Below the pieces are notes generated by a model. It saw nothing but the letters and a program-made list of their open reading frames with translations, ran no database searches and was not told where the DNA came from. Below are positions 1 through 64,000 of a DNA stretch of 64,000 nt, one piece after another (within the stretch, counting starts at the first letter, position 1; each line of letters opens with the position of its first letter). A program made the position numbers and the translations under genes. Where the stretch lies: contig CAZPMS010000002.1 of assembly GCA_964588165.1 (NCBI GenBank), forward strand, positions 15,951-79,950. Direction: 5' to 3'. The stretch comes from an uncultured Gammaproteobacteria bacterium. Lineage in GTDB: Bacteria; Patescibacteriota; Patescibacteriia; UBA1558; UBA10009.

Positions 1-587
1 TTAGCATATTTAATTAAAATCTCAGTATCTTTTTCATTAGGGTTGTTTTCTTGGTCTATATGAACATGGATTTTTTTATTCAAATTTTTAGCGATGGAAA
101 AGAGCAAATCATAATTCTCTTTATCATTTGGCCTATCTTTTGAAGGCAATCCGCCAACAATATCTGCTTTGGCAGTAATTTCTTCAAAAAGTTTTCTGGC
201 CTGCCCATCAATTAGTCCTCCTAATGGTTGGGTAATGGTTACCAGTTTTATTTTATCTTTGTACTCCTCTTTAACTTTATTGGCAGCATCAATGGCTTTG
301 TGGCCTACAGCGTCATAAGCATCTACAAAAGTGGCTGTAAGTTTGCAGCCTTGTTCAACTAAAAAATCTAAAGCTGTTTTAATTCGCTTCTCAATTTGTT
401 TTTGTGTGGAATTGCGTTTAATATCATCACTCATTAGCCATTTTTGTTCCATATCCACCATGGTTTTATCCAGACCTTCTTTAGTTATGTAGTAAGCTTT
501 GTCAAAATGGGCATGGCAACTTACAAAACCACCCTTAGCTTTTATGGCTTCCAGTATTTGTTGTTTAAGGTTCCAGGGATTAGTCAT
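1..587 (-). CDS. Metal-dependent amidohydrolase-family protein, partial. The N-terminal 195 aa are present and the C-terminus runs off the window edge. It is cytosine/adenine deaminase-like.
   Basis: Manual translation from the ATG at 587: MTNPWNLKQQILEAIKAKGGFVSCHAHFDKAYY...HVHIDQ. The HxH motif near the N-terminus and a later HVH..D are typical of the amidohydrolase superfamily. No in-frame stop occurs before position 1. Confidence 0.45.
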   Translation of the reverse strand, partial: MTNPWNLKQQILEAIKAKGGFVSCHAHFDKAYYITKEGLDKTMVDMEQKWLMSDDIKRNSTQKQIEKRIKTALDFLVEQGCKLTATFVDAYDAVGHKAIDAANKVKEEYKDKIKLVTITQPLGGLIDGQARKLFEEITAKADIVGGLPSKDRPNDKENYDLLFSIAKNLNKKIHVHIDQENNPNEKDTEILIKYA

Positions 588-598
588 ATGATTAAAAA

Positions 599-660
599 TT
601 AATGATTGCCGCGCCCCGCTTGTGAAGCGAAGCGGAGTCGGGCCGGGGATAATTAAAAAT
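599..660. repeat. GC-rich repeat family B, copy 1. Its core 'ccgcgccccgcttgtgaagcgaagcggagtcgggccgggg' lies about 20 bp upstream of the start of the minus-strand gene 1..587.
   Basis: It is near-identical (1 mismatch over about 55 bp including the 'taatgattg' leader) to 2448-2497. It is flanked by the direct repeat 'attaaaaatt' (591-600 and 652-661). Confidence 0.7.
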
Positions 661-812
661 TTGATATATAAAAAAACCGCCTACTTAGGCGATAAATTTT
701 GGGAAAATAGATACTACGGCCTGCCTTGGGCGACCTGAATTTTTTTGAATTTTTCCACATCGTCCGAACATCTATAATAGTATATATCTTTTATTTAGGC
801 GGGTCAAATAGT

Positions 813-1529
813 TTACCAACCTTTGTTTTCTATGGCTTTTTGAGCAGCATCTACCTGCGCTTCTTGCTTAGAAGTGCCTTCGCCTTCGGCAATTAGTTCA
901 TTCTCTAAATAAACACCAACCTTAAAGAATTTATTGTGGTCTGGTCCGTTTTCTTCCAAAACTTTATAAACCGGAGTAGTGCTAAAGAATTCCTGGGATT
1001 TTTCCTGAAATTTACTTTTAGGGTCTTGGTAGAGATGATTTTCTAAGATATGAGGCAGTTTTATTAAAATATTATCACTAATAAATTTATCAGCTGCTTT
1101 CATTCCTTGATCTAAATAAATAGCTCCAATAATAGCTTCCATGGCATTAGCCAAAATATAATTACGGGCCTTAGGATTGGCATCCTGTTTTTCGCCTTTG
1201 CTCATATACAAAAATTCTTCAATTTCCAGTGCGCTGGCAATTTCGGCCAACATCTTGGCGTTAACCAAGCTGGCACGCCAATTGGTTAGCTCGCCTTCTG
1301 GGTTAGGATAGTTTTTATAAAGGTATTCCGTGGTGACCATCTCTAAAACAGCATCGCCCAAAAATTCCAACCTTTCATTGTGGTCTAGGGGAAAATTTTT
1401 ATGTTCATTAATGTATGAACGATGGACGATAGATGATTTTAGGAAATCTTGATTTTTAAAAGATAAGCCAAGATTTTTTTCTAACTTTTTTAGTTCTTTC
1501 ATAAATTGTAGTTGTATAGCGTATAACAT
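813..1529 (-). CDS. rnc: Ribonuclease III
   Basis: The ERLEFLGDAVL RNase III signature is present, and a C-terminal dsRBD-like region (KFFKVGVYLENELIAEGEGTSKQEAQ). Confidence 0.9.
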   Translation of the reverse strand: MLYAIQLQFMKELKKLEKNLGLSFKNQDFLKSSIVHRSYINEHKNFPLDHNERLEFLGDAVLEMVTTEYLYKNYPNPEGELTNWRASLVNAKMLAEIASALEIEEFLYMSKGEKQDANPKARNYILANAMEAIIGAIYLDQGMKAADKFISDNILIKLPHILENHLYQDPKSKFQEKSQEFFSTTPVYKVLEENGPDHNKFFKVGVYLENELIAEGEGTSKQEAQVDAAQKAIENKGW

Positions 1530-1571
1530 GTAACGTGTATAGGATACACGATGCAGGCTATACGTTAAACG
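1521..1571. repeat. Repeat family D (TACACG / ACGT-rich, about 50 bp) in the spacer between the nusB-NUDIX stop and the rnc start.
   Basis: 'gctatacgttaaacgtta' and 'cgtgtataggatacacg' resemble 37841-37908, which sits upstream of the Nif3-like gene. The 'acgtcac' units are also found inside tsaD (15255-15285). Confidence 0.5.
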
Positions 1572-2435
1572 TTATTTAATATTTAATTTTTTAAAAGCTG
1601 CATTTAAAATCCCTAAAGCATTTTCGTAGCCGACTATTTTTTTAGCCTCATCTTTATTTACCCATTTAGCGTCTTTTACTTCTGGCTCATTGGTGATTTT
1701 TAATTTGTCATCAGTAGTTTCTATTAAAAAGTAGTAGACAGTTTTAGGAACAGGCCTTTTATTTGGCTCTTTTACTTTTATTTCAATACTATCTAAATAA
1801 CCTAAACTTTTTACATTGTTTACTCCGATTTCTTCTTTAATTTCCCTTAGGGCGGCATTTTCTTTGTCCTCATTTTCTTTTATGTGGCCTTTGGGGAAAG
1901 TCCATTTGTTATAGGCATCTAAAATTAAAGCGAATTTATAATTATTATCCTCTTTTTTAAAAACTACGCCACCGGCAGAAAATTCTTTTGGCGGTTCGGT
2001 TTCAAATTCTTTTTTTTCGCCGGTTTTTTGCATGTCTTTAAAAACACTGCCTAAAACTCCGTTAACAAATTTACCAGAAGATTCACCGCCATAAGTTTTT
2101 GCCAACTCAATAGCTTCATTAATAGCAACTTTTGGAGGAATTTCTTTAGAAAATTTTAATTCAAAAATTCCAATACGCAAAACATTTCTATCTACTGTGG
2201 TAATTTGTTCAATTGGCCACTCCGGAGCATATTTTTTTATCATTTTATCAATTTCGGGAACTTTTTCAGCGATACTTTTAATTAGATTTTTAGAAAAATC
2301 TTGATCATCAAAACCCTGTGCAAATTCATCTCGATTATTCTCTAAAAGTTTTTGTAGGTTTTCTTTTTTTTCATTAAAGTCCCATTGGAAAAGACTTTGT
2401 AAAACTAAAGTTCTGGCTAAATGTCTGTTGGACAT
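1572..2435 (-). CDS. nusB: NusB (transcription antitermination factor) N-terminal domain fused to a C-terminal NUDIX hydrolase domain.
   Basis: N-terminus: LARTLVLQSLFQWDF...DRNVLRIGIFEL...KVAINEAIELAKTYGGESSGKFVNGVLGSV, which is NusB-like. C-terminus: GGVVFKK...GHIKENEDKENAALREIKEEIGV, a Nudix box of the form Gx5Ex7REUxEExGU. Confidence 0.8.
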   Translation of the reverse strand: MSNRHLARTLVLQSLFQWDFNEKKENLQKLLENNRDEFAQGFDDQDFSKNLIKSIAEKVPEIDKMIKKYAPEWPIEQITTVDRNVLRIGIFELKFSKEIPPKVAINEAIELAKTYGGESSGKFVNGVLGSVFKDMQKTGEKKEFETEPPKEFSAGGVVFKKEDNNYKFALILDAYNKWTFPKGHIKENEDKENAALREIKEEIGVNNVKSLGYLDSIEIKVKEPNKRPVPKTVYYFLIETTDDKLKITNEPEVKDAKWVNKDEAKKIVGYENALGILNAAFKKLNIK

Positions 2436-2441
2436 AAATTG

Positions 2442-2509
2442 ATGATTAATGATTGCCGCGCCCCGCTTGCGAAGCGAAGCGGAGTCGGGCCGGGGATGAT
2501 TAATGATTG
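2442..2509. repeat. GC-rich repeat family B, copy 2. A 40-bp GC core (2456-2495) is flanked by a perfect 14-bp direct repeat 'atgattaatgattg' (2442-2455 and 2496-2509).
   Basis: The core differs from copy 1 at a single position. It lies 20 bp upstream of the nusB-NUDIX start codon. The flanking direct repeats look like a target-site duplication. Confidence 0.75.
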
Positions 2510-2540
2510 ATTAAGTTAGTTAAAAATCATCGTTTATAGT

Positions 2541-2744
2541 TTATTTCTTTTTCTTTTTATCTAAAGCAGATTTTATTTTAATTGCCTCTTTACCTTTGTA
2601 ATAACCGCATTTAGTGCAAGCTGTGTGCCCTAAAACAGGGTTTTGGCAATTAGAACAAAGTTTAGGCTTGGTTGCTTTTAGAGCGAATTGTGAAGCCCGT
2701 CTTTTTTTAGATGATTTAGTCCGTTTCTGTGTTGGTACACCCAT
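2541..2744 (-). CDS. rpmF: 50S ribosomal protein L32
   Basis: MGVPTQKRTKSSKKRRASQ...CSNCQNPVLGHTACTKCGYYKGKE. This is an L32-like N-terminus with a Cys4 zinc-ribbon, plus a K-rich tail. Confidence 0.8.
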   Translation of the reverse strand: MGVPTQKRTKSSKKRRASQFALKATKPKLCSNCQNPVLGHTACTKCGYYKGKEAIKIKSALDKKKKK

Positions 2745-2777
2745 AAAAAATAGATTAATTGTTAATTTGTTGGTAAT

Positions 2778-2806
2778 AGTATAGGTAAATGAGATCTTTT
2801 TGTCAA
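2778..2806 (-). promoter_or_regulatory. Sigma70-like promoter for rpmF: TTGACA, 17-bp spacer, TATACT.
   Basis: The reverse complement reads ttgacaaaaagatctcatttacctatact. Confidence 0.5.
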
Positions 2807-2865
2807 TTATGTTGATTTTTTTAAAGTTTCCTTTTTTTGCTTATTTAAGGCTTTTTTAAAGGCCT

Positions 2866-3120
2866 TGACAAACTATTTAATTTTTGCTAAGCTTAGAGGT
2901 CATTTTGAAGATTGCCAACTACTCTGGATTCTGCGTCCACGACAAGCATGGGGATTATTGTCAGCGCTTCTTATTTGGCGGCCATTGGTTTGCTCGATAT
3001 GTGCTAGCAATAATTTTCTTGGGCGCAGTATCTAGGGTAGTTTTTTTATTACCCCACGACTCGCTACTTTTAGTCGCCTGCTCTCGGGGACCCCGATATG
3101 AATATTGTTTATGTTAAATT
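2866..3120 (+). ncRNA. Candidate structured noncoding RNA, class unknown. It is a GC-rich, roughly 210-nt unit downstream of a TTGACA-17-TAAGCT promoter (2866-2894).
   Basis: This is a roughly 50% GC island in 35% GC surroundings. It has several stem-loops (gggta/taccc at 3036-3056, cgact/agtcg at 3061-3080, cgggg/ccccg) and a direct repeat 'ccacgac'. The only ORF here (2884..3117) is Cys-rich and not protein-like. Confidence 0.3.
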
Positions 3121-3144
3121 CGTTTATAATTATAGCGGATTTTA

Positions 3145-4998
3145 TTATTCTTCAATAATAATTTCTTCAGTTGAGGTGGCGGCATTAGGGTCCCTGCCTA
3201 TTAAGCATTTGGCTGGCCAAGGAATGTAGTGGCTGGTAAACCTTTCTTCTTCAATATTCCCATCTGGATAGGTAACTTTATAATCAAAATAAGCGTCTGC
3301 TCCGGCATGGGCGCTTTCGGTACAATTTTCTTCTCCCGGTTCCAGCTCATCAGTTTCTATATAAACTGTTTCTCCGGGAGATTTTATATTATAAATGGTT
3401 GGATCAGTTTGTTCGGCAATCCTGCCATCGCTGGTTCCCCAAAAATCAAAATATAAATTATCGCCTTCAATCCGGGCTTGTATTAAAATGTGCTTATCGG
3501 TATCATTTTTAAATTGATAATCCGGCCAGGGATCATAAATGGTAGCGTCTGTTCCGGCCGGTTCGTAATAAACAACTCTGTAAGAATGGTTGCGTCTTTC
3601 TATAACCGGCAGGCCCGAAGCCAAAGTGCTTCTAAAAACGGTAGTGCCAATTTGGCACAAGCCGCCTCCGTATTCAGGGATAGTTTCATCACCTTTAATA
3701 ACCAGCTCCTGCAGATAACCAGCCTCTTTATTTATATCACCAAGGGCCTCTATTAAAGAAAAGATTTCATCGGGTGAAATAAGAAGGCCGTTTAAGCTTT
3801 CAGCGCCTACGGCAATATTGTGCCGGCGGTTTTTAGGGCTGCCCCTAAAATTAGAATGGCCGGTACCTAAAATTTCATTTACACCTAAATCATTAATGCT
3901 GCCGGTAGTAACTTTAGCTTTTGTTTCTTCAATGGTCAGCTCAATTTTAAATGAATTTTCTTCCAGCAAATCATGCTCAATTTTTTCAAAAGATTTATCT
4001 ATATTTAAAGCCAGGCCATCTTGGCTGCCTTGGAATTCAGTTACCCGGCCGTTGGTAATATCAAATTTGGCATCTAAAGTGGGTATATAAATATCGGGTG
4101 CGATATTTTCAGCCAAATAGGCTTTGCTGGTGGAGGCGTCTAAACCTAAAATAATCCCATCTTCCGATTTTTTAAAAACAAACCAGTTTTTAAAAATATT
4201 ATTAGAGATTTCCCAGTTTTTATTTTTACCTATCAGAGTTAAGGTTGAAGTAGAGACCAAATCAGATAATCTGTTAACAGCTATGTCTGTTATTTTATTT
4301 TTTTTAATTAAGGGGTCATCAACTATTAGGTTTAAAACAATTGGCTCTAGTGAAAGATGCTGGACACTATTTAGGGAATCCGAAAGTAATTGTTGATAAT
4401 CAAAAGTGGTTCCGGCTTCTTCTGCCCGTATAGTTATATTTAATTGGCCATCAATAATTGGTACCGCTTCTATTTTAGGGGTGGAGAATTTTTCAAAGTT
4501 ATCCTTTAAAATGGTTAAAAATTCTTCTTGGTCTAATTGAAATTTTACGGGAAAGTTATGGCCGAAAATTAAGGCTTTTAGTTGCTGCCAAAAGTTTCGG
4601 CTGTAACCCTTTTTACGTCCAAATAAATAGGCTTGGTCTACTGTTTCAGCAACATCAAAATAAATAAGTTGGTAAGAAACATCCGGATCTGTAGCTGGCA
4701 GTGTGGGGAAGATAGTTATTTCTTCACCATTAAATTTATATTTTAAGCCATGCTTAATAAATTCATCCACCTGGCTTTGCCAATTTTCGGTGGCCTGAGC
4801 ATGGCTTAATTTTTTTAATTCCTGCTGGTTAATAGTAACGCCGGGAAAAAAGTTATATCTATTGGCTTTGGCATAGCTAAAGGCAAAAATTGCCAAAACC
4901 GTTAAAATAATTAAAAAAATGGTTACAAAAGTAAGTAGCCATTTCATTATTAAAGGAAGCGGGTATTTAGTGTTTATTGGAAGGTTCATCTTCAACAT
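3145..4998 (-). CDS. VanW-domain protein with an N-terminal membrane anchor.
   Basis: N-terminal TM segment (LLTFVTIFLIILTVLAIFAF). C-terminal VanW-like motif: GYLQELVIKGDETIPEYGGGLCQIGTTVFRSTLASGLPVIERRNHSYRV. Confidence 0.7.
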   Translation of the reverse strand: MLKMNLPINTKYPLPLIMKWLLTFVTIFLIILTVLAIFAFSYAKANRYNFFPGVTINQQELKKLSHAQATENWQSQVDEFIKHGLKYKFNGEEITIFPTLPATDPDVSYQLIYFDVAETVDQAYLFGRKKGYSRNFWQQLKALIFGHNFPVKFQLDQEEFLTILKDNFEKFSTPKIEAVPIIDGQLNITIRAEEAGTTFDYQQLLSDSLNSVQHLSLEPIVLNLIVDDPLIKKNKITDIAVNRLSDLVSTSTLTLIGKNKNWEISNNIFKNWFVFKKSEDGIILGLDASTSKAYLAENIAPDIYIPTLDAKFDITNGRVTEFQGSQDGLALNIDKSFEKIEHDLLEENSFKIELTIEETKAKVTTGSINDLGVNEILGTGHSNFRGSPKNRRHNIAVGAESLNGLLISPDEIFSLIEALGDINKEAGYLQELVIKGDETIPEYGGGLCQIGTTVFRSTLASGLPVIERRNHSYRVVYYEPAGTDATIYDPWPDYQFKNDTDKHILIQARIEGDNLYFDFWGTSDGRIAEQTDPTIYNIKSPGETVYIETDELEPGEENCTESAHAGADAYFDYKVTYPDGNIEEERFTSHYIPWPAKCLIGRDPNAATSTEEIIIEE

Positions 4999-5209
4999 TT
5001 AAAATTTCATTTAGCATATTTTTAGCCAAACCCTCTTTGGCAGAAGTTTTATCAATATTACTTGATATAGTTATGCTTAAACTGTTGCCGGCTGTAATTT
5101 CTTCAGGTAGTTTATTAGTTGGCCAAATTATTTCTTGGCCGTCTTCGGTTTTTATAACAGCCTTGCCGTCTTCAAACCTATCAAGTGTGGCCTTAATAAC
5201 CAAAGTCAT
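4967..5209 (-). CDS. Small DUF3006-like protein
   Basis: 80 aa, MTLVIKATLDRFEDGKAVIKTEDGQEI... It overlaps the VanW gene start by 32 bp, which is operon-like. Confidence 0.4.
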   Translation of the reverse strand: MTLVIKATLDRFEDGKAVIKTEDGQEIIWPTNKLPEEITAGNSLSITISSNIDKTSAKEGLAKNMLNEILNVEDEPSNKH

Positions 5210-5220
5210 AATAAATAAAA

Positions 5221-5739
5221 CTAATTGTTTTTTTCTTTTACTTTGATTGAAATAGAACGGGTTTTTCTAGCCTTGGGCAATTTAACGGTTAAGACGCCAT
5301 TTTTTAAAGAAGCATCAACTTTTTCGGGTGTGATTTCGGTTGGTAAAATAATTGAGCGGGAAAAACCTCCCCAATAGCATTCTTGATAAAAATAATCATC
5401 CTCTTTAATAGTTGTTTCAATTTCCCGTTTGCCCCTTATAGTTACCATATCATTATTAATGGAGATATCAATATCTTCTGGTTTAACGCCGGCAATGGTT
5501 GATTTAATAACAATGGCGTCTTTGGTTTGGAAAACATCAACCGAAAGCTGGCCTTCTTCGTAATCTTCATCCAGCCATTTTTCGTTTTCTTGAACTTCTT
5601 CCTGAGTAGCCACTCCTTGCTCTGCAGGCGATTCGTTATTCAAAAAAAAGTCATCATCATCTGCTTCCACTGTTTTTTTCTTAGACTTGGCTTTATTGCC
5701 AGGACTTTTTTTGATTAAATCTTTTTTAAATAGTTTCAT
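5221..5739 (-). CDS. Hsp20 / alpha-crystallin family small heat-shock protein.
   Basis: Alpha-crystallin domain: SVDVFQTKDAIVIKSTIAGVKPEDIDISINNDMVTIRGKRE...FSRSIILPTEITPEKVDASLKNGVLTVKLPK. Confidence 0.85.
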   Translation of the reverse strand: MKLFKKDLIKKSPGNKAKSKKKTVEADDDDFFLNNESPAEQGVATQEEVQENEKWLDEDYEEGQLSVDVFQTKDAIVIKSTIAGVKPEDIDISINNDMVTIRGKREIETTIKEDDYFYQECYWGGFSRSIILPTEITPEKVDASLKNGVLTVKLPKARKTRSISIKVKEKNN

Positions 5740-5919
5740 AAGTTTTACTTTAAAAAGTGTTTATATTATACAACTTTTTTATTCACAGGGCAAATTTTAA
5801 GTGGTGGGTAGGTGGCAGAGAGTAGTTTTTAAGTTGAATATTGACAATTAGAATATTAAATGATAGAGTGTAATATTAATTCTTTTAAAATCCAACAGTT
5901 AAACAGTGAAGGAGGCACC

Positions 5920-6258
5920 ATGTTTCTTTATTGGATGTTGAGGTATCCGGTACGTTTCTGGCTTGGATTTGGCTTATTTGTCTTTTTGACTTATTTGCCA
6001 ATGAACCACTTCGTTTATGAGCCAGAACGTCAGCATCAACTGGCACTTGAGCAGAAAGCAGACCTGGCAGTTAGGCATGTTTACATGGGCCAACCACAGG
6101 ACTTTGCTGATTTGTCAGCCGGTGATTATACAGTGGACATTGAAGTTCGCAACGGATTTTACGTGGTTCGGCAAATTGTTCCAACCGGTGATATTGATCA
6201 GTTCATTTCTAACATTCCGGAAAACATCCGGCCTGGCATGACCTTTACTGTTGGTTGA
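5920..6258 (+). CDS. Hypothetical membrane-anchored protein with elevated GC.
   Basis: A strong RBS (gaaggagg) sits 8 nt upstream of the ATG at 5920, so the ORF-track start at 5860 is probably too long. An N-terminal TM helix is present. GC is about 45%. Confidence 0.5.
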   Translation: MFLYWMLRYPVRFWLGFGLFVFLTYLPMNHFVYEPERQHQLALEQKADLAVRHVYMGQPQDFADLSAGDYTVDIEVRNGFYVVRQIVPTGDIDQFISNIPENIRPGMTFTVG

Positions 6259-6427
6259 TGACATTCATTTTTGCACGCAATAGCGTTAGAATTTTCTGGC
6301 GCTATTTTATTATTACAAAAAAAGATCTCCAATATTAGAAAGTTTTTTGCTCGCCCTGCGTCTGTTTACCGGCAAGGCAGTTAGTTTTTAATTTGAATAA
6401 AAGAGTAAAATACGTATAATATAATAT

Positions 6428-7435
6428 ATGGAAGTAATTGCTACATTATGGAAAGTGCCTTATCATCACGATCGCAATCGGCGAATGATTGAAGCTGGCG
6501 TAGATTGTTTTAGGATTAAGTGTTCTCATTGGGAAGTTAAAGGCATTTCTGGTGCACTGCAGGCTGCACGAAAGCAAATTGATGAATCAGGCAAACCAAT
6601 AAAACTGATAGCTGATCTGCCTGAAGCAAAATTACGGTTAGGTTTTTTCCCACAAGAACGTCTTATTTTGCCAAAGGGCAAGGGGTATTTATTTAAATTT
6701 GCCGAATCTTCTGATAATCCAGAAAGTTTTATTCCGGTAAAATTTAAAGGTATAACTAAACATCTTAAAGTAGGTGACGAATTTTATATAGGTGATGGCT
6801 GGCTGGCCTTTACTGTAACTGAAATTATTAATGAAGATAGCTTTAAAGCCATAACCAGTAACACCGGCCAATTAGTTTTTAGAACATCTTTAACCATTCC
6901 AAAATTAATGGATGAGTTAAATCATATTACTCCGGTTATAGACGAACTAATTGTTGAATTGCCAAAGTGTCGGCCGGAAATTGTGGCTTTTTCTTTTGTA
7001 AATTCAAAAGCGATGTTGCAGGAATTAAAGAATAAGCTTTTAAAAGTTGCAACTAAAAGCTGGCAGCCAAAAGTTATAGCAAAAATTGAGTCCAAGGAAG
7101 GCGTAAAAAATATTGATGAAATTCTTGAACTGGCTGACGGTATCATGGTAGCCAGGGGTGATTTAGCTTTAAATATACCTTACGCTGAGCTGGGCTTAAT
7201 TCAAAAAAAATTAGTTAAAAAGGCTAAAGAAAAAGATAAATATGTTATTGTGGCAACTCAAATTCTTCAATCACTTTTGGATAATTATTTACCAATGAGA
7301 TCAGATATTCTTGACCTAACTAATATCTGTCTTGATGGGGCATCAGCTATTATGCTATGTACAGAAACTGCCCATAGTGAAAATCCTGAGCGAGCGGTAA
7401 GAGTGGCCAAAGAAATTATTAAAGCTGTTAACTAG
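6428..7435 (+). CDS. pyk: Pyruvate kinase-like protein (barrel/catalytic domain only, 335 aa).
   Basis: IAKIESKEGVKNIDEILELADGIMVARGDLALNIPYAELGLIQKK...VIVATQILQSLL...DILDLTNICLDGASAIMLCTETA matches the PK active-site region. No C-terminal allosteric domain is present. Confidence 0.65.
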   Translation: MEVIATLWKVPYHHDRNRRMIEAGVDCFRIKCSHWEVKGISGALQAARKQIDESGKPIKLIADLPEAKLRLGFFPQERLILPKGKGYLFKFAESSDNPESFIPVKFKGITKHLKVGDEFYIGDGWLAFTVTEIINEDSFKAITSNTGQLVFRTSLTIPKLMDELNHITPVIDELIVELPKCRPEIVAFSFVNSKAMLQELKNKLLKVATKSWQPKVIAKIESKEGVKNIDEILELADGIMVARGDLALNIPYAELGLIQKKLVKKAKEKDKYVIVATQILQSLLDNYLPMRSDILDLTNICLDGASAIMLCTETAHSENPERAVRVAKEIIKAVN

Positions 7436-7486
7436 AGATAATAATAAATATTAAAAAAACGCCCATAAGCTTGATGAGTGTTTTTT

Positions 7487-7561
7487 TGGTGACCCCACGG
7501 GGAATCGAACCCCGGTTGCCAGGATGAAAACCTGGTGTCCTAACCACTAGACGATAGGGCC
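7487..7561 (-). tRNA. tRNA-Glu (anticodon UUC)
   Basis: Reverse complement: GGCCCTATCGTCTAGTGGTTAGGACACCAGGTTTTCATCCTGGCAACCGGGGTTCGATTCCCCGTGGGGTCACCA. It folds as a cloverleaf with TTC at anticodon positions 34-36 and an encoded CCA. A TTGACA-17-TATCAT promoter lies upstream at about 7585-7615. Confidence 0.85.
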
Positions 7562-7649
7562 ATTAAAACTAAGGCAAATGATAGCGAAAATTTAATTGAA
7601 TGTCAAGATGTAGGCTATAAAAAGGTTAAAATATATTATAATCTTATAT

Positions 7650-7715
7650 AAATTCAGGATGGCATCTATTTTAAAAATCCGCTTTTAATGCGGCTTTTTT
7701 GTTTTTTAAAATATT
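7650..7715 (-). terminator. Intrinsic terminator closing the surface-protein operon.
   Basis: The reverse complement reads aaaagccgcattaaaagcggatttttaaaa, a hairpin plus U-run. Confidence 0.45.
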
Positions 7716-7731
7716 TTAAACGTTAAAACTG

Positions 7732-8664
7732 TCATTTTTGGGGAAATTTTTGTTTTGGTTGGCGTTTATTTAATACAGCCAAAAATATCAGAACCACTAT
7801 GGCTATTGCAAATAACCAGAAGTTTTTATACCAAGCCTTAGGGTAAGTTGCCGGCAAAGTAATTAGTTTTTGGTTTCCGGCTTTATCCACGGCTTTTATT
7901 CTGATTGTCTTATCCAGACTTTGATACTTTAGCAGGTAGGGGCTAACAGCTCTAGTGTATGGCCTTAAGCCTTCACTGATTTCGTAATAATCAATACCGG
8001 AGTTTTTATCATGAGCCATAAAAACCAGAAAATATTTTCCATCAAAAATAGAATCATCTTTAGAGATATATGGATCAAATGATTCAGGGGGGTAGTCGTC
8101 TTCAACTGGGGTGTAAGATGGTAGCGTAGCTATATCTAAAATTTCAAAATCAAATGGGCTAAGGGCTAGCTGGGCTGGCGTACCAAGGCCATCATTAAGT
8201 AAAACTCTAGCTTGGTTAAGGCTAAGATTGGCTAAGCCTAAATTTTTTGCCTTAAAAATAATATCAAATACTTTACCAGGCCTATAACCTTGGTAGTAGG
8301 GGCTTAAAATTCCTTTAGAGCCACCAGGTGTAATGCCACTAAAATTTATTTGGCATATATCTTGGCATTGGTAAATAGGCTTTTGGATCCATAAAGCAAT
8401 AATAGAGCCTCCTTCATTTATTTCTATTAACTCCAATAAATTATTATCAAAAATAATTTTTCCTTCAACAGCATTAATTAATTCATTTTGAGTATCTAAC
8501 ATTAGACTAACTTTAAATAGCTGCTTTTTGGCTGGTTTACTATTTTCAGCCTCAAAAAACATAGTGGCCGCCAGTAATTTATTAGAAACAAAAAACAAGC
8601 CTGCTATTAAAATGACCAATAAAAGATATTTATTTATTTTAAATTGTGGTTTATTATTTTTCAT
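7732..8664 (-). CDS. Hypothetical surface protein with an N-terminal signal/anchor and a C-terminal TM anchor.
   Basis: N-terminus KYLLLVILIAGLFFVS. C-terminus WLFAIAIVVLIFLAVLNKRQPK. Last gene of the co-directional cluster. Confidence 0.45.
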   Translation of the reverse strand: MKNNKPQFKINKYLLLVILIAGLFFVSNKLLAATMFFEAENSKPAKKQLFKVSLMLDTQNELINAVEGKIIFDNNLLELIEINEGGSIIALWIQKPIYQCQDICQINFSGITPGGSKGILSPYYQGYRPGKVFDIIFKAKNLGLANLSLNQARVLLNDGLGTPAQLALSPFDFEILDIATLPSYTPVEDDYPPESFDPYISKDDSIFDGKYFLVFMAHDKNSGIDYYEISEGLRPYTRAVSPYLLKYQSLDKTIRIKAVDKAGNQKLITLPATYPKAWYKNFWLFAIAIVVLIFLAVLNKRQPKQKFPQK

Positions 8665-8676
8665 TTTTAAAATAAA

Positions 8677-9621
8677 TTAACTTGTCCAGTAATATGCCAT
8701 TATACTAAAATCCACCAGATCAATTTTACCGTCATTATTTAAGTACTCTGCTTCAATTTGGGCAAACTCTTCATTTAAAGGTTTATTGTACCAATAAGCC
8801 ACTATAGAAAAGTCAACTAAGTTAACTTGGCCGTCGTTATTAACATTGCCTCTTATAAACACATTCTCTTCCATTAAAATATTTTCGGTACCCACCTCAA
8901 AACCGATATTATAACTGTAACCGCTGACCATTTGGTTATTTATGGAAGCTCGGGATTTAGTGTTATGGTGCCCATAGTCTAAGATTGATGTATCAAAATT
9001 ACTTAAATAGATGCCATTGGTATCAGAACTGGTGTAGGCAAATTGTTCAATATCTGAATTAACAGCGATAGTAATATCAGCCAAGGGAGTAGTTTGGCCA
9101 AAGATAGCCAGATTATCACCTCTTTTTACTTGGCTTTTATCTATTGTAATGGTAGGAGAAATAAATACTCCGCTAACTGTAGTAATAATGCCTTGGGATA
9201 CAGTTATAGGGTAGGTTAAAATATTAGATCGCCGTTCTTCTTCATCATGGCTATAAAGAGAAAAGATATAGTTGCCAGAAGACAAGCCAGTTACATTTAT
9301 GGAAAAATTGGCGTCTGCTCCGGAAATGGTAGTGGCTATTACTTGGGTATCTTTTAATAGAGTTACTATGCTTTGAGGATAAGCTTTGCCAGTAAATATT
9401 ACACTGGTAGCCGGGGTGTTATAGCCTCCGCCACCGCCTCCTCCGCCACCGCCTCCTCCGCCACCGTTTTCTTCTTCCTCTTCTTCAGGCTCGGCTACTG
9501 TGGCGGAAACATTAACTGTTCCTTGTTCAGCTAAAACATAGTTTTGGGTAAAACCGAAAATAGTTAAAGAGATTACTAATAAAAAAATAGCAATTAATTT
9601 ATTTTTTTTGCTATTCTTCAT
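8677..9621 (-). CDS. Secreted protein with a Glu/Gly-rich linker and two C-terminal dockerin-type repeats.
   Basis: Signal peptide present. EPEEEEEENGGGGGGGGGGGGGG linker. C-terminus NVNNDGQVNLVDFSIVAYWYN...LNNDGKIDLVDFSIMAYYW, which fits the dockerin DxNxDGxIxxxD pattern. Confidence 0.6.
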   Translation of the reverse strand: MKNSKKNKLIAIFLLVISLTIFGFTQNYVLAEQGTVNVSATVAEPEEEEEENGGGGGGGGGGGGGGYNTPATSVIFTGKAYPQSIVTLLKDTQVIATTISGADANFSINVTGLSSGNYIFSLYSHDEEERRSNILTYPITVSQGIITTVSGVFISPTITIDKSQVKRGDNLAIFGQTTPLADITIAVNSDIEQFAYTSSDTNGIYLSNFDTSILDYGHHNTKSRASINNQMVSGYSYNIGFEVGTENILMEENVFIRGNVNNDGQVNLVDFSIVAYWYNKPLNEEFAQIEAEYLNNDGKIDLVDFSIMAYYWTS

Positions 9622-9633
9622 AAAATTAATTTA

Positions 9634-10647
9634 TTACTTTAAACCTCGGACTTTATTAATAATCCATTGATTATATTTTTTAAGCCCTTTTCTTAAAATA
9701 TAACCCGCTACCACTATTACTATAACCAATAAGCTTAAAAGTTGCCAAGGAAATACAAAGAAGTAATAACTATCTTGAGCCGTTTCTTTAACTTTTCTGC
9801 CATATTCCAAACTTAACTTAGCTTTGTAGATGCCAAAAGTAAAATCTTGCCATTGTTTTTTGGCAATTTGGAAAAAACCCTCAGCATTTTCTTTAAGTTC
9901 TTGATCTTCTATTTTAGGTTCCCAATCAACAGTGAACTTTCTTATGCTGCCGGGTAAAATATTGCCTTCAGAAGGATTGGCCAATAGTTCGGCAGCTGTT
10001 AAACCAATGGAGTTTTTTATTTTTAATTCACCGATCGGTTTTAACCTATCTCCGCCTTGGTTTTTAAAGCGGTAAATAAAAGAAATTGGCAGGCTAGTAA
10101 AAAATCTTTTATTATCTTTAGTACTAAATTCTAATAAGCCGCCGCCTTCGGAAATATTCTCGCCTACCCTTAGAAGGATTAAAATACCCACTTTGGCACC
10201 AACAGAAACTTGGGTTCCCCCTTGTTGTTGTGGCGGGGAAGTTCCCCAAAAAATGGCAGCAAAATAGCCGCCGTTTTCAGTATTATTTGGAACTCTAATT
10301 TTATATTTAATTTCTTTTTGTTCGCCGCCTTTTAAAGTAATTTGGCTGGGAGCCTCTATCCATGTAGCTAAACCTTCTGTAGCTATAGTAAAACTGGGTG
10401 TGCCTTCTTCGCCTTTAGATTCAAAATTTTCAAAAGTAGAATAGAAAGTTTTTTCTTCCAACTGTTCGTTTAGCAATAAGAATTTGCCTTCATATATTTT
10501 TCCGGCATCTGTAAACACTTCAATTCTAGGAGGAGAAACGGTTAATGCCTGAACAGGTCCTGCTAATAAAGATAACCCTAAAAATAGAATTAAAGTGAAG
10601 AGAAAATATTTCATTATGGTAATAAAAATATATTTATGTAATACCAA
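9634..10647 (-). CDS. Cell-surface protein with a signal peptide and C-terminal TM anchor (DUF916/DUF3324-like architecture).
   Basis: Signal peptide, roughly 300-aa beta-rich ectodomain, C-terminal TM LLSLLVIVIVVAGYIL followed by a basic tail. Confidence 0.45.
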   Translation of the reverse strand: MVLHKYIFITIMKYFLFTLILFLGLSLLAGPVQALTVSPPRIEVFTDAGKIYEGKFLLLNEQLEEKTFYSTFENFESKGEEGTPSFTIATEGLATWIEAPSQITLKGGEQKEIKYKIRVPNNTENGGYFAAIFWGTSPPQQQGGTQVSVGAKVGILILLRVGENISEGGGLLEFSTKDNKRFFTSLPISFIYRFKNQGGDRLKPIGELKIKNSIGLTAAELLANPSEGNILPGSIRKFTVDWEPKIEDQELKENAEGFFQIAKKQWQDFTFGIYKAKLSLEYGRKVKETAQDSYYFFVFPWQLLSLLVIVIVVAGYILRKGLKKYNQWIINKVRGLK

Positions 10648-10691
10648 GACTTACATTAATAAATTTTTGTTTTTTTAGCAAGTCTGTTGTT

Positions 10692-13223
10692 TTAGTAGTT
10701 GGCGGTGGCTACGAAAGTCAAGGCTGATGTATAAGTTCCGGAATCAGTATTGGAGGCAATATTGGCCAGGAAAAAGACATCATAATCTGTAGTAGCTGTA
10801 GCGCTGGAGGCTGAAGCAACTTGATCAGCAGCCGATTCTCCGTCGTAGGCATAATTGGCCGTATCATAAGGTGAAGAAGCTGTACCGCTACCGCCTGATG
10901 CAGATAATTTAATGCCAAACTGTTCAGAGCCAGCACTTGGAGCGGTTGCGCTTCCACCAATAGCCGTTATTGTATCACCATATGAATTTGTTAAAGTTGG
11001 CCCTTCTATAGTGATAGTATAACCATTGGTGGCGCTACTGGAAGCGGATAGAGTGTGAGCTACGGCCTCTGTGCCGCTGCCATCCAAGTCTCCTGTAGCA
11101 TATCTTGAATTACCGCTGTCTAAAGTTCCAAAACCAATAGTATTATCAGAAATGCTAAAAGTTAAAGTTTGAGGATTTTTTATGGTGGTAGTATTATTAA
11201 TGGCTACAGCAGTGCCAGGTGTTACAGAACCAGTAGCAGTAACTTCAGAAGAAGGGTCAGTTATTTCTATTAAGATAGTTTCATCAGCCGAAGCTCCAGA
11301 TTCAACATCCAAAACTATATAAGCACAAATTTGCGAGGTGCCAACGGTCATAGTGCCGGAAATGGTGGCGTCACTAGAGGAAAAAGAAGCAGCCGTGCCA
11401 AAAAGGCTTTCACCGCCATCGTAATTACACGATGCCGAAGTTTCATAATAAATGTCAACATTAGTTAAGTTTGAATCAGCATTAACCGTTCCGGTCTCAC
11501 TAATAATAATTTCTGTCACATCGGTACTGCCAGTATCTCTAATTAAGGTAAAAGCTCCTCCAATATATATATCTTCAGTAGGGTTTACGGCATAGCCGAT
11601 TTGGTTACCGGTAGTTCCGACAGTAATTTCTCCGCTAGCCTGTAGAGTGGTAGAACTGGGGATGGCTTCAGTTCCGGAATCGATGGTGCCAGTATTAACT
11701 GTTATTTCATTAGGCGGATCAGTAATTTCTATATCAATAACTTCACCAGCAGAAGCTCCGGCACCTACATCTAAAATAATATAAATACAATCTTGATTTG
11801 TGTCTACGTGTAGGTTGCCCGTTACCACAGCATCTTCTGAAGCATCAAAGGCGGCATCAGTGCCAAAAAGAGTTTCACCGCCACCGTAACTGCAAGAACC
11901 AGTTTGCTCATAACGAATATCCAAGTTAGCTAGATTATTTTGGGCGCTAACATCACCAGCTTCACTTACAGTAATTGATGTAATAGTTCCGCTACCGCCA
12001 TCAGCTACAATAGTAAACCAGCCGCCAATATAATTATCAGTAGAATCAACGTTAAGGTTAGCCACTTGATTATCAGCCGCTGTTAAAGTAAAAGAAGGCT
12101 CAGCTACAGTGGTTGAACCGGCAATAGCTACTGCTGTACCTGGAGTCACTGCATCAGTAGCTGTTACTTCTGAAGAAGGATCAGTAATTTCTAATTCAAT
12201 AGTTTGAGAGTCAGAAGCTCCAGGCCCTAAATTATATTCCACATAAGCACAAACTTGAGAAGTGCCTACGCTCATAGAACCGGTAACGGTGGCATTTTCT
12301 GAACCATCAAAAGCATTAGCTGTACCAAAAATCGTTTCATCTCCGTTATAAGTACAGGTAGCAGCCGTTTCATAACGAATTACAATGTCTTTTAAATTGG
12401 TTTGGGCGCTAAAAGTGCCATCAGTTTCGCTCAGAACTATTTGGGTTACAGTATCGCTGCCGGTATTTGTAACAAAAGTAAAAGCCCCGCCGGCGTTATT
12501 TACATTGGAACCGGTATAAACAGTGCCGGTTTGGGTGCCGGTGGTGCCAACAGTAATTTCGGGGCTTATAATATCTATTTGAGCACACCTGTTGGTTGAA
12601 TATTCGTGCACTCCGGTTAAGCTAATATAGTAAGTTGTGCCATATGCAGCATTGCTGGTAACTTGGAAACCCCATTCAAGTTCTGAAAATTCATAAGGGC
12701 TATTATCAATACTGATAGTTTGTGAATTGGCGCTGTTATCAATTTGTGAGCCAGCTACAAAAGAAGCAGTTGCCGGGTCGGTAATCCCGCCATCCAAGGA
12801 TACATTTGTGGTATCGCTGCCGCTGGCAAGTTGAGTATCGTACATACAAAAAGGATGGACACCGCAACTGCCACTAACTGGAATAGCCGTGAAGTCGGTG
12901 GTACAGTCTGAATTGGTGCCGTAAGTAACTCCAAAAGAAACACCATTGGCGTCTTTGGTGCCGGTATTGTGGACTAAATGCCTTACTCTAAGAACCTGCC
13001 CTCTATCTATACTGGTAGTAGCTGTATTTTCAGCAACGCCCCAACTGGCATTAACTTCATTTCCATCATCATTACGCCAACGATATGCTTCTAGATCTAA
13101 ATTTGCTACACCTGAGGCTAAAATAAATTCTAAATTTAAAATGGTAAAAAAACCAATAGCGATAACTATCACTAAAGTTGCTATAATAATTGTTTCTTTA
13201 TTTTTTTTATGATTTGTAAACAT
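10692..13223 (-). CDS. Large Thr/Gly/Ser-rich surface adhesin-like protein with an N-terminal TM anchor and three tandem domain repeats of about 140 aa.
   Basis: Repeats of the form ...DIRYE(T/Q)..(S/T)C.Y.GGE(T/S)(I/L)FGT..AF..SE....TG...V.T.Q.C.Y.....G.GAS......IEITDPSSEVTAT..VTPGTAVAI occur three times. A T8 tract lies at codons 5-8. Confidence 0.6.
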   Translation of the reverse strand: MFTNHKKNKETIIIATLVIVIAIGFFTILNLEFILASGVANLDLEAYRWRNDDGNEVNASWGVAENTATTSIDRGQVLRVRHLVHNTGTKDANGVSFGVTYGTNSDCTTDFTAIPVSGSCGVHPFCMYDTQLASGSDTTNVSLDGGITDPATASFVAGSQIDNSANSQTISIDNSPYEFSELEWGFQVTSNAAYGTTYYISLTGVHEYSTNRCAQIDIISPEITVGTTGTQTGTVYTGSNVNNAGGAFTFVTNTGSDTVTQIVLSETDGTFSAQTNLKDIVIRYETAATCTYNGDETIFGTANAFDGSENATVTGSMSVGTSQVCAYVEYNLGPGASDSQTIELEITDPSSEVTATDAVTPGTAVAIAGSTTVAEPSFTLTAADNQVANLNVDSTDNYIGGWFTIVADGGSGTITSITVSEAGDVSAQNNLANLDIRYEQTGSCSYGGGETLFGTDAAFDASEDAVVTGNLHVDTNQDCIYIILDVGAGASAGEVIDIEITDPPNEITVNTGTIDSGTEAIPSSTTLQASGEITVGTTGNQIGYAVNPTEDIYIGGAFTLIRDTGSTDVTEIIISETGTVNADSNLTNVDIYYETSASCNYDGGESLFGTAASFSSSDATISGTMTVGTSQICAYIVLDVESGASADETILIEITDPSSEVTATGSVTPGTAVAINNTTTIKNPQTLTFSISDNTIGFGTLDSGNSRYATGDLDGSGTEAVAHTLSASSSATNGYTITIEGPTLTNSYGDTITAIGGSATAPSAGSEQFGIKLSASGGSGTASSPYDTANYAYDGESAADQVASASSATATTDYDVFFLANIASNTDSGTYTSALTFVATANY

Positions 13224-13226
13224 AAA

Positions 13227-14750
13227 TTATGTCACAAATAAATAATATTCAAAATATTTATGGGCCCAATCTCTAAAAGCTTGGCCAGCTTGGATTTGCC
13301 AGAGCTGGGCTGGGTTATAATCATCGGTTAAAATTAAAGAAGTATTTGGGGGAGTAAGCTTAAATATGTCGGTTCTTAAAATTTCTTGGTATAGATTAAA
13401 ACATTCAGGAGTAGGGCAGTTATTTTCTATGGCTTCATCTAAATTATCCGGCAGATTAGAGCCGGCAAAGAAAATAATATTAGTCCAATTTTCCTGACTG
13501 TCTGCCATGGTGATTATTTTTGGAAAGGCTTGCTGTAAAGTTAAATAAAGTGATTGGCTAAATTGTGAATTTAAAAAACCAAGTGTATTAATGGCTAAAA
13601 TCCCTTGCGGCGTTAATTTATTTTTTATTTCTTTAAAGGCCTCCTGGCTTAATAGATGAATGGGAATTTGTTCACTGCCAAAGGCGTCAATTATAATTAA
13701 GTCATATTTTTTTTCTGTTTTATTTAAAAAATAACGGCCATCAGTAAAATATAGGTTAAATTCTTCTGAAGAAAAGCCAAAATAATCAGTGGCTACTTTT
13801 TCTACCTTAGGATCAATTTCTACAATATCACTAATAATTCCTTGCTTTTTAAGATCTCGGGGGATAATTCCAGCTGCTAACCCGATAACTAGGGCATTTT
13901 TGGGCTGTGGCATTAAATAAGCTGCCATCTGCATTTCATTAGTACAGGGTAAAGAACTTTGACCAGTGTTTTTAAAAATTCCGCTTTGATTAATACCATC
14001 AATTAAAAAATAACGTACCGGCCCTTTATCAACTACTTGGATTTCTCCGTAAAAACTGGGGGTTTTAAAAATTAATTTACTTTCTTGGGTGGCTGTTGAT
14101 TTATAGGTAGGTACCAGCATTAATATTGCCATTAAAATTAAACCGCCAGCCAGTTTTAGAAAACCTTTATTTATTAAGAGCCAAACAAAAGCGGTTATCA
14201 GCAAGACTAAAGCAGCAAGGCCGAATATTTTAGTTATGCCAAAATTGGGAATTAGTAAAAAACCGGTTACTATAGCTCCGGTAAGTGATCCTAAGGTAGA
14301 TATGGCATAAAGATTGCCAGCTGTTATGCCTAAGTAATCTAGGGCTTCGGTTTTTATTTTTACTGCCAAGGGGGTTACCATGGCCAGTAATAAAAGAGGC
14401 AAAGCAAATAAAATAAAGCTGGCAGCCAAAGGGCCTTGGATCATGCCAAAACGAGCCGACCAAAGTAAAATCCAGGCGTCTATTTTAGGGATTATTAAAA
14501 CAAATAAGCCGCTTAAGAAAATAATCAGGTAAAGATTTTTTAGATAAGGTTTTTTATCTGCAATGCGGCCACCCCAAAAATAACCTAAAGCCAAACAGGC
14601 CATGGTAATGGTTATTAAAGAACTCCAAACATAAATGGTAGTGCCGTAGAAAGGGGCTAAAATTCTGGTGCCGGCAATTTCTATTACCATGATTACGGCT
14701 CCGGTTATAAAGAGGGTAAGATATAAGAAATATTTATTAAATAGTTTCAT
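13227..14750 (-). CDS. Polyamine aminopropyltransferase (spermidine synthase)-like domain fused to an N-terminal multi-TM domain.
   Basis: Several N-terminal TM helices. C-terminus LVIGLAAGIIPRDLKKQGIISDIVEIDPKVEKVATDYFGF...KKYDLIIIDAF is a PABS/SpeE-like fold. Confidence 0.7.
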   Translation of the reverse strand: MKLFNKYFLYLTLFITGAVIMVIEIAGTRILAPFYGTTIYVWSSLITITMACLALGYFWGGRIADKKPYLKNLYLIIFLSGLFVLIIPKIDAWILLWSARFGMIQGPLAASFILFALPLLLLAMVTPLAVKIKTEALDYLGITAGNLYAISTLGSLTGAIVTGFLLIPNFGITKIFGLAALVLLITAFVWLLINKGFLKLAGGLILMAILMLVPTYKSTATQESKLIFKTPSFYGEIQVVDKGPVRYFLIDGINQSGIFKNTGQSSLPCTNEMQMAAYLMPQPKNALVIGLAAGIIPRDLKKQGIISDIVEIDPKVEKVATDYFGFSSEEFNLYFTDGRYFLNKTEKKYDLIIIDAFGSEQIPIHLLSQEAFKEIKNKLTPQGILAINTLGFLNSQFSQSLYLTLQQAFPKIITMADSQENWTNIIFFAGSNLPDNLDEAIENNCPTPECFNLYQEILRTDIFKLTPPNTSLILTDDYNPAQLWQIQAGQAFRDWAHKYFEYYLFVT

Positions 14751-14868
14751 AAAAAATAATTTGGCACTATAAAAACTGTGGAAAAATATTTTCGCTTATT
14801 TATAATAATATTTACTATATTATAACATAAAATTGACTTTTTTATTTTAGTTAAAATATGCTATTATT

Positions 14869-15975
14869 TTGAATATGAAAATATTAGGTATAGAAACATC
14901 ATGTGATGAAAGCGCAGCTGCGCTGCTTCACGTATCACATAACACATATCACTTATCCAGTAATATTGTTTTATCGCAGATAGATATTCATAAAAAATAT
15001 GGTGGCATTGTGCCAGAGGTGGCAGCACGGAAACATGTTGAGTCAATTATTCCTGTTATTGAAGAATCCATTGGTAAGCAAAAACCGGATTTAATTGCTG
15101 TAACCTATGGTCCTGGTTTAATTACTTCGTTACAGGTTGGTGTGCAAACAGCTAAGACCTTGGCTTACATTTGGCAGGTTCCTTTAGTTGGGGTAAATCA
15201 TTTGGAGGCTCATCTTTGGAGCTTTATTTTGAATGAAGAAAGACGAGTGAAGAATGACGTCACACGTCACACGTCACACGTCAAACAATTTCCGGCAGTT
15301 GGTCTAATCGTATCAGGCGGGCATACGGAAATGGTTTTAGTAAAGGGAATTGGCTCGCCTCGATTCCCGTCCCGACTCGGTCGATCCGAGGCAAACGACG
15401 AAGCGGGCAAGTATAAATTGATTGGCAGAACCAGAGACGATGCAGTAGGCGAAGCTTTTGATAAAGTGTCTAAGATGTTAGAAACTGGTTACCCGGGCGG
15501 ACCGATTATTAGCCACTTTGCCAAAAAAGGCGATCCAGCAAGTATAGATTTTCCTAGACCGATGATAGATAGTGACGATTTTGATTTTTCTTTTTCCGGT
15601 TTAAAAACAGCAGTTAAGTATCATCTTAAACAAATGCCTAAAACCGGCAATTTAAGCCAGGCTTTTATAAATAATGTTTGTGCCAGTTTCCAAAAAGCGG
15701 TAATTGATGTTTTAGTTAGTAAAACCATTAAAGCTACAGAAAAATATAAGGCCAAATCAATTATTTTGGGCGGGGGAGTTAGTGCCAATGAAAATTTAAT
15801 CCATAATCTATTATCCATAACCAAAAAAAGGGAGATAGACTTTTATTATCCAGAATTAAAATTTACCGGTGATAATGCGGCTATGGTGGCTTTGGTAGGC
15901 TTCTTAAATAAAAAATCTGCCAAGAAAAATAATTGGCAGAAGTTGGTGGCCGAAGCAAATCTTAAGTTGGTTTAG
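14869..15975 (+). CDS. tsaD: tRNA N6-adenosine threonylcarbamoyltransferase TsaD (Kae1/YgjD family) carrying two in-frame repeat-encoded insertions.
   Basis: MKILGIETSCDESAAAL...VNHLEAH...SGGHTEMV...DDAVGEAFDKV...GYPGGP. Extra segments ERRVKNDVTRHTSHVKQ and SPRFPSRLGRSEANDEAG are encoded by repeats at 15255-15285 and 15352-15412. Confidence 0.9.
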   Translation: MNMKILGIETSCDESAAALLHVSHNTYHLSSNIVLSQIDIHKKYGGIVPEVAARKHVESIIPVIEESIGKQKPDLIAVTYGPGLITSLQVGVQTAKTLAYIWQVPLVGVNHLEAHLWSFILNEERRVKNDVTRHTSHVKQFPAVGLIVSGGHTEMVLVKGIGSPRFPSRLGRSEANDEAGKYKLIGRTRDDAVGEAFDKVSKMLETGYPGGPIISHFAKKGDPASIDFPRPMIDSDDFDFSFSGLKTAVKYHLKQMPKTGNLSQAFINNVCASFQKAVIDVLVSKTIKATEKYKAKSIILGGGVSANENLIHNLLSITKKREIDFYYPELKFTGDNAAMVALVGFLNKKSAKKNNWQKLVAEANLKLV

Positions 15976-16367
15976 ATAACCCGCTTATCATCAACTTTTT
16001 TTACTGATTTACTTTTTTTAGAGGTAAGTTTTTTTATTAAATCAGAAAAAAGTAAGTTGTCTTTACTCTTATCAAGCAGAAACAGAATACCGATTAAAAA
16101 CAGCGGGCCGGTAATAATAAAATAAGCAATAAAGTCAGCATCACCTTTGGTTAGAATAATATAAAAGATGCCCAAGGCAATAAAACCAAGCTTGCCAACT
16201 ATTTGATTTTTCCAAGCCAGGATGGTTATCAGCAAAATAATTGCCCAAACTCCGCTTTCTATTAAGGTTTCCCAAGAAAGGCCATGTGAAAGGAAAACAA
16301 AGCTCATCCAAAAGAGAGTGATTAAAGCGGATAATATTCTTGGGATCCAATAAAGAAATTTTTTCAT
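15972..16367 (-). CDS. Hypothetical integral membrane protein
   Basis: Four hydrophobic helices with a K-rich C-terminus. Confidence 0.4.
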   Translation of the reverse strand: MKKFLYWIPRILSALITLFWMSFVFLSHGLSWETLIESGVWAIILLITILAWKNQIVGKLGFIALGIFYIILTKGDADFIAYFIITGPLFLIGILFLLDKSKDNLLFSDLIKKLTSKKSKSVKKVDDKRVI

Positions 16368-16369
16368 TA

Positions 16370-16738
16370 CTAATTAGCAGTTATAAAATAAACCACCAAA
16401 CCGGCTAAAACTAAAATTCCTAAAATAATTATTATGGATTTTTTTAGTTTTTTCTCCGGTTCTGTTAGGTCATTCCAAGTTCGGCGGTTTTGTTTCCATT
16501 TGCTTTTATTAGCTAGCCCAATAACCAAAAAAACTACTCCTAAATAAAATAAGCTATTTAAGCTGTATTCTTTGGTAAATAAGGAAGGCACACCAATTAA
16601 GGTCCAAATTAAACCAATTACAAACAGAGAATAATAGTCGGTTGGAGTTTTATATTTCCTTTTTATGAAAATAAATATTGCCAAAAATACCAATAGCACG
16701 ATACCGACCGAAATCATCAGCCAAGGGATTGTTTCCAT
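16370..16738 (-). CDS. Hypothetical integral membrane protein
   Basis: Several TM helices. It is tightly packed against its neighbours. Confidence 0.4.
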   Translation of the reverse strand: METIPWLMISVGIVLLVFLAIFIFIKRKYKTPTDYYSLFVIGLIWTLIGVPSLFTKEYSLNSLFYLGVVFLVIGLANKSKWKQNRRTWNDLTEPEKKLKKSIIIILGILVLAGLVVYFITAN

Positions 16739-16744
16739 ATTATT

Positions 16745-17062
16745 TTATTTTAAGTTAATTAATACTAAGCCAATTGCAATAACAATTATACCGGCAATTT
16801 GGATAGGGGCAATGGTTTCTTTAAAGCCAAAGTAGCCCACTATGGTAACTACAATTACCGAAATAGCAATCCATAAAATATTGGTAATGGCGGCGCCTTC
16901 GTATTTTAAAGAAAGGGCAAAAACAAAACCGGCGCCGCCAAACAGCAAAACTGTTAAAATAAGCAATAGTGGATTTTTGCTAACACTGTAGAATTTAGCA
17001 GATAAAACACCGCCTAAATCAAGTAGAGTAATTATAGAAATGTAATACCAAAAGGGGCTCAT
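16745..17062 (-). CDS. Small 4-TM membrane protein, SMR/DMT-like
   Basis: 105 aa. C-terminal segment GFKETIAPIQIAGIIVIAIGLVLINL resembles TM4 of EmrE-like transporters. Confidence 0.45.
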   Translation of the reverse strand: MSPFWYYISIITLLDLGGVLSAKFYSVSKNPLLLILTVLLFGGAGFVFALSLKYEGAAITNILWIAISVIVVTIVGYFGFKETIAPIQIAGIIVIAIGLVLINLK

Positions 17063-17092
17063 TAATGTATCTTAACATATTATTAACTTTTT

Positions 17093-17767
17093 TTAATCAT
17101 TTTGGGGCATAGATTCACAATTGCATGCACAAGGGAACTTGGATTGGCTTGGGTAATGAGCTTGTGCAAACATTTGCCTGGTGGCCTCTTTAAATTTTTG
17201 GTCCATATATTTTATTGGGCATTCAAAATTTCCATTGGTTGAAATACCCAAATGTAAATGATATTCGCCATAAGGAGTTATGGCGGCATCGCCCAAATAA
17301 TCCCCTTTGTTAATCTTATCGCCAATTTTAACTTGCACATTTGTGAGTCCTGCATAATCCATTTTAAAATTACCTCTTTTAACGTCGATAATATCTCCGG
17401 CGCCTTCATCCTCGCCTACTTTTACAAATAATATTTCTCCATCTGCCGCGGCGTAAATTTTAGAATCAGGTTTTAACTCAAAATCAATTGCATTATGGAG
17501 CCTTCCAATTTCCCATTGATCTGCACAAAAAGGTACTGCTCCCCAAAACTTTGATGAAAAATCATCCATATCAAAAGGCAATGTTAATACTGGTGTGTTT
17601 GAGCCTGCCATTTTTGGATATTCTTTATTTGTTAAGCAAACATCTTCCGGTGATTTTGTCTGAATTATATCATTAATATCTTTATTAGATGATTCCTTCT
17701 TTGAATCATTTAGCGCCGAACATCCAGCCAGAAAAATAAAAATTACTAGCAATATAACTTTTTTCAT
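17093..17767 (-). CDS. Lipoprotein M23-family metallopeptidase
   Basis: Lipobox LAGC. HNAIDF (HxxxD) and YHLHLGIS (HxH) M23 motifs. Cys-rich C-terminus. Confidence 0.8.
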   Translation of the reverse strand: MKKVILLVIFIFLAGCSALNDSKKESSNKDINDIIQTKSPEDVCLTNKEYPKMAGSNTPVLTLPFDMDDFSSKFWGAVPFCADQWEIGRLHNAIDFELKPDSKIYAAADGEILFVKVGEDEGAGDIIDVKRGNFKMDYAGLTNVQVKIGDKINKGDYLGDAAITPYGEYHLHLGISTNGNFECPIKYMDQKFKEATRQMFAQAHYPSQSKFPCACNCESMPQND

Positions 17768-17804
17768 AATATTTATTTAATAATCAATACTATATAATTT
17801 TTTT

Positions 17805-18089
17805 CTACTCATCGGATTTATCAATTACAAAATCAATATCAGTTAAAGCAACTACTTTATGATATACATTAGGGCCTACCTTAAACATTATAGGCGCTTT
17901 AACTACTTGAGTTTCGTCACTAATAGTTAATTCAATTTTTCCTTTGACTAAATAAATAATCTCGCGATCCTTATGAGTATGATTTGCGCCGATAGTCCCT
18001 TTTTTCCTGGTGATGAAACTTGATTTACCACAGTCATAGATAATGCCTCTTTCATCTGATTTGATAACTTTAATTTTGTGTAGTTCCAT
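17805..18089 (-). CDS. Small cupin-fold protein
   Basis: 94 aa with a GANHTHKDREIIYLVKGK cupin-like core. Confidence 0.45.
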   Translation of the reverse strand: MELHKIKVIKSDERGIIYDCGKSSFITRKKGTIGANHTHKDREIIYLVKGKIELTISDETQVVKAPIMFKVGPNVYHKVVALTDIDFVIDKSDE

Positions 18090-18238
18090 ATTATATGCTA
18101 TTTATTTAACCTATTTATTATATTTTAACATATTTTTTGCTCTTTTGTATTAATATCTTGACGTGGATTAATTAAACCGCTATAGTAAAATATAAAAAAA
18201 TTTGATCAACTGAACCTTGTAAGTAGGAGGATATCGAG

Positions 18239-19021
18239 ATGGATGCAACAAATCCAGTTGGATCTGACGGCCGCACGTATCATTTGCAGACGCGCAAAGG
18301 TGATCTTGCTGAACATTGTTTACTTGTGGGTTCGCCCGAGCGAGCGAAGATGGTCGCAGAGACTATGTTTGAGTCTGCTAAACTTGTTGGCGATCATCGA
18401 GGCCTTAAGACGTTCACCGGTATGGTGAATAATGTGCCAATATCGGTGGTTACAACTGGTATGGGTAGCGCGTCGATGGCCATTGTTCTGCCCGAAGCAT
18501 TCTACTCGGGTGCCAAACGTTTTATCCGTGTCGGTTCATGTTCAACGCTCTGGCAAGAGCCGAGTCCTGGCGATTCAGCTATCTGTTCCGGTGCGGTGCG
18601 CTTGGATGGTGCCAGCGAGAACTGGGCGCCGATTGAGTTCCCGGCTGTGCCTGATTTCCGGGTTGTGAGTGCCATGGTGGAGGCGGCAGAGTTGCTTTCT
18701 CTTCCATATCATGTCGGCATTGGCGCCACAACCACCTGCTTTAATGAGGGGCAGGCAAGGCCTGATAGCTCGGGCTACCTCCCACCTCGGCTTAAGATGA
18801 TGCATGATGAGCTCGTCCAGCGTGGTGTTCTTTTCTACTCAATGGAAGAGGCGACACTGTTCGTATGGTGTTCTACCCATGGCAGGGATTTGTGGGCCGG
18901 TGCAGTAGACGCTATCTTTGGAAACCGCCACACCAACGAACTCAAGGTCTGCGGTGAGGAGGAGGCAGCCAAGATTGCTATTCGCACCCTACTCATTATC
19001 AGCGAGCGCTACCCGTTGTAA
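18239..19021 (+). CDS. Nucleoside phosphorylase, PNP/UDP family (DeoD-type purine nucleoside or uridine phosphorylase-like). High-GC gene.
   Basis: LLVGSPERAKMVAETMFESAKLVGDHRGLKTFTGMVNNVPISVVTTGMGSASMAIVLPE and FIRVGSCSTL resemble DeoD GDPLRAKYIAE...RGMLGFTG and IIRVGSCG. RBS aggagg. GC is about 57%, against about 35% for the host. Confidence 0.8.
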   Translation: MDATNPVGSDGRTYHLQTRKGDLAEHCLLVGSPERAKMVAETMFESAKLVGDHRGLKTFTGMVNNVPISVVTTGMGSASMAIVLPEAFYSGAKRFIRVGSCSTLWQEPSPGDSAICSGAVRLDGASENWAPIEFPAVPDFRVVSAMVEAAELLSLPYHVGIGATTTCFNEGQARPDSSGYLPPRLKMMHDELVQRGVLFYSMEEATLFVWCSTHGRDLWAGAVDAIFGNRHTNELKVCGEEEAAKIAIRTLLIISERYPL

Positions 19022-19077
19022 CTCAGAGACGAGGGCGTCTGTTCATTCAACCAATATGTTTCATAATTGTTGCATGG

Positions 19078-19107
19078 AAGGCTCAATATTTTATTGAGTC
19101 TTTTTTA
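19078..19107 (+). terminator. Intrinsic terminator after the nucleoside phosphorylase gene.
   Basis: ggctcaatattttattgagtc hairpin plus tttttt. Confidence 0.6.
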
Positions 19108-19110
19108 TAC

Positions 19111-19161
19111 TTAAATAAAAAACCCGCTAATCTTGACAAAATTTAAAAAATGTGATATTTT
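19111..19161 (+). promoter_or_regulatory. Promoter cassette copy 1: 'cttaaataaaaaacc', 'ctaat', TTGACA (19133-19138), 17-bp spacer, TATTTT.
   Basis: The same module recurs at 19911-19963, and partly at 22065-22105. Confidence 0.5.
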
Positions 19162-19218
19162 ATGTAGTTATAAGTTTTAACACTAACGTTCTTTGCCATA
19201 AACCTAAGGGAGGTTCGC

Positions 19219-19872
19219 ATGCTTTGCAAGAAGAGAATGGTTGCGGACCTACTTTTTGCGGTCCAAATCATTTGTACGCTTGTCTTCGGCATAAAGCAAT
19301 TCATAAGAATGCTCACTGTTACTGAAGGGGTGAGTGTAAGTATGTTCTGGAGCTGGGAATTTTTCTTGGCTATCAATTTGATTTTAGTGCTTAAAGCACA
19401 CCGTAACCAACCGAGTAGGGCCACCCGCCAAACCATAATTAGTTATATCACCTGGATTGCCATGATCACTTTGGATTTAGGTGTTATGTATGTTAAGGAT
19501 GTGGGGGTGTGGAATGCTCGCGATAGTTGGTCAGCAATTTTGGTAGCAGTAGGCATTATAGCTACCTTGATAGTTGGCCGTTACAAGCACCTGTCCATTA
19601 CCGATCCAATGATAAAAACCTCTTTCGCAGTATTTTTTAAAGTTGTACCTCAAATCATTTGGGCTTACAATATAACTCTGATGGGCGGAGCAGGTTTGGC
19701 CGGGGCAGCTGTTATTGCCGGACATATAACTATTTTATCCCGAATCGGGCAAGTTTTGTTTATCATCGAGGAAGCAGGTTGGGATAGAAATAGAATTGGA
19801 GTTGCTATTAGTGAAATATCCAACGAGGTTAGTTGGCTGGTAGTAACTGTTGTTTGGGTTATTTACACATAA
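19219..19872 (+). CDS. 7-TM membrane protein, possibly a PnuC-like nucleoside transporter (low confidence). Elevated GC.
   Basis: RBS aagggagg. Seven hydrophobic segments. FWSWEF is an aromatic motif. Its position next to a nucleoside phosphorylase is the only other support. Confidence 0.4.
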   Translation: MLCKKRMVADLLFAVQIICTLVFGIKQFIRMLTVTEGVSVSMFWSWEFFLAINLILVLKAHRNQPSRATRQTIISYITWIAMITLDLGVMYVKDVGVWNARDSWSAILVAVGIIATLIVGRYKHLSITDPMIKTSFAVFFKVVPQIIWAYNITLMGGAGLAGAAVIAGHITILSRIGQVLFIIEEAGWDRNRIGVAISEISNEVSWLVVTVVWVIYT

Positions 19873-19910
19873 AAAGGCCCTTCTTCCATGAAGTTTGGGT
19901 CTTTTTTAAT

Positions 19911-19963
19911 TCTTAAATAAAAACCTACTAATACTTGACAAAATATTGAATATATGCTATCAT
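19911..19963 (+). promoter_or_regulatory. Promoter cassette copy 2: TTGACA 19935-19940, 17-bp spacer, TATCAT 19958-19963.
   Basis: 'cttaaataaaaacctactaatacttgacaaaat' parallels copy 1. Confidence 0.5.
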
Positions 19964-20055
19964 ATTATGATGCTTGAAATAGGTTCAAGTATCAAAGATG
20001 TCCCACTACCGACCACAGCCAAGATGCTGGGCGGAAAGAAGAAAGGGATACACCC

Positions 20056-20715
20056 ATGATCAGGATTTCGATTGATCCGAAAACGGTTGAGGGGCTTATA
20101 GGCTCCAACAAAGCCGAGATGAAGCGGTATGGTACGGAAGGTAATAATTATGTAGAGATTTGTGGGCTACATTTTTCCCGCGGATCGTGTGATGGATCTA
20201 TTGATCCCTGGACGAAGGATATTCATGAATCTCTGTCGGAAGTTTTGCCACTTCCTGAAGATCTTCCTGTACAACGCATCTCGGTGCATGTCCAGTTTAT
20301 CGCCCATCCCAGACGAGACAGGGGGGCTTATAAACTGGGAACGGCATCGGCAGAACTTGAAGTGAACACTCATCTCAATTCTAACGGCAATCATGAACTC
20401 AAGATGATTGCTGAAGGAGGCAAGCCAAATGAGATGCTCACCCATCTAAAGGAGCTGGAGCTGGCCATTAAGACTGGCAATCTGGATGAGGTAATCATGA
20501 CTCATTCTTTCGAGAATGATCAGGTTACGGAAGCCGATTTCAAGGCACCTCCGGGAATGTTCAGGATCATTCATGAACACAAGGACGGCGAACTGGAAAT
20601 CGTGGCCGATTTCGAAAGGCTCAATTTCGCCAAAACTTCATTAAGTGCTCTTCGTGAGCAGAATGAAGATGACTTTTTCACCCTTTGTGATAACAAAGGA
20701 AAAATAGAGGAGTAA
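20056..20715 (+). CDS. Hypothetical protein with elevated GC
   Basis: 219 aa with no recognisable motifs. GC is about 48%. It has its own promoter and an 85-nt leader, and a terminator at about 20748-20785. Confidence 0.5.
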   Translation: MIRISIDPKTVEGLIGSNKAEMKRYGTEGNNYVEICGLHFSRGSCDGSIDPWTKDIHESLSEVLPLPEDLPVQRISVHVQFIAHPRRDRGAYKLGTASAELEVNTHLNSNGNHELKMIAEGGKPNEMLTHLKELELAIKTGNLDEVIMTHSFENDQVTEADFKAPPGMFRIIHEHKDGELEIVADFERLNFAKTSLSALREQNEDDFFTLCDNKGKIEE

Positions 20716-20826
20716 TCCTCACATTCAAATTTATAAACATGGGTCACCAGCAACACCGGTGGCCCTTTTCTTTTTTAATAATTTACTCACTTGATTAATT
20801 TATAGTTATTAAGTATTATCGAATTT

Positions 20827-21264
20827 ATGAAGGAATATACAACCAACAGTCCTAAAGAAACTAAAAAATTGGCTACAGAAATTGCCAGCCAATTTAAAGG
20901 CGTAAGAGTCATTGGTTTAGTAGGTGAACTTGGTGCTGGGAAAACGGTTTTTGTTCAAGGCTTGGCAGAGGCTATGGGAATCACTGAAGTGGTTAATAGC
21001 CCCACTTTTGTTTTAATGAAGAATTACGAAGTCCATGAGCCAGAATCCACAGTCCATAATCTTGTTCATGTTGATGCTTATCGTTTGAATGATAGCCAGG
21101 AACTTAATGATATTGGTTTAGAAGAATATTTAAATAAAAAAAATACCATTGTAGTAATTGAATGGGCAGATAAAGTTAAAGATTTATTGCCAGTAGATTC
21201 AGTGATGATTGAATTTAAGGAAGAGACAGAAAATAAAAGGGTAATTCAAGTAAAAAAAGCTTGA
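20827..21264 (+). CDS. tsaE: tRNA threonylcarbamoyladenosine biosynthesis ATPase TsaE (YjeE)
   Basis: P-loop GELGAGKT. SPTF motif. VHVDAYRL. Confidence 0.85.
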   Translation: MKEYTTNSPKETKKLATEIASQFKGVRVIGLVGELGAGKTVFVQGLAEAMGITEVVNSPTFVLMKNYEVHEPESTVHNLVHVDAYRLNDSQELNDIGLEEYLNKKNTIVVIEWADKVKDLLPVDSVMIEFKEETENKRVIQVKKA

Positions 21265-21388
21265 CTTTTTTAAAAAAGTGTGCTATCATGTAATTAGAGC
21301 GTAGGAAAGCAGTCCTATGTTTTTTGTTTGCCCAAATAAGCGAAAAATAAAAGTTTATATATAAAAAAATAAAATAAAAACAAAAACT

Positions 21389-21817
21389 ATGAAGAAAAAA
21401 ACATGTTGTAGCTGTCAGTGTGGCAAGCCTGACAAACTGACAAAATTTCAGGATTATTTTTTAAGAGGAACCTATGTCTTTTGTTCCTGTTTGATCGTTT
21501 ATTCTCTATTGATGATAAACGGCCTGGTGGCAAGCGATCCCAATTTGAAAAGTGAAAATTTATTAGCGATTTCTTATAAACAAAAGGCAACGGCTGAAAG
21601 TAAGTTAAGTATGTTGCCTAATCCTAAAGAGGTTTGGATGGATACAGTATTTTTTATGGACAGAGTAGGCTATAATATGGGAGAACCTTTAAATGACTCT
21701 ATCCACCTTTATTCCAAAACTTTAACAAGGACATTTGTGGCCACCGGCAATGCCTTGGCAGGAGTAACCAATGTTTTAACCGGATCGCCGCCATACGTAT
21801 CTGCCCAGGGGTATTAG
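21389..21817 (+). CDS. Hypothetical protein with a Cys-rich N-terminus
   Basis: 142 aa. A terminator hairpin lies at 21849-21884. Confidence 0.3.
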   Translation: MKKKTCCSCQCGKPDKLTKFQDYFLRGTYVFCSCLIVYSLLMINGLVASDPNLKSENLLAISYKQKATAESKLSMLPNPKEVWMDTVFFMDRVGYNMGEPLNDSIHLYSKTLTRTFVATGNALAGVTNVLTGSPPYVSAQGY

Positions 21818-21897
21818 CGTTGACTAACTACAATCTTTAACATAAAATGAGGATACAATTTATAAAAGCGTATCCTCTTTTTGTTTAGAGGATAAAT

Positions 21898-22050
21898 CCG
21901 GGAGTAATGTCGCCTGGAGAGCTGCTAGCAGAAACCCGCCTTGAGCGAAGTCGAGAGGCAGGAAATAGAGTTAGCCGGGGTAAGCCCGTTACAGCTTATA
22001 AATGAAGTATAAATTAAGGTGGTACCGCCCTGAGCGCAGTCGAAGGGCCC
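21898..22050. repeat. Two tandem units of about 70 nt each (21898-21962 and 21975-22050). Each starts 'ccggg(r)gtaa' and ends with the family C core 'ccgccYtgagcgMagtcgaRRgg'.
   Basis: Direct comparison of the two halves. The same core occurs in frame inside the Elp3 gene at 60556-60582. The pair lies between two intrinsic terminators (21849-21884 and 22045-22070). Confidence 0.55.
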
Positions 22051-22111
22051 TTATGCATAGGGGTCTTTTTATTTTTAAATAAAAAACCATAATTAATGAT
22101 ATAATATAAAT

Positions 22112-23101
22112 ATGTCAAAAGTGAAAATGCCAAAAAGAGTAGAGCTCCATAACCATTTAGGAGCAGCCGTGGATCCGCCACTTATGTGGTCTATTGCCCA
22201 CGGACAGGGAATTAAACTGCCTTCTAAAGATTATTGGGATTTTGAGGATTTAATTACCATTGATGTTGATGAAGACTACAACAGTGTAGCCCAGGTTGAT
22301 AAAGAACTTTTTTATTGGACAGAATTGGTCCAGTCTTCGCCGTATGCTGTAGAAGCCTCAGTTAAATCAGTTATTGGCGGGGGTTATAGGAAATGTAATA
22401 TTGTAATCCATGAACTAAGGTTTAATCCAATGAACCGGAACCGAGGCGGTGAGCAGGATCTGGATCATATTATTATGGCGGCTGTAAGGGGTATGGATAG
22501 AGCTATTCTAGAATACCCCCAAGTTAAAGCCGGATTGATATTAATGTTAGACAGAAAGTTTTCGTATGAACAAAATGAAATTATCTTTAAAAAAGCTTTA
22601 AAGTATCAAAACAGGGGAATTGTAGGGCTGGATATTGCTGGCCCACAGGTAAAGAGTTTTAAAATGAAAAATTATGTCGGCTTATTTAAAGAAGCTAAGC
22701 GCCGAGGTCTGGGTGTTACCATTCATACCGGTGAAGAAGGTAATTTGGCAGAACTTAAAATGGTGGTTAAGGAAATTAAACCCAATCGGATCGGCCACGG
22801 CTTTTTAGCTTGGCAGGATAAGGAACTTATGAAAGAAATTAAAAGGAAAGGTATTGTTTTAGAACTTTGCCCAACTTCAAACTTAAGATGTGGAGTTATT
22901 AATTCAATGGAAAAATTAAAGAAAATTTATCAAACCTTAAATAATAATGGAGTTAAGCTAACCATTAATACAGACGGCCCGGAAATGTATAAAACCAATT
23001 TGTATAAAGAGCTGGAAGTTTTGAGAACTAATGGCGTTTTTAGCCAAAAACAAATAAACCAATTTATGATCAATTCACGTAAAGCTACTTTTATTAAGTA
23101 A
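22112..23101 (+). CDS. add: Adenosine/adenine deaminase family protein
   Basis: PKRVELHNHLGAAVDP (compare ADA PKVELHxHLDG). HTGEEGNLAELKMVVKEIKPNRIGHGF. TINTDGP. Confidence 0.75.
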   Translation: MSKVKMPKRVELHNHLGAAVDPPLMWSIAHGQGIKLPSKDYWDFEDLITIDVDEDYNSVAQVDKELFYWTELVQSSPYAVEASVKSVIGGGYRKCNIVIHELRFNPMNRNRGGEQDLDHIIMAAVRGMDRAILEYPQVKAGLILMLDRKFSYEQNEIIFKKALKYQNRGIVGLDIAGPQVKSFKMKNYVGLFKEAKRRGLGVTIHTGEEGNLAELKMVVKEIKPNRIGHGFLAWQDKELMKEIKRKGIVLELCPTSNLRCGVINSMEKLKKIYQTLNNNGVKLTINTDGPEMYKTNLYKELEVLRTNGVFSQKQINQFMINSRKATFIK

Positions 23102-23199
23102 TATCACGGATAATGCTGATTGTATACGCAGATGAACACTGACAATCCGCGGATATCAGCAAAGATCGGTGTCATTAATCAGCGTTATCAGCGTAAAGT

Positions 23200-26100
23200 A
23201 TGAAAGAATTATCTAAATCATATCAGCCAGATAAACACGAAAGCTCAATTTACCAAAAATGGGAAGAGTCCGGGTTTTTTAATCCCGATAATTTGCCAGG
23301 CAAGCGCAAGAAAGTTTTTTCTGTTAGCCTGCCGCCGCCCAATGCTACCGGCATTTTGCATATTGGCCATGCTTCGATGCTGGCTTACCAAGATATTATG
23401 GTCCGGTACCATAGGCTAAAAGGTGATAAAACTTTGTGGTTGCCCGGAACAGACCACGCAGCCATTGCCACTCAAACGGTGGTAGAAAAAAAATTAATCA
23501 AGGAAGAAAAAAAGCGCAAAGAAGATATTGGCCGAGAAGAGTTCAGAAAAAGAATAGATAAATATGTAGAAGAATCCCGTGGCACCATCCGTAAACAGCT
23601 CCGGGCCATGGGCTCATCTTTAGATTGGTCTAGAGAAAGATTTACCTTAGATAAAGATTTATCATTAGCAGTTAGAACAGCTTTTGCGAAAATGTATAAT
23701 GATGGACTAATTTATAGAGGTTATCGGATTGTTAATTGGTGCCCGCACTGTAAATCCACTTTAGCTGATGACGAAGTTGAGTATAAGGAACAAAAGGCCC
23801 CGTTTTATTATTTTAAATACGGTCCGGTGGTTATTGGTACAGCCAGACCAGAAACTAAATTTTCTGATAAAGTAATTATTGTTCATCCTAAAGATAAGCG
23901 TTTTAAAGATATCGCAGGTAAGGAATTTGAAGTGGAATGGATTAACGGCAAGATTAAAGCAAAAGTTATTACCGATGAAGCAGCTGATATGGAAATGGGA
24001 ACCGGGGCCATGACCATTACTCCGGCCCATAGTTTTGTAGATTTTGATTTGGCTCAAAAATATAAATTAAAGGTAGAAGAAATAATTGATAAAGATGGAA
24101 ATTTAACAGAAGTTGCTGGTGAATTTGCTGGTCAACCAGCTGCTAAAGCCAGAGAGAAAATTGTTAATAAGCTGGCCAAGAAAGGCTTAGTTGATAAAAT
24201 TGATGAAGATTACGTCCATAATTTATCTCTTTGTTACCGGTGTAAAACGCCTATTGAACCGTTGCCTTCTAAGCAGTGGTTTGTTGATGTAAATAAAAAG
24301 ATTCCAAAAAAAGGCAAGTCATTAAAGCAACTGGCCTCCGATGTAGTCAAAAATGGTGATATAAAAATAATTCCTGATAAATTCAACAAAACTTATTTCC
24401 AGTGGATGGATAATTTAAGAGATTGGTGTATTAGCCGCCAAATTTGGTATGGACATCAAATTCCGGTTTGGTATAGGGACGCAAAAGCGCAAAAGCGCAA
24501 AAGCGCAAAAAAGGAGCAAGATATTATTGTACCTAAAGAAATAACTGAAATCAATCTAATGCGCCACGGTTTAACTGATTGGAACAAAGACCAAAAAATT
24601 CAGGGCAGAACTAACGTGCCTCTAGATGAATCCAGCGTAGATAAAATTAATAAAATAATGCCTCAGTTAAGGTCAGAAAATTTTGATATAATTATTAGCT
24701 CACCCTTAATGAGAGCCAAACAAACGGCTGAAATTGTAAATAAACAATTAAATCTGCCTTTAATAGAAGATGAATTATTGGTTGAAAGAAATTATGGTAA
24801 ATTTGAAGGGAAAAAAGTAAATGATATAAAAAATGACCATCCTGATTATGCCAAGGATAAAATTAATTATGATATCCCAGGAGATGATGAAGAAACCTAC
24901 CAGGAGATTGCTCAAAGGCTGAAGAAGTTCATTAAACAAGTAAGTAAAGAATATCCTAACAAGAAAATTTTAGTTATATGCCACAATGCAGTTATCAGGA
25001 CTTTCAAGATGATAATAAAGGATTCCTCACCTAAGGAACTTTCTGGCTATAAACCTAGTTTTGACAAGTTGGTTAAATATCAAATTTTAGATGGTAACTA
25101 TAACCTAAAAGGTGTTGAGCAAGATCCTGACACTTTAGATACCTGGTTTTCATCTTCACTTTGGACATTTAGTACTCTTGGCTGGCCAGATAAAACTGAC
25201 GATCTTAAGGCTTATCATCCAACCAGTGTTATGGAAACCGGTTATGACATTTTATTTTTTTGGGTGGCCAGAATGATACTTATGTCCGAATACCTTTTAG
25301 GCCAGAAACCTTTTGAAACAGTTTACCTCCACGGCTTGGTTAAAGATAAAGAAGGCAGGAAGATGTCAAAGTCGCTTGGCAATGGCATTGATCCAATAGC
25401 CATGATTGATAAGTTTGGCACTGATGCTTTGCGGTTGGCTATGATTGTAGGAGCCAGTGCCGGTAATGACATCAGGCTTTACGAAGAAAAGATAGCCGGC
25501 TATAGGAACTTTGTTAATAAACTTTGGAACATCAGCCGCTACATATTATCTACTGTTGGACAAGTTAAACCAATTGAAAAATTGCCAGAAGCAAAAACTT
25601 TAGCTGATAAATGGATTCTTTTAGAATTTAATCAAATCGTAGAATCAACCACTGGTAATATTGAACAGTTTAAGTTCTCTCAAGCCGGTGAAGAGCTTTA
25701 TGAATTTACTTGGTCTAAACTGGCCGATTGGTATTTGGAAATCGCCAAGGTTGAAGAGGGAAAAGATGAGATCCTTTTATACATTTTAGAAAAGCTACTT
25801 ATTTTATGGCATCCCTTTTGTCCGTTTATTACAGAAGTTATTTGGGAGATATTTAAGACAGATAAGCTATTGATGATTAAAGAATGGCCGGAAATAAAGA
25901 AACAAGATATAAAAAACAAGATACAAGATGAATTTGAAAAAGTTCAAGAGATTGTTTCAGCTATCAGGAACACCAGGGCAGAACATCTGGCTAATCCCAA
26001 AAAAGTTTATGGTTGTTCTATAAAAACTTCAAAGAAAAAAGTGATTGAAGAGAATAAAAATATAATTGAAGCTTTGGCCAAAATTAAAATTATTCCTAAG

Positions 26101-26334
26101 GCCACTGGCGTTGCTATTAATCTTGCTTGGGCTGACATGATTTTAGATATTAAGGAAAATAGGGAAGTGGCCAAAAATAAAGCTAAAGAAACTGTAAATT
26201 TAGAACGTTATATCCAAATCCAAGAAGCAAAATTAAGGAATAAAGATTTTACTAAAAAGGCTCCACCTAAAGTGGTGGAGGAAGAAAAGGAGAAATTATC
26301 GCAAGCAAAAGAAAAGTTAGCCAAATTAAAATAG
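23200..26334 (+). CDS. valS: Valyl-tRNA synthetase carrying an inserted histidine-phosphatase (PGAM-like) domain.
   Basis: HIGH motif (PPPNATGILHIGHA). WCISRQIWYGHQIPVWY. KMSKS. C-terminal coiled coil. About 213 extra aa lie between PVWY and DPDTLDTWFSS. They contain LMRHGLTDWN (RHG), GKFEG and ICHNAVIR, the catalytic motifs of the histidine phosphatase superfamily. Confidence 0.9.
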   Translation: MKELSKSYQPDKHESSIYQKWEESGFFNPDNLPGKRKKVFSVSLPPPNATGILHIGHASMLAYQDIMVRYHRLKGDKTLWLPGTDHAAIATQTVVEKKLIKEEKKRKEDIGREEFRKRIDKYVEESRGTIRKQLRAMGSSLDWSRERFTLDKDLSLAVRTAFAKMYNDGLIYRGYRIVNWCPHCKSTLADDEVEYKEQKAPFYYFKYGPVVIGTARPETKFSDKVIIVHPKDKRFKDIAGKEFEVEWINGKIKAKVITDEAADMEMGTGAMTITPAHSFVDFDLAQKYKLKVEEIIDKDGNLTEVAGEFAGQPAAKAREKIVNKLAKKGLVDKIDEDYVHNLSLCYRCKTPIEPLPSKQWFVDVNKKIPKKGKSLKQLASDVVKNGDIKIIPDKFNKTYFQWMDNLRDWCISRQIWYGHQIPVWYRDAKAQKRKSAKKEQDIIVPKEITEINLMRHGLTDWNKDQKIQGRTNVPLDESSVDKINKIMPQLRSENFDIIISSPLMRAKQTAEIVNKQLNLPLIEDELLVERNYGKFEGKKVNDIKNDHPDYAKDKINYDIPGDDEETYQEIAQRLKKFIKQVSKEYPNKKILVICHNAVIRTFKMIIKDSSPKELSGYKPSFDKLVKYQILDGNYNLKGVEQDPDTLDTWFSSSLWTFSTLGWPDKTDDLKAYHPTSVMETGYDILFFWVARMILMSEYLLGQKPFETVYLHGLVKDKEGRKMSKSLGNGIDPIAMIDKFGTDALRLAMIVGASAGNDIRLYEEKIAGYRNFVNKLWNISRYILSTVGQVKPIEKLPEAKTLADKWILLEFNQIVESTTGNIEQFKFSQAGEELYEFTWSKLADWYLEIAKVEEGKDEILLYILEKLLILWHPFCPFITEVIWEIFKTDKLLMIKEWPEIKKQDIKNKIQDEFEKVQEIVSAIRNTRAEHLANPKKVYGCSIKTSKKKVIEENKNIIEALAKIKIIPKATGVAINLAWADMILDIKENREVAKNKAKETVNLERYIQIQEAKLRNKDFTKKAPPKVVEEEKEKLSQAKEKLAKLK

Positions 26335-26343
26335 TTAGATAAA

Positions 26344-26392
26344 ACAAAACCCTGAAGTTAAGCTTGCGCATACTTCAGGGTTTGCTATTAAA
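26344..26392 (-). terminator. Bidirectional intrinsic terminator. It is strongest on the minus strand.
   Basis: aaccctgaagt...acttcagggtt 11-bp stem, followed on the minus strand by ttttgtttt. Confidence 0.6.
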
Positions 26393-26403
26393 ACTTTAGA
26401 AGT

Positions 26404-26555
26404 TTTATTCTGAAGCTTCTTCAGTACTACCTTCTTCAGCAGCAGGAGCTTCTTCAGCAGGAGCTTCAACTGGAGTTTCTTCAGTAGTAGCTTCTTCAGT
26501 AGCAGGAGCATCAGTAGTTTCGTCTGCTACTGGGTTTGTTGTTTCGTCTTGCATG
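26404..26555 (-). CDS. Small acidic, low-complexity protein (50 aa: MQDETTNPVADETTDAPATEEATTEETPVEAPAEEAPAAEEGSTEEASE).
   Basis: It has its own TTGACA-17-TATCAT promoter (reverse complement of about 26600-26640). The terminator sits directly after its stop. It is below the 60-aa ORF-track cut-off. Confidence 0.35.
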
Positions 26556-26699
26556 TTATTACAAGCTTTCTTTTGCCAAAAAACCCGAAAGTTTTAAGGC
26601 AATTACTCATTTTTTAACTTGATTAGTATGATATCAAAAAGTCAATTTTATGTCAAGGCCTTATGTTAATTAAATGTTGACAACAAAAAGTTGGCTATT

Positions 26700-28433
26700 T
26701 TATTCGGCAACTCTAAAAACTTCTTCTATACTGGTAATGCCGTCTTTGGCTTTTAATAAACCATCTTGGACCATGGTTACCATGCCATTTTTTACGGCAA
26801 TTTCTTGGATAGTTGATTCAGAAACCTTCCCCGAGAGAATAATTTTTTCTATTTCAGCAGACATGGACATAATTTCATAAATGCCGATTCGCCCTTTGTA
26901 GCCTAATTTATGGCAGAATGTACAGCCAGTTGATTTATAAAATTTAAGATTATTTAGATCTCCTTCATCTAGGCGTTCGGCTGATTTAATTGGAATTTTA
27001 GAAAGTATATTTAAAATTTTGGTCATTGTATCATTATCAATCTTATCTTCCACTTTGCATTTGGCACATAATTTTCTAACCAGCCTTTGGCCAACAATGG
27101 CATTTAAAGCTGGAGCTAATAAAAAAGGTTTTACACCCATAGATAAAAATCGGGGGATAGCTCCAGAAGCGCTATTGGTATGAATAGTTGAAATAACCAG
27201 ATGCCCGGTTAAAGCGGCATTAATGGTAACGTCGGCAGTTTCTAGGTCCCTAATTTCTCCTACCATTACTATATCCGGATCTTGCCTTAAAACAGACCTT
27301 AGGCCTTTAGCAAAATTATAATCTTTATGATGATCAATCTGGCTTTGATTAATGCCTTCTAATTTATATTCTATAGGATCTTCCAAGGTTATAATTTTTG
27401 TTTCAGGATCATTAAGTTTATTTAAAATAGCGTATAGGGTTGTGGTTTTGCCACTGCCAGTAGGGCCGGTGGTGACAATCATTCCGTTGGGCCTATCTAT
27501 TTCGTGTTTTAAATCTACAAAAGATTTTCCCCTTAAGCCTAACTGGTCAAACTGCAAGCCCATGTTGGAAAATCTTAAAAGCCTCATTACTACACTTTCA
27601 CCATAGGCCGTAGGAATGGTAGAAACCCTGACATCAATCCTATCCTTAGAAAGGAAAATGGTAAATCGGCCGTCTTGGGGCTTAGCGGTAATGTTAAGCT
27701 TTAAACCGGAAATTAGTTTAACTCTGGAAATAATTTTATTCCATCTTTCGGGTGATATTTTAGCAACCGTATGCAAAACTCCGTCTACCCTAAAACGGAT
27801 CTTGATATCTTTTTCTTCAGCCTCAATATGAATATCAGAAGATTCGGTTTTTAGGGCAGCGGCAATAACTAAAGTTACCAGGCCGCTGATATTTACTCTG
27901 TCTATTTGTTCTTGGAGTTGTTCAAACGAATCTATTTCTACTTGGTATTTATTTATATCATCTTCATTTATTTCCACTCCCTTAACAACTTCTTTTATTT
28001 TAGGGATTTTTTCGTAAAGCTTAAAGGCCTGATTAAAGCTATTTTGTGAAATTAGATAAGTATTAACATTAGCCTTAAATTTTTTGGCCAACTCCGAAGC
28101 CAAAGTTTTTACTAATGGAGTTTGGGGATTAGTTGAGCCTAATCTTAATTCGGAGCTGGAATAAAAAAAGCAGACAGCTTTTAAATCTTCAGATTTTTTT
28201 TGATCAACTAAACCAATAGCTTCGGTAGAAACCGGAAAACCATCAAGATTAATATAAGGAATGCCTAATTGAGTAGCTTTGTTTTCAGTAACCCTTTCTA
28301 GGTTATTAAGATTAATTTCTGCCATTTTATCCTCCAGCTTTTGTGCTGTTTCGTCAGAGGCTACCTGGGGAGTTTTCCCGCCAGGACCGGCTGAATTTTT
28401 TCCTAGGAGATCATTTATATTTTGGTCAGTCAT
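26700..28433 (-). CDS. pilB: Type IV pilus / type II secretion assembly ATPase (PilB/GspE family).
   Basis: Walker A GPTGSGKTTTLYA. Asp box and His box regions. N-terminal GSPII_E-like domain. C-terminal Cys4 (CAKCK...CTFCHKLGYKGR). Confidence 0.85.
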   Translation of the reverse strand: MTDQNINDLLGKNSAGPGGKTPQVASDETAQKLEDKMAEINLNNLERVTENKATQLGIPYINLDGFPVSTEAIGLVDQKKSEDLKAVCFFYSSSELRLGSTNPQTPLVKTLASELAKKFKANVNTYLISQNSFNQAFKLYEKIPKIKEVVKGVEINEDDINKYQVEIDSFEQLQEQIDRVNISGLVTLVIAAALKTESSDIHIEAEEKDIKIRFRVDGVLHTVAKISPERWNKIISRVKLISGLKLNITAKPQDGRFTIFLSKDRIDVRVSTIPTAYGESVVMRLLRFSNMGLQFDQLGLRGKSFVDLKHEIDRPNGMIVTTGPTGSGKTTTLYAILNKLNDPETKIITLEDPIEYKLEGINQSQIDHHKDYNFAKGLRSVLRQDPDIVMVGEIRDLETADVTINAALTGHLVISTIHTNSASGAIPRFLSMGVKPFLLAPALNAIVGQRLVRKLCAKCKVEDKIDNDTMTKILNILSKIPIKSAERLDEGDLNNLKFYKSTGCTFCHKLGYKGRIGIYEIMSMSAEIEKIILSGKVSESTIQEIAVKNGMVTMVQDGLLKAKDGITSIEEVFRVAE

Positions 28434-28586
28434 ATATTAGATATTGTACCCCGCACTACTTATAAATTCAAGTGAAATAATGTTTTAGAATAAAGTTAAC
28501 AGATGCGGGGCATGTTTTATTATCAATAAAAAAAATAAAAACGAGACTATTGGAGCCACGTTTTTTTAAATAAGAATTTTATTCAA

Positions 28587-29576
28587 CTAAATATTTTTTT
28601 TCTTAAATTTTTCCGGCATGGTGGCTACCCACCTGACAATTTTACTGTAAACTTTAGCGCCACTTGTTAATTTTAGGTATAAAAGCGTCCAGGAGCTAAT
28701 TTGGAAAGTGGCTAGCAGGGCGCCAACAAATACAGAAGCTATTAACAGAAGGGTTAAGCTAATATATATAAGGCTGTTAAACAGAGAAGGCGAGGAGATA
28801 GTATAAACAATTCCAAAAAAGAAGAAAGGAGCAAATAAAATTAGCGAAAATAAAACAAAGCCTAGGCCAATTACAATATTAATAACAAAAATAACAAAAG
28901 CCATCTCTAAACTAATCAGCCAGTTATTTGAGAATAAGCGCCAGCCTTTTTTAAATGAAGCCCATAGCTGTTCATTTTTTAAAACAACTTCGGCGCTAGC
29001 ATATTTGGTAATTAATGAAACAATAATAGTAAGAGGAATAAAAATAAGGAATGTAAGTAAGATTACTAAAAAGTTTCCAGCACTGTTATTTTGGGCAAAG
29101 GTGGCCAGCATCAGTGGAGCTAAAATTAAAATTAAAATTCCGTAAACAATTACTTTGGCAATAATATTCAAGCCTAAGATAGGCCAGAATTTTTTACTTC
29201 CTTCTTTAATAAGTATTCTAGCTTTAAACCTTTCTTCCTTGTCAGCGGCGGCTGCTCCTTTAATTAAGCCGGCCAACGATGAAATTACCAGCCATAAAAA
29301 AGCAATCAGAATTATTAATGAAATAAGCAGAGATAGAGATACCAATAAAACTTTACCACTATTTAGATCCAGAGTTGGCAAGAAAGCATTTAAATTATTT
29401 TTCCAAACTAAAATAGTGTCAGACTGGTAGCTGACATCATTCATTTGTTTAAATAGGACTTGGTATTCTCCGCCATTGCCTAAAAAGGCAGCAAAAATTC
29501 CCAGTGGCCAGAGATAACGGAATTTTCTGGTTATAAGCCAGGCTTTTTTTAGAATTTGGCGATATAAACTAGTCAT
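28587..29576 (-). CDS. Polytopic membrane protein (GPDPase_memb/DUF975-like architecture).
   Basis: About 7 TM helices. No GspF/PilC motifs. Confidence 0.45.
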   Translation of the reverse strand: MTSLYRQILKKAWLITRKFRYLWPLGIFAAFLGNGGEYQVLFKQMNDVSYQSDTILVWKNNLNAFLPTLDLNSGKVLLVSLSLLISLIILIAFLWLVISSLAGLIKGAAAADKEERFKARILIKEGSKKFWPILGLNIIAKVIVYGILILILAPLMLATFAQNNSAGNFLVILLTFLIFIPLTIIVSLITKYASAEVVLKNEQLWASFKKGWRLFSNNWLISLEMAFVIFVINIVIGLGFVLFSLILFAPFFFFGIVYTISSPSLFNSLIYISLTLLLIASVFVGALLATFQISSWTLLYLKLTSGAKVYSKIVRWVATMPEKFKKKNI

Positions 29577-29678
29577 GGGGGTAGCTAGTTAATTTTAAAT
29601 TTCGAATTTTAAATTTCGAAAGAATTTCAAATTATTTTAAAATTTGTAATTTATAATTAAAAATTCATCTATATTATA

Positions 29679-31496
29679 CTATTTTTTGAATAGAGCAGCA
29701 AACTCTTCCTTTTCAATAGTTTCTTTTTCTAAAAGTTCGTTAGCAATAGTATCTAAGGTATTTTTATTTTTTGTTATGAGTTCTTTAGCAGTTTTTACAG
29801 CTCCATCTATTAATTTAGATATTTCTTTATCTATAGTTTCGGCAGTTTTTTCGCTATAGTCTCTGCGTTCATGAATTTCTTTGCCCAAAAAGATCATTTC
29901 TTCTTTATCACCAAATGTTCTGGGGCCTAGGGTTTCGTTCATGCCATATTGAGTGATTAGCTGTTTGGTTAGCTGGGTAGCATGTTTAAGGTCATTGCCA
30001 GCTCCGGTGGTAATATCTGAAAAAATTTCTTTTTCTGCTGTTAGACCGGCCAAAAGAACTGCAAGTTCATCTATGAATTCACTTTTAGTTTTAAAATGCT
30101 TATCTTCCGAAGGAAGCTTCATGGTGTAACCGGCTGCCCTGCCTCTGGAAATAATAGAAATTTTATGGACCGGGTCAGCGTGGGGCAAAAGGTGGGCTAC
30201 CAAAGCATGGCCGGCTTCGTGATAGGCCGTGATTTTCTTTTCTTTTTCAGAGAAAATTCGGCTTTTTCTTTCCGGCCCTAACATTACTTTTTCTACACTT
30301 TCTGTAAGCTCGGCCTGGCCGATTTTTTTCTTGTTGCGCCTAGCTGTTAAAATGGCAGCTTCGTTTAAAACATTGGCCAGATCTGCTCCAGAAAAGCCCG
30401 GGGTTCTTTGGGCAACAATTTTTAAGGATATATCTGCTTCAAGAGGTTTATTTTTTACATGGATTTTTAAAATTTCTTCCCGCTCGCTAATATCTGGCAG
30501 GTCAATTATTACTTGCCTATCAAACCTGCCTGGCCTTCTAAGGGCCGGATCTAAAACATCAGGCCTATTAGTAGCAGCCATAACAATCACATTGGTATCA
30601 GTTTCAAAGCCGTCCATTTCTACCAGGATTTGATTTAAAGTTTGCTCCCTTTCATCATGGGAACCGCCCAAGCCGGCGCCTCTTTGCCTGCCTACGGCAT
30701 CAATTTCATCTATAAAAACAATACAAGGAGCGGCCTTTTTAGCTTTTTTAAATAAGTCCCTTACTCTGGAAGCGCCGACACCCACAAACATTTCTACAAA
30801 TTCCGAACCGGAAATATGGAAGAAAGGAACCTTGGCTTCACCGGCAACGGCCCTAGCCATTAAGGTTTTACCAGTTCCAGGAGCGCCAAGCAGTAAAACA
30901 CCTTTAGGGATTTTAGCTCCAATACTTAAGAATTTTTGAGGGCTCTTTAAAAATTCCACCACCTCGGTAAGCTCCTCCTTGGCTTCTTTGGCGCCGGCCA
31001 CATCAACAAAAGTGGTTTTATTTTTAGGATCAGAAGTAAACATTTTAGCTGAAGACTGGCCAAATGACATAGCCCGGCTATTGGCTCCTTGCACCTGCCT
31101 CATCATAATCCATATAAAAACTCCAATTAAAAGCAGGGGAATTAAAAAAGGCAAAAGAGTCGTCATCCAAACACTTAAGGAAGAGTCTTCTTTAATATTA
31201 ATATCCAACTGCTGTAATTTTTCAGCTTCAATACTATAGTTAGCCAAAAGTTCTGATAAAGATTCTGCAGGTTCCTTTAGGGTAGTTTTTTGGCTGTCGT
31301 CATTTAAAGTTAGATTTATTTTTTCACCTTCAACTTCCAGTAATTTAACTTGGTTATCGTTAATCAGCTGGACCATTTTGCCTAAACTTATTTTTTCCGG
31401 CTGGTTAACATTAGAGTTATATAAGCTAAAAATACTGGCAATGGCAATAAAAATAATGAAGAAAATTAGAAAGTTTTTAAATAGTGAGTTTTTCAT
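29679..31496 (-). CDS. ftsH: ATP-dependent zinc metalloprotease FtsH
   Basis: AAA Walker [19 protein letters not shown] zinc motif. N-terminal TMs. Confidence 0.9.
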
Positions 31497-31716
31497 TTTT
31501 AGGTAGTTAGTTAATTTTTTTTACTACTAATTACGAATAAATACGAATATACTAATCTACAAATATAAATTATTCAGATTAACAAAGTTTAATTATTTGT
31601 ATATTAGTACAAATTCGTAATTCGTAGAATTTAAAGTAGTGTTGATTATAAAAGATTAAGCTAATTTTGACAAGTATCAAAAAAGACCTACATTCAGCAG
31701 GCCTTTTTATATAAAA

Positions 31717-32922
31717 TTATTTTTCTTCTTTTTTTTCTTCGGCTGGTTTTTCTTCTTTAACTTCAGCAGGTTTTTCTTCGGGTTTATCTTTTTTTTCTTC
31801 TGCTTCTTCCTTTTTATCATCAGCAGGTTTTTCCTTAGCCGGTTTTTCTAAAGATAGGCCTAAGCGGTGGTTTTTTGATTCAATAGAGATGATATAGAAA
31901 TCATGGTCTTCACCTTCTTTTATTTTATCTTTATTGCCTTTTTCAGCAAGTTCGGAAATATGGATTAAGCCATGGATATCTTTATCCAGCTCTACAAAAG
32001 CGCCAAACGGATTTAATTTTAAAACCTTACCGTTAACCTTTTGTCCGAGTTTATATTTTTTGGCTACATTTTTCCAAGGGTCTTCTATTAACTTTTTCAT
32101 AGAAAGAGAGACTCGGGAATCATCAATGGAAATAATTTCAGCTTTTATTTTATCACCTACTTTTACTATCTGTTTAGGATTATCAATTCTTTGCCAGGCA
32201 AGTTCGGAAATATGAATTAAGCCTTCCAGATTATCATCAAATTCTACAAAAGCGCCAAAATCTACTACACCGGTAATCTTGCCTTCAATTACATTACCTA
32301 TTTTATATTTAGACAGGGATTTATTTTGTTTTTCTTCCCAAGCGGCTTTTTCTGAAACAATTAGTTTTTCCTCATTTTCATTAATATCTATTATTTTAAC
32401 TTTAAAGGTTGTTCCGATAAATTTTTTTAAGGCAACTAAAATCTTGCTTTTATCACCGCCTTCAACTCGGGGATAATTTTCGGTAGCCAGCTGGGAAACT
32501 GGCAAAAAGCCGATTACATTGCCAACTTTAACCATTAAGCCGCCTTTGTTTGCATCCATAATAACAGCTCCGGTGATTTCTTTAGATTTAAGTAATTGTT
32601 CAAGCCTGTCCCAAGCTTTTTGGTGGCCGGCATATCTAAAAGAAAGTTCCATCTGGCCGTTTTCGTTTTCTAGCTCCAAAGCGGTGGCTGAAACTTTATC
32701 ACCAACCTTAACATCGGAATATTCTCCGGATTCGTCATAAATTTCTTTGCCTCTTACAACACCGGTAGTTAAACCGTCTATATCTAAAGCAACTTCATTT
32801 TTAGAAACCGAAATAACTTTCCCTTCGATAAGTTCACCTATTTTAGGCACGGCCCTGGCTTCGCCATTAAGCAGAAGTTCATCCATGGGGCTTTTGCCTT
32901 TAGTTTTAACTATAGTTTTCAT
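31717..32922 (-). CDS. rpsA: 30S ribosomal protein S1-like protein (4 S1 domains) with a C-terminal K/E/P-rich tail.
   Basis: Repeated S1 motifs (GxV..i...GaFVel..gi.GLiHiSEl). Tail KPAKEKPADDKKEEAEEKKDKPEEK. Confidence 0.75.
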   Translation of the reverse strand: MKTIVKTKGKSPMDELLLNGEARAVPKIGELIEGKVISVSKNEVALDIDGLTTGVVRGKEIYDESGEYSDVKVGDKVSATALELENENGQMELSFRYAGHQKAWDRLEQLLKSKEITGAVIMDANKGGLMVKVGNVIGFLPVSQLATENYPRVEGGDKSKILVALKKFIGTTFKVKIIDINENEEKLIVSEKAAWEEKQNKSLSKYKIGNVIEGKITGVVDFGAFVEFDDNLEGLIHISELAWQRIDNPKQIVKVGDKIKAEIISIDDSRVSLSMKKLIEDPWKNVAKKYKLGQKVNGKVLKLNPFGAFVELDKDIHGLIHISELAEKGNKDKIKEGEDHDFYIISIESKNHRLGLSLEKPAKEKPADDKKEEAEEKKDKPEEKPAEVKEEKPAEEKKEEK

Positions 32923-32940
32923 AAAATATAATTTTATATT

Positions 32941-32998
32941 AGCTCCTCGGCTCGTAAATATAAAAGTAAATTTTCATATTTACTCGCTTTACGTCGCA
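32941..32998. repeat. Repeat family E copy, about 55 bp: 'cctcggctcg.aaata.aaagtaaa...ctcgct.tacgtc', just upstream of the S1 gene start.
   Basis: A second copy lies at 44576-44631, immediately upstream of the queA start codon. Confidence 0.6.
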
Positions 32999-33254
32999 AA
33001 TAAAAAAAATCTTCTAGCCTTCTCGAGCCGTGCTCGACATGAAAGCCCTCCCGGACCCTCTAAATTACGGGAGGTTAGCTTATGAGGGTCGCTTGGGATT
33101 ATAGTTTATTGCTTTATTTTTGTCAATATTACTAATTTCACTAAGGCTCATAGATGTTACACTAATAACGCACTAATATTTGTGCGTTATCTGCGGGTAA
33201 TTAGTGAGCATTAGCGCATTTGTGAACTATCAGTGATTATCATATAATTAAAAT

Positions 33255-33884
33255 ATGCCCGATAAAGTAAATATTAAAAGATTAGTTGGCAATATAGCTA
33301 AGCGGTCTAGAACCAGAGGTTTAACTACTTTAGCTTTTAAAAATAAGGTAAAAAGTGCCTTGCAAGAAGGCGGTTTTAGCCAAAAAAAGGCTGGTCGGAT
33401 TGCTACCAGCTTAAAAAGCGGCAGTACTGAATTAACGGCCAAGGAGTCGGCAAAGGTCATTAAAGTCTTAAAAAAAGCCAAAGTGTTAAAAGGCCAAATT
33501 AAAGATATCAGAGGCGAAGTGAGTGATTTTTTAAAGGCTGATAGAGGGAGGTCTGGAGAAAGCCAGCAAAGCGAAAGGGCAAAAAAGGCTGAAATTAGAA
33601 GAAGGCTACGAGAAAGATCCAGAGAAGACGAAGAAAATATTAAAGCCTCAAGGGGGCCCAAAGGAGCTAAGCCCAGCAAAAATAATAAAAGCTCTAATGG
33701 GCAAAGTTCGGCAGCCTTATCTTCTGGGTATATTGGGGCTGAAACTGAAGTTATAAAATCTTCACCACGCCAGATGTTTGAACCAAGAATTGATGAACCA
33801 AAAGAGGCTTTTTTGCCCCAAAAAGACAAGGAAATAGAGTCATTGGTAAGCGAGGCCGAAGAACAAGATTTGCCCTTGGATTAA
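33255..33884 (+). CDS. Lys/Ser/Glu-rich low-complexity basic protein
   Basis: 209 aa. Basic N-terminal half and acidic C-terminus. The overlapping minus-strand ORF 33248..33829 is L/S-rich, typical of an antisense artefact. Confidence 0.4.
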   Translation: MPDKVNIKRLVGNIAKRSRTRGLTTLAFKNKVKSALQEGGFSQKKAGRIATSLKSGSTELTAKESAKVIKVLKKAKVLKGQIKDIRGEVSDFLKADRGRSGESQQSERAKKAEIRRRLRERSREDEENIKASRGPKGAKPSKNNKSSNGQSSAALSSGYIGAETEVIKSSPRQMFEPRIDEPKEAFLPQKDKEIESLVSEAEEQDLPLD

Positions 33885-33960
33885 GGCAAATTTTGCCTTT
33901 ACAGGAAAGCTATTTTATGATATTCTAATGGGGAATTTAACCCCTACTTTAGTATAAATT

Positions 33961-34572
33961 ATGATAATAAATTGGTTTGGCTTAACTACTTTTAGAATTC
34001 AGGAAAACGGCACTTCTTTACTTTTTGATCCGCCAGCAGAGAATGTCGGTTTAAAATTACCCCGGATGCAAAATGATGTTATTTTATATACCCACCCAGA
34101 AAATATTAAAAAAAAGGATAACAGTTTTATCATTGCAAATCCTGGTGAGTATGAAATAAAAGGAGTTTTTGTTTACGGAATTCCTGCAAATGGAGAAGTG
34201 GGAACCCAGAAATCCATTTATTTAATTGAGATAGATGGAGTGAGATTGGCTCATTTAGGCACACTAAAGCAGGCTAAACTAAGCCAGTCGCAATTAGAAA
34301 GGCTGGAAGGAATAGATATTTTGCTTTTGCCAGTTGGTGGTGGAGATGCTTTAGGCGCCAAGCAGGCAGCTGAAGTAATTAGCCAGCTTGAACCCAGAGT
34401 AGTTGTTCCGATGAATTATAAAACCCCCGGTGTTAAAATAAAATTAGATATTTTGGATGTATTTAAAAAGGAAGTTAGTGCTAAATTTGAAACTGTAGAT
34501 AAATTAAGGATAAGCCGTAAAGATTTACCCGAAGAAGAAACCCGATTTATTGTTTTGGAGCCGACTAAATAA
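33961..34572 (+). CDS. MBL-fold metal-dependent hydrolase (UPF0173/Lactamase_B_3-like).
   Basis: MIINWFGLTTFRIQENGTSLLFDP...ILYTHPE...HLGTL...GGGDALGAKQAAEV. Confidence 0.55.
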   Translation: MIINWFGLTTFRIQENGTSLLFDPPAENVGLKLPRMQNDVILYTHPENIKKKDNSFIIANPGEYEIKGVFVYGIPANGEVGTQKSIYLIEIDGVRLAHLGTLKQAKLSQSQLERLEGIDILLLPVGGGDALGAKQAAEVISQLEPRVVVPMNYKTPGVKIKLDILDVFKKEVSAKFETVDKLRISRKDLPEEETRFIVLEPTK

Positions 34573-34575
34573 AGT

Positions 34576-34941
34576 TTGGATATGAAACAGCCAGAGCAAA
34601 AGAAAATTATGTGGGTTTATATTGCTGTTCTTTTTATAACCATTATGGTTATCTGGAGCTTCTTTTTTTCTCAGGAACTAAAAAAGGCAACCAAAAATAA
34701 CGTTTTAAATACTAAAGAAGGTTTAGGGTCAATATTGTCGAATTTTAAGAATTCTATTTCCCAAGGAAGCTATTTAATTGATCAGATAAATAAAGATATA
34801 CAGAGTGTAGATTTAAATAAAGAAGAAATTCAAGAAATCCCGGCAGAAGAAGTAACTGCCGACCAAAAAGAAGCCCTTTTAGATAAAGCCAAAGAAAAAA
34901 TAGAGGCTAGCCTCGATTTTTACGAGTCGGAGCTGGAGTAA
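34576..34941 (+). CDS. Hypothetical membrane-anchored coiled-coil protein
   Basis: N-terminal TM segment and an acidic coiled-coil C-terminus. Confidence 0.4.
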   Translation: MDMKQPEQKKIMWVYIAVLFITIMVIWSFFFSQELKKATKNNVLNTKEGLGSILSNFKNSISQGSYLIDQINKDIQSVDLNKEEIQEIPAEEVTADQKEALLDKAKEKIEASLDFYESELE

Positions 34942-35135
34942 AAAGTGGTTGAATAATATAATTATTTAAATAAAATTATGAAGTCAAAACATGTAAGTCC
35001 ATTAGTTATCATCGCTTTAACTGTGTGTACTTTTGCAGTTTTAGTGACTGTTTTAACTTTAGCTTATTAGACTGAAAATTTAAAATTAACCTTTAAGTTG
35101 TACAACTTAGATATTTTTAAGTCTACATTTTTTAT

Positions 35136-37727
35136 ATGCCGAAAAAGAAAGAGAATAAAAAAACGAATAAAAAGTCAGTCAAGAAGCCAGTTAAAAAAAC
35201 TCAGCCCAAAGCTGAAAAATCTAAAGCTGAAATTAAGAAGACAGATACTAAAAAAGAGCCTAAACAGCTTTCTGTTTTAGAAAACAATCAGGGCAAAATT
35301 GAAATCCAACCAATCGTAGACGAGATGAAGGTTTCTTATCTTGATTATGCAATGTCTGTAATAGTTTCTAGGGCCCTGCCGGATGTTAGAGACGGCCTAA
35401 AACCTGTTCACAGAAGAATTTTATATGCCATGTGGAGCTTGGGTTTAAAAGCCGGAGCAAAATTCCGCAAGTCAGCTACAGTTGTTGGTGAAGTTTTGGG
35501 CAAATACCACCCCCATGGAGATACGGCGGTTTATGATTCTATGGTTAGAATGGCCCAGGATTTTGCTATGCGCTATCCTTTGGTTAACGGCCAGGGAAAT
35601 TTTGGATCCATGGATGGTGATGGCGCTGCAGCTATGCGTTATACCGAGGCTAAACTAACCCATCTTTCTGAAGAATTAATATACGATTTAGAAAAAGATA
35701 CGGTAGATTTTGTTCCTAATTATGATGGTTCCCAATCTGAACCAACAGTATTACCTGCTAAGCTGCCAAATCTTTTATTAAACGGCTCTGTGGGCATTGC
35801 TGTTGGCATGGCAACCAATATTCCGCCCCATAATTTAACTGAATTAATAAACGGCATCAGCCATTTAATAGATAAGCCAAATGCTTCTACAGAGGATTTA
35901 ATGCAGTTTATTACCGGTCCCGATTTCCCAACAGGAGCTACTATCTATAATATAGAAGATATTAAAACAGCTTACGCTACAGGCAAGGGATCGATTGTTA
36001 TGCGGGCCAACGCGGAAATCACCGAAGGCAAAGGCAGCAGCTTTAGGGTTATAGTTTCGGAAATTCCTTATCAAGTTAATAAGGCCAATTTATTGGAAAA
36101 AATAGCTGATCTGGTTAAAACTAAAAAAATTGACGGCATTAGGGATTTAAGGGATGAATCAGATAAAGATGGCGTAAGGATTGTTATTGATCTTAAAAAA
36201 GAAGCTTATCCTAAAAAAGTTTTAAATGCTTTGTACAAGCATACCCAACTTCAGGATACTTTCCATGTAAATTTATTGGCCTTAGTAGATGGAATTCAGC
36301 CAAAAGTTTTAAGCTTAAAGACCGTTTTGGAAGAATATATAAAACATAGAAAAGATGTGGTTACCCGTCGGACCCAATTCGAGTTGAATAAAGCCAAAGA
36401 TAGGGCCCATATTTTGGAAGGCTTGGTAATGGCCTTGGAAGATATTGATAAAATCATCACTACCATTAAAAAGTCTAAAGATAAAGAAGACGCTAAAGCT
36501 AATTTAATCAAAAAGTTTAAACTGTCAGAGCGTCAGGCCGTAGCTATTCTAGAAATGAAGCTGCAGCAGCTGGCTAATCTGGAAAGGTTAAGGGTAGAAG
36601 AGGAATTAAAGGAAAAGAAAAAACTTATAAAAGAACTTACTGCTATATTAAAAGACCCTAAAAAGGTTTTAGGAATTATTAAAGATGAGCTGGCTGAAAT
36701 TAAAGAAAAATACGGCGACGGCCGAAGAACCAAGGTAGTTAAAGGAGCCATCGGCCAGTTTACCACCGAAGATTTAATTCCTAACGAACCGGCAGTGGTT
36801 ATGGTTACCAATGATGGCTATATTAAACGTTTACCACCAGATACCTTTAAGGTCCAATCCAGAGGCGGCAAAGGCGTTATTGGCGCTACTACCAAAGAAG
36901 AAGATATTATAGAACATTTATTTACTACCAATACCCATGCCGATTTAATGTTTTTTACTTCCAGGGGCCGCTTGTTCCAATTAAAGGCTTATGAAATTCC
37001 GCAAACCACCAGAACCGCCAAAGGCCAGGCCATTGTAAACTTTTTGCAACTGGCGCCAGAAGAAAAAGTTTCGGCTGTTTTATCTACAGAAGATATATCC
37101 GCCTTTAAACATTTGGTGATGGTTACTAAAAAAGGCTTAATTAAAAAAGTTGATATAGAAAAATTTAAAAATGTAAGGCGTTCCGGTTTAATCGCCATTA
37201 AATTAAAAGAAGACGATTTATTAGAATGGGTTAAACCTTCAAGCGGTAAGGATAATATAATTTTAGTTACGGCCCAGGGGCAAGCTATAAGATTTAAAGA
37301 AAAAGACGTTAGAGAAATGGGCAGGGGCGCTGCCGGTGTAAGGGGCATTAAAATTAAAAAATCGGGTGACGAAGTAGTAGGTATGGATATTTTATATGAT
37401 GGCAAGGCCGGTCCGGATGAACAGCTACTTGTGGTAATGAGGAACGGTTTTGGCAAACGAACAGCCCTTAAGGAATATAAAGTCCAGGGCAGGGGCGGTA
37501 CAGGCGTTAAAACGGCTTCCGTTACAGAAAAAACCGGCCGGATAGAATCTGCCTTTATTGTTAACGCCAAGCTCACCAACGAAGATATTATTGTAATTTC
37601 TGATAAGGGCCAGGTTATTAGATTGCCTTTAAAGTCAGTTTCAAAAATTGGCCGGGCTACCCAAGGTGTTAGGTTAATGAAGTTTAAGGAAAAAGGCGAT
37701 AAGGTTGCTTCGGTAACGTTTGTTTAA
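35136..37727 (+). CDS. gyrA: DNA gyrase subunit A with an N-terminal Lys-rich extension of about 45 aa.
   Basis: [33 protein letters not shown]. Active-site Tyr region. C-terminal beta-pinwheel repeats. The N-terminus is [21 protein letters not shown]. Confidence 0.9.
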
Positions 37728-37749
37728 ATTTATATTTTGATTTATCGGT

Positions 37750-37782
37750 AGCCCGCCGAATCGGCGGGCTACTTTTGTCTAC
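37750..37782 (+). terminator. Intrinsic terminator after gyrA
   Basis: gtagcccgccgaatcggcgggctac followed by ttttgtc. Confidence 0.7.
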
Positions 37783-37840
37783 ATTAGTCTTGTCAATAAA
37801 TAAAGAATATGGTAGTTTTTTAAAACGATTACAATTAATC

Positions 37841-37908
37841 GTGTATCGTATATCGCGTGTCTTATATCAGGTTACACGCTATACGTCACACGTTACACGA
37901 CCAAAAAT
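37841..37908. repeat. Repeat family D copy. It includes the perfect palindrome acgattacaattaatcgt and 'gctatacgtcacacgttacacg', directly upstream of the Nif3-like gene.
   Basis: See 1521-1571. Confidence 0.5.
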
Positions 37909-38919
37909 ATGTTAACTTTAAAACAAATTTACAAATTAGCCATAGAATTAGGCATAAAAAATGACCTTAGGGGCCAAAAAATGGTTAAAGATAAATTAAC
38001 CAGAGTTAAAGTAAAATATAATAAACTTTCTGATGAACAAAAGAAGAATTTTGATGAAGAAAAATTGTTCAACCCTTTTTCTGATACCAGAATTTTTGGT
38101 GATGAGGGCAGGAAAGTTAAGAGAGTTTTAGCCGGAATAGATATGGAAACAGGTGAAGTAATGCTAGCCAATAAACTTAGTGAATCTAAACCAATTGATT
38201 TAATAATAGGCCACCACCCAATTGGCAAAGCTTTAGCCGGTTTGGATGAAGTAATGGCCTTGCAGGCCGAAGTTTTAGCCGGTTATGGCGTGCCTATAAA
38301 CATCGGAGAAAGTTTAACAGAAAAGAGAATGAGTGAAGTTTCCCGTGGAGTTTCTTCGGCTAACCATTATCAAGCAATTGATGCAGCCAAGCTTTTAGAT
38401 ATAGATATGATGTGCGTACATACTCCGGCCGATAATATGGTGGCTAATTTTTTAGCTAAAGAAATTAAAAAGAATAGATCAAAACTGGTTTATGTAGAAG
38501 ATATTTTAAATTTATTAAAGAAGATTCCGGAATATAAGGAAGGTTTAAAAAACGGCGCCGGCCCCAGATTGTTTACCGGCAAGCCTAATAGGTATTGTGG
38601 CAAAATAGCCGTAACTGAAATTACCGGCGGAACAAGCGGGCATAAAGATATTTATAAACATATGGCAGATGCCGGCATCGGTACTATTGTAGCTATGCAT
38701 ATGAGAGAAGAACATAGGGAAGAGGCGGAAAAAGCCCACTTAAATATTGTTATTGCCGGCCATATGGCTTCTGATTCCTTAGGCATGAATTTATTTTTGG
38801 ATGAACTAACCAAGAAGGGAATTGAGGTAGTAACATGTTCCGGATTAATCAGGTATTCTCGAGTTAAAAAATCAGTTTCCAAAAAGAAAAAAGTTTCTAA
38901 GAAAAGAAAAAAGAAATAG
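37909..38919 (+). CDS. Nif3 family (YqfO/YbgI-like) dinuclear metal-centre protein with a K-rich tail.
   Basis: LIIGHHPIG...VHTPADN...IAGHMASDSLG. C-terminus KKSVSKKKKVSKKRKKK. Confidence 0.75.
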   Translation: MLTLKQIYKLAIELGIKNDLRGQKMVKDKLTRVKVKYNKLSDEQKKNFDEEKLFNPFSDTRIFGDEGRKVKRVLAGIDMETGEVMLANKLSESKPIDLIIGHHPIGKALAGLDEVMALQAEVLAGYGVPINIGESLTEKRMSEVSRGVSSANHYQAIDAAKLLDIDMMCVHTPADNMVANFLAKEIKKNRSKLVYVEDILNLLKKIPEYKEGLKNGAGPRLFTGKPNRYCGKIAVTEITGGTSGHKDIYKHMADAGIGTIVAMHMREEHREEAEKAHLNIVIAGHMASDSLGMNLFLDELTKKGIEVVTCSGLIRYSRVKKSVSKKKKVSKKRKKK

Positions 38920-38997
38920 TATTTAAAATTTAAGATAAGAAAAGCCGTTCTATTTTAGAACGGTTTTTTGAATAGTGAAGATAATCGTGGCTTGAGG

Positions 38998-39255
38998 CTA
39001 TGTGGCAAAACCACGTTTTTTTCTGGATTTTTCAAGCCGCGATGATTGGAGGGTTAAGCGACAGTGGTTAAAGAAACAGATTAGAATCCCAAAGAAAAGG
39101 ATAAGGAAGAAGTTTTTCCAGTTAGTTTTTCCTCTCATTTTTTTAGCTAAACGTTTGTCTGGCCAAACCGAATAAATAGCTGAGCCAAGCTGGAATGAAA
39201 AAATCAAAATCGCTATGGCAATTAACACTGGGGTCCAATCCATTCCTTCCTCCAA
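38998..39255 (-). CDS. Small hypothetical membrane protein
   Basis: 85 aa with two hydrophobic helices. Confidence 0.3.
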   Translation of the reverse strand: MEEGMDWTPVLIAIAILIFSFQLGSAIYSVWPDKRLAKKMRGKTNWKNFFLILFFGILICFFNHCRLTLQSSRLEKSRKKRGFAT

Positions 39256-39479
39256 TCTATATTAATGAGCGTACGTTTATTTAATTTTATTATTTGCCAA
39301 ACCATTGGTCAATGGGGATAAATAAAAAGGACCTTAAATTAAAGGTCCTGGAGTTTTGGGTCGTATTGCTTTCTCACTGGCTTTAATATTCAACATCGAA
39401 GTAAGCCTTGAATATTTTCTGGCCAGCCAGTAGCAAAGGCGAAGAAAGCTGGAAAGAGTAGGTATAGCCAATCTTGAGA

Positions 39480-39686
39480 TCATGATGCACCCCTTGCTAA
39501 TGGCCGTTTTAGTTTCCTGTCTAAAGCGTCAAAACAAATCATGATGGGAAACATCGGCCAAGCTACTGAAGAAAAAGAGATTTCTGAAATGCTTGATTTG
39601 TATTTTTTTCTATCCTTAAGGCCAGAAATAAAAAGCAATGAGCCAATAAGGGTATAGATGGCAAATACAAATCTGCGCCAATTCAT
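39480..39686 (-). CDS. Small hypothetical membrane protein
   Basis: 68 aa, N-terminal TM. Confidence 0.3.
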   Translation of the reverse strand: MNWRRFVFAIYTLIGSLLFISGLKDRKKYKSSISEISFSSVAWPMFPIMICFDALDRKLKRPLARGAS

Positions 39687-39791
39687 TTTTAAACCTCCTG
39701 ATGTAAAATGGCTATTTTAATCACTTTATTACTAGTTAGGCTATTAGTCAAGTGGGATAAAATTGATTTTTAAGATTAAAAATGATAATCT

Positions 39792-40820
39792 TTGATTATG
39801 CCAGATGAACGACTTATAACGGCTAAAGAAAAGCCGGACGATAAAAATTTAGATTTAACCTTAAGGCCCAGAGAACTGGTGGAGTATTTTGGCCAGCAAA
39901 AAATAAAGGACAATCTGGAAATTTTTATGAAAGCGGCCAAACAAAGAAAAGAGCCAATTGAACACGTTTTATTATATGGCCCGCCAGGTTTAGGAAAAAC
40001 AACCTTAGCCCACATTATTGCCAAAGAAATGAATGGTAATATAAGGGTGACTTCTGGCCCGGCCATAGAGCGGGCCGGAGATTTAGCTGCTATTTTAACC
40101 AATTTAGAAGATGGCGATGTTTTATTTATTGATGAAATCCACCGGTTGAATAAAGTAATAGAGGAGGTTTTATATCCGGCAATGGAAGATTATGCTTTAG
40201 ATATTATTATTGGTAAAGGCCCTTCGGCCAGAACCCTGCGGTTGGATTTGCCAAAGTTTACCATTATTGGAGCCACCACCCGCTATAATCTATTATCTTC
40301 ACCCCTAAGAGATAGGTTCGGCTCAACTTATAGATTGGATTATTATAATCATGATGAAATTGAGCAGATTATTGAGCGCAGTTCAAAAATACTTTCGGTA
40401 GAGGTTATTAATGAAGCTGCCAAACTAATTGCTGAACGTTCCAGGTTAACCCCCAGAATTGCTAATCGCTTGTTAAAAAGAGTTAGAGATTACGTTCAAG
40501 TTAAAGGTGATGGTAAAATTACCCCAGAACTGGCTAAAGAAGCTTTGGAGCTTATGGATGTTGATCATCAGGGCCTTGATGCTTTGGATAGAAGGATATT
40601 AGAAAATATAATTGAAAAATTTAATGGCGGTCCAGTTGGGGTAAGTTCAATAGCTGCCGCGGTTCAGGAAGAAGAGGGCACTATTGAAGAAATTTATGAG
40701 CCTTATTTAATGCAGTTGGGCTTTATAGTCCGTACGCCTCGTGGCCGTGTAGTAACTGAAGCTGGCTATAAACATCTTGGATTAGAAGTACCGAGTGAGT
40801 TGCAGTCGAAATTAATATAA
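39792..40820 (+). CDS. ruvB: Holliday junction branch-migration helicase RuvB
   Basis: [20 protein letters not shown]. Sensor motifs and a winged-helix C-terminus. Confidence 0.9.
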
Positions 40821-40974
40821 TTCTTTTTATGTACTTTTTGGCGGCAAAAAGTACCAAAAACCGCTGGGGACGCCAAATAGCTCTCAGCTCTATTAAACTA
40901 TAACTATTTTGTCTTGGCGCTATGCGTCGCCCCCAGACCCCCAGCCCTCTATTTATTTTTAGATATTTTAAATT

Positions 40975-41508
40975 ATGGGAAAATTATTATTACATGTTTG
41001 CTGCGGACCTTGTGCTATATATGTAGCTAAAAAATTGTCACAAGATTATCGGGTGACCTTGTTTTTTTATAACCCTAATATTCATCCCAAAGAAGAATAT
41101 GATAGACGCTTAGCTACGGTTAAAAAATGGGCAGTCAAAGAAGGTTATAATCTAATTGAGGGCCGGTTTAACAAAGATGATTGGTTTAAAAAAGTTGAAG
41201 GCTTAGAAAATGAACCAGAAGGCGGTGCCAGATGCCCAGTTTGTTTCCAGATGCGTTTAAATGAAGCGGCTAAGCATGCTAAAGAAAAAGATTTTGAAAT
41301 TTTAGCTTCTACCTTAACTATTGGCCGTAATAAAAAAGCGGATATTATTAATCCGATAGGAGCTAATATTGCCAAACAATATGGTTTGGAATTTATAGAA
41401 GAAGACTGGAAAAAGAAAGGCGGCCAACAAGAGGCTTGCCGGCTATCAAATGAGGAAGATTTCTACCGGCAAAATTATTGCGGCTGTAAATTTTCTATTA
41501 GAAAATAA
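40975..41508 (+). CDS. queH: Epoxyqueuosine reductase QueH (DUF208)
   Basis: LLLHVCCGPCA N-terminal motif. C-terminal YCGC. Confidence 0.75.
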   Translation: MGKLLLHVCCGPCAIYVAKKLSQDYRVTLFFYNPNIHPKEEYDRRLATVKKWAVKEGYNLIEGRFNKDDWFKKVEGLENEPEGGARCPVCFQMRLNEAAKHAKEKDFEILASTLTIGRNKKADIINPIGANIAKQYGLEFIEEDWKKKGGQQEACRLSNEEDFYRQNYCGCKFSIRK

Positions 41509-41513
41509 AAGTT

Positions 41514-43490
41514 TTAATTACTAAACCTATTTAGAAATTCTAACATCATGCTACCAAGTGGTTGATAGAAAACATGTTCACCATCTTCCAATTTATAGAA
41601 TTCAGTGGGCACCAAACAACTTTGATGAACCCAATAATCAACACTGGTAACAGGAGAGCTATTAATAAGTGCCTGGACTGATGGAGTGCTAATATCAAGA
41701 TTTTTTTCTACGGACGTGCATTGATGGGCATCGGCGTAATAATTGGAAGCTACTTCTGCTGTAGGCATTTCACCAGGTGCTGGAGATTCTCCTTCGTAAA
41801 GATATATTGAAGTTTGGTCATTAGTGGAATGAAACCGGATAATTGGAATAGCATCTTTTTGGCCGGCAGCTATTGCCGTATCATAAGCCAAGAAATCGCT
41901 ACCTGGTCCGCCACAACCGCCAACGGCCATGGCTATAATATCATTTCTGGTTAAAGCCATATGTTGGGCTTGGGCACAGCCATAAGAAAAGCCGCCAGCA
42001 AAAATTTTATCAATATAAAAGCTGCTTTCTAAATTATTTACTATTATATCTATAAAACTGTCATCATCAGGCATTCTCATTTGGGCATAACAGCCCCTAT
42101 CATCAATCGGTTCTTGCCCTGGGCGGGTATTCCAACAGGTTAAGCCAATTTGAGCATCATTGGTAAAACGATTATCAACCAGTTGGTTATTAGACCGTCC
42201 CATGCCTTGAGGGTAAACAACTATAAAGTTACCTTGCTGGTCAGCAATTTCATCAAATTGATGGCTTAATTGTTGTTGGGCCGTGCCTCCCTTGCCATGA
42301 TACCAGAAAAGAACATCATAATGTAAATTAGGATTAAAGTTTGTTGGTAGGTGAATATAATAAGACCTTTCTACAGTAGTATTGCCTGTAAAATTAGTCA
42401 TTTGGTCGTCAAACTCTATGGTAATAAGGTGGGTACCGGCACTTAAAAGGTTACATTGTCCTTGGTTGCATTCAAAATGTTCTTGGCAGCTTTGAGTTTC
42501 GCCCCATTCCGTACAGCCATCGCCATTATAATCGCCACAGGCTTGATAACCTTCACCAGAGCATTGGGTTTCATTTATACTACATTCATCAAAACATTGT
42601 GGGGGGTCTAAAGTACAGTTGCCATCTTGGCAGCTATATAAACAATTAGATATCTCACCCCATTCCGTACATCCATTACCGTCATAATCGCCACAGGTTT
42701 GATAACCTTCGCCTGAACATTGAGTATCATACAAATTACATTCATTAGTGCAATCAAATCCACCATCTCCCATTGGGTAAGCGATTTCATTTTCTAAAAC
42801 AGTGATAGGCACACCATCAGTATAGATGGAAAGATCAGGAACAACTATAGTGCTACTGAAAAGTCTGTTGGCAATCATGCCAGCATTAGTAACAAGACGT
42901 TTTGTTGAACCTTCAATATAATAGATCTGTGGGCTATGATAACCTTCTTGAACCAGGGTGCCCGTTGGATAGGTAGAAGAACTGGTTAAAGGAGCGCTGG
43001 ATGAATAGTTGGCAGCTAAATAGTTTGGCAATGGAATAATCATGCTTTCCCAGTTGGCACCATATAATAATGCTGCAGTATCTGCTGAATCAATGGCATG
43101 GGTTGCGCCATTGGGGCCGACAGCATAAACTTCCGGAGTGTTAGAAACATTCCAGGTGCCATCGCCTAAAACTTCAACATATTGAATAAGTTTTGTACCT
43201 TGTCTTACAACCACGGTAGAACCCAGGGTATAGCTGACCATTTCATCGGTTGGGACAGTTTTTAAACTATTAAAGTCTGGATACCATGTAACATATTCTC
43301 TCTCATGGTGGAATGGATGTTTAACTAAATTTGAATCCAAATAATAAACTGCCGGAGAGGAATCGGATTTAATTAAATCACCGGCTGTGGCAACATTAGC
43401 TTTAGCTATATTAATGGCAACCATAGTGCCCCAAACAGCAGCAGATGCCACTATTGAGATTAAGAACGATTTTTTTATGAAGTTACTCAT
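41514..43490 (-). CDS. Secreted esterase of the PHB-depolymerase family (alpha/beta hydrolase) with duplicated Cys-rich modules.
   Basis: Signal/anchor present. Two copies of C..EC...(D/E)TQCSGEGYQ(T/A)CGDY(D/N)G(N/D)GCTEWGE. C-terminal FWYHGKGG...GFSYGC (GxSxG). Confidence 0.6.
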   Translation of the reverse strand: MSNFIKKSFLISIVASAAVWGTMVAINIAKANVATAGDLIKSDSSPAVYYLDSNLVKHPFHHEREYVTWYPDFNSLKTVPTDEMVSYTLGSTVVVRQGTKLIQYVEVLGDGTWNVSNTPEVYAVGPNGATHAIDSADTAALLYGANWESMIIPLPNYLAANYSSSAPLTSSSTYPTGTLVQEGYHSPQIYYIEGSTKRLVTNAGMIANRLFSSTIVVPDLSIYTDGVPITVLENEIAYPMGDGGFDCTNECNLYDTQCSGEGYQTCGDYDGNGCTEWGEISNCLYSCQDGNCTLDPPQCFDECSINETQCSGEGYQACGDYNGDGCTEWGETQSCQEHFECNQGQCNLLSAGTHLITIEFDDQMTNFTGNTTVERSYYIHLPTNFNPNLHYDVLFWYHGKGGTAQQQLSHQFDEIADQQGNFIVVYPQGMGRSNNQLVDNRFTNDAQIGLTCWNTRPGQEPIDDRGCYAQMRMPDDDSFIDIIVNNLESSFYIDKIFAGGFSYGCAQAQHMALTRNDIIAMAVGGCGGPGSDFLAYDTAIAAGQKDAIPIIRFHSTNDQTSIYLYEGESPAPGEMPTAEVASNYYADAHQCTSVEKNLDISTPSVQALINSSPVTSVDYWVHQSCLVPTEFYKLEDGEHVFYQPLGSMMLEFLNRFSN

Positions 43491-43673
43491 ATTTTTTTAA
43501 AAAATTGTTTTAATATTTAAAATAGAGAATAAAATAAAAATGGCTCGTCTGGCATCCTCCTAAATAAAGCCATTAGTTATTAAATTATAAAATTATTGGT
43601 CTTTTATGTCAAAGAGTTATTGTATTAAATGAAAGCAAAAATAAAAAAACCTGCATCTTTTTAGAAGCAGGTT

Positions 43674-44462
43674 TTATGGTTGGTACAGTTTGTTAGCTCG
43701 GTGGCAATCTTCTAGGTTACCAAGGTCAAAGCGGTTTTTAATTTCAAAACCCTGGATCGGATGTTTCTGTTCTACCAGCCATTGGATAAAGTGGGCGTAG
43801 CCAGTTTTTGGATTTTCTCGGGTAAACTTTGCAAACAAAGGCAAAGTGGATTTTTTGAGAATAAAGATTGAAGGAAAAGCCTTAAGAGTTTTGGGCTCAA
43901 CGGGTTTTTCTTGAAAATCAATCAAATATCCACCTTCAAAAATCAGATTGCCACGTTTGCGCATCATTTCCAATGAAGATTCCTGATAAAAGGCGACAAT
44001 GTCATGTTCAGTCTGGCTGTTTAGAGCCAAGAGCCCGGAAATATCGCCATTAAACAAAGTGTCGCCGGCAATTACCAAGATATCATCATCAATTTCGGTC
44101 TGGCTAATGGCCAAATTTATAGCTGCGCAGCTTTCCAAGCGGGTTTCGTTGGTTAGTTTTCCATCACAAATCAAATTGCTTAAAGGGAAACCGAATTGTT
44201 TGGCCCATTGCTGGAAGAATTCCAAAAAAGCTTGATTGGTTACTACATAGATGTTGTTTACCTCAACACCAAGTTTGGTAAGTTTGTTGATGGAATGTTC
44301 AAGCGCCGGCGTTCCTTTAATGGGAACCAAGGCTTTGGCCACGCCAATGTTTGGTTTACTTACTTTGATTATTTCTCCAGCAAGTCGATTACTGGAATTG
44401 CTGGAAAAAATATCATCATGTATCCTGGTTCCAAAACCGCCTACTGGGAAGATTATCCTCAT
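43674..44462 (-). CDS. Sugar-phosphate nucleotidyltransferase (NTP_transferase family).
   Basis: MRIIFPVGGFGTRI (compare G-G-x-G-T-R). ...VIAGDTLF. Confidence 0.65.
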   Translation of the reverse strand: MRIIFPVGGFGTRIHDDIFSSNSSNRLAGEIIKVSKPNIGVAKALVPIKGTPALEHSINKLTKLGVEVNNIYVVTNQAFLEFFQQWAKQFGFPLSNLICDGKLTNETRLESCAAINLAISQTEIDDDILVIAGDTLFNGDISGLLALNSQTEHDIVAFYQESSLEMMRKRGNLIFEGGYLIDFQEKPVEPKTLKAFPSIFILKKSTLPLFAKFTRENPKTGYAHFIQWLVEQKHPIQGFEIKNRFDLGNLEDCHRANKLYQP

Positions 44463-44575
44463 ATCGCACTCCTAGTGTTAATGATCTTTTAGCTAATATT
44501 ACTTATTTTGAAAAATCTGTCAATTGCTAATAAATTTTAAAAAATGCTATAATTGGATTTATATAATAATATAAA

Positions 44576-44631
44576 TTCCTCGGCTCGAAATAATAAAGTA
44601 AACTTATATTATTTCTCGCTCTACGTCATTT
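44576..44631. repeat. Repeat family E copy, immediately upstream of queA
   Basis: aattcctcggctcgaaataataaagtaaacttatattatttctcgctctacgtc, compared with 32941-32998. Confidence 0.6.
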
Positions 44632-45669
44632 ATGAAGCTTTCAGATTTTGATTACAAATTACCCAAACAGCTTATTGCTCATAAACCGGCCAGCCCGCGT
44701 GATAATTCCAGGCTGATGGTTTTAGATCGCCAATCAAAAAAGATTGAACATAAGCATTTTTTTGATATTGTAGATTATTTAAATAAAGGCGATGTTTTGG
44801 TTTTGAATAATACTAAGGTATTTCCGGCTCGTCTTATCGGCCAGCGTTATAAAACCGGCGGTAAAGTGGAAGTTTTCCTTTTGAAAAAAGTTGGATCGAG
44901 CTCAGCTCGATGGGAAGTGTTAATTGGGAACAGAAGAAAAAAAATTGGTCAAATAATTGAATTTGGCAAAGGTTTGGAATGTGAAATTGTAAAGCAAATT
45001 GATGAATCAGTCTGGCAGGTTAAGTTTAATAAATCGGGCAGTCAACTAGAAAAAGTTATTGATCAAATCGGTGAAGTTCCTACTCCACCTTATATTAAAA
45101 TTAAAGATAAAAAGACTAAAAGATTGAAAGATTTATATCAAACAGTTTATGCAGAGCATCGTGGGTCAGTAGCGGCGCCTACGGCTGGGTTTCATTTTAC
45201 AAAACCTTTAATCAACAAATTAAAAAAGAAGGGCGTTCAATTTGAATATGTTACGCTCCATGTTGGTTTTGGAACTTTTGAAGAAGTTAGAGTGAATAAT
45301 ATTAAAAAGCACAAAATGCATTCAGAATTCGCAAAAATAGACGCAAAGACCACAAAAAATTTAAATAATGCAAAAAAAGAAAGTAGGCGGGTAATATCAG
45401 TCGGCACAACCTCAACCAGAGTTCTTGAAGCTTTTAGTAGTAAAGGAAAAATTAAAGCTCAAAGCAAGTGGGTAGATATTTTTATTTACCCAGGCTATAA
45501 GTTTAAATTTATTGATGGGTTGATAACAAATTTTCATTTGCCCAAATCAAGTTTAATAATGTTAGTAAGTGCTTTAGCTGGTCGTCAACTTATTCTCAAG
45601 GCTTACAAGACTGCTGTCAGTAAAAAGTACCGTTTTTATTCTTTTGGCGACAGTATGTTTATTTTTTAA
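44632..45669 (+). CDS. queA: S-adenosylmethionine:tRNA ribosyltransferase-isomerase QueA. It carries an in-frame family F palindrome at 44895-44913.
   Basis: MKLSDFDYKLPKQLIAHKP...RLMVL. VLNNTKVFPARL. C-terminal TNFHLPKSSL. Confidence 0.85.
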   Translation: MKLSDFDYKLPKQLIAHKPASPRDNSRLMVLDRQSKKIEHKHFFDIVDYLNKGDVLVLNNTKVFPARLIGQRYKTGGKVEVFLLKKVGSSSARWEVLIGNRRKKIGQIIEFGKGLECEIVKQIDESVWQVKFNKSGSQLEKVIDQIGEVPTPPYIKIKDKKTKRLKDLYQTVYAEHRGSVAAPTAGFHFTKPLINKLKKKGVQFEYVTLHVGFGTFEEVRVNNIKKHKMHSEFAKIDAKTTKNLNNAKKESRRVISVGTTSTRVLEAFSSKGKIKAQSKWVDIFIYPGYKFKFIDGLITNFHLPKSSLIMLVSALAGRQLILKAYKTAVSKKYRFYSFGDSMFIF

Positions 45670-45764
45670 GATAACAAAAACCCCGCAATAATGCGAAGGC
45701 TTTTGTTTTTATTTTTATTTCAATTCCGTTGACGTTTTTTAAATGTACATATTAATCGAAAAGT

Positions 45765-45795
45765 GGACCCCGCTGCTCGCGAGCGGCAGGGGTGG
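45765..45795. repeat. Palindrome family A copy 1 (ccccgctgctcgcgagcggcagggg), intergenic.
   Basis: The core gctcgcgagc is perfectly palindromic. Other copies are at 46275-46304 and 47723-47747. Confidence 0.7.
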
Positions 45796-45872
45796 ATAGC
45801 CGATTAACAGTCCCTTTTTATTTAGTCAACGATTTTGATTATTAATTTTTTAAAGTGCTGCAAGTTTTCTTT

Positions 45873-46100
45873 CTATTTGGCCGAATAAAAAGGGTTATCT
45901 TTAAGATAACCGTCATTTATGATTTCACTAATTTGATTTTGATTTATGGTATCAGGCAGAACTGGTAAGTTTTCAGCGGCAACTTTGTTATTTTTTTCAA
46001 AGTTATTTTTTAAAATATTCATTCCGTAAGAAGCTCCGCCAACAATCAGCAGGCAGATAACCAGAGCTAAAACAATATTAATTTCTTTTTTCTTTTTCAT
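45873..46100 (-). CDS. Small secreted or membrane-anchored hypothetical protein
   Basis: 75 aa with an N-terminal signal/TM. Confidence 0.35.
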   Translation of the reverse strand: MKKKKEINIVLALVICLLIVGGASYGMNILKNNFEKNNKVAAENLPVLPDTINQNQISEIINDGYLKDNPFYSAK

Positions 46101-46274
46101 TTTTGTTTTGGAAATTAGACATTAAAAAATGCCTTGAACAAAAACCAAGACATCGCACGAATCAATATTAAATTGGTTTTTGTTTTATTTTGGCCCACCT
46201 TTGCTAAAGCTTCGGCGGATAAATAAGCTATTTTGGCTTACATAAGTAATGATAGCATAAATTTTTAAAAAAGT

Positions 46275-46304
46275 CAACCCAGCTGCTCGCGAGCGGCTGG
46301 GTTG
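46275..46304. repeat. Palindrome family A copy 2 (caacccagctgctcgcgagcggctgggttg).
   Basis: Near-perfect 30-bp palindrome in intergenic DNA. Confidence 0.7.
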
Positions 46305-46688
46305 TTATAAGACGGGGCAAGCTTGTACACACCGTCATACCATACAAAGTGTTGGAATTAATCCAAGTGCTTTGCAGGGTGAAGTCGTTTACCATATGTT
46401 CAAGCAGACCGTTAGCTTGTCTGGAGATTTCAAAATCATTAGCCTGTCTTAGAACATTAAAGAAGTGGCAGCTCCTAGATATTATCACCTCCTATCAGCT
46501 AGTTAGCAGGAAGTAATTCACTTCGGGAGCCTCCTTTGTTAAGTGATCGTTTATTGAGTAGATTAATGGGTAGTCGCGAGGCACCTTCCATTGCCCGTTT
46601 AAGAAATCTACGAAAACCAGAAGAACTTCTACGATTGACACAAATTGAACTTCTGCCGATTGCCATCAAACCTCCATTTGTTAAAAAA

Positions 46689-46712
46689 AAGAGGGATCTA
46701 GCCCCTCCATTT
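46689..46712 (-). terminator. Intrinsic terminator on the minus strand
   Basis: The reverse complement reads gagggGCTAGATccctc followed by tttttttt. Confidence 0.55.
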
Positions 46713-46919
46713 TGTTGTTAAAAGTTCTCTTTATTTAATTATAGAAATTATTCCAATTTTAGGATAGTGGAAAACTAATTAAACAGAAAATAGGCTACAT
46801 CTCCATCTTTTAATTGGTAATTTTTTGTTTTTAATAGATTTTAAACTTTTGTAGTGCTTGACTTTAATCTAATAATAGGTTAATTTAGGTTTATTACGTT
46901 CAATATACAAGGGGGTACC

Positions 46920-47102
46920 ATGATTGGTCCGCATCCTGATGACTATGTCAGATATACGGCGAAAGAGCTTCGAGATGAAGAAAGACTTTGCGAGAGAATA
47001 GTCAGAGGGTATGGCTTTGATGGGCATGGAAGGATTTGGTGGGCATGGAAGGATTTTCAAGCATTTATGTTTAATCTTTTCAGGCTCAAGCGTCTGTTTT
47101 AA
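46920..47102 (+). CDS. Small hypothetical protein (60 aa) with a strong RBS. It contains a tandem 17-bp duplication.
   Basis: aagggggt sits 6 nt upstream of the ATG. The sequence gggcatggaaggattt occurs twice in tandem (47021-47056). Confidence 0.35.
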   Translation: MIGPHPDDYVRYTAKELRDEERLCERIVRGYGFDGHGRIWWAWKDFQAFMFNLFRLKRLF

Positions 47103-47114
47103 GTGGGCGCTTTT

Positions 47115-48215
47115 TTATTTGTTAAATAAAAAGTAAACAGTATCACCGTCTTTTATTGGGTAGTTTTTACCTTCAGTTTTAATTAGGCCCTGTTCTTTAG
47201 CTTGAATTTCTCCGCCAGCTTCAATTAAACTTTGCCAATTTACAATTTCGGCTCTAATAAAGCCCTGTTCAAAATCGGTATGGATAACTCCGGCTGCCTG
47301 CGGTGCCTGCGTGCCACTTTCAACAGTCCAGGCATGGGCTTCTTTTGGGCCGGCAGTGAAGAAGGTTATGAGATTTAAAAGATTGTAAGATTGTAAGATT
47401 AATTTATCTAAACCACTTTGGCTTATGCCGAGTGTTTCTAAATATTGTTTAGCCTCAACGGCTGGCATAGAGGCCAGTTCAGATTCTAACTTGGCAGATA
47501 TGGTTAAGTAAGGTTTTTTATAATGATCCTTGGATTTAGTTAGTTCATTTTCAGAAACATTATAAACATAAAGGATTGGTTTATAAGTTAGAAGATTTAA
47601 TTCTTTAATAAATTTAATATCTTCATCAGCTACTTCTAAATTAATAGCAAATTTTTCTTCTTCCAGAATCTTTTTTAAGTTTTTTAAAATTTCAATGTTT
47701 TTTAAAAGAATTTTGTCTTTTGACCCAGCTGCTCGCGAGCGGCTGGGAGAACCTTTAGCTTGCTTGGTTAGTTTTTCTAAAAGACCATTAACCGTTTCTA
47801 AGTCGGCCAGGATTAATTCTAAATTAATAGTTTTTACATCATCTTCCGGATCAATTTTGCCGTTTACATGAATTATATCGTCATTAGCAAAATCTCTAAC
47901 CACCTCAGCAATCGCATCAACCTCTCTTATATGAGAAAGGAATTTATTGCCTAAGCCTTCACCATCGGCTGCGCCCTTTACTAGGCCTGCAATATCTACA
48001 AATTCAATAGCGGTTGGTACTACTTTGGGAGAATTATAAAGCTGGGCAAGCTTGTCTAACCTATTATCAGGAACGGCCACCACACCTACATTAGGCTCAA
48101 TAGTGCAAAATGGATAATTAGAAGCATCCACCTGATTTTTAGTTAGGGCAGTAAATAAAGTTGATTTGCCTACATTAGGCAAGCCCACAATGCCGATTGA
48201 AAAACTCATAAACAA
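47115..48215 (-). CDS. ychF: Ribosome-binding ATPase YchF (Obg-like). It carries an in-frame family A palindrome insertion (SPSRSRAAGS).
   Basis: GIVGLPNVGKSTLF. TGS domain. C-terminal ...LNLITFFTAGPKEAHAWT. Confidence 0.85.
   Translation of the reverse strand: MFMSFSIGIVGLPNVGKSTLFTALTKNQVDASNYPFCTIEPNVGVVAVPDNRLDKLAQLYNSPKVVPTAIEFVDIAGLVKGAADGEGLGNKFLSHIREVDAIAEVVRDFANDDIIHVNGKIDPEDDVKTINLELILADLETVNGLLEKLTKQAKGSPSRSRAAGSKDKILLKNIEILKNLKKILEEEKFAINLEVADEDIKFIKELNLLTYKPILYVYNVSENELTKSKDHYKKPYLTISAKLESELASMPAVEAKQYLETLGISQSGLDKLILQSYNLLNLITFFTAGPKEAHAWTVESGTQAPQAAGVIHTDFEQGFIRAEIVNWQSLIEAGGEIQAKEQGLIKTEGKNYPIKDGDTVYFLFNK
47723..47747. repeat. Palindrome family A copy 3, inside the ychF coding sequence and in frame.
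   Basis: acccagctgctcgcgagcggctggg. Confidence 0.7.
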
Positions 48216-48354
48216 AAGTGTAGTTCATTTTTACCTTTTTGGCAACAATTGATTTGTTAGATGATTTTCATATGAATCAGCTTTTAATACTAATTGTTAC
48301 TTTTTTATAAAAATACCGTCTTTATTTTTCAACAAAGACGGTATTATAGCTGAT

Positions 48355-49233
48355 CTAGGAACGACGACGGCAAAAAACAAATTTAGAGTAAGGGAGAAAA
48401 TAACTTTCTTCCTCAGATGATGATTGATAACAATCAAAATAAGCTGAGCCACCGTACTTATTGGAAATACCAAACTGCCAAAAGCGACCTTGGCCATCCT
48501 TAAATAGTTCCATGGCTAGTGTCAAGCTAAGCTCTCCGTCCTCCTTGGGGATTAATGTTCGCAACCTTAGAGCAACTTCCGGTGGACAAGGATCCAAATC
48601 AAACTTTTTTTTGGCTGCTGACAGAATTTTTACCAGGGGAAATGTACTACCATCAGGAAAGCCAAGCTCTTCAAACCTAACAACGTACAAATTCAAGCTT
48701 TCACGTTCATTTTGAATCGGCAGGTTGAGAGCATCAAACTCCATTGGCTTTAGAAGGGTGTTTAGATTATAACCCTTAGCCCTAATGGCTTTAAGCAAGC
48801 CCTTGGTGGTTCTTGGGCCCTGGCCCAACTCTACTGTTTTGTAAACCGGAAAAGGGTTAGGCACATCAAGTCCATGTCTTTGAATAAACTGTCGGAAACG
48901 GTGGGCGGCTTCTTTTGGATGCATATGAAGCCAATGTTGAATCCCAAAATCTTTTTCATCAAGGAAGCTCCAATCTGTGTTTGACATCAATTTCGTCATT
49001 GCCCAGAAAGGAAAGCAATCATGACCCACAGCACTACTCATATTCTGTAAAAATATTGTAAATAAAATTCCAGCAGTTTCAGGGCTACTGATTATATTTG
49101 TTTGTAAGGGTGGGAAATTCACCTTTTTCCAATCAACATTGTTGATTAGGGCAGAAATAATTGCGGCTAGCTGATCAGCTGTGGGGGGCTGCAAAGATTG
49201 GTCGCCATTGGCGATTGGTCTTTGTGCACTCAT
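48355..49233 (-). CDS. Hypothetical protein with elevated GC (about 47%)
   Basis: RBS aaaggagt. No recognisable motifs. Confidence 0.5.
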   Translation of the reverse strand: MSAQRPIANGDQSLQPPTADQLAAIISALINNVDWKKVNFPPLQTNIISSPETAGILFTIFLQNMSSAVGHDCFPFWAMTKLMSNTDWSFLDEKDFGIQHWLHMHPKEAAHRFRQFIQRHGLDVPNPFPVYKTVELGQGPRTTKGLLKAIRAKGYNLNTLLKPMEFDALNLPIQNERESLNLYVVRFEELGFPDGSTFPLVKILSAAKKKFDLDPCPPEVALRLRTLIPKEDGELSLTLAMELFKDGQGRFWQFGISNKYGGSAYFDCYQSSSEEESYFLPYSKFVFCRRRS

Positions 49234-49307
49234 CTTTTTACTCCTTTGTGAAATGTTCTTTTGCTAGAGGACCACCCTTGGCTTATCCATTTGTGGAGGC
49301 CGTAGTC

Positions 49308-49347
49308 ATAGCCAAAAGACATCAATTTTTTAATAGCTTTTGGCTAT
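49308..49347. promoter_or_regulatory. Inverted repeat atagccaaaag-N18-cttttggctat between the TrmB-family regulator gene and the downstream gene. Candidate operator.
   Basis: 11-bp perfect arms. It lies in the 5' leader of 48355..49233. Confidence 0.35.
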
Positions 49348-49432
49348 AACCATTTTTTGGAGTTTATTATATTTAGCTTTTTTTGTAAAGCATTAGCATA
49401 TATCTTATATATTTTACGTGCTGTGGCGTAGT

Positions 49433-50218
49433 TTAATCAATTTTTTTAGCAACTTTGGTAACCTGCCAGGTGATTTCAAATAAATTAAGAAGAGTTTTGT
49501 AAAATTCTTCTGATTCAATAATCATGCCGAAATTTTCTTTTTCCGTGCCAATAAGAGCCACTTTGTCGTCATAAATATATGTTGTCATAGGGAAAACAAA
49601 ATCATCTGAGGCATAATGAAGCTCCCGATTTTCTTTAGTGCTGGCATTCCAGGTTTCTTCAACTTCTTTTTGTTTTGATCTTATAACTTTTAGCTTTATA
49701 CCGGCTTTAATTCTTTTATCTACATAATCATTCATAAAATCTTTGCCTGGAATTTGATATAGATCTTCCATGGAAAGAATACCTCTAAGCAGTTTATCGG
49801 ATGTTGTCAAAGTATCTTCAAAAATAGTCTTTATACCTTCGATACCTTCATAAAGACGCGCTTTTGGTAGTAATCCCTTAGTATTTAATAGGGAAGTTAG
49901 TTCTGGTAACGCTTTTTCTAATTTAATTTGTTTTGCTTTTAAAATATTTAGTAGTTTATTAGGTTTTTCCGCAATATAAATTTTACCCCTGCCTTTAGCA
50001 ATATAACTAACCAAACCCATTTTATTTAGGGTTTGTAGAATTTCATGAACGGTAGTTCGGGGGAGATTGGCTTTTTTAGCTATTTCTATAACGCTTCCTC
50101 GGCCGGTTTCTAGGGCAGCTAAGTAAACATCACCTTTGCTTTTATTTAGGCCTATTTCATTTAAAATAGTTTGAATTGACATATTTTTAAATTTAATGAC
50201 GATTATTTTTGACAACAT
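49433..50218 (-). CDS. TrmB-family transcriptional regulator
   Basis: N-terminal wHTH IQTILNEIGLNKSKGDVYLAALETGRGSVIEIAKKANLPRTTVHEILQTLNKMGLV. Confidence 0.65.
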   Translation of the reverse strand: MLSKIIVIKFKNMSIQTILNEIGLNKSKGDVYLAALETGRGSVIEIAKKANLPRTTVHEILQTLNKMGLVSYIAKGRGKIYIAEKPNKLLNILKAKQIKLEKALPELTSLLNTKGLLPKARLYEGIEGIKTIFEDTLTTSDKLLRGILSMEDLYQIPGKDFMNDYVDKRIKAGIKLKVIRSKQKEVEETWNASTKENRELHYASDDFVFPMTTYIYDDKVALIGTEKENFGMIIESEEFYKTLLNLFEITWQVTKVAKKID

Positions 50219-50369
50219 TAATATTATATATTATTGGCTAATTTTAGTCAAATTAAATTTATTATTGCTAAATATTGATAACTATAGTCGGAATATATTG
50301 ACATAAATTAATATTTAATTTACAATAACTTGATTTGTACATTGGAAAACTTTCAAAAAGGAGGATAAT

Positions 50370-50855
50370 ATGAGCAATAAGGCTCAGTTTGATTCTAATT
50401 CTTTAGTGCAGTTTGAATTCAGCCGTCAAGTTGAGGTAGACCGAAGTCGTGATCCCTGGTTCATTATTGATCGTTTAGACATGGACGTGTCTGTTGAACA
50501 TTTTGATGACTGTGCGGACCAAAATGATCTTGTTTTATCTATGAAACGTAATAAAGAAAATAGCGTAGAAGTTTTTTACTTCAGTTTAGATCGTTTTGTT
50601 TCCGGAAATGAACTGGAGCAGGAATATAAAAATCGCGGCCTTATTTCGGATCCCTATGCTCATATCCAAGCCGTCATTGATGATCCTAACTTCTTCAGTA
50701 GGCTTCTAACTGCTTCGCAGTGGCGTGACCCTAAAGGCAAGTTATGTCGCTGCACTATCACTCCTAGACATGACATGCCTGGATTTAAATTATGTATAAA
50801 TACATATAATACTGGCTGGCTTTGGACTTTTTTATTTGCTGGCATCCGTCCTTAG
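50370..50855 (+). CDS. Hypothetical protein
   Basis: RBS aaaaggagg. A TTGACA-17-TACAAT promoter lies upstream. Divergent from the TrmB-like gene. Confidence 0.5.
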   Translation: MSNKAQFDSNSLVQFEFSRQVEVDRSRDPWFIIDRLDMDVSVEHFDDCADQNDLVLSMKRNKENSVEVFYFSLDRFVSGNELEQEYKNRGLISDPYAHIQAVIDDPNFFSRLLTASQWRDPKGKLCRCTITPRHDMPGFKLCINTYNTGWLWTFLFAGIRP

Positions 50856-50986
50856 GATCGAGTCTAACCCCCGCTTTAATTTATAGATCATCTGAAATGA
50901 AGCGGGTTTTTTTCTTTTTAGCAATGATTGACAAATTTTCAGAGACCTATAAAGTTAAATTAGAGCTATAAATTATTAATAAATTT

Positions 50987-51244
50987 ATGCCAGAAGAATT
51001 AATAGGAAAAGTTACCCACTATTTTAATAAAATCGGGGTGGCAGTGGTAAAGGCTGAAAAAGGGGAATTGGCTGTAGGTGATACCATCCACTTTAAACAT
51101 GGTGAAAGAGATTTTGAGCAACAGATCGTATCAATGCAGGTGGACAAGGAACCGGTAGAAAAAATAAAAAAGGGTGAAGAAGCAGGAATGAAAGTCGATG
51201 AACCGGTTAAAGAAGGCGATGAGGTTTACAAGGTAACGGAATAA
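50987..51244 (+). CDS. Small hypothetical protein (possible beta-barrel, TRAM/EF-Tu-domain-2-like).
   Basis: 85 aa, GKVTHYFNKIGVAVVKAEKGELAVGDTIHF. Confidence 0.35.
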   Translation: MPEELIGKVTHYFNKIGVAVVKAEKGELAVGDTIHFKHGERDFEQQIVSMQVDKEPVEKIKKGEEAGMKVDEPVKEGDEVYKVTE

Positions 51245-51338
51245 CTTTTTCAAAAAATTTAAGAGGTCAGTTATTGGCTTAGGCCAGGCTGGCTTTTATT
51301 ATTGATTTTTAGGAATAAGACAGCTATAATACCCAAAC

Positions 51339-51764
51339 ATGAAATTACTATCAAAGCTAATTCCTTTGTTCATTATAATTCCGCTTATTGAGTTGGCACT
51401 TTTAATTCAGATTGGTAAATTGATAGGTGCTTGGCAAACAATCGGCTTAGTTATTATTACCGGAATTTTAGGGGCGGTACTGGCACAAATGGAAGGCCTT
51501 AGAACTTGGACAAATTTACAGTCAGATTTAGTGCAGGCTAAAATGCCAACGGATAGAATTATTGACGGCGTGATGATTTTAGTTGGTGGAATTTTACTTT
51601 TAACTCCAGGTGTTTTAACTGATATTTTCGGTTTTAGTTTAATACTGCCATTTACCAGACCGGCTTACCGTCATTTTTTAAAGAAGAAGTTTAAGGGAAG
51701 ATTTAATCAACCATATCAAAGAGATAACGTAAAAGTAGTTGAAATATTAGAAAATAAAAAATAA
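51339..51764 (+). CDS. fxsA: FxsA family membrane protein
   Basis: LFIIIPLIELALLIQIGKLIG...ILLLTPGVLTDIFGFSLILPFTRP. Confidence 0.7.
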   Translation: MKLLSKLIPLFIIIPLIELALLIQIGKLIGAWQTIGLVIITGILGAVLAQMEGLRTWTNLQSDLVQAKMPTDRIIDGVMILVGGILLLTPGVLTDIFGFSLILPFTRPAYRHFLKKKFKGRFNQPYQRDNVKVVEILENKK

Positions 51765-51785
51765 TTATTTATAATTTATAAATCT

Positions 51786-52358
51786 ATGATCAATAAAACA
51801 CTCCTGGCCAACATTAAGAAAAAAATGGAAACTTATCAAAAAGAACGGAACCAAATTATTGGCGATTCCCGAAGAATCCTGCAGGCTTCTAAAAAAGCTA
51901 TTTTTGCTCTGCATAGAGCAGACAAAAAATCGGCTAAGCAGTTTATGGCCGATGCGGAGAAAGGTTTAGCCCAGCTTAATAAAACCTACAACAAAGGCAA
52001 CCGCTTAAGATTTGAAGGTAGTTTTAAGGCGGCGGTAGAGGAATATGTAGAAGCTAAAATGTTTGCCACTGTTTTAGAAAAAAAGAGTTTATCTGAACTT
52101 AAAATAGAAAATATTGGTCCAGAGGAATATATTGGTGGTTTAGCTGATACAACAGGTGAATTAGTAAGGCAAGCTGTTTTACAGGCAACCAATGGAAATA
52201 CCAAAGAACTCAAACGTTATAAAGAAATAACTGAAGAAATTGTAGGTTTTCTACTTACTTTATATTTAACCGGCCACATGCGTCAGAAATTTGATGAAAC
52301 CAAACGCAATTTGAAACGCCTTGAACAAATTATATACGATATACAGATTAGAAAATAA
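51786..52358 (+). CDS. Translin-family protein
   Basis: EEYIGGLADTTGELVRQAV matches the translin motif (Y.GLAD.TGEL.R). All-helical, about 190 aa. Confidence 0.55.
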   Translation: MINKTLLANIKKKMETYQKERNQIIGDSRRILQASKKAIFALHRADKKSAKQFMADAEKGLAQLNKTYNKGNRLRFEGSFKAAVEEYVEAKMFATVLEKKSLSELKIENIGPEEYIGGLADTTGELVRQAVLQATNGNTKELKRYKEITEEIVGFLLTLYLTGHMRQKFDETKRNLKRLEQIIYDIQIRK

Positions 52359-52438
52359 TACGCCCGCCCGCCATGGCTCCGCCGAAGGCGAGTCGGGCGG
52401 GGAGCAGATAATTTATGAAGTTTCAATCAGGGATTAAT

Positions 52439-52585
52439 ATGGATATGACTAAGTCAAAACTGTCAAAATCAATAAGAAAATATATTAGAGGCGAGAAAGC
52501 TAAAATTCGCAAAACTTTTTCTAATCCCGAAGAAGCTGAAAGAAAAGTAAAAGAATTAATTCAAAAATTCATAACCAATGACTAA
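52439..52585 (+). CDS. Small basic hypothetical protein (48 aa), overlapping the uvrD start by 8 nt.
   Basis: MDMTKSKLSKSIRKYIRGEKAKIRKTF... An agggatt RBS-like sequence is present. It is below the ORF-track cut-off. Confidence 0.3.
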   Translation: MDMTKSKLSKSIRKYIRGEKAKIRKTFSNPEEAERKVKELIQKFITND

Positions 52586-54662
52586 AACTTTTGTTTTAAA
52601 AGACCAGGAGATTCCTAAAGATTTAAAGGTAGATTACCAGTCAGAATTAAATAAGGAACAATACCAAGTGGTAACCGGGGCCGAGGGGCCTTGTTTAGTC
52701 TTAGCCGGTGCTGGTAGTGGTAAAACCAGAACTATTGTTTATAGAGTAGCTTATCTTATAGAAAGAGGAGTAAGCCCTGAAAATATTTTATTAGTAACTT
52801 TTACCAATAAAGCAGCCAAAGAAATGTTAAAAAGGGTAGAAATGCTTTTAGGTAAATTCCCCGAAAAGTTATGGGGTGGCACTTTTCATCATATTGGTAA
52901 TCGAATTTTAAGAAAATACGCCAAGCTTTTGGGTTATCAATCCAATTTTACTATCTTAGACGAAGAAGATGCTAAAAGTTTAATAAAAGTTTGTATTAAA
53001 GAAGAGGGCGTGGATATAAAGGCACGTCGTTTTCCTTCAGCTGCTGTTTTAAAAGATGTAATAAGCTATTCAAAAAATTCTCAAACCAAACTTAAAGAAG
53101 TAATAGAAGCCAGGCATCCAAAATGGCTGGAATTGGAGCCTCAAATTAAAAATATAAGCCATCGGTATCAGCTAAAAAAGCAGGATAACAATAGCATGGA
53201 TTTTGATGATCTACTGGTTAACTGGTTAAAATTATTAAAACAAGAACCAAAAGTTAAAGAAAGGCTGGCCTCTCAATTCCAATATGTTTTAGTGGATGAA
53301 TACCAAGATACCAATTATATTCAAGCTTCCATTATTAAAGAACTATCTTCTGTCCATAAAAATATTTTGGTAGTGGGTGATGATGCCCAAAGTATCTACT
53401 CGTTTAGGGCGGCAGATATTGGTAATATTTTAAATTTCCAAAAAAACTTTCCCGGCGCCAAATTATTTAAATTAGAAACCAATTATCGTTCCACTCCAGA
53501 AATTTTAAATGTAGCTAACGAAGTTATTAAACAAAATGTGGCCCAGTACCCTAAAGTACTTCAGCCTAAATTAAAGAATTTTGTAAAACCCAGCTTGGTT
53601 CCATCTACTTCCGCCGGTCAAGAAGCTGATTTTATTAGCCAACAGATTTTGCAGTTAAGAGAAGAGGGCGTACCTTTAAAAAAGATGGCTGTTTTATTTA
53701 GAGCGGCCCACCATTCACAAGAACTGGAGTTCCAGCTAACTAAAAGAGATATCCCTTATGATTATCGGGGCGGGGTTAGGTTTTTTGAACGAGCTCATAT
53801 AAAAGATATTTTGGCTTTTTTAAAAGTGATGTCTAATCCTAAAGATGAAGTTTCTTGGATGAGAATTCTAACTTTGCAGGTAGGTATTGGTGACGTCATG
53901 GCCAGTAGAATTTATGCCAAGGTAAAAGATTTAGATTGTCCGATTGCTTGTGTTGAAGCAGATTTAACTGATGTTTTAACATCCAAGGCTCAAATTGGCT
54001 GGCAAGCGGTGGTAAATATTTTTAAAAAAGATTTAAAGATAGAAAGATTGAAAGATTTAAATGATCCGGCTGAATTTATCAGGTCATTGGCAAAATCGGA
54101 TTATCGTAATTATTTAGAGGCTAGTCATCCAAATTGGCAGGAACGTTTAGAGGATTTGGAACAGTTGGCTAAGTTTTCGGAAAATTATGAAGACACCAAT
54201 TCATTTTTAGCAGAGATAACTTTACAAGAGGCCTTTGCTGTTAGTCGAGCTGAGCTCGATGAGCGAATCCAAACAGATGTCAGCGACGATGAAAGATTAA
54301 TTTTATCAACCATTCATCAAGCTAAAGGTTTGGAGTGGGAAGTGGTTTTTGTTATCAATTTGGTAGATATGGCTTTTCCAAATCGCAGAGCCCAAACAGA
54401 AAAAGGAGGCTTAGAAGAAGAGAGAAGATTATTTTATGTGGCCGTTACCAGGGCCAAAAGGCAGTTGTTTATGTCTTATCCAATAACGGGCAGTTATTCA
54501 TCAATGTTTTTGAATACGCCCTCCCAGTTTTTGCAAGAAATTCCCGAAGAATTAATGGAAGAGATGAAATTATTAAGCAGTAGCAATTGGATAAAGAATG
54601 ATGATTTAGATGATCGAGCTAAGCTCGATGATGGCGATGTTCAATATCTGCCGGAAGTTTAA
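52578..54662 (+). CDS. uvrD: ATP-dependent DNA helicase of the UvrD/PcrA/Rep family. It carries two in-frame family F palindromes.
   Basis: GPCLVLAGAGSGKT. DEYQDTN. Motifs IV-VI. VTRAKRQL. Confidence 0.85.
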   Translation: MTKTFVLKDQEIPKDLKVDYQSELNKEQYQVVTGAEGPCLVLAGAGSGKTRTIVYRVAYLIERGVSPENILLVTFTNKAAKEMLKRVEMLLGKFPEKLWGGTFHHIGNRILRKYAKLLGYQSNFTILDEEDAKSLIKVCIKEEGVDIKARRFPSAAVLKDVISYSKNSQTKLKEVIEARHPKWLELEPQIKNISHRYQLKKQDNNSMDFDDLLVNWLKLLKQEPKVKERLASQFQYVLVDEYQDTNYIQASIIKELSSVHKNILVVGDDAQSIYSFRAADIGNILNFQKNFPGAKLFKLETNYRSTPEILNVANEVIKQNVAQYPKVLQPKLKNFVKPSLVPSTSAGQEADFISQQILQLREEGVPLKKMAVLFRAAHHSQELEFQLTKRDIPYDYRGGVRFFERAHIKDILAFLKVMSNPKDEVSWMRILTLQVGIGDVMASRIYAKVKDLDCPIACVEADLTDVLTSKAQIGWQAVVNIFKKDLKIERLKDLNDPAEFIRSLAKSDYRNYLEASHPNWQERLEDLEQLAKFSENYEDTNSFLAEITLQEAFAVSRAELDERIQTDVSDDERLILSTIHQAKGLEWEVVFVINLVDMAFPNRRAQTEKGGLEEERRLFYVAVTRAKRQLFMSYPITGSYSSMFLNTPSQFLQEIPEELMEEMKLLSSSNWIKNDDLDDRAKLDDGDVQYLPEV

Positions 54663-54704
54663 GTGCCAAACAAAATATGGTAAAATACTTTAGCAAGTGT
54701 TTTT

Positions 54705-55043
54705 ATGAAAATTTTAGGAAAAGTTATTAAAGGTAAGGGCTTAGGCTATAAAACTGCTAATTTAAAAATAGAAAGCAGGAATTTACTTAATGATTTGGCA
54801 GACGGAGTTTATTTAGCCAAAGTTTTTTATAAAGATATAAAATATCCGGCCATAGCCATTAAAGGCGTTCGGCAAGATTTAGAAGTTAGGCTTTTAGATT
54901 TTGAAGGAGATTTATACAGCCAATTTTTAGAAGTAGAGATTTTAGAAAAAATGAGGAATCTAGCAGAATTTAATGATAAAGAAAAGCTTTTTAAAAAAAT
55001 TGATGAGGACATAAAAAGGGCTAAGGAGCTTTTTCACAGATGA
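54705..55043 (+). CDS. Riboflavin kinase domain protein
   Basis: GKGLGYKTANL...DGVY...NIG (compare the RibF C-terminal domain, GFPTANL). Confidence 0.65.
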   Translation: MKILGKVIKGKGLGYKTANLKIESRNLLNDLADGVYLAKVFYKDIKYPAIAIKGVRQDLEVRLLDFEGDLYSQFLEVEILEKMRNLAEFNDKEKLFKKIDEDIKRAKELFHR

Positions 55044-55125
55044 ATCGCAGATATGCCCGCAGATAACCCACAGATATCTCGCAGATAGATTATTATTAAC
55101 TTTTATTCATTAATCATTAATATAA

Positions 55126-55902
55126 ATGGGTGATAAATTAGTTTTAGATTTAGAAACAAAAAAATCTTTTGAAGAAGTAGGCGGCGACCATAATAAAGAC
55201 AAGCTGGAAGTTTCGGTTTGTGGAATTTATTCTTATGATAAAGATCAATTCAGGTGTTTTAGAGAAGAGGAGTTTAAAGAAATGGGCGAATGGTTAAAGA
55301 ACGCTTCGTTGATAATTGGTTTTAACAGTAAATATTTTGATTTTGCGGTCCTGCAGCCTTATTATAAATTTAAGCTTTCCAAACTGCCTCATTTGGATAT
55401 TTTAGAGGAAGTCACCCACGCTCTAGGGCACAGGCTTAAACTTGAGTCCATTGCCCAGGCAACTTTAGGTGAAGGCAAATCCGGTAGCGGTTTAGATGCT
55501 CTTAAGTATTATAAAAATGGTGATTGGAATACTTTAGAAAAATATTGTTTAGACGATGTTAGAATTACCCGTGATGTTTATGAATACGGTAAAAAACATG
55601 GCCATCTGTGGTACGAAAACAGAGGCAGAAGAGAAACAATACCGGTTAGGTGGAACGGTGATCAGACAATTAAACATCAAATAGTGGATGCTTACAGAAA
55701 CGGCGAACAGGTAGAGATTGAATATTTAAAAACAGAAACCGAAGATAGAACTATAAGAAAAATTGATATTAGGACTATAAAAAATAATCAAGTTCAAGCT
55801 TATTGCCATTTAAAGCAAGCTATTAGAATTTTCAATATAGATAAGGTTATGGATGTTAAATCTGTGGGTCAAGCAGAAAATTGGCAGACAAAGTTGTTTT
55901 AG
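55126..55902 (+). CDS. DEDD-family 3'-5' exonuclease (YprB/RNase_H_2-like)
   Basis: LVLDLETKK Exo I motif. YCLDDV. Confidence 0.55.
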   Translation: MGDKLVLDLETKKSFEEVGGDHNKDKLEVSVCGIYSYDKDQFRCFREEEFKEMGEWLKNASLIIGFNSKYFDFAVLQPYYKFKLSKLPHLDILEEVTHALGHRLKLESIAQATLGEGKSGSGLDALKYYKNGDWNTLEKYCLDDVRITRDVYEYGKKHGHLWYENRGRRETIPVRWNGDQTIKHQIVDAYRNGEQVEIEYLKTETEDRTIRKIDIRTIKNNQVQAYCHLKQAIRIFNIDKVMDVKSVGQAENWQTKLF

Positions 55903-55937
55903 GCTCTAGTAATCGGTAACTAGTAACTAGGGATTAT

Positions 55938-56327
55938 ATGAAAAAAATATTATTACTATTTATTATCACAGTCGTATTATCAGGTTGTGAGGTTGAAAGA
56001 CCCAAGCCGGAAATTAATCCTGCTAAATTAAATTGGGGCATGGAATCCAATATAGCTTTTAGTAAATCTCAAGAGATATATAATGAAGCTGTAAAACAAG
56101 GTTTAGATTTATCATCCGGGCCGTGCCTTTCCAATTCTCTACACGGTAACCAAGACTATCCGGAAACTATGTGGGTTTTAGATATTGCCCATAATCCCAG
56201 GCAGGATATTGATAACTTGCCAGAGAACCAATGTTCGGCTTTTAAAGAAGGCAGAGCAGTTAATTTTATTGAACTAGATGAGAATGGTAATGTCATTGCT
56301 ATTTTTTCGCCCTATTTTGATGAATAA
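55938..56327 (+). CDS. Hypothetical lipoprotein
   Basis: Lipobox LSGC. Confidence 0.45.
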   Translation: MKKILLLFIITVVLSGCEVERPKPEINPAKLNWGMESNIAFSKSQEIYNEAVKQGLDLSSGPCLSNSLHGNQDYPETMWVLDIAHNPRQDIDNLPENQCSAFKEGRAVNFIELDENGNVIAIFSPYFDE

Positions 56328-56389
56328 AAACTAATAATTAATGATTGATATATAATTTATTAATTTTCAATCATCATTTGTCAATTATC

Positions 56390-56701
56390 ATGATATTAAT
56401 CTATACAGTTTGTAAGAATAAAACAGAGGCAAAAAAAATTGCCAATATGTTGTTGAAGTTGAAATTAATTGCTTGCGCCAACTGGTGGCAGGTGGAATCA
56501 TGCTATAAGTGGAAAAATAAAATAATGAATGGCAATGAGGCAGTTTTGATTTTAAAAACCAGAAAAAATTATTATAAAAAAATAGAATCAGTAATAAAAA
56601 AAGTGCACAGTTATGATACTCCGTGCATTATTAAATTAAAACCGGATAAAGTAGAAGGTGATTACCAGAAGTGGCTGTTAAAAGAAACTAAAATTATATA
56701 A
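56390..56701 (+). CDS. cutA: Divalent-cation tolerance protein CutA. The start is taken at MILIYTV, internal to the ORF-track call 56345..56701.
   Basis: MILIYTVCKNKTEAKKIANMLLKLKLIACAN...ILKTRK...YDTPCII, compared with E. coli CutA. Confidence 0.6.
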   Translation: MILIYTVCKNKTEAKKIANMLLKLKLIACANWWQVESCYKWKNKIMNGNEAVLILKTRKNYYKKIESVIKKVHSYDTPCIIKLKPDKVEGDYQKWLLKETKII

Positions 56702-56707
56702 AAAGAA

Positions 56708-56734
56708 AAACCGACTTTCAAGAAGAAAGTCGGT
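56708..56734. terminator. Bidirectional terminator between cutA and the convergent GC-rich gene.
   Basis: aaccgactttcaagaagaaagtcggtt with T-runs on both strands. Confidence 0.6.
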
Positions 56735-56757
56735 TGGGAATATCGTGGTGTTCTGGC

Positions 56758-57000
56758 TCATGTAAAGAAGCCATGTTCGCCCTTGCCGTGTCCTTCACAG
56801 CTGCCATCACACCTTCCAATAATGGTGGTGCCCTGTAGGATGTCAGCGTGATAAACTATGTTGCCAGTGTTATACCAGACCGCAAACTTCATAGCGGCAT
56901 GGTTAACCCCGTCACAGCCTATGGCGATCTCCTCATGAATAGCTCTGTGGCCTTCATGCCTGACCGGAATGCCGGCGCTGTTGAAGATCCGGTAACCCAT
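56758..57000 (-). CDS. Small His/Gly/Cys-rich hypothetical protein with high GC (about 55%).
   Basis: RBS ggagg 7 nt upstream. 80 aa containing CDGSCEGHGKGEHG, a possible metal-binding segment. Confidence 0.5.
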   Translation of the reverse strand: MGYRIFNSAGIPVRHEGHRAIHEEIAIGCDGVNHAAMKFAVWYNTGNIVYHADILQGTTIIGRCDGSCEGHGKGEHGFFT

Positions 57001-57365
57001 GATCCTGCCTCCTCGTTTGGCTCACTCTGGAGCCGATTCACGAAACAAACCTATTGACTTCATCCTGTCTTGCTAGTACAACCTTTAGACCAGTTTTTTA
57101 CTTTTTTTACTTTAACTAGGCTAACTTGCTTCTAGCTTTAGGTTTGCTCCATAAATATGGAGACTGGCACATCTAAGTTAATTAAAGGGTAAATGGGTTG
57201 ACTTTTTGAAGTTTTTTTTAACTTTTTACTAATGAATTTAGTACAAATAGTTAAGCACAACTAAGGCTAACAATGAACAGGATTTAGTATAATAGCATAT
57301 ATTTAATATTTTGTCAATACAAAAAACAGCTTATTTTAGGCTGTTTTTAGATTATTTAATGATTT

Positions 57366-58652
57366 TTAGTTATATTTCAAGCCAGGATATAATGGATACT
57401 TATCAGTCAGATCTTTGACTGATTTTTTGATATCATCTTTTATGGAATTGTCATTAACATTTTTTAGGGTTTTGGCAATCAAGCTTCCTATCAATTTCAT
57501 GTCGTCTTCCTTAAAACCTCTGGAAGTTAAAGCAGGCGTGCCCAATCTAATACCGGAAGGATCAAATGGGCTCCTGGTATCAAACGGAACTGTATTTTTA
57601 TTGGCTGTTATTCCAACTGCATCTAAAGCCTTTTCACCGTCTTTACCACCTACGCCTAAATTGGTTAGGTTAATTATCATTAAGTGGTTATCAGTACCGC
57701 CGGTAACTAAATTCAAGCCTTCGTTCATTAAGCTGGCAGCCAAAGCTTTAGCATTTAATACAATTTGTTTGGCATAATCTTTAAATTCCGGTTTGTTGGC
57801 CTCCTCAAGAGCTACAGCAATAGCGGCGGTGGTATGGTTATGCGGACCGCCTTGCAAACCAGGTATAATGGCTCTATCTATTAAGGTAGGAATATTTTCT
57901 TTGGTTCGTTTTACCTTTTTAGTTGGGTTAGAAACTTTACCATGGGAAAGAATCATAGCGCCCCTGGGTCCGCGCAGGGTTTTATGAGTGGTGGTAGTTA
58001 TTACATCAGCAATTTTAGTTGGCGTTGGATGTTGCCCGCCAATTATCAAACCTGCAATATGGGCAATGTCGGCCATAAAAAAGGCACCTACTTCATCAGC
58101 AATAGCCTTAAACTTTTGCCAATCAATAATTCTGGGGTAAGCAGTATAGCCGGCAATAATCATTTTTGGTTTATGTTCTTTAGCTAGAGTTCTTATTTCA
58201 TCGAAATCCAAATAACCGTTTTTATCAGCTGTGTAATTTATGGCATTATACAAAGTTCCGGAAAAGTTTACTTTTAGGCCATGGGTCATATGTCCGCCAA
58301 AAGCCAGGTTAGCGCCCATTACAGTATCGCCAACATCAAGCAGGGCATAATAAACTGCCAGGTTGGCAGGGGAGCCGGAATAAGGCTGCACATTGGCATG
58401 GTCTACGCCGAAAAGTTTTTTAGCCCTATCAATAGCCAGCTGTTCAATATCATCAACAAATTCACAACCTCCATAGTAACGTCTGCCCGGGTAGCCTTCG
58501 GAATATTTATTAGTACCTACACTGCCTAAAGCCTCAAGAACTGCAGAGGAAACAAAATTTTCTGAAGGTATCATTTCCAGACCGTTTTGGCTGCGTTCCA
58601 ATTCTTTTTGCAATAATTCAGCTATTTTTTTGTCAGTTGTAGAAAGTTTCAT
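57366..58652 (-). CDS. glyA: Serine hydroxymethyltransferase
   Basis: PLP-Lys motif TTTTHKTLRGPRGAMIL. The rest is typical SHMT sequence. Confidence 0.9.
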   Translation of the reverse strand: MKLSTTDKKIAELLQKELERSQNGLEMIPSENFVSSAVLEALGSVGTNKYSEGYPGRRYYGGCEFVDDIEQLAIDRAKKLFGVDHANVQPYSGSPANLAVYYALLDVGDTVMGANLAFGGHMTHGLKVNFSGTLYNAINYTADKNGYLDFDEIRTLAKEHKPKMIIAGYTAYPRIIDWQKFKAIADEVGAFFMADIAHIAGLIIGGQHPTPTKIADVITTTTHKTLRGPRGAMILSHGKVSNPTKKVKRTKENIPTLIDRAIIPGLQGGPHNHTTAAIAVALEEANKPEFKDYAKQIVLNAKALAASLMNEGLNLVTGGTDNHLMIINLTNLGVGGKDGEKALDAVGITANKNTVPFDTRSPFDPSGIRLGTPALTSRGFKEDDMKLIGSLIAKTLKNVNDNSIKDDIKKSVKDLTDKYPLYPGLKYN

Positions 58653-58964
58653 AGAATTATATTTTACCCTTTACTATTTTTAAAATCAAGTTTAAAATTT
58701 TTTGTAAAAAAAGAGAGCCAACACTGTGTAGTGTCGGCCCAATACTTCAGTACTTCCGTCGTTGGATCCCCGTATCAGCCATTATTGTTCAACATTTGGG
58801 CTTAATACGGGATCGCACCGGCGATCGATCAGCACGTCAAAAGTGTACTCGTTTTCAAGATGGAGCGTATCAGCACAAGCATAGTCTTCCCTCCATTTGG
58901 GACGAATTTGGCGTTTAAGGAGAAGCTTTTTCTCCTATTTAATTAGCATTATACATTATTTTAA
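58653..58964 (-). promoter_or_regulatory. glyA leader: a TTGACA-16-TATAAT promoter (58937-58964), a structured leader of about 190 nt, and an intrinsic terminator (58703-58738) upstream of the start codon. Candidate riboswitch or attenuator of unknown class.
   Basis: Promoter and terminator were read directly from the sequence. The stem gccgacact/agtgttggc plus a U-run lies about 50 nt upstream of the ATG. The leader has internal direct repeats ('ctgatacg' twice, 'cccaaatg' twice) that could pair alternatively. Confidence 0.45.
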
Positions 58965-59065
58965 AATATTGTCAAGAGCTAGAAAAGGGGCAAGTTTATA
59001 TTAAAATTTAGCTCATCAAACTAAAAGTAGAAGCTAAAATTTTTGTTAAATGGTTGGGTAATAAT

Positions 59066-59476
59066 TTATTTCACCTTATCTAAAACCGGTTTTATGTTTG
59101 GAGCCAAATCATCCGGCAGTTCATCAACCGGAAACCAGTTCCATTCTTCAATATCTTCTGCCGGTTTTATCTCACCGATTCGTTTAGCTAAATAGTGGAC
59201 TAAGATTATGTAACCGCCATCTTCTTTTTTATGCAAAAATATATCAATTAGTTTGGCAATTTCAATATCTATGCCCATTTCTTCTTTACATTCCCGTTTG
59301 GCAGTATCTTCTAAAGAAGCGTCAAAATCTTCCATTTCTCCGCCACAAAATTGCCATTTAGGATTAGGCTTTTTATCTGTTTTTTTGTGTTTGTTTAATA
59401 AAGTTTGGAGTTTCCCATCACGCTCTTCTATAATAACCGGTCCGGCTGCAATCAGGGAATTTGGTGGTAAGTTCAT
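59066..59476 (-). CDS. NUDIX hydrolase
   Basis: GGEMEDFDASLEDTAKRECKEEMGI Nudix box. Confidence 0.7.
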   Translation of the reverse strand: MNLPPNSLIAAGPVIIEERDGKLQTLLNKHKKTDKKPNPKWQFCGGEMEDFDASLEDTAKRECKEEMGIDIEIAKLIDIFLHKKEDGGYIILVHYLAKRIGEIKPAEDIEEWNWFPVDELPDDLAPNIKPVLDKVK

Positions 59477-59487
59477 ATATTTATTAG

Positions 59488-61119
59488 TTAATCATTTTTA
59501 TTTAATGATTTTACCATATAAGTTTCTTGTAATCTATATCCCAATTTGCGGTAGTAGCCTCTTACGCCAATGCCAGAAATCACAGCTACTTTATTTAATC
59601 CATGTTTTAAAGTTAAGTCTTCAGCAATTTTCATCATGCGTTTGCCAAAACCGGTGTGCTGGACTTTAGCCTGTTTGGATTTAACCGGCACCAACTGCCC
59701 GTAAGTATGGACTTCTCTAACTAAAGAGGCATTTTTTAATTCCGGTAGAGCCGCGGCTAAACCCGCGTCTAAACGGTCGGGGTCGTTTATTCTGAATCTT
59801 AAAAAGGAATAAAGTTTATCACGTTTGGGTGATTCATAAGAAATAAAATATTCTATACCATCAGAAGCTTGATATTTTTCAGTAAACAGTTTGGCTTTTT
59901 TTATATCGTCTAAACTTTCTCTGGTTTCCCGGCAGCGCATGCACTTACATTTTAACTTTTGTTTTTTAAGTTCAGCTTGCAAGTACTGTCGTAAGTTTGT
60001 AATCTTATTTCCAGCTTCTATACTTTCTTTAGGGATATCACGAATTAGTCTGTTTATTCTAACGTAATATGGTACAGCCTGTTTTATTTTTAAAAGTAAG
60101 TTTAAAAGTTGTTTTTCTGAATAAGGTTTATATTTATCCGATTTATACCATTTGTAGAGTGGGGCGAATTTATTAACCACCGTAGGATAGATTTTTATTT
60201 GGTCGGGCTGGAATCGTTGATCAGAAAAAACAGTTTTAAACATTTTTAAATCCTTGGCTGGGGTGGAGCCTGGCAGGTCGGGCATTAAATGGTAGTCAAC
60301 CTTAAAACCGGCTGACTTTAATAGTTTAGTAGCTTTAGCTGTCTGTTCAACGGTATGTCCGCGTTTAACATATTTTAAAATTTTATCATCCAAATGTTGG
60401 ACGCCCATCTGAATTCTGGTACATCCCAGTTCCCTTAGCCTTTTTACTTCAGCTTCATTAATTAAATCTGGCCGGGTTTCTAAAGTCATGCCGATAATTC
60501 TATACTTGGCAGTCTCATTTATTTTTTGAGCCTCTTTTAAAGTTTTAGAAGTTTTGCCTGTCCTGAGCGAAGTCGAAGGGCGATTACATACATCAAAACA
60601 CTTTTTTATAAACCACTCTTGGTATTTATTGTCATAAGCAGACCAAGAACCGCCCAGTACCAACAGCTCAATTTTATCAACTGTATGGCCGTTAGCCTCC
60701 AAGGCTTTAATTCTCATTTTAGTTTGTTTGGCGGGGTCAAAATCCAAGGCTTTGGCCCGCTGGGCGGCCGGTTCATTAGAAAGGTAGCTTTTAGGCATGC
60801 CTGGCTCTAAAGGGCAGTAAACACAGTTGCCGGGGCAGAAAAACGGCTTAGTAAGCACTGTAACGGGAGTTACTCCAGAAAGAGTCCGGGTAATCCTTTT
60901 AATTAAGTACTGCCTTAACTTTTCTACTGTTTTATGGTTAAATTGGTTTAAGGTCTTTTTATCAAGTTTTTTAAAAGCTTCGATTAATTCAGAGTTAGGT
61001 GCTGGCGGAAGCTTATGCTGACCTGATAGCTTTTTCTTTAAGTACAAAAACTCGGCATAATTTTTGGGATCTGCCTTTAAAAGAGATAAAACGATTTCTT
61101 TATTGATAATTTTAGTCAT
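59488..61119 (-). CDS. elp3: Elp3-family radical SAM / GNAT protein (tRNA U34 carboxymethyl-uridine synthase homolog).
   Basis: FFCPGNCVYCP radical-SAM Cys motif. C-terminal GNAT GFGKRMMKIAEDL...VISGIGVRGYYRKLGY. An in-frame family C repeat encodes PSTSLRTG. Confidence 0.8.
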   Translation of the reverse strand: MTKIINKEIVLSLLKADPKNYAEFLYLKKKLSGQHKLPPAPNSELIEAFKKLDKKTLNQFNHKTVEKLRQYLIKRITRTLSGVTPVTVLTKPFFCPGNCVYCPLEPGMPKSYLSNEPAAQRAKALDFDPAKQTKMRIKALEANGHTVDKIELLVLGGSWSAYDNKYQEWFIKKCFDVCNRPSTSLRTGKTSKTLKEAQKINETAKYRIIGMTLETRPDLINEAEVKRLRELGCTRIQMGVQHLDDKILKYVKRGHTVEQTAKATKLLKSAGFKVDYHLMPDLPGSTPAKDLKMFKTVFSDQRFQPDQIKIYPTVVNKFAPLYKWYKSDKYKPYSEKQLLNLLLKIKQAVPYYVRINRLIRDIPKESIEAGNKITNLRQYLQAELKKQKLKCKCMRCRETRESLDDIKKAKLFTEKYQASDGIEYFISYESPKRDKLYSFLRFRINDPDRLDAGLAAALPELKNASLVREVHTYGQLVPVKSKQAKVQHTGFGKRMMKIAEDLTLKHGLNKVAVISGIGVRGYYRKLGYRLQETYMVKSLNKND

Positions 61120-61828
61120 GAATAAATCAGAAAAAGTATTAAATCAGGTTAAAGATGGTTACAATAAAATTGCTGACCATTTTTCCAGCACCCGCCACGC
61201 TCCTTGGCAGGAATTTGAGCTGTTTGCTGATTATATCAAACCTGGCCAAAAAATTCTAGATCTGGCTTGTGGCAACGGTCGGTTGCATAAATATTTTAAG
61301 GATAAGAAACTGGAAGTTGATTATTCTGGTTTGGATAATTCAGAAAATTTAATTGATATCTGCCGTCAAAAATATCCAGAAATATCAGATAAGTTTAAAG
61401 TTGGTGGAATGACTAAGCTGCCGTATCAGGAAAATCAATTTGACGCAGTTATCTGCATTGGCAGTTTTCATCATTTACCAAGCAAGAAATTAAGACTCAA
61501 AACTTTATCAGAAGCTCGTAGGGTTTTAAAACCGGGCGGATATTTGCTTATGACCAATTGGCATTGGCAGCATTGGCCTTTTTGGAAACATTTTTTTAAT
61601 AATTTTTGGCAAAAAAACTCACCATTGGATTTCTTTTTTCCTTGGAAATCTGCTGATGGCCAAAAACAGTGCTTAAGATATTATCATGTATTTACTAAAA
61701 AGGAGTTAAAAAGTTTGCATAAAAAATCAGGTTTAAAAATAATTAAGCTTTTTCCTGATTTGGATACTCATAACAAAAAAGTTTACAAAAGAGGGGTTAA
61801 CATTGTGAGTATTGCTAAAAAAATATAA
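61118..61828 (+). CDS. Trm9-like class I SAM-dependent methyltransferase. The start is probably MNKSEK, internal to the ORF-track call 61064..61828.
   Basis: YNKIADHFSSTRHAPWQEFE (compare Trm9 Y..IA.HFS.TR...W). ILDLACGNGR SAM motif I. DAVICIGSFHHL. Confidence 0.65.
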   Translation: MNKSEKVLNQVKDGYNKIADHFSSTRHAPWQEFELFADYIKPGQKILDLACGNGRLHKYFKDKKLEVDYSGLDNSENLIDICRQKYPEISDKFKVGGMTKLPYQENQFDAVICIGSFHHLPSKKLRLKTLSEARRVLKPGGYLLMTNWHWQHWPFWKHFFNNFWQKNSPLDFFFPWKSADGQKQCLRYYHVFTKKELKSLHKKSGLKIIKLFPDLDTHNKKVYKRGVNIVSIAKKI

Positions 61829-61967
61829 TAAAAAAAGGCGCAAAAAAATTTGCGCCCTTAGTTTGACTGGTAAATATATTTCGGATATAGTTAAACCCGC
61901 AGAACGGAAAATGGAGCCTTGTATCTGGTGTGCAAATTAGATATTTTGGTTTCCAGCCGTTCTGCTT

Positions 61968-63341
61968 TTAGTTAAAGCAGACAGAGTTAAAGTAAGCGTC
62001 TCGTGCGCCGTGTACTACCGGCGATTTGCGAGCATGGAATTCCGCTCCTGCGAGTTTGCTTCCGAAAATATAGATACCGTATTTTGAAAATAGTTTGATG
62101 GTTTTTGTTCCGACCTCTGCATCAGCCACCAGCCGTTCTTCTACCACTTTGTAGACTTGCTGGACTATGCTGCCGGAGCTAATGGTTTCCATGGCATCTT
62201 GCCATTTTTTTTTGCCCATGGTTAAGCCAAGATACATCCGGCGGGCAGAAGAGCTGGCCGGATCTTTTATAACCCACTGTTTGCGTTCAAGTTCAGATAA
62301 GGCAATGTTGCCCTGACCATTTGGGAAATTAACAAAGCCGCTTTCAACCAAGCCAATGGGCACAAAGACATCATCCAATACCTGATAATCGTCTTGCAGA
62401 TACTCCCGGAAGATGGGCGAAAACTGTTCAAGACGGTAGAGGTACATCCAGACCTTGTTACCCAAAAACCTTCTAAAAAGGGGAGAAAGCACGCAGCGGT
62501 TTTGTGGGTAATTTTCTTTGAGAATGTTAAAGGCAGGGTCTCCTTCCTTGATCCTGCTTCTTAAAACTGCGGAAGGTTCACAGTTAAGCTGATCTGGCCC
62601 GATCATTTCGGCATTAAAACCACTGCCGAGCAAACACTTGTAAAGTGTTTGGAAGTTGTGCCAATCACCGTCAGTTGGGCGGGTAACCACTTTAAATGGC
62701 GTGGATTCACCGGGTAGGTTTTTGTCAGAGCACCATTCGTCAACACATTGTTTGATGATACTGGCAAAACTGCTGCCAATATCTGGACATAGTCCAAAGT
62801 CGTCGCCACAAGCGGCCTGGAAATTCATTAAGTCGCCAGCTCCAGCCGGCCGAGTGGAATTGATATCCATAACTTTAAAGCAGTCGCCGACCAATACAGC
62901 ATCTAGCCGGATAAAGGGATGAATAGTTTGGTAGCCGGGATCAGTTAATCCTTTGTCCCACTCTTCCTCAGTACACAGGCTTTTTATCAGCTCTGTATCT
63001 GGTGGATTAAGTTGCCCGGTTTTAGCCAGCCTAAATATTTCCAGTTGGGCGGCTAAAAGTTTGGGCCAGGCCCTGGCAACGGCCTTTAGCTGGCTCAGCT
63101 GTTCAGGGGTAAACTTTACCGGTTCAAGTACTGGTTGAATAACTTCTTCAACCATCTGGCCGGCGCTGGTTTCAATGATCCTAGTTGGTGAAGGATAGGG
63201 ATATCCTTTTCCGGTTAAGGCTTTAAACCTTTCCGGATGGTAGCGATACACCAAGTTGTTTTGCAGCAACTGCTGCAGCATTTCGTTAACCTGACTGTTC
63301 TTCATGGCCGATCTCCTTTTGTTTACTTGGCCTTTTTTCAA
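61968..63341 (-). CDS. Glutathionylspermidine-synthetase-like ATP-grasp protein (YgiC/YjfC family) with elevated GC (about 50%).
   Basis: IHPFIRLDAVLVGDCFKVMDINSTRPAG (compare R.D....G.K.lE.NaDTP). 457 aa. Confidence 0.55.
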   Translation of the reverse strand: MKKGQVNKRRSAMKNSQVNEMLQQLLQNNLVYRYHPERFKALTGKGYPYPSPTRIIETSAGQMVEEVIQPVLEPVKFTPEQLSQLKAVARAWPKLLAAQLEIFRLAKTGQLNPPDTELIKSLCTEEEWDKGLTDPGYQTIHPFIRLDAVLVGDCFKVMDINSTRPAGAGDLMNFQAACGDDFGLCPDIGSSFASIIKQCVDEWCSDKNLPGESTPFKVVTRPTDGDWHNFQTLYKCLLGSGFNAEMIGPDQLNCEPSAVLRSRIKEGDPAFNILKENYPQNRCVLSPLFRRFLGNKVWMYLYRLEQFSPIFREYLQDDYQVLDDVFVPIGLVESGFVNFPNGQGNIALSELERKQWVIKDPASSSARRMYLGLTMGKKKWQDAMETISSGSIVQQVYKVVEERLVADAEVGTKTIKLFSKYGIYIFGSKLAGAEFHARKSPVVHGARDAYFNSVCFN

Positions 63342-63376
63342 AATACTTGTTGTAGTTGTAAATGAGCGAACTTTAT

Positions 63377-64000
63377 TTAAACGCCAAGACTGGCGATTTT
63401 GCTTCCGGTTCTTACCACTCCTTTTTCTAAGATAGTCATAATTATTCCGTTAGCAGGCGCCGTAATTTCTATTGGTTTAAAATCAGGCAATTGATAAATT
63501 ATACCTATGGGCTGGCCTGTTTTAATTTGATCCATAACTTTTACTTTGGCTTCAAATAATCCGGCAAAATTAGAATAGATAAATTTGGCTGAATATTGCT
63601 GGCAGATAATTTTATCACTAACTAAATCAGGATAGCTTTTAAAAATATTAATTATACCGTTGGTTACATCATCAACAGCTTTATTTTTAATCAGCTGGTA
63701 GTTAGGCATTTCAATAAAAACAGAGGGAATATTTATTTTATTTAATTGGCCATTTAAAGAACCTTTAAACTTAGAATCATTTTTTGAACCTTCATCGGTT
63801 TTCCAGACAATTTCCGGATTAAGCCCATTTAGTAATTTGTTAGTTTTTTTCTGAACAGGATCTTGGCTGGCGGAATAGCCTGCAATAAAAGGCGATTGCC
63901 TATTGGAAAATGTGTGCAGATCAATAACAAAATCTTGTTTTTGGCAAATTTCAAAAATATTATTAGCAAGTTTGGAGGTGAAGTCACCTTGTTGGCTACC
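63377..64000 (-). CDS. AstE/AspA (succinylglutamate desuccinylase / aspartoacylase) family protein, partial. The N-terminus lies beyond the window end, and the ORF-track ATG at 63709 is internal.
   Basis: The frame stays open upstream of 63709: ...DFVIDLHTFSNRQSPFIAGYS...IPSVFIEMPNYQL... Confidence 0.45.
   Translation of the reverse strand, partial: GSQQGDFTSKLANNIFEICQKQDFVIDLHTFSNRQSPFIAGYSASQDPVQKKTNKLLNGLNPEIVWKTDEGSKNDSKFKGSLNGQLNKINIPSVFIEMPNYQLIKNKAVDDVTNGIINIFKSYPDLVSDKIICQQYSAKFIYSNFAGLFEAKVKVMDQIKTGQPIGIIYQLPDFKPIEITAPANGIIMTILEKGVVRTGSKIASLGV

Follow-up and report, generated by a model that had tools for sequence, protein, structure and literature searches.

The region between tsaD and tsaE in this DNA raises the question of where three adjacent GC-rich genes came from, whether they arrived singly or as one functional unit, and what supplies their expression signals. 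The window, by which we mean the whole 64,000-nucleotide stretch analysed here, appears to derive from a Komeilibacteria-like Patescibacterium, and the three genes encode a uridine phosphorylase, a seven-transmembrane (7-TM) protein and an orphan protein (Table 1). We consider it probable, at roughly 70%, that they were horizontally acquired into a lineage-specific tsaD-tsaE islet and are separately transcribed. The islet would have been built up within the tsaD-tsaE spacer, with the three genes forming its GC-rich end, and each of them would be a separate acquisition of about one ORF together with 30-70 nt of flanking DNA.

The GC contents of the phosphorylase, 7-TM and orphan genes are 53.6%, 41.7% and 45.6% and their GC3 values 54.4%, 42.2% and 46.8% respectively, compared with a window GC of 36.7% and a GC3 of 0.308 ± 0.049 in the other 51 ORFs; an earlier note on this DNA had put their GC at about 57, 45 and 48%, and while all three are indeed outliers against their context, those figures were about 2.5-3.5 points too high. 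When amino-acid sequence and the codon usage of the host are taken into account, the excess in GC3 reaches z = 7.0 for the phosphorylase and 5.4 for the orphan, and is marginal for the 7-TM gene (z = 2.3-2.7). It arises chiefly from the use of G- over A-ending codons, with G/(G+A) at position 3 being 0.68, 0.47 and 0.57 in the three genes, against a background of 0.295. The host genes for ribosomal protein S1 and Hsp20, taken as presumably highly expressed, show the opposite trend (0.19 and 0.24). The foreign-like composition runs about 50 nt beyond the phosphorylase stop codon (GC 40.7%) and, ahead of the orphan ATG, covers some 70 nt (19985-20055, GC 50.7%); the junction cores have a GC of 24-30%, which is the host intergenic level (30.3 ± 7.3%).

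The insertion site is defined by synteny. In more than 25 related loci the tsaD-tsaE gap is mostly less than 200 nt (0-230 nt), larger gaps of 0.3-1 kb being four exceptions, and the conserved order is tsaD-tsaE-(hyp142-ADA)-valS-T2SSE-DUF7847, although not every gene is present at every locus. Here the gap is 4.85 kb and contains eight genes, the three GC-rich plus-strand genes and five minus-strand genes of host-like GC that encode a DUF7670 protein, two small membrane proteins, an M23 peptidase and a cupin; the three genes stand as previously delimited, but the islet to which they belong is larger. None of the eight was found near tsaD or valS in 100 related loci, with flanks compared over as much as 10 kb, depending on the length of the contig. 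Because the closest relatives found in genome and metagenome scans are distant (TsaD at most 60% identical, ValRS 63-73% at best), the 'empty site' is deduced from conserved synteny and not from a sister strain. Six assemblies made independently from different samples carry the block at ≥99.98% identity, and it is thus not an assembly chimera.

Table 1. Features of the tsaD-tsaE islet and its flanks (window coordinates).
Feature	Position	Strand	Description
tsaD	14869..15975	+	Left flank of insertion site; Pfam TsaD; tsaE neighbour in >25 related loci
Islet	15976..20826	.	Lineage-specific insertion, tsaD to tsaE; gap and GC per ORF
P1	18158..18186	+	Promoter, phosphorylase gene; TTGACG-17-TATAGT
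Uridine phosphorylase	18239..19021	+	260 aa; NP-I / PNP_UDP_1 family; HMM, PDB, active site
3' tail of phosphorylase unit	19022..19057	+	GC-richer; small hairpin 19027-19040; conserved with L016, L018
T1	19077..19109	+	Intrinsic terminator; 12-bp hairpin and U-tract (19077-19103); fold versus shuffles
Module copy 1	19101..19163	+	Holds P2; U-tract, CTTAAATAAAAA, CTAAT, -35 CTTGACAAAAT to -10
P2	19133..19161	+	Promoter, 7-TM gene; TTGACA-17-TATTTT, with TG
7-TM protein	19219..19872	+	217 aa; PQ-loop/SWEET/KDEL-receptor-type fold; no Pfam family
T2	19873..19908	+	Intrinsic terminator; hairpin and U-tract 19873-19904; -12.1 kcal/mol, z = -3.1
Module copy 2	19903..19965	+	Holds P3; repeat search
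P3	19935..19963	+	Promoter, orphan gene; TTGACA-17-TATCAT, with TG; 11/12 consensus match
Orphan leader	19964..20055	+	Structured, GC-rich; -29.7 kcal/mol, z = -4.2; no Rfam match
Orphan	20056..20715	+	219 aa; N domain ~1-150, C domain ~153-218
T3	20741..20777	+	Intrinsic terminator; hairpin and U-tract 20741-20765; -14.5 kcal/mol, z = -3.6
tsaE	20827..21264	+	Right flank of insertion site; PF02367 E = 1.8e-39; synteny

Composition and codon usage are thus atypical, unlike those of S1 and Hsp20, and relatives lack the genes at the syntenic site; these are two marks of an islet, and they bear out the earlier proposal that the coding sequences were acquired horizontally. Classical small islets at intergenic hot spots likewise have atypical GC and codons, broken synteny and accessory functions, but this one is without an integrase, a tRNA or flanking repeats; what is foreign in it amounts to individual ORFs, each accompanied by its own promoter and terminator, which resemble the host in composition, and one of the promoters appears to have been copied locally from another. 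Neither the block nor the islet is bordered by a mobility gene, a tRNA or a target-site duplication, direct and inverted repeats at these boundaries are AT-rich chance-level matches only, and no integrase or recombinase Pfam families are represented among the genes within ±10 kb; mobility signatures were found only beside homologues in other genomes.

Each of the three genes has a strong sigma-70-type promoter, a ribosome binding site and a hairpin-plus-U-tract terminator, as described in the earlier note. All three terminator segments are more stable than 200 of 200 shuffles; a simple consensus scan picked up T1 only. Promoter-like sites are an intergenic feature genome-wide, with 41 of the 56 sites that have at least 10 of 12 matches lying between genes. 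It seems likely that the three genes do not constitute an operon, each being served by its own promoter and its own intrinsic terminator. These signals lie in DNA of host intergenic composition. Homology of the phosphorylase unit to two other loci (L016 and L018) spans -30 to -1 and +1 to +40, and not the promoter or terminator segments; in the 40 nt after the stop codon there are 28 identities with L016, a score reached by none of 500 shuffles, and 26 with L018 (2 of 500 shuffles). That the homology ends some 30 nt before the ORF and some 40 nt after it agrees with a local supply of the expression signals, which the earlier note had called host-like. A conserved phosphorylase promoter was entertained when the -35 boxes looked aligned in a multiple alignment, and dropped because the P1 region has no significant similarity in a shuffle test to positions -90 to -31 upstream of the phosphorylase homologues; since promoters are short motifs, undetected homology to those upstream regions does not amount to proof of local origin. 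A riboswitch or other cis-regulatory RNA in the leaders was also rejected, the Rfam matches within 17900-21000 (E ≤ 5) being at chance level only, and at gathering thresholds a tRNA-Glu is the sole match in the whole window.

The two downstream promoters have in common a module of about 60 nt that occurs nowhere else in the window. Its core, TTAAATAAAAA-N(8-14)-TTGACA, is present exactly twice in the 64 kb against 0.01 expected, and 0 of 100 shuffles gave two, which confirms the repetition previously reported. The shared part consists of the U-tract, an A-rich UP-like stretch and the -35 box, and the copies are direct repeats, 802 nt apart, that bracket exactly one ORF, the 7-TM gene. At least one of the downstream promoters probably derives from local duplication of this terminator-tail/promoter module.

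The assignment of the first protein to the PNP/UDP family holds, and can be made more precise. The protein matches PF01048 with 80.7 bits (cut-off 25.1; E = 1.4e-22), and uridine phosphorylase is its best-scoring NCBIfam family by a wide margin, though under trusted cut-off (TIGR01718, 196.2 bits, equivalog cut-off 280.3; NF008383, 143.2 bits, cut-off 262). Uridine phosphorylases in the PDB match it with E-values of 1e-36 to 1e-37 across some 225-235 residues, and alignment to 1K3F and 1TGV shows conservation of the Udp-aligned residues His8, Arg30, Arg48, Arg91, Phe162, Gln166, Arg168, Met197, Glu198 and Arg223, with a Thr94 to Ser change the sole departure among the positions checked. In E. 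coli Udp we take Arg30, Arg48, Arg91 and Thr94 to be the phosphate residues, His8, Met197 and Glu198 the ribose residues, and Phe162, Gln166, Arg168 and Arg223 the uracil-specific ones. Judged by these sequence comparisons the product is a genuine uridine phosphorylase, with the predicted reaction uridine + Pi -> uracil + ribose-1-phosphate. It shares with bacterial Udp (EC 2.4.2.3; E. coli 1K3F, S. pyogenes 3QPB) its domain, length and binding residues, as well as the linkage of its homologues to cdd and nucleoside transport, and differs in scoring under the equivalog cut-off, in belonging to a Patescibacteria-centred subclade, and in that its homologues in Patescibacteria are compositionally foreign to their hosts.

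The best homologues, at 60-83% identity, are all from Patescibacteria and not from a distant phylum, a point that the earlier note missed, and the gene would have been drawn from a pool circulating among Patescibacteria. Their contexts are unrelated between genomes, with an IS110-type transposase fragment adjoining the homologue in L015/L017 and a large serine recombinase about 3.4 kb from that in L019. In five of six genomes the phosphorylase stands alone with intergenic gaps on both sides, the exception being an Uhrbacteria locus (L167) where it lies directly upstream of cdd (cytidine deaminase) with abutting stop and start; at a non-CPR-like locus (L168) it is beside a Bmp/ABC nucleoside transporter, cdd, deoC, ribokinase and other nucleoside genes. 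This linkage to pyrimidine nucleoside catabolism is absent in the window. In each of the five Patescibacteria contexts the phosphorylase has a GC3 that is 0.10-0.24 higher than in the adjacent genes, and its GC tracks that of the host with a roughly constant offset; at L168 there is no GC3 excess. Position-3 identity between the homologues is 0.31-0.52, and because synonymous sites are thus nearly saturated no recent donor can be named. Patescibacteria (CPR) are unable to carry out de novo nucleotide synthesis and rely on salvage, and the enzyme would allow a biosynthetically poor cell to salvage pyrimidine bases and to draw carbon from pentose phosphate; among the papers searched, none connects uridine phosphorylase to the Candidate Phyla Radiation.

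The structure model of the second protein is very confident and has the 3+1+3 seven-helix fold of the PQ-loop/SWEET/KDELR superfamily, which includes cystinosin, the SWEETs and KDELR, and of which the bacterial SemiSWEETs are a 3-TM half. Its structural similarity to KDELR, cystinosin and SWEET is much stronger than that to PnuC, which is not its closest structural neighbour (Foldseek TM-score 0.30). The idea that it is a nucleoside permease of the PnuC type finds no support: PF04973 is not matched by the protein at E ≤ 0.1 or by any of 40 family members at E ≤ 5, none of the 40 matches any transporter HMM, and no NAD or nucleoside genes are linked to its homologues in the fetched loci. The family has no match to PF04193 (PQ-loop), PF03083 (MtN3_slv) or any other Pfam model, no PDB sequence matches the protein, and hhalign of its N half against its C half gives a probability of 0.1% for an internal repeat. 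In the PQ-loop superfamily a Pro-Gln motif is found on the helix that opens each three-helix repeat (PMC4309421). In this family Pro144-Gln145 is invariant on TM5, but the invariant Gln16 on TM1 is preceded by Val and not Pro, and an invariant E-A-G-W-D..R loop between TM6 and TM7 is family-specific. The protein thus departs from known PQ-loop/SWEET/KDELR proteins in sequence, in its lack of a detectable repeat and in the Val-Gln of TM1. Its likeliest role is that of a small-solute uniporter or proton-coupled carrier. The gene lies alone beside unrelated genes in five other genomes, and in all five, including three that are not clearly from Patescibacteria, its GC3 is above that of its neighbours.

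The product of the third gene is a cytoplasmic two-domain protein, encoded downstream of a structured, unusually stable leader that holds a short upstream ORF (19967-20059, 30 codons, called by JGI) whose TGA overlaps the orphan ATG; the leader has no homologues for covariation analysis. A word-indexed search of 5.8 billion proteins matched the orphan to itself only, and domain-wise relatives were recovered by full HMMER. The C domain belongs to a family of ~70-residue proteins, and a relative of the N domain is encoded at L166 by a gene of 52.6% GC in a locus of 39.9%. The orphan has no matches in Pfam, NCBIfam, PADLOC, PHROG or the PDB. A viral or plasmid origin was considered and set aside, as there was no PHROG match, IMG/VR searched with the orphan and a 7-TM profile gave none, and phage and plasmid collections searched by tblastn with a relative of the C domain gave none either.

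How these genes came to lie together can be read in other ways. The earlier note suggested a nucleoside-salvage module, in which a PnuC-like 7-TM protein would import nucleosides and the phosphorylase would cleave them, and to which the 219-residue protein could be added as an accessory factor; this is unlikely given the absence of PnuC or other transporter signatures from the 7-TM family and its far closer resemblance to KDELR, cystinosin and SWEET, and since phosphorylase homologues in five other genomes are never beside a 7-TM gene or orphan, the 7-TM gene is likewise alone in its five, the full-length orphan occurs nowhere else, and the ADA gene is part of the conserved tsaE-valS synteny, outside the islet. 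We also think it quite unlikely that the GC and GC3 elevation is intrinsic to the genes and selected, through codon usage or mRNA stability or structure, in long-term residents of Patescibacteria. The consistent GC3 excess across hosts, for the 7-TM gene as for the phosphorylase, could reflect gene-specific selection and counts against acquisition, and the near-saturated position-3 identity argues against very recent transfer; however, S1 and Hsp20 show the opposite trend, the contexts differ wholly between genomes (two having a transposase or recombinase), the three genes break a conserved tsaD-tsaE pair, the L168 phosphorylase has no GC3 excess, and the GC excess is shared by the unrelated orphan and its N-domain relative.

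Serial, integron-like insertion of promoterless single-gene cassettes at an attL/attR-like site formed by the ~60-nt module would account for the direct repeats around exactly one ORF, the ORF-sized foreign segments with short flanks, and the single orientation of all three genes. It is nevertheless very improbable, because, unlike in an integron cassette array, no integrase is nearby and only two of the four junctions have the module, the outer ones (18090-18238 and 20716-20826) lacking it; moreover, no attC-like imperfect inverted-repeat symmetry was found in it, it was seen once only in ~1.9 Mb of other loci searched, and its copies are roughly 15-30% diverged, with a shared part that resembles a duplicated promoter. 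A broader conjecture, that Patescibacteria swap single ORF-sized genes by an unrecognised cassette-type mechanism in which local terminator-promoter modules are fitted to them, the ~60-nt repeats being a scar or recombination site, would fit the higher GC of the phosphorylase, the 7-TM gene and the N-domain relative of the orphan in whichever host has them, but strikes us as decidedly improbable. An anti-phage defence locus, which the earlier note had left open, with the PNP-domain protein as a nucleotide- or nucleoside-degrading effector, is extremely improbable: PNP-family domains are effectors in some defence systems and the islet is variable and includes an orphan protein, but the three proteins have no PADLOC match at E ≤ 1 and none in PHROGs, the phosphorylase is a stand-alone 260-residue enzyme with a complete uridine-specific Udp active site whose homologues are accompanied by cdd and by genes for nucleoside catabolism or transport, and its neighbours are tsaD, tsaE, a cupin and an M23 peptidase, with no sensor, cyclase or receiver partner.

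We therefore favor separate horizontal acquisition of the three genes, a case that is well supported but fairly ordinary, and that does not overturn current understanding. It would provide a clear, well-bounded example of a reduced genome gaining a salvage enzyme and a predicted transporter, with single foreign ORFs placed in an intergenic hot spot between housekeeping genes, each with a promoter and a terminator of its own to allow expression. Of use beyond this locus are the Patescibacteria-wide uridine phosphorylase clade, GC-richer than its host in five of five contexts examined, a rare bacterial family, without a Pfam model, whose members are full-length 7-TM proteins with the PQ-loop/SWEET/KDELR fold, and two uncharacterised small domains.

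The three GC-rich genes, which encode a phosphorylase (gene 1), a seven-transmembrane (7-TM) protein (gene 2) and an orphan protein (gene 3), are the GC-rich half of a larger islet in which eight genes and 4.85 kb separate tsaD from tsaE. The best-supported interpretation is an islet, in the spacer between tsaD and tsaE, of accessory genes that were acquired separately and are transcribed separately; their expression signals are of host-like composition, with one promoter locally duplicated. The original observation of the block is confirmed, and the interpretation placed on it is supported in part.

Coordinates of features in the window and, where a locus number is given, in fetched loci of other genomes
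Feature	Position	Strand	Remarks
tsaD	14869-15975		left flank of islet
Other islet half	15972-18089	-	DUF7670 membrane protein, two small membrane proteins (122, 105 aa), M23 peptidase, cupin
Block of three ORFs with signals	18158-20777	+	
Gene 1	18239-19021	+	260 aa; GC 53.6%, GC3 54.4%
Module, copy before gene 2	19101-19163		
Gene 2	19219-19872	+	217 aa; GC 41.7%, GC3 42.2%
Module, copy before gene 3	19903-19965		
Leader of gene 3	19964-20060	+	97 nt
uORF before gene 3	19967-20059		30 codons
Gene 3	20056-20715	+	219 aa; GC 45.6%, GC3 46.8%
tsaE	20827-21264		right flank of islet
Valyl-tRNA synthetase	23200-26334	+	1044 aa
Nucleotidyl-transferase gene (PF00483)	43674-44462	-	GC3 0.41, z = 4.1
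GC-rich island	56750-57320	-	52% GC
Promoter of island	57317-57289		TTGACA-17-TATTAT
ORF of island	56758-57000		80 aa
457-aa ORF	61968-63341	-	GC 46.6%, GC3 48.5%, z = 7.7
Enlarged tsaD-tsaE spacers	L036 7285-7909; L027 8506-9504; L021 8328-8930; L122 1244-2156		0.6-1 kb
IS110-type transposase fragment	L015 93-551; L017 51-509		DUF4372 + Transposase_20; directly 5′ of phosphorylase homologs
Large serine recombinase	L019 3044-4576		~3.4 kb from phosphorylase homolog

The GC-rich pattern is real, although the percentages in the earlier note were 2.5–3.5 points too high. The window has a mean GC of 36.7% and its 51 other ORFs a GC3 of 0.308 ± 0.049; relative to an expectation conditioned on each protein's amino acids and on host synonymous codon usage, GC3 is raised with z values of 7.0, 2.7 and 5.4 in genes 1, 2 and 3 respectively, and gene 2 is thus only a marginal compositional outlier. 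The block is not a chimera, because its sequence is present in six assemblies from different samples at no less than 99.98% identity. The excess comes mostly from codons that end in G rather than A (0.68, 0.47 and 0.57 in genes 1–3, versus 0.295), and the genes for ribosomal protein S1 (GC3 0.27) and Hsp20 (GC3 0.30), which we assume to be highly expressed host genes, show the opposite trend. Because these presumably highly expressed genes do not share the block's composition, and because genes 1–3 are not in synteny in relatives, whose tsaD-tsaE site is without them, the horizontal acquisition proposed in the earlier note is supported.

Valyl-tRNA synthetase places the organism near Komeilibacteria-like Patescibacteria. 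The order tsaD-tsaE-(hyp142-ADA)-valS-T2SSE-DUF7847 is kept across 100 related loci, with some genes missing in some of them; in more than 25 of these the gap between tsaD and tsaE is mostly below 200 nt, and four gaps are larger. Neither the phosphorylase, 7-TM and orphan genes nor the M23 peptidase and cupin genes are near tsaD-tsaE in those loci, which belong to distant relatives (tsaD identity at most 60%). The enlarged spacers are occupied by unrelated DNA, including a minus-strand ORF in L036, and since other DNA fills this position in L036, L027 and L021, the spacer looks like a hot spot for repeated insertion. The other islet half, in which the M23 peptidase has a lipoprotein-like N-terminus, is of host-like GC. 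Relatives do not carry it at the syntenic position either, and it possibly represents an earlier insertion.

A separate promoter and terminator for each gene, as previously described, are borne out: the top three sigma-70-type matches of the region lie 53, 58 and 93 nt 5′ of the starts of genes 1, 2 and 3, and a hairpin with a U-tract follows each gene, every such segment being more stable than 200 of 200 shuffles. Promoters of this type are a genome-wide intergenic feature of this organism, and 41 of the 56 sites with at least 10/12 matches are intergenic. The repeated module reported earlier to be shared by both downstream promoter regions also holds. It spans a terminator U-tract plus promoter; its core, TTAAATAAAAA-N(8-14)-TTGACA, is present in exactly two copies in the window versus 0.01 expected, the module-to-module unit measuring 802 nt, and has a single occurrence across ~1.9 Mb of other fetched loci. 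The terminator/promoter junction cores have 24–30% GC, compared with 30.3 ± 7.3% for host intergenic DNA, and the GC-rich stretch continues for ~50 nt past the gene 1 stop and ~70 nt 5′ of the gene 3 start. Such a module could be taken for a junction site at which gene cassettes were captured, a reading that we consider highly improbable: there is no accompanying integrase, and the module is missing at the outer junctions. That no integrase, tRNA or bounding repeats were found for the islet or the block is also, like the distance of the relatives, a caveat on horizontal acquisition.

Elsewhere in the window, good promoters end 5–11 nt before annotated starts (20791-20826, 33220-33248, 6393-6420, 51302-51330, and 50223-50251 on the minus strand), and that of tsaE (TTGATT-17-TATTAT) ends 7 nt before its ATG. 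This proximity to start codons suggests that leaderless mRNAs are frequent in this organism.

The assignment of gene 1 to the PNP/UDP family is upheld by its match to PF01048. Among NCBIfam models it scores highest against uridine phosphorylase (196 bits, under the equivalog cut-off of 280), and the closest solved structures belong to the same enzyme (E = 1e-36 to 1e-37). When the protein is aligned to E. coli Udp, the phosphate-, ribose- and uracil-binding residues His8, Arg30, Arg48, Arg91, Phe162, Gln166, Arg168, Met197, Glu198 and Arg223 are kept, with Thr94 replaced by Ser. CPR organisms lack de novo nucleotide synthesis, and from this known metabolism gene 1 plausibly allows the cell to salvage pyrimidines and provides it with ribose-1-phosphate. 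Of ~520 homologs, the 120 best named ones are all from Patescibacteria (Magasanikbacteria, Uhrbacteria, Vogelbacteria, Parcubacteria), at 60–83% identity. In an Uhrbacteria genome the homolog is immediately 5′ of cytidine deaminase, the stop codon of the one touching the start codon of the other, and in a non-CPR-like locus that also has F420 genes the homolog adjoins a nucleoside ABC transporter, cdd, deoC, ribokinase, nucleoside hydrolase and ADA; the other contexts are wholly different from one another, and homologs of 81% and 71% identity lie beside the transposase fragment or near the serine recombinase. GC3 of the gene is 0.10–0.24 above that of its neighbours in five of five Patescibacteria contexts, with no such excess in the non-CPR-like locus. 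Because position-3 identity among homologs (0.31–0.52) is near saturation, the transfers are not of very recent date, nor can a donor be named. Around the ORF, the segments from -30 to -1 and from +1 to +40 are similar to the nearest available homologs, but the promoter and terminator segments are not.

Homologs of gene 2 form ~77 clusters, almost all of 210–230 aa, and contain no Pfam domain. The AlphaFold model is of very high confidence (pLDDT 95.3) and has seven helices. The invariant Pro144-Gln145 falls on TM5, which opens the second bundle of three helices; this is the location of the PQ hinge motif in the PQ-loop/SWEET/KDELR superfamily (PMC4309421). On TM1, of the two residues the Gln alone is retained. 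Bacteria are known to have full-length 7-TM proteins related to SWEETs, though not commonly (PMC5972207). The homolog stands alone in five other genomes, with its own promoter and terminator in the one case examined, beside enolase and VanY, an amino-acid ABC transporter and EF-Ts, APH kinase and RibA, or a thioesterase. All this makes a small-solute carrier the most likely identity of the gene 2 product. A nucleoside role is not supported, the neighbours being unrelated in the five genomes, and the earlier idea of a three-gene salvage module finds no support either, as none of 40 members of the gene 2 family matches a transporter HMM. The alternative suggestion of a defence role fares no better, PADLOC giving no match for any of the three proteins.

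A word-indexed search of 5.8 billion clusters retrieved nothing but the full-length gene 3 protein itself. Exhaustive HMMER searches divide it into an N domain (~1–150), also in a handful of proteins of 128–296 aa, and a C domain (~153–218), which recurs in ~20 clusters whose proteins are ~70 aa long, one of these being assigned by NCBI to a Kerfeldbacteria MAG; neither domain has a match in Pfam, PHROG, PADLOC or PDB. P0199, a relative of the N domain, is GC-rich compared with its own contig (52.6 versus 39.9%). The GC-rich leader forms two stable hairpins (-29.7 kcal/mol, z = -4.2). Because the AAGGGA Shine-Dalgarno region is paired in the second of these, and because the uORF ends in an ATGA overlapping the gene 3 start codon, translational coupling or control by the leader or uORF is suggested.

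Other features of the window deserve mention. Valyl-tRNA synthetase contains an inserted His_Phos_1 (histidine-phosphatase) domain, which is spanned in only two related genomes (L021, L022), others aligning as two segments without it. The nucleotidyl-transferase gene also has a raised GC3. The 457-aa ORF, which has no Pfam domain, is a compositional outlier on a par with the phosphorylase gene by the amino-acid-conditioned expectation, with a sharp GC step at both ends, and is probably another acquired gene. The GC-rich island, inside an AT-rich intergenic stretch of 660 nt, has its own promoter and an ORF behind a GAGGAGG RBS; it has no match in Rfam, and its RNA folds with z = -4.3. A small acquired gene and a structured RNA of an unrecognised kind are both conceivable.

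Follow-up and report, generated by a model that had tools for sequence, protein, structure and literature searches.

A predicted tRNA-Val-specific T-box leader with an ultrashort Stem I and a dispersed mini-hairpin core upstream of an adenosine deaminase-valS operon

The leader of an adenosine deaminase-valS operon, at positions 21891-22077 of the window (i.e., the whole stretch of 64,000 nt of DNA that was analyzed in this study), is very probably a T-box riboswitch that is specific for tRNA-Val and attenuates transcription. This reading is drawn from the sequence and follows from a conserved architecture, covariation, the Specifier, and the presence of valS downstream. By its predicted domains, the leader belongs to a known riboswitch class and is an unusual variant of it, combining an ultrashort Stem I with a terminator in a host from the candidate phyla radiation (CPR). 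By analogy with the family, it would bind tRNA and bring about antitermination. Two hairpin tips of the leader carry a short core that recurs in frame within an Elp3 gene, and this core is probably, though with less assurance, a dispersed insertional element and not a purpose-built RNA module.

The locus and its relatives

The spacer 5' of the adenosine deaminase gene measures 294 nt (21818-22111) and is identical across six independent assemblies, and the encoded protein (22112-23101) is found on a 165-kb JGI metagenome contig and in five other assemblies. Homologues of the adenosine deaminase are labelled Patescibacteria, Komeilibacteria, or Parcubacteria, and the window genome is, as judged from such sequence comparisons, that of an uncultivated CPR/Patescibacteria bacterium. 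The adenosine deaminase gene, which scores under the NCBIfam equivalog cut-off, is followed by valS, and this gene pair is conserved among relatives; valS carries an inserted histidine-phosphatase domain (His_Phos_1, amino acids 452-616). No tRNA-Val gene was found within the 64-kb window.

Roughly 100 related adenosine deaminase loci were fetched, most of which are without such a leader. It was found in three further lineages, with adenosine deaminase identities to the window of 84% (L207), 75-76% (L008 and L218), and 73% (L221). Other close relatives by adenosine deaminase (L007, L009, L208-L215, and L224) have no T-box 5' of the gene and therefore yielded no comparative data. The features of the leader and the operon are listed below in window coordinates.

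21820..21848, plus strand: promoter-like site, TTGACT (21820-25), 17-nt spacer, TAAAAT (21843-48)
21849..21886, plus strand: hairpin GAGGAUAC...GUAUCCUC followed by a U-run; 8 pairs, 100% paired in four lineages
21898..21917, plus strand: putative ultrashort Stem I, CCGGG/CCUGG enclosing the 10-nt loop AGUAAUGUCG; compensatory change from G-C to A-U
21924..21975, plus strand: putative Stem II, base helix GCUAGC/GUUAGC with element copy 1 as its distal hairpin; aligned to Stem II by the Rfam T-box model
21976..21994, plus strand: putative Stem IIA (CGGG/CCCG) with the F-box GCCCGUUA(C)AGC; aligned to the model's CCGUUA and conserved in all lineages
21995..22007, plus strand: weak Stem III, CUU...AAG, 3-4 pairs; CUUC/GAAG in L207, a long stem with an insert in L008/L218
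22011..22052, plus strand: T-box sequence and predicted antiterminator; constrained fold of -9.2 kcal/mol
22042..22077, plus strand: intrinsic terminator (hairpin 22042-22069), 12 pairs and T-run; U-run UCUUUUUAUUUUU
22112..23101, plus strand: adenosine-deaminase-family gene, first gene 3' of the leader; Pfam A_deaminase, E = 3.5e-46
23200..26334, plus strand: valS (valine--tRNA ligase); NF004349 963 bits (cut-off 704), TIGR00422 912 bits (cut-off 612)

The promoter-like site reads TTGAC(T/G)-17-TA(T/A)AAT in all four lineages and abuts GAGGAUA, and the same layout of -35, 17-nt spacer, and -10 next to GAGGATA is found in L207, L212, L218, and L221. The initial annotation had placed two intrinsic terminators on either side of the repeated sequence. 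Both are present as hairpins with U-runs (21849-21886 and 22042-22077); the second one is best described as the expression platform of the putative riboswitch itself and not as an independent terminator. For the first one, we infer that it terminates transcription of the upstream gene and that leader transcription starts within its 5' arm. Its 3' arm (21871-78) has an alternative partner, AGAGGAUA (21887-94), and the resulting alternative hairpin was picked up as a site on the minus strand. A TATAAT box lies 3' of the terminator in all four lineages; in the window it forms an extended -10, TGaTATAAT (22097-22105), 7 nt 5' of the ATG, which may drive leaderless, riboswitch-independent expression.

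Evidence for a T-box with an ultrashort Stem I

With the Rfam gathering thresholds, a scan of the whole window returned only a tRNA-Glu and nothing at the leader. In a permissive scan of 21700-22250, the sole family with E < 0.1 was the T-box leader, matched at 21891-22055 with 27.2 bits (E = 3.7e-4). It was also the sole family with E < 0.1 for L207 and L008 (28.7 and 32.0 bits; E = 4e-4 to 3e-3 over all three), and the domain assignments by the model agree across the window, L207, and L008. The covariance-model search thus gave a match that stays far under the gathering threshold (27.2-32.0 versus 93 bits), as is expected because about 60-90 Stem I model positions are absent from these leaders.

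Stem I consists of 5 bp and a 10-nt loop in all lineages, without a distal double-T-loop platform, an AG bulge, or an evident K-turn. Its apical loop holds the predicted Specifier GUC (Val) at 21909-11, followed by the purine G at 21912. The loops of the four lineages (AGUAAUGUCG, AUUAAUGUCA, AAUCAUGUCA, and (G)AUAAUGUCA(G)) always contain AUGUC and a purine, so that GUC and a following G or A occupy the same loop position in every lineage. A C at the third Specifier position is the "C rule" of the family, which GUC obeys (PMC7583486). The first Rfam alignment suggested a Stem I of greater length (CGGG...CCCG), in which GAA-ACC would be the Specifier; this was rejected, as its pairing is absent in L008 and L207 while the short hairpin and GUC are conserved.

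The base helix of Stem II shows double changes at two pairs. Its internal loop, AGAAA/AAAUAGA, is S-turn-like: L207 has AGUAGA and with it the canonical GAA/AGUAGA S-turn loop, and the window has AAUAGA (AAUA for AGUA). Stem IIA is invariant, and its F-box reads GCCCGUUA in three of the four lineages and GCCCGUAA in L221, with GCCCGU(U/A)A conserved and the core CCCGU invariant. A candidate IIB pairing, putatively a pseudoknot, would join GUAA with UUAC.

The T-box sequence is AAGGUGGUACCGC with a 7-nt bulge (AAUUAAGGUGGUACCGCC at 22012-22029), and UAAGGUGGUACCG within it is invariant in all four lineages. Helix A1 is formed by AAGG (22016-19) and CCUU (22049-52), the bulge UGGUACC (22020-26) fits the canonical UGGNACC, and helix A2 is GCCCU/AGGGC, capped by element copy 2 (22025-22048). 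The discriminator base of tRNA-Val, A73, fits the U of the bulge. The terminator shares the 3' strands of helices A2 and A1, which makes the two folds mutually exclusive. In the window, the minimum-free-energy fold of this segment contains the terminator and has -19.1 kcal/mol versus -9.2 kcal/mol with the antiterminator forced; the corresponding values are -17.7 versus -6.1 kcal/mol in L207 and -15.6 versus -9.7 kcal/mol in L008. Because the terminator fold is more stable, the default state of the leader is expected to be "off", as in the family. A terminator-type hairpin with a U-run is also present in L207, L218, and L221, and in the CPR leaders it lies 25 to about 200 nt 5' of the ATG and does not involve the Shine-Dalgarno sequence.

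Alignment of the four sequences gives 94% of cells paired, versus 30-55% when the partners are slid. Five pairs, located in Stem I, the base of Stem II, and helix A2, are changed on both sides among only four sequences. The paired fraction over the four lineages is 94% for A1 and 100% for A2, and two of the A2 pairs carry double changes.

If the leader works as its family does, transcription would start at the conserved promoter (21820-48), and the anticodon of uncharged tRNA-Val(GAC) would pair with the GUC that the short Stem I presents in its apical loop, a contact that Stem II with its S-turn and the IIA/B element would back. The free 3' ACCA of the tRNA would then pair with UGGU of the T-box bulge and stabilize the antiterminator (A1 and A2), so that RNA polymerase could transcribe onward into the adenosine deaminase gene and valS. 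With charged tRNA, or with no tRNA, the leader would instead adopt the terminator (22042-69 and the U-run), which is the more stable fold.

The predicted leader shares with the attenuating T-boxes of Firmicutes (RF00230; tyrS, glyQS) the 7-nt UGGNACC bulge, the choice between A1/A2 and a terminator with a U-run, a Specifier that matches the downstream synthetase and has C at its third position followed by a purine, a Stem II loop resembling the GAA/AGUA type, and the F-box. It differs from them by its 5-bp Stem I with an apical Specifier, the absence of a platform, AG bulge, or clear K-turn, and its CPR host. Transcriptional T-boxes generally need a long Stem I with the distal double-T-loop, which forms a platform for the tRNA elbow (PMC7583486). 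An ultrashort Stem I is the mark of the actinobacterial ileS T-boxes, which are translational (Sherwood et al. 2015; 6UFG, 6UFM; as reviewed in PMC7583486), and in members of this short-Stem-I class helix A2 and Stem III often bear insertions (PMC7583486). With these T-boxes the leader shares the apical-loop Specifier and the insertions on A2 and Stem III, and it would share dependence on a Stem II S-turn and a IIA/B pseudoknot, both putative here. However, the actinobacterial leaders sequester the Shine-Dalgarno sequence and respond to Ile, whereas the present leader has a terminator with a U-run at least 35 nt 5' of the ATG, a Val Specifier, and a host from a different phylum.

The long-Stem-I rule for transcriptional T-boxes (PMC7583486) would be called into question by a T-box in which an ultrashort Stem I is combined with a terminator, and the leader would offer a compact natural tRNA sensor of about 180 nt. 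No paper linking T-box riboswitches with CPR/Patescibacteria was found in the literature searched, the coverage of which was incomplete, and this is weak evidence of novelty.

The repeated core and its spread

The core was confirmed as a 23-nt sequence, CCGCCYTGAGCGMAGTCGARRGG, at 21936-21958 and 22025-22047 and, with two mismatches, at 60558-80; none was seen in 100 shuffles. The 12-mer GAGCGMAGTCGA occurs exactly three times in the window versus 0.14 expected. The core folds as a hairpin with the conserved 12-nt loop GAGCGNAGUCGA. Readings of the core as a K-turn, a hammerhead core, a SECIS, or a T-loop were rejected by sequence inspection, since required consensus bases are missing. Its copies in the window, and the corresponding sites in the other lineages, are as follows.

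21936..21962, plus strand: element copy 1, Stem II tip, CC(C)GCCUU-GAGCGAAGUCGA-GAGGC(A)GG
22025..22048, plus strand: element copy 2, top of helix A2, GCCCU-GAGCGCAGUCGA-AGGGC
60556..60580, plus strand: element copy 3, antisense within Elp3 (59488-61119, minus strand), GCCTGTCC-TGAGCGAAGTCGAA-GGG; 8-aa insertion
L207: Stem II tip CC-AUUUAUUU-GG (AU-only) and helix A2 GCC-AGAGAU-GGC (3 bp, 6-nt loop); no element at either
L218: different Stem II tip; A2 loop of the same length as that of the window, with mostly GC-to-AT changes versus the L221 loop
L221: different Stem II tip; A2 GUCCC-GAGCGGAGUCGA-GGGAC, same loop with a covarying stem

Two tandem units of ~70 nt, as initially annotated, were not recovered: Tandem Repeats Finder gave no period of ~70-89 nt, and pairwise alignment matches in the 3' core alone. 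The 5' start that the units were said to share, 'ccggg(r)gtaa', occurs at chance level in the window (six matches with at most one mismatch versus 4.3 expected), and the two stretches concerned belong to the putative riboswitch, one as the 5' arm of Stem I and the other as Stem IIA. The only reason why the units look alike is that Stem II ends in, and helix A2 is topped by, the same small GC-rich hairpin, whose loop is GAGCGNAGUCGA. The proposed kinship of the core with family B (591-661, 2438-2508) and with the hairpin after the translin gene (52361-52410) comes down to loose resemblance, as these are separate GC-rich hairpin families.

Comparison of the tips across lineages indicates that the copy in Stem II is lineage-specific and that the copy on A2 is either older or was acquired twice. 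As the A2 cap is common to the window and L221 and the L218 loop has the same length, this cap may be ancestral or functional in the RNA and not a recent insertion.

The core was also correctly placed in frame within Elp3, where it is read on the minus strand as PSTSLRTG. Compared with the archaeal Elp3 family structure 6IAZ, these residues fall in an exact gap of eight (CFDVCNR-PSTSLRTG-KTSK versus CLDAMNE--------RESK). The nearest Elp3 orthologs, P0122 and P0123 (77% and 75% identity), read CFDACN|GK... and are without the insertion, which shows that orthologs do not conserve the segment. A sequence with 99% identity in an independent ENA assembly (P0121) does carry it. The Elp3 segment is likewise accounted for by the mini-hairpin element. 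Artefacts of assembly or of adapters were rejected, given that the leader is identical in six assemblies, the Elp3 insertion recurs in a separate ENA assembly, and the copies vary in a compensatory manner.

When JGI metagenome contigs were scanned with TGAGCGNAGTCGARRGG, at least 120 loci were found. Among the matches listed, which come from contigs of 31-71% GC, about 90% have CCC just 5' of the pattern, i.e., the complement of the GGG that the pattern forces. Farther 5', (A)GCCTG is conserved as well, and the information content is zero immediately beyond the unit of ~26 nt. Together, these three properties argue that the matches are not due to chance. The unit is about 24-26 nt long with the consensus (A)GCCTGCCC-TGAGCGNAGTCGAAGGG, and its sole free inner position, N, is A in 60, G in 32, C in 18, and T in 14 of 124 of the matches listed. 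Copies that were not selected by the scan pattern keep the loop GAGCGNAG(T)CGA and have stems that differ yet remain complementary (atcct/aggat, gcact/agtgt, tcgct/agcga, atggt/accat, attcc/ggaat, and others), with stem positions 1-4 paired in 40, 40, 36, and 38 of 49 copies. A fixed loop on covarying stems points to a structure that is recognized or selected.

The distribution of the element is wide. At least 120 loci with the same CCC context were found in IMG/VR viral contigs, plasmids of Sphingomonas parapaucimobilis carry it in 23-27 places per record, and it also occurs in plasmids of Trichlorobacter lovleyi and in several cyanobacteria. In proteins, it forms an exact 8-aa insertion in RecJ (versus PDB 8Y30), lies in frame in PriA, an IS91-family transposase, NuoL, DnaE2, and a glycosyltransferase, and is tandemly expanded, again in frame, in a DNA methylase. 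Five of its six reading frames are without stop codons, the PST(S/A)LR frame is dominant in long ORFs, and copies in proteins occur in both orientations. Filled and empty sites can be compared for Elp3, for RecJ, and for Stem II and A2 of the leader (window versus L207). The reading as a repeat survives because further copies exist and the Elp3 segment is not conserved in orthologs. The suggestion of an insertion hotspot holds in part, in that the core is a dispersed mini-hairpin copy at two hairpin tips of the leader and is absent from both in L207. One quarter (25%) of the copies lie inside a further flanking stem of at least 6 bp, versus 11% in permuted controls; this excess is real and modest, and would fit an element that prefers hairpin tips or survives better at them.

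From the outside in, the element would comprise a CCC/GGG stem, a U-A pair, tandem G.A/A.G pairs, a G-C pair, a C-G pair with a bulged U, and a GNA triloop, the middle base of which would be N. A sister family, GAGCGNAGCGA, is without the extra U. The loop of the element, GAGCG-N-AG(U)CGA, contains GCGNAG(U)C and thereby recalls the mini-hairpin d(GCGNAGC) with its GNA triloop (Hirao and co-workers; PMC13037366); this likeness is one of resemblance only, as the extra U and the flanking GA...GA are outside the described mini-hairpin. The latter is extraordinarily stable, more so as DNA than as RNA, and the natural occurrences listed for it are phage and plasmid origins and a phage N4 promoter, with dispersed repeats not among them (PMC13037366).

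For the DNA strings of the element, its peptide translations, and small dispersed repeats, no relevant paper was found in the literature searched (incomplete coverage). Very small repeats of cyanobacteria were reportedly described by Elhai et al. in 2008. Like REP/REPIN palindromes and the Rickettsia palindromic elements (RPEs), the present element is a short, GC-rich, dispersed hairpin repeat, and like the RPEs it is found in frame within genes for essential proteins, which it does not destroy. In contrast, it measures ~24-26 nt versus 100-150 nt for RPEs and has a conserved loop with variable stems instead of a conserved palindrome. Its consensus is without the GTAG or CGTC tag of REP (PMC3733652), and unlike REP and RPEs it is not confined to one genus (contigs of 31-71% GC, cyanobacterial, Sphingomonas, and Trichlorobacter plasmids, and viral contigs).

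We tentatively propose that the GAGCGNAGUCGA hairpin may represent an undescribed class of ultra-small (~24 nt, 8 codons) insertional DNA elements of many bacterial phyla and their viruses, with a fixed loop and free stems, that colonizes the tips of RNA hairpins and the surface loops of essential proteins (Elp3, RecJ, PriA, NuoL, and DnaE2) and is spread by some enzyme or by a hairpin-recognizing repair or template-switch process. The element itself probably spreads at the DNA level and survives where it is tolerated, namely, at RNA hairpin tips, in intergenic DNA, and, as eight in-frame codons, in protein surface loops. No transposase for the element was identified, including in the 64-kb window, and no target-site duplication could be defined. 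Small GIY-YIG nuclease genes were considered as partners on the basis of three anecdotal adjacencies, with two such genes in 725 kb of element-bearing loci; such a nuclease is a lead only. If the proposal is true, an element of ~24 nt that adds exactly eight residues would be among the smallest dispersed elements known, would explain the presence in predicted proteomes of many short, odd insertions and 'junk' peptides (ALSEVEG, PERSRR, PSTSLRAG, FDFAQGR), and would be relevant to gene calling and protein alignment.

A different GC-rich hairpin, of 37 nt, is present in L008 and absent from L218. Its position is inside the 5' hairpin's loop, and 4 nt (CATT) are duplicated at its flanks, which indicates that small hairpin elements do insert into hairpin loops in this clade.

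Other readings of the hairpins and the leader

It is conceivable, though rather unlikely, that the GAGCGNAGUCGA hairpin is instead a functional RNA module of this T-box clade, e.g., a stabilizing cap or a factor-binding site kept by selection, and that copies elsewhere reflect reuse of the motif. The same 12-nt loop sits on A2 in two lineages whose adenosine deaminases are only 73% identical, with compensatory changes in the stem below it (GCCCU/AGGGC versus GUCCC/GGGAC), the stem of copy 1 is preserved through a C-G to U-A change, and a covarying stem with a fixed loop is the pattern of a selected structure. Insertions atop A2 are, moreover, often found in short-Stem-I translational T-boxes (PMC7583486). 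However, the closest relative, L207, has a working-looking leader without the element (3-bp A2 and AU-only Stem II tip), and the motif is lost from the L218 loop. No role at the RNA level explains why Elp3 carries the unit in frame in antisense orientation, or why many unrelated proteins carry it in both orientations. A dispersed insertional element remains the favored reading of the core.

For the leader as a whole, decay has to be weighed. It would then be a non-functional T-box relic, with the TGaTATAAT box driving the operon and the hairpins being repeats that pile up in dispensable DNA. Most relatives have lost the T-box 5' of the same adenosine deaminase-valS pair, the window has a weak Stem III and an imperfect S-turn, several loops have been invaded by repeats, and each of the four lineages has a TATAAT box after the terminator. 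Yet, against the background of an AT-rich genome, four lineages retain an intact promoter, Specifier loop, F-box, T-box sequence, and pair of mutually exclusive folds (A1/A2 and terminator), with compensatory changes, and the invading hairpins are found at helix tips only and never disrupt pairing. A relic is considered very unlikely.

Less probable still is a small RNA gene that stands alone, or a mobile repeat duplicated in tandem, with an independent terminator on each side: a promoter-like site and a terminator do delimit a transcript of ~220 nt with two hairpins that share a core, but the units are unalignable outside that core with no tandem period detected, every segment maps to a T-box domain, terminator and antiterminator overlap as in an attenuator, and the position 5' of valS is conserved together with a Val Specifier. 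Of the small RNA locus that was initially suggested, neither a free-standing sRNA gene nor a tandem pair stands, and what is retained is a structured, cis-acting leader RNA.

Putative promoters around the T-box leader

Downstream of the T-box terminator, the spacer before the adenosine deaminase gene contains two sequence elements:

22063-22111 (within), A-tract motif TTTTTATTTTTAAATAAAAAACC, 3' of the T-box terminator
22097-22105, extended -10 box TGaTATAAT, 7 nt upstream of the ATG

Together, these sequence elements suggest a second promoter whose product would be a leaderless mRNA. Each of the four T-box lineages has a TATAAT box 3' of its terminator. Further copies of the A-tract motif occur in the window at 19099, 19901, and 47110, and clear promoters lie downstream of the first two. 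As for the upstream promoter (region 21820-21894), its -10 box adjoins the 5' arm of a hairpin followed by a U-run (21849-86). Transcripts from the upstream promoter probably start inside the 5' arm and escape termination, and the 3' arm, once freed, can pair with AGAGGAUA (21887-94). Promoter and hairpin are retained even in L212, a related locus that lacks the T-box.

Insertions in a related leader and in ValRS

Two further features concern a related leader and the valS product:

L008 3037-3077 (versus L218 ~560-565), 37-nt GC-rich hairpin (…ACCCTGCGGTCTTGCCGCAGGGT…) inserted into the 5' hairpin of the leader, within its loop
23200-26334 (window), ValRS with a His_Phos_1 insert (aa ~450-616), a complete cobC/PGM-like histidine-phosphatase domain in mid-enzyme

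The 37-nt hairpin is flanked on both sides by a 4-nt duplication (CATT) and is absent from L218, which is otherwise identical to L008; a further, nested copy lies 3' of the terminator, ahead of the adenosine deaminase gene. Including its histidine-phosphatase domain, the ValRS of the window measures 1044 aa, whereas those of relatives (844-871 aa) have no His_Phos_1 domain.

Element copies, the Elp3 site, and other hairpin families

The mini-hairpin element, i.e., the GC-rich hairpin that caps Stem II and helix A2 of the leader, is also found in head-to-tail arrays (L091 ~970-1140; L103 4272-4380; an ORF in L182), namely at least eight copies of a 17-nt unit (TGAGCGGAGTCGAAGGG), four copies of a 27-nt unit, and an expanded PSTS(L/V)(R/T) tract within a DNA-methylase-like ORF. 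Only three cases were found of copies directly upstream of small GIY-YIG nuclease genes (~100 aa), one of which also carries a copy in its 3' end:

L216 (S. parapaucimobilis NZ_CP155752), 1487-1960
L112, ~2836-2930
L116, ~8800-8900

From these three cases, a GIY-YIG nuclease as possible partner enzyme of the element is a weak lead.

The Elp3 position directly after CFDxCN (window 60550-60590) is an insertion hot spot: many CPR orthologues (P0124-P0178) carry different short insertions at exactly this site, e.g., SYPSVSRGF, NYNQPRSRGIY (twice), and EFSSVILNEAKRNEESKS, besides others. Several look like translations of GC-rich hairpin families other than the mini-hairpin element.

The AT-rich genome of the window itself harbours additional GC-rich hairpin repeat families, each distinct from the GAGCGNAGUCGA element:

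591-661 and 2438-2508, 'family B', containing GCGAAGC
45759, 46269, and 47715, second family, with the palindrome GCTCGCGAGC as its core
52361-52410, third family, a hairpin 3' of the translin gene

Follow-up and report, generated by a model that had tools for sequence, protein, structure and literature searches.

Hairpin repeats that go together with Ssn-type nucleases are a recent discovery, first reported in 2025 (Ssn nucleases with NTS and SRM hairpin repeats; Chenal et al., Nat Commun 2025, PMC11893778). The SRM is an inverted repeat, 20-50 nt long, that is present in multiple copies, can fold into a hairpin and is sought with the sequence HGTCWYN(0-2)YYVSBRHN(0-5)WNVSBRGN(0-2)RNCYNB, and the partner gene, which the hairpin adjoins, encodes a single-domain GIY-YIG protein of ~90 aa (PMC11893778). 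Ssn-type single-domain GIY-YIG nucleases were shown to bind such hairpins; the enzyme cuts single-stranded DNA (ssDNA) only, near the hairpin and on one strand only, and recognition between SsnA and the NTS is strictly strand-directional (PMC11893778). The N. meningitidis repeats are mostly intergenic, with 2% in genes, and Chenal et al. proposed, as speculation only, that Ssn units are IS-like; REP/RAYT and IS200/IS605 are discussed in the same paper as ssDNA-hairpin elements (PMC11893778).

Here we describe a GC-rich hairpin from a 64,000-nt stretch of Patescibacteria DNA (the window, by which we mean this whole stretch), in which three copies lie within 2 kb, as the initial annotation had recognized (Table 1). 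All three copies have the same orientation and share the 24-mer consensus CCC[A/C]GCTGCTCGCGAGCGGC[T/A]GGG. The window holds exactly three instances of the core GCTCGCGAGC, where 0.42 would be expected, and the 20-mer CAGCTGCTCGCGAGCGGCTG, with up to three mismatches allowed, finds only these three sites against 0.00 expected from 100 shuffles. The element had been called a perfect palindrome, but only its 10-nt core is perfect: in every copy T at position 7 stands opposite G at position 18, and a second mismatch, C4/A21, is present in copy 1. It is GC-rich as claimed, although the figures of about 75% in a 35% GC genome become 79% (19/24) in a window of 36.7% GC. Neither a further copy nor a half-site was found in the remaining 62 kb of the window and ~16 kb of flanking sequence, and the probability of three copies falling within 2 kb of ~80 kb under uniform placement, calculated post hoc, is ~0.002. 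No T-run lies 3' of any copy, so the three hairpins are not intrinsic terminators; a terminator scan of positions 45500-48300 returned 11 terminator-like sites, none of which is one of the three. A second strong GC-rich hairpin (37748-37772) proved to be an ordinary gyrA terminator outside this family.

Table 1. Features of the hairpin-bearing region (window coordinates)
Feature	Position	Strand	Description
Hairpin copy 1	45768-45791	+	CCCCGCTGCTCGCGAGCGGCAGGG; intergenic, with queA on one side and the 75-aa gene on the other
75-aa predicted membrane protein gene	45873-46100	-	Bracketed by copies 1 and 2 (hairpin-gene-hairpin)
Hairpin copy 2	46278-46301	+	CCCAGCTGCTCGCGAGCGGCTGGG; intergenic
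Gene-poor gap	46302-47114		~800 nt, from copy 2 to ychF; convincing gene absent
ychF	47115-48209	-	364 aa; MMR_HSR1 and YchF-GTPase_C; reading frame intact
Hairpin copy 3	47724-47747 (47721-47750 with duplication)	+	CCCAGCTGCTCGCGAGCGGCTGGG; inside ychF

The surroundings of the three copies differ. Copy 1 is flanked by a 5-nt direct repeat, GTGGA (45763-45767 and 45792-45796), and the empty site restored by removing it falls within the loop of a TTAATCG..CGATTAA stem. At copy 2 the palindrome reaches out to CAA..TTG (46275-46304), and it has no flanking direct repeat. A relative in Komeilibacteria carries an ortholog (p67) of the gene bracketed by copies 1 and 2 at the corresponding position. 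In the gap before ychF an ORF of 60 aa was called (46920-47102), and searches of the gap with Pfam (small ORFs) and Rfam gave zero matches. The position of this gap is occupied in a relative by 5 kb holding a sigma-70 gene and two large genes; remnants of the relative's sigma-70, 430-aa and 748-aa genes were sought in the gap and were absent. Rfam at its gathering threshold found tRNA-Glu alone in the whole window, and at E <= 1 it returned sub-threshold noise across 45650-47150.

Copy 3 offers a clean natural case of a repeat that sits in frame within a conserved GTPase, of the essential type, without breaking the gene. The in-frame character of the insert was correctly noted at the outset, while its length comes to 9 aa rather than 10 when measured against the closest orthologs: a net 27 nt (the 24-mer and one duplicated TCN) has been inserted and codes SPSRSRAAG with a Ser codon on either side, the duplication being an imperfect 3-nt TGA/AGA (coding strand TCA/TCT). 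The codons read GGT TCT [24-mer] TCA AAA GAC in the window, and GGC TCA GCC GAT and AGT ACA AAG GAT in relatives; the T..G strand of the hairpin is antisense to ychF, and the 24-mer holds no stop codon in any frame. Of 24 YchF orthologs just two carry the insert, the window protein and its 99% twin, and the comparison with relatives that had been recommended shows that every ortholog at or below 78% identity lacks it. The segment, whose conservation in distant orthologs had been named as evidence against the initial proposal, is evidently a lineage-specific insertion. It occupies residues ~153-161, between helices 121-152 and 163-183, and AlphaFold places it in a surface loop (residues 153-162, pLDDT <50) where the coiled coil has its tip. 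Identical insert-bearing YchF is found on nine contigs from independent JGI and Logan assemblies, and an ENA protein (P0001) 99% identical to the window YchF also carries the insert; since it recurs in independent JGI, Logan and ENA data, the ychF insert is not an assembly artefact.

Beyond the window, a search for exact matches to the 24-base pattern (22 specified bases) found it in 98 metagenome stretches. The identical 24-mer occurs in ~90 distinct, unrelated low-GC loci from many metagenomes and from several Patescibacteria MAGs, two of which are assigned to Falkowbacteria and Collierbacteria. Absence of the motif elsewhere, which the initial annotation had taken as a possible counter-argument, is seen in the rest of the ~80 kb, yet the motif is abundant in other genomes. 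Abutting direct repeats of at least 3 nt (range 3-5) flank 38 of 90 unique instances, against ~5.3 expected from shuffled flank pairing; the duplicated sequences are diverse, and about half of the instances have no direct repeat. Targets commonly read T(C/G)(C/A/G)A, with the tetranucleotides TCCA/TCAA preferred, and commonly are tRNA loops. A location in the middle of an ORF was seen in 1-2 of 94 unique instances, the ychF copy being the clear case. We also considered pre-existing hairpin loops as targets and set this idea aside: targets fall in predicted loops in 47% versus 32% of cases (p = 0.004), a weak support, and MFE does not differ. Scans of viral contigs for the T..G form and for both perfect-palindrome forms gave zero matches, so that the hairpin is not evidently phage-borne, and a literature search for the 24-mer sequence found no relevant paper. 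Taken as an outline, the first suggestion of local spread or a recombination/binding site holds up: the element is a dispersed, insertion-competent repeat with target-site duplications, tied in other genomes to a small GIY-YIG gene of the Ssn type. The restriction-modification target suggested along with it has no evidence pointing there.

Variation among the copies speaks to the structure of the element. At the variable positions 4 and 21, 36 instances have an A-T pair, 44 a C-G pair and one a T-A pair, only nine being unpaired, and compensatory variants such as GCCCCTCGCGAGGGGC and GTTCGCGAAC occur; pairing in the hairpin has been kept through compensatory changes. Predicted DNA folds range from -10 to -14 kcal/mol, with z-scores to -6.2, and on ssDNA the 24-bp element is predicted to form a hairpin whose stem has 10-13 pairs and whose loop is CGCG. 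The T..G strand folds ~2 kcal/mol more stably than its complement, and the apparent universality of the T/G asymmetry is in part imposed, because the scans required that asymmetry.

The neighbors of the dispersed copies point to a partner. At ~30 of ~110 loci an ORF that matches GIY-YIG (PF01541 in Pfam, with E between 1e-13 and 1e-14) is found 0-260 nt from the hairpin, and when neighbors within 1.5 kb of the hairpins are clustered, GIY-YIG is the only large and recurrent family (26 loci, with rpmG next at 8) beside the usual tRNA-Trp neighbors. For the ~81-aa protein PF01541 is the sole significant Pfam match, and an NCBIfam search matched no family. The protein is represented in >1100 database clusters, the named ones from Patescibacteria lineages, and is 40% identical to GIY-YIG proteins, 94 aa long, from Shinella and S. 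meliloti (pairwise E = 9e-14; tblastn 9e-6), with lower scores against the UPF0213 structures 1zg2 and 1ywl (29 and 24 bits). The SRM pattern gave four matches, on both sides of the Shinella GIY-YIG gene, which served as a positive control, and one match upstream of the S. meliloti gene; it gave none in the window (0.08 expected) and none in 102 hairpin contexts. Judged by these similarities, the ~81-aa proteins are probably a widespread Patescibacteria family of GIY-YIG nucleases with the Ssn ssDNA nucleases as relatives.

Where hairpin and nuclease gene occur together, the layout is fixed: the gene, encoding a single GIY-YIG domain, stands directly upstream of an intact tRNA-Trp, and the hairpin lies 13-19 nt before the GIY-YIG ATG or just 3' of the tRNA-Trp, where it sits among the fragments of a second tRNA-Trp that is disrupted. 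The same locus holds its own empty-site control, with the intact tRNA-Trp reading GGTCTCCAAAACC and the disrupted copy reading GGTCTCCA, the 24-mer and TCCAAAACC. At a single target, the tRNA-Trp anticodon loop, the hairpin is found in both orientations, which fits poorly with the strand-directional recognition described for SsnA and the NTS. The window and ~16 kb of flanks contain no GIY-YIG gene, intact or degenerate, by tblastn and by profile search (best profile E = 2.1); a candidate degenerate GIY-YIG between copy 2 and ychF (46872-46952, tblastn E = 1.8) gained no support from a 120-sequence profile and was rejected.

We consider it probable, on these sequence comparisons, that the window copies are orphans of a new mobile hairpin family whose partners are the ~81-aa Ssn-related GIY-YIG nucleases. 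Like SsnA with the NTS, the nuclease would recognize the hairpin that folds from ssDNA, and its action at or near the hairpin may drive the copying of hairpins to new sites. Local hopping, or the import of a hairpin-bracketed segment, could have brought the three insertions together within 2 kb, and the ychF copy may have survived because 24 + 3 nt preserve the frame, bring no stop codon and fall in a disordered loop at the coiled-coil tip. GIY-YIG enzymes hydrolyse and do not religate, and we know of no strand-transfer activity among GIY-YIG nucleases, so that pasting driven by the nuclease would be without precedent. The published SRM pattern overlooks this hairpin family, which is found in very small Patescibacteria genomes, and the evidence for its insertion comes directly from filled and empty sites and 3-5-bp duplications. 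Should the nuclease indeed mobilize the hairpin, the mechanism of transposition would have no known parallel, and the compact hairpin/enzyme pair might be of use as an ssDNA tool.

A bolder version of this reading, which we regard as possible though doubtful, is that the hairpin and the ~81-aa GIY-YIG gene form an undescribed cassette that targets tRNA-Trp, disrupting the resident copy and bringing a replacement tRNA-Trp, and that the 24-bp palindrome also transposes alone, with 3-5-bp duplications and without a DDE, HUH, serine or tyrosine recombinase. If true, it would amount to a new transposition route in which a hydrolytic nuclease acting on ssDNA hairpins is combined with host repair.

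Unlikely, in our estimate, is an arrangement in which the mobile unit is the whole hairpin-GIY-YIG-tRNA cassette, the hairpin never moves alone, and solo 24-mers and their duplications are left behind by recombination between terminal hairpins, as with solo LTRs. Hairpins do occur on either side of the ORF-tRNA module, and the loci include cassettes bracketed by hairpins (L180) and tandem copies upstream (L145). The interval between ychF and queA is rearranged and gene-poor in comparison with a relative, and in a strain variant (contig L229, 99.8% identical) homology stops exactly at 46277, the edge of copy 2. However, this course of events needs a cassette of ~400-600 bp to have entered ychF and then been removed precisely to leave 27 nt in frame, traces of the GIY-YIG ORF or of a tRNA fragment are absent beside all three window copies, and ~70% of solo hairpins have no cassette within several kb.

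It is improbable that the host has recruited the palindrome, near ychF and the 75-aa gene, as a site for a dimeric regulator or as a structural or processing signal such as an operator, a terminator or an RNA-processing hairpin. The 75-aa gene has a candidate promoter with a good -35/-10 match directly beside copy 2, its -35-like TTGACT lying 5' of the gene at 46272-46277 on the minus strand, and both the hairpin-gene-hairpin arrangement and the conserved pairing would suit such a role. Against it, an identical 24-mer is found in ~90 unrelated contexts with target duplications and also inside tRNA genes, which its insertion would inactivate; one copy lies within an ORF and antisense to it, and an Rfam match is absent.

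Even less can be said for mobilization by a transposase of the HUH or DDE type whose gene lies elsewhere, with GIY-YIG incidental. REP/RAYT and IS200/IS605 systems use HUH Y1 transposases that act on ssDNA hairpins and insert without target duplication, and REP elements carry a GTAG head. The present hairpin resembles them as a short imperfect palindrome with a tetranucleotide target preference (TCCA/TCAA) whose orphans far outnumber the enzyme gene, but clustering of the neighbors within 1.5 kb of the hairpins shows no HUH family, the hairpins have no GTAG head, and 3-5-nt direct repeats accompany them in 38 of the 90 instances. With inverted arms of 12 nt that could serve as terminal inverted repeats and with duplications of 3-5 bp typical of DDE transposition, it is also MITE-like, and an IS30-like gene stands at the edge of copy 2 in one strain (L229). 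Yet the visible end of that gene lacks the hairpin arm sequence, no transposase family recurs near the hairpins, and the hairpin neighbors include no parent IS with the same ends and a transposase; moreover, 24 bp is, to our knowledge, far below the size of any described MITE. An assembly or sequencing artefact, adapter or chimera, as a short GC-rich palindrome within AT-rich metagenome assemblies might suggest, can be dismissed as next to impossible, as the same insertions appear in the independent assemblies, the ychF reading frame is preserved, target duplications and compensatory variants exist, and the sequence was not found in the literature.

Several other systems share single features with the candidate hairpin family. 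Rickettsia palindromic elements (RPE), of ~100-150 bp, lie in frame in genes of a reduced, AT-rich genome, and the ychF hairpin likewise adds a peptide to a surface region in frame; it differs in being 24 bp long, of unrelated sequence and only rarely inserted in frame (1-2 of 94), and we know of no nuclease gene associated with RPE. The GC clusters of yeast mitochondria, for which short target duplications are reported, and the PstI palindromes that flank tRNA genes in Neurospora mitochondria are short GC-rich elements of very AT-rich genomes, often beside tRNA genes. The hairpin matches them in being short, GC-rich, set in AT-rich DNA and near tRNA genes, but they are organellar and unrelated in sequence, with no dedicated small GIY-YIG partner. 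Phage T4 SegB is a free-standing GIY-YIG homing endonuclease in a tRNA gene cluster and so presents a comparable small GIY-YIG gene among tRNA genes whose spread is tied to the tRNA locus. Seg enzymes, however, have a DNA-binding domain, cut dsDNA and go with no hairpin repeat, whereas the ~81-aa proteins consist of the catalytic domain only, and no copy was found in the viral contigs scanned.

The closest likeness remains that to Ssn/SRM. The window-type hairpin is multi-copy, GC-rich and clustered around genes but rarely inside them; its putative partner, at the loci outside the window where the two occur together, is a single-domain GIY-YIG protein in the ~80-95 aa range with the hairpin on one or both sides of the gene; and the rhizobial proteins with which the Patescibacteria protein shares 40% identity have SRM-flanked genes. 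There are also differences. The Patescibacteria hairpin fails the SRM pattern, has a longer and nearly loop-free stem and lacks the fixed 5' CGTCA head; it shows target-site duplications and filled/empty pairs, features not reported for NTS/SRM, and it is found in both orientations at one target. The hosts are Patescibacteria, and the window hairpins have no nuclease gene nearby. Elsewhere, unlike in Ssn/SRM, an intact tRNA-Trp and a disrupted tRNA copy accompany the nuclease gene, and this fixed module of nuclease and tRNA-Trp within a disrupted tRNA would be an addition to the Ssn-type systems.

The element belongs to a new hairpin family that is demonstrably capable of insertion and is part of a putatively Ssn-type nuclease/hairpin system in Patescibacteria. 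The window carries three orphan copies, and the one in ychF is a rare case of in-frame insertion. Consistent with the three copies described in the initial annotation, the window contains three instances of the 10-nt core GCTCGCGAGC (0.42 expected), and a 20-mer search allowing up to three mismatches returned three sites only (0.00 expected). The copies have the 24-mer CCC[A/C]GCTGCTCGCGAGCGGC[T/A]GGG in common, in identical orientation, and no extra copies or half-sites were found in the remaining 62 kb of the window or in ~16 kb of flanking sequence taken from this contig or one nearly identical to it. What was first described as a perfect palindrome is imperfect, with T at position 7 opposite G at position 18 in each copy and a second mismatch in copy 1. 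Folded as ssDNA, the strand carrying this mismatch forms a stem of 10–13 pairs with a CGCG loop (−9.6, −14.3, and −10.5 kcal/mol across the three copies), and the complementary strand folds ~2 kcal/mol more weakly. Copy 1 is bounded on either side by GTGGA; copy 2 has no direct repeat, and its palindrome is 3 bp longer.

Hairpin copies and other features of the window
Feature	Position (nt)	Remark
58-nt repeat, first copy	599–656
58-nt repeat, second copy	2446–2503
GC-rich low-complexity run	9422–9468
Internal repeat, 645-aa gene	42499–42589, 42655–42745	91 nt each
Hairpin copy 1, 24-mer	45768–45791
Hairpin copy 2, 24-mer	46278–46301
~800-nt gap	46302–47114	only a called 60-aa ORF (46920–47102)
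Hairpin copy 3, 24-mer	47724–47747	in ychF
Length polymorphism versus L003	48856–48893
Third GC-rich island	52361–52402

In a scan with each species represented by one genome, GC-rich genomes gave many chance matches, while in low-GC DNA clear copies were found in several Patescibacteria MAGs, including ones assigned to Falkowbacteria and Collierbacteria; two of the Patescibacteria MAGs carry the hairpin on multiple contigs, and a few MAGs with other labels also have it. Contigs L042, L045, L079, and L109, from MAGs labeled uncultured Gammaproteobacteria (39–49% GC), also have copies, accompanied in L109 by a GIY-YIG gene and tRNA-Trp, meaning either that the family extends past Patescibacteria or that these contigs are mis-binned. 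A more stringent pattern, with 22 bases specified, matched 98 metagenome stretches, which we take to be true copies since the estimated expectation under uniform composition is far below 1, and ~90 distinct low-GC contexts were left once duplicates were dropped. These sequences show selection for hairpin pairing: the two free positions of the 24-mer co-vary (C-G 44, A-T 36, T-A 1, unpaired 9), and diverged copies in the fetched loci retain pairing by double changes (e.g. GCCCCTCGCGAGGGGC and GTTCGCGAAC). The T/C difference between the arms is partly imposed by the search pattern, and perfect-palindrome variants exist.

The hairpin inserts with target duplication. Direct repeats of 3–5 nt abut it in 38 of 90 contexts, versus ~5.3 expected from shuffling the right flanks between instances, and because their sequences are diverse (TCCA, TCAA, TGGA, CCAG, CAAG, CCTG, ATA, and others), they represent target duplications rather than a constant flank. 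Four loci (L208, L188, L145, and L180) provide a built-in empty-site control, in that the anticodon loop of an intact tRNA-Trp reads GGTCTCCAAAACC and a second, truncated tRNA-Trp nearby reads GGTCTCCA[24-mer]TCCAAAACC. The 24-mer is further located in a tRNA D-loop, at tRNA 3′ CCA ends, and at the apex of pre-existing palindromes, and it occurs in both orientations at one and the same target. Targets in predicted hairpin loops show a modest, weak enrichment (47% vs 32%, p = 0.004).

In other genomes, the hairpin is tightly linked to a nuclease gene of apparent Ssn type. Between the hairpin and an intact tRNA-Trp lies an ORF of 79–85 aa that consists of the GIY-YIG catalytic domain alone (PF01541, E = 6e-13 and 2e-14). 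An iterative search of all ORFs of hairpin-bearing loci placed a GIY-YIG gene 0–260 nt from the hairpin in ~30 loci, and clustering of ORFs within 1.5 kb of hairpins returned GIY-YIG in 26 loci, followed by ribosomal protein L33 (8 loci), the gene for which is the usual neighbor of tRNA-Trp. The cassette layout is fixed, with the ORF followed by a same-strand intact tRNA-Trp(CCA) at −9 to +20 nt, and the hairpin either ending 13–19 nt upstream of the ATG or lying just past the tRNA; L180 has a hairpin on either side, and tRNA-Arg or tRNA-Met replaces tRNA-Trp in single cases. More than 1100 database clusters hold the ~81-aa GIY-YIG protein, the named ones coming from Patescibacteria lineages. 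At L208, L188, L145, L180, L132, L139, L144, L123, and ~15 more loci, the module sits within fragments of a second, disrupted tRNA-Trp, which in L188 differs from the intact copy in sequence. The cassette looks to be swapping out a resident tRNA, and the interest of the family lies chiefly in what these loci suggest on mobility.

No GIY-YIG gene was found in the window or its flanks, which makes the three copies orphans, at least in this neighborhood. The main rival explanation is that such solo hairpins are what recombination left of whole cassettes; our preferred reading is that of an insertion-competent hairpin family. Copies 1 and 2 bracket a gene for a predicted 75-aa membrane protein, and copies 2 and 3 bracket a gene-poor 800-nt stretch and the 3′ two-thirds of ychF. 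In the Komeilibacteria relative GCA_001818475.1, the gene order ychF … p67 (the ortholog of the 75-aa gene) … queA is conserved; the place of copy 1 is taken by a 169-aa gene, and that of copy 2 plus the gap by 5 kb of genes. In L229, a strain contig 99.8% identical, homology to the window ends exactly at 46277, the edge of hairpin 2, where an IS30-like (HTH_38) 310-aa gene begins (L229 1–1145), and the contig ends inside that insertion. Given the relative's gene content and this breakpoint, the ychF–queA interval is a rearrangement hot spot with hairpins at its joints. The initial proposal of local spread or a recombination/binding site was partly right: the family is insertion-competent, and the hot-spot data fit either local hopping or a hairpin role in recombination. 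Outside the called ORF, the gap gave no signal from Pfam, Rfam, or homologs; the relative's equivalent contains a sigma-70 gene and two large genes. An assembly artefact is ruled out, as the hairpin-bearing sequence was recovered independently in assemblies from JGI, ENA, and Logan, with the 165-kb JGI contig Ga0118721_1000025 containing the window.

The window YchF is closest to Candidatus Komeilibacteria/Patescibacteria proteins. Among 24 aligned orthologs, only it and a 99% twin have nine additional residues, and orthologs at ≤78% identity are without them. The window codons AAA GGT TCT [CCC AGC CGC TCG CGA GCA GCT GGG] TCA AAA GAC correspond to AAG GGC TCA GCC GAT or AAA AGT ACA AAG GAT in relatives, so the insertion adds 27 nt, made up of the 24-mer and a second Ser codon arising by duplication (TCT/TCA). 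In an AlphaFold model (pTM 0.75), residues 153–162 form a loop (pLDDT <50) between long helices 121–152 and 163–183, the tip of the YchF coiled coil. Direct reading of the 24-mer found no stop codon across six frames, unsurprising because it is 79% GC. Only 1–2 of 94 instances lie mid-ORF, making the ychF copy atypical of the family. Other Patescibacteria YchF orthologs (P0042 of L239, P0083 of L240, and P0066 in the ortholog alignment A1) have different GC-rich in-frame inserts elsewhere in the protein, such as SPRLPGGKAGGTAG and PASPPASPNRGESQS, and the P0042 insert DNA has a stable fold (−38 kcal/mol across 78 nt), which suggests that entry of GC-rich repeats into ychF is a recurrent event.

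The window also holds a second GC-rich repeat family, TTAATGATTGCCGCGCCCCGCTTG[T/C]GAAGCGAAGCGGAGTCGGGCCGGGGAT[A/G]ATTAA, seen in this organism only among the loci compared. Its two 58-nt copies bracket rnc and nusB/NUDIX genes, the second with a 13-nt direct repeat ATGATTAATGATT on its flanks, and a related third island between a translin-like gene and uvrD has GAGTCGGGC in common. Upstream of ychF, a 292-aa hypothetical gene contains a ~36-bp length polymorphism between strains, with the gene call split in variant L003; a 645-aa hypothetical gene has an internal repeat (82% identical, 156 nt apart), and a low-complexity run is made of GCCTCCGCCACC-type units against a 36.7% GC background.

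Single-domain GIY-YIG proteins of ~94 aa (Ssn, CDD cd10448) are site-specific, ssDNA-only nucleases whose binding site is a hairpin repeat, termed NTS in Neisseria and SRM (Ssn-related motif) generally; they cut a single strand just upstream of it (Chenal et al. 2025, PMC11893778). The repeats usually flank ssn genes and gather round genes, seldom within them (2%), and NTS-ssnA-NTS was called IS-like by the authors, with mobility not demonstrated there (PMC11893778). On rhizobial replicons, the Patescibacteria protein matches GIY-YIG genes of 94 aa (tblastn E = 9e-6; pairwise, 40% identity and E = 9e-14); its matches to the UPF0213 structures 1zg2 and 1ywl score lower. The Shinella gene has CGTCATCCTCGGGCTTGACCCGAGGATCCAT on both flanks, matching the published SRM pattern four times, and the S. 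meliloti gene has one match, upstream. Homology to these SRM-flanked proteins, together with architecture, points to a nuclease of Ssn type. By analogy with Ssn biochemistry, it would recognize the hairpin once folded on ssDNA, while DNA is being replicated or taken up, and cut beside it. At a few loci, L209 (1553–1576) and L215 (5667–5690) being examples, the 24-mer occupies the loop of an SRM-like hairpin (CGTCATTCTGGAGCGAA..GAATC) beside a GIY-YIG gene of 94 aa, one hairpin family thus having inserted into another; the distance in L209 is 24 nt, with the nested hairpin downstream of the gene. The 24-mer itself fails the published SRM pattern (0 of 102 contexts, and none in the window).
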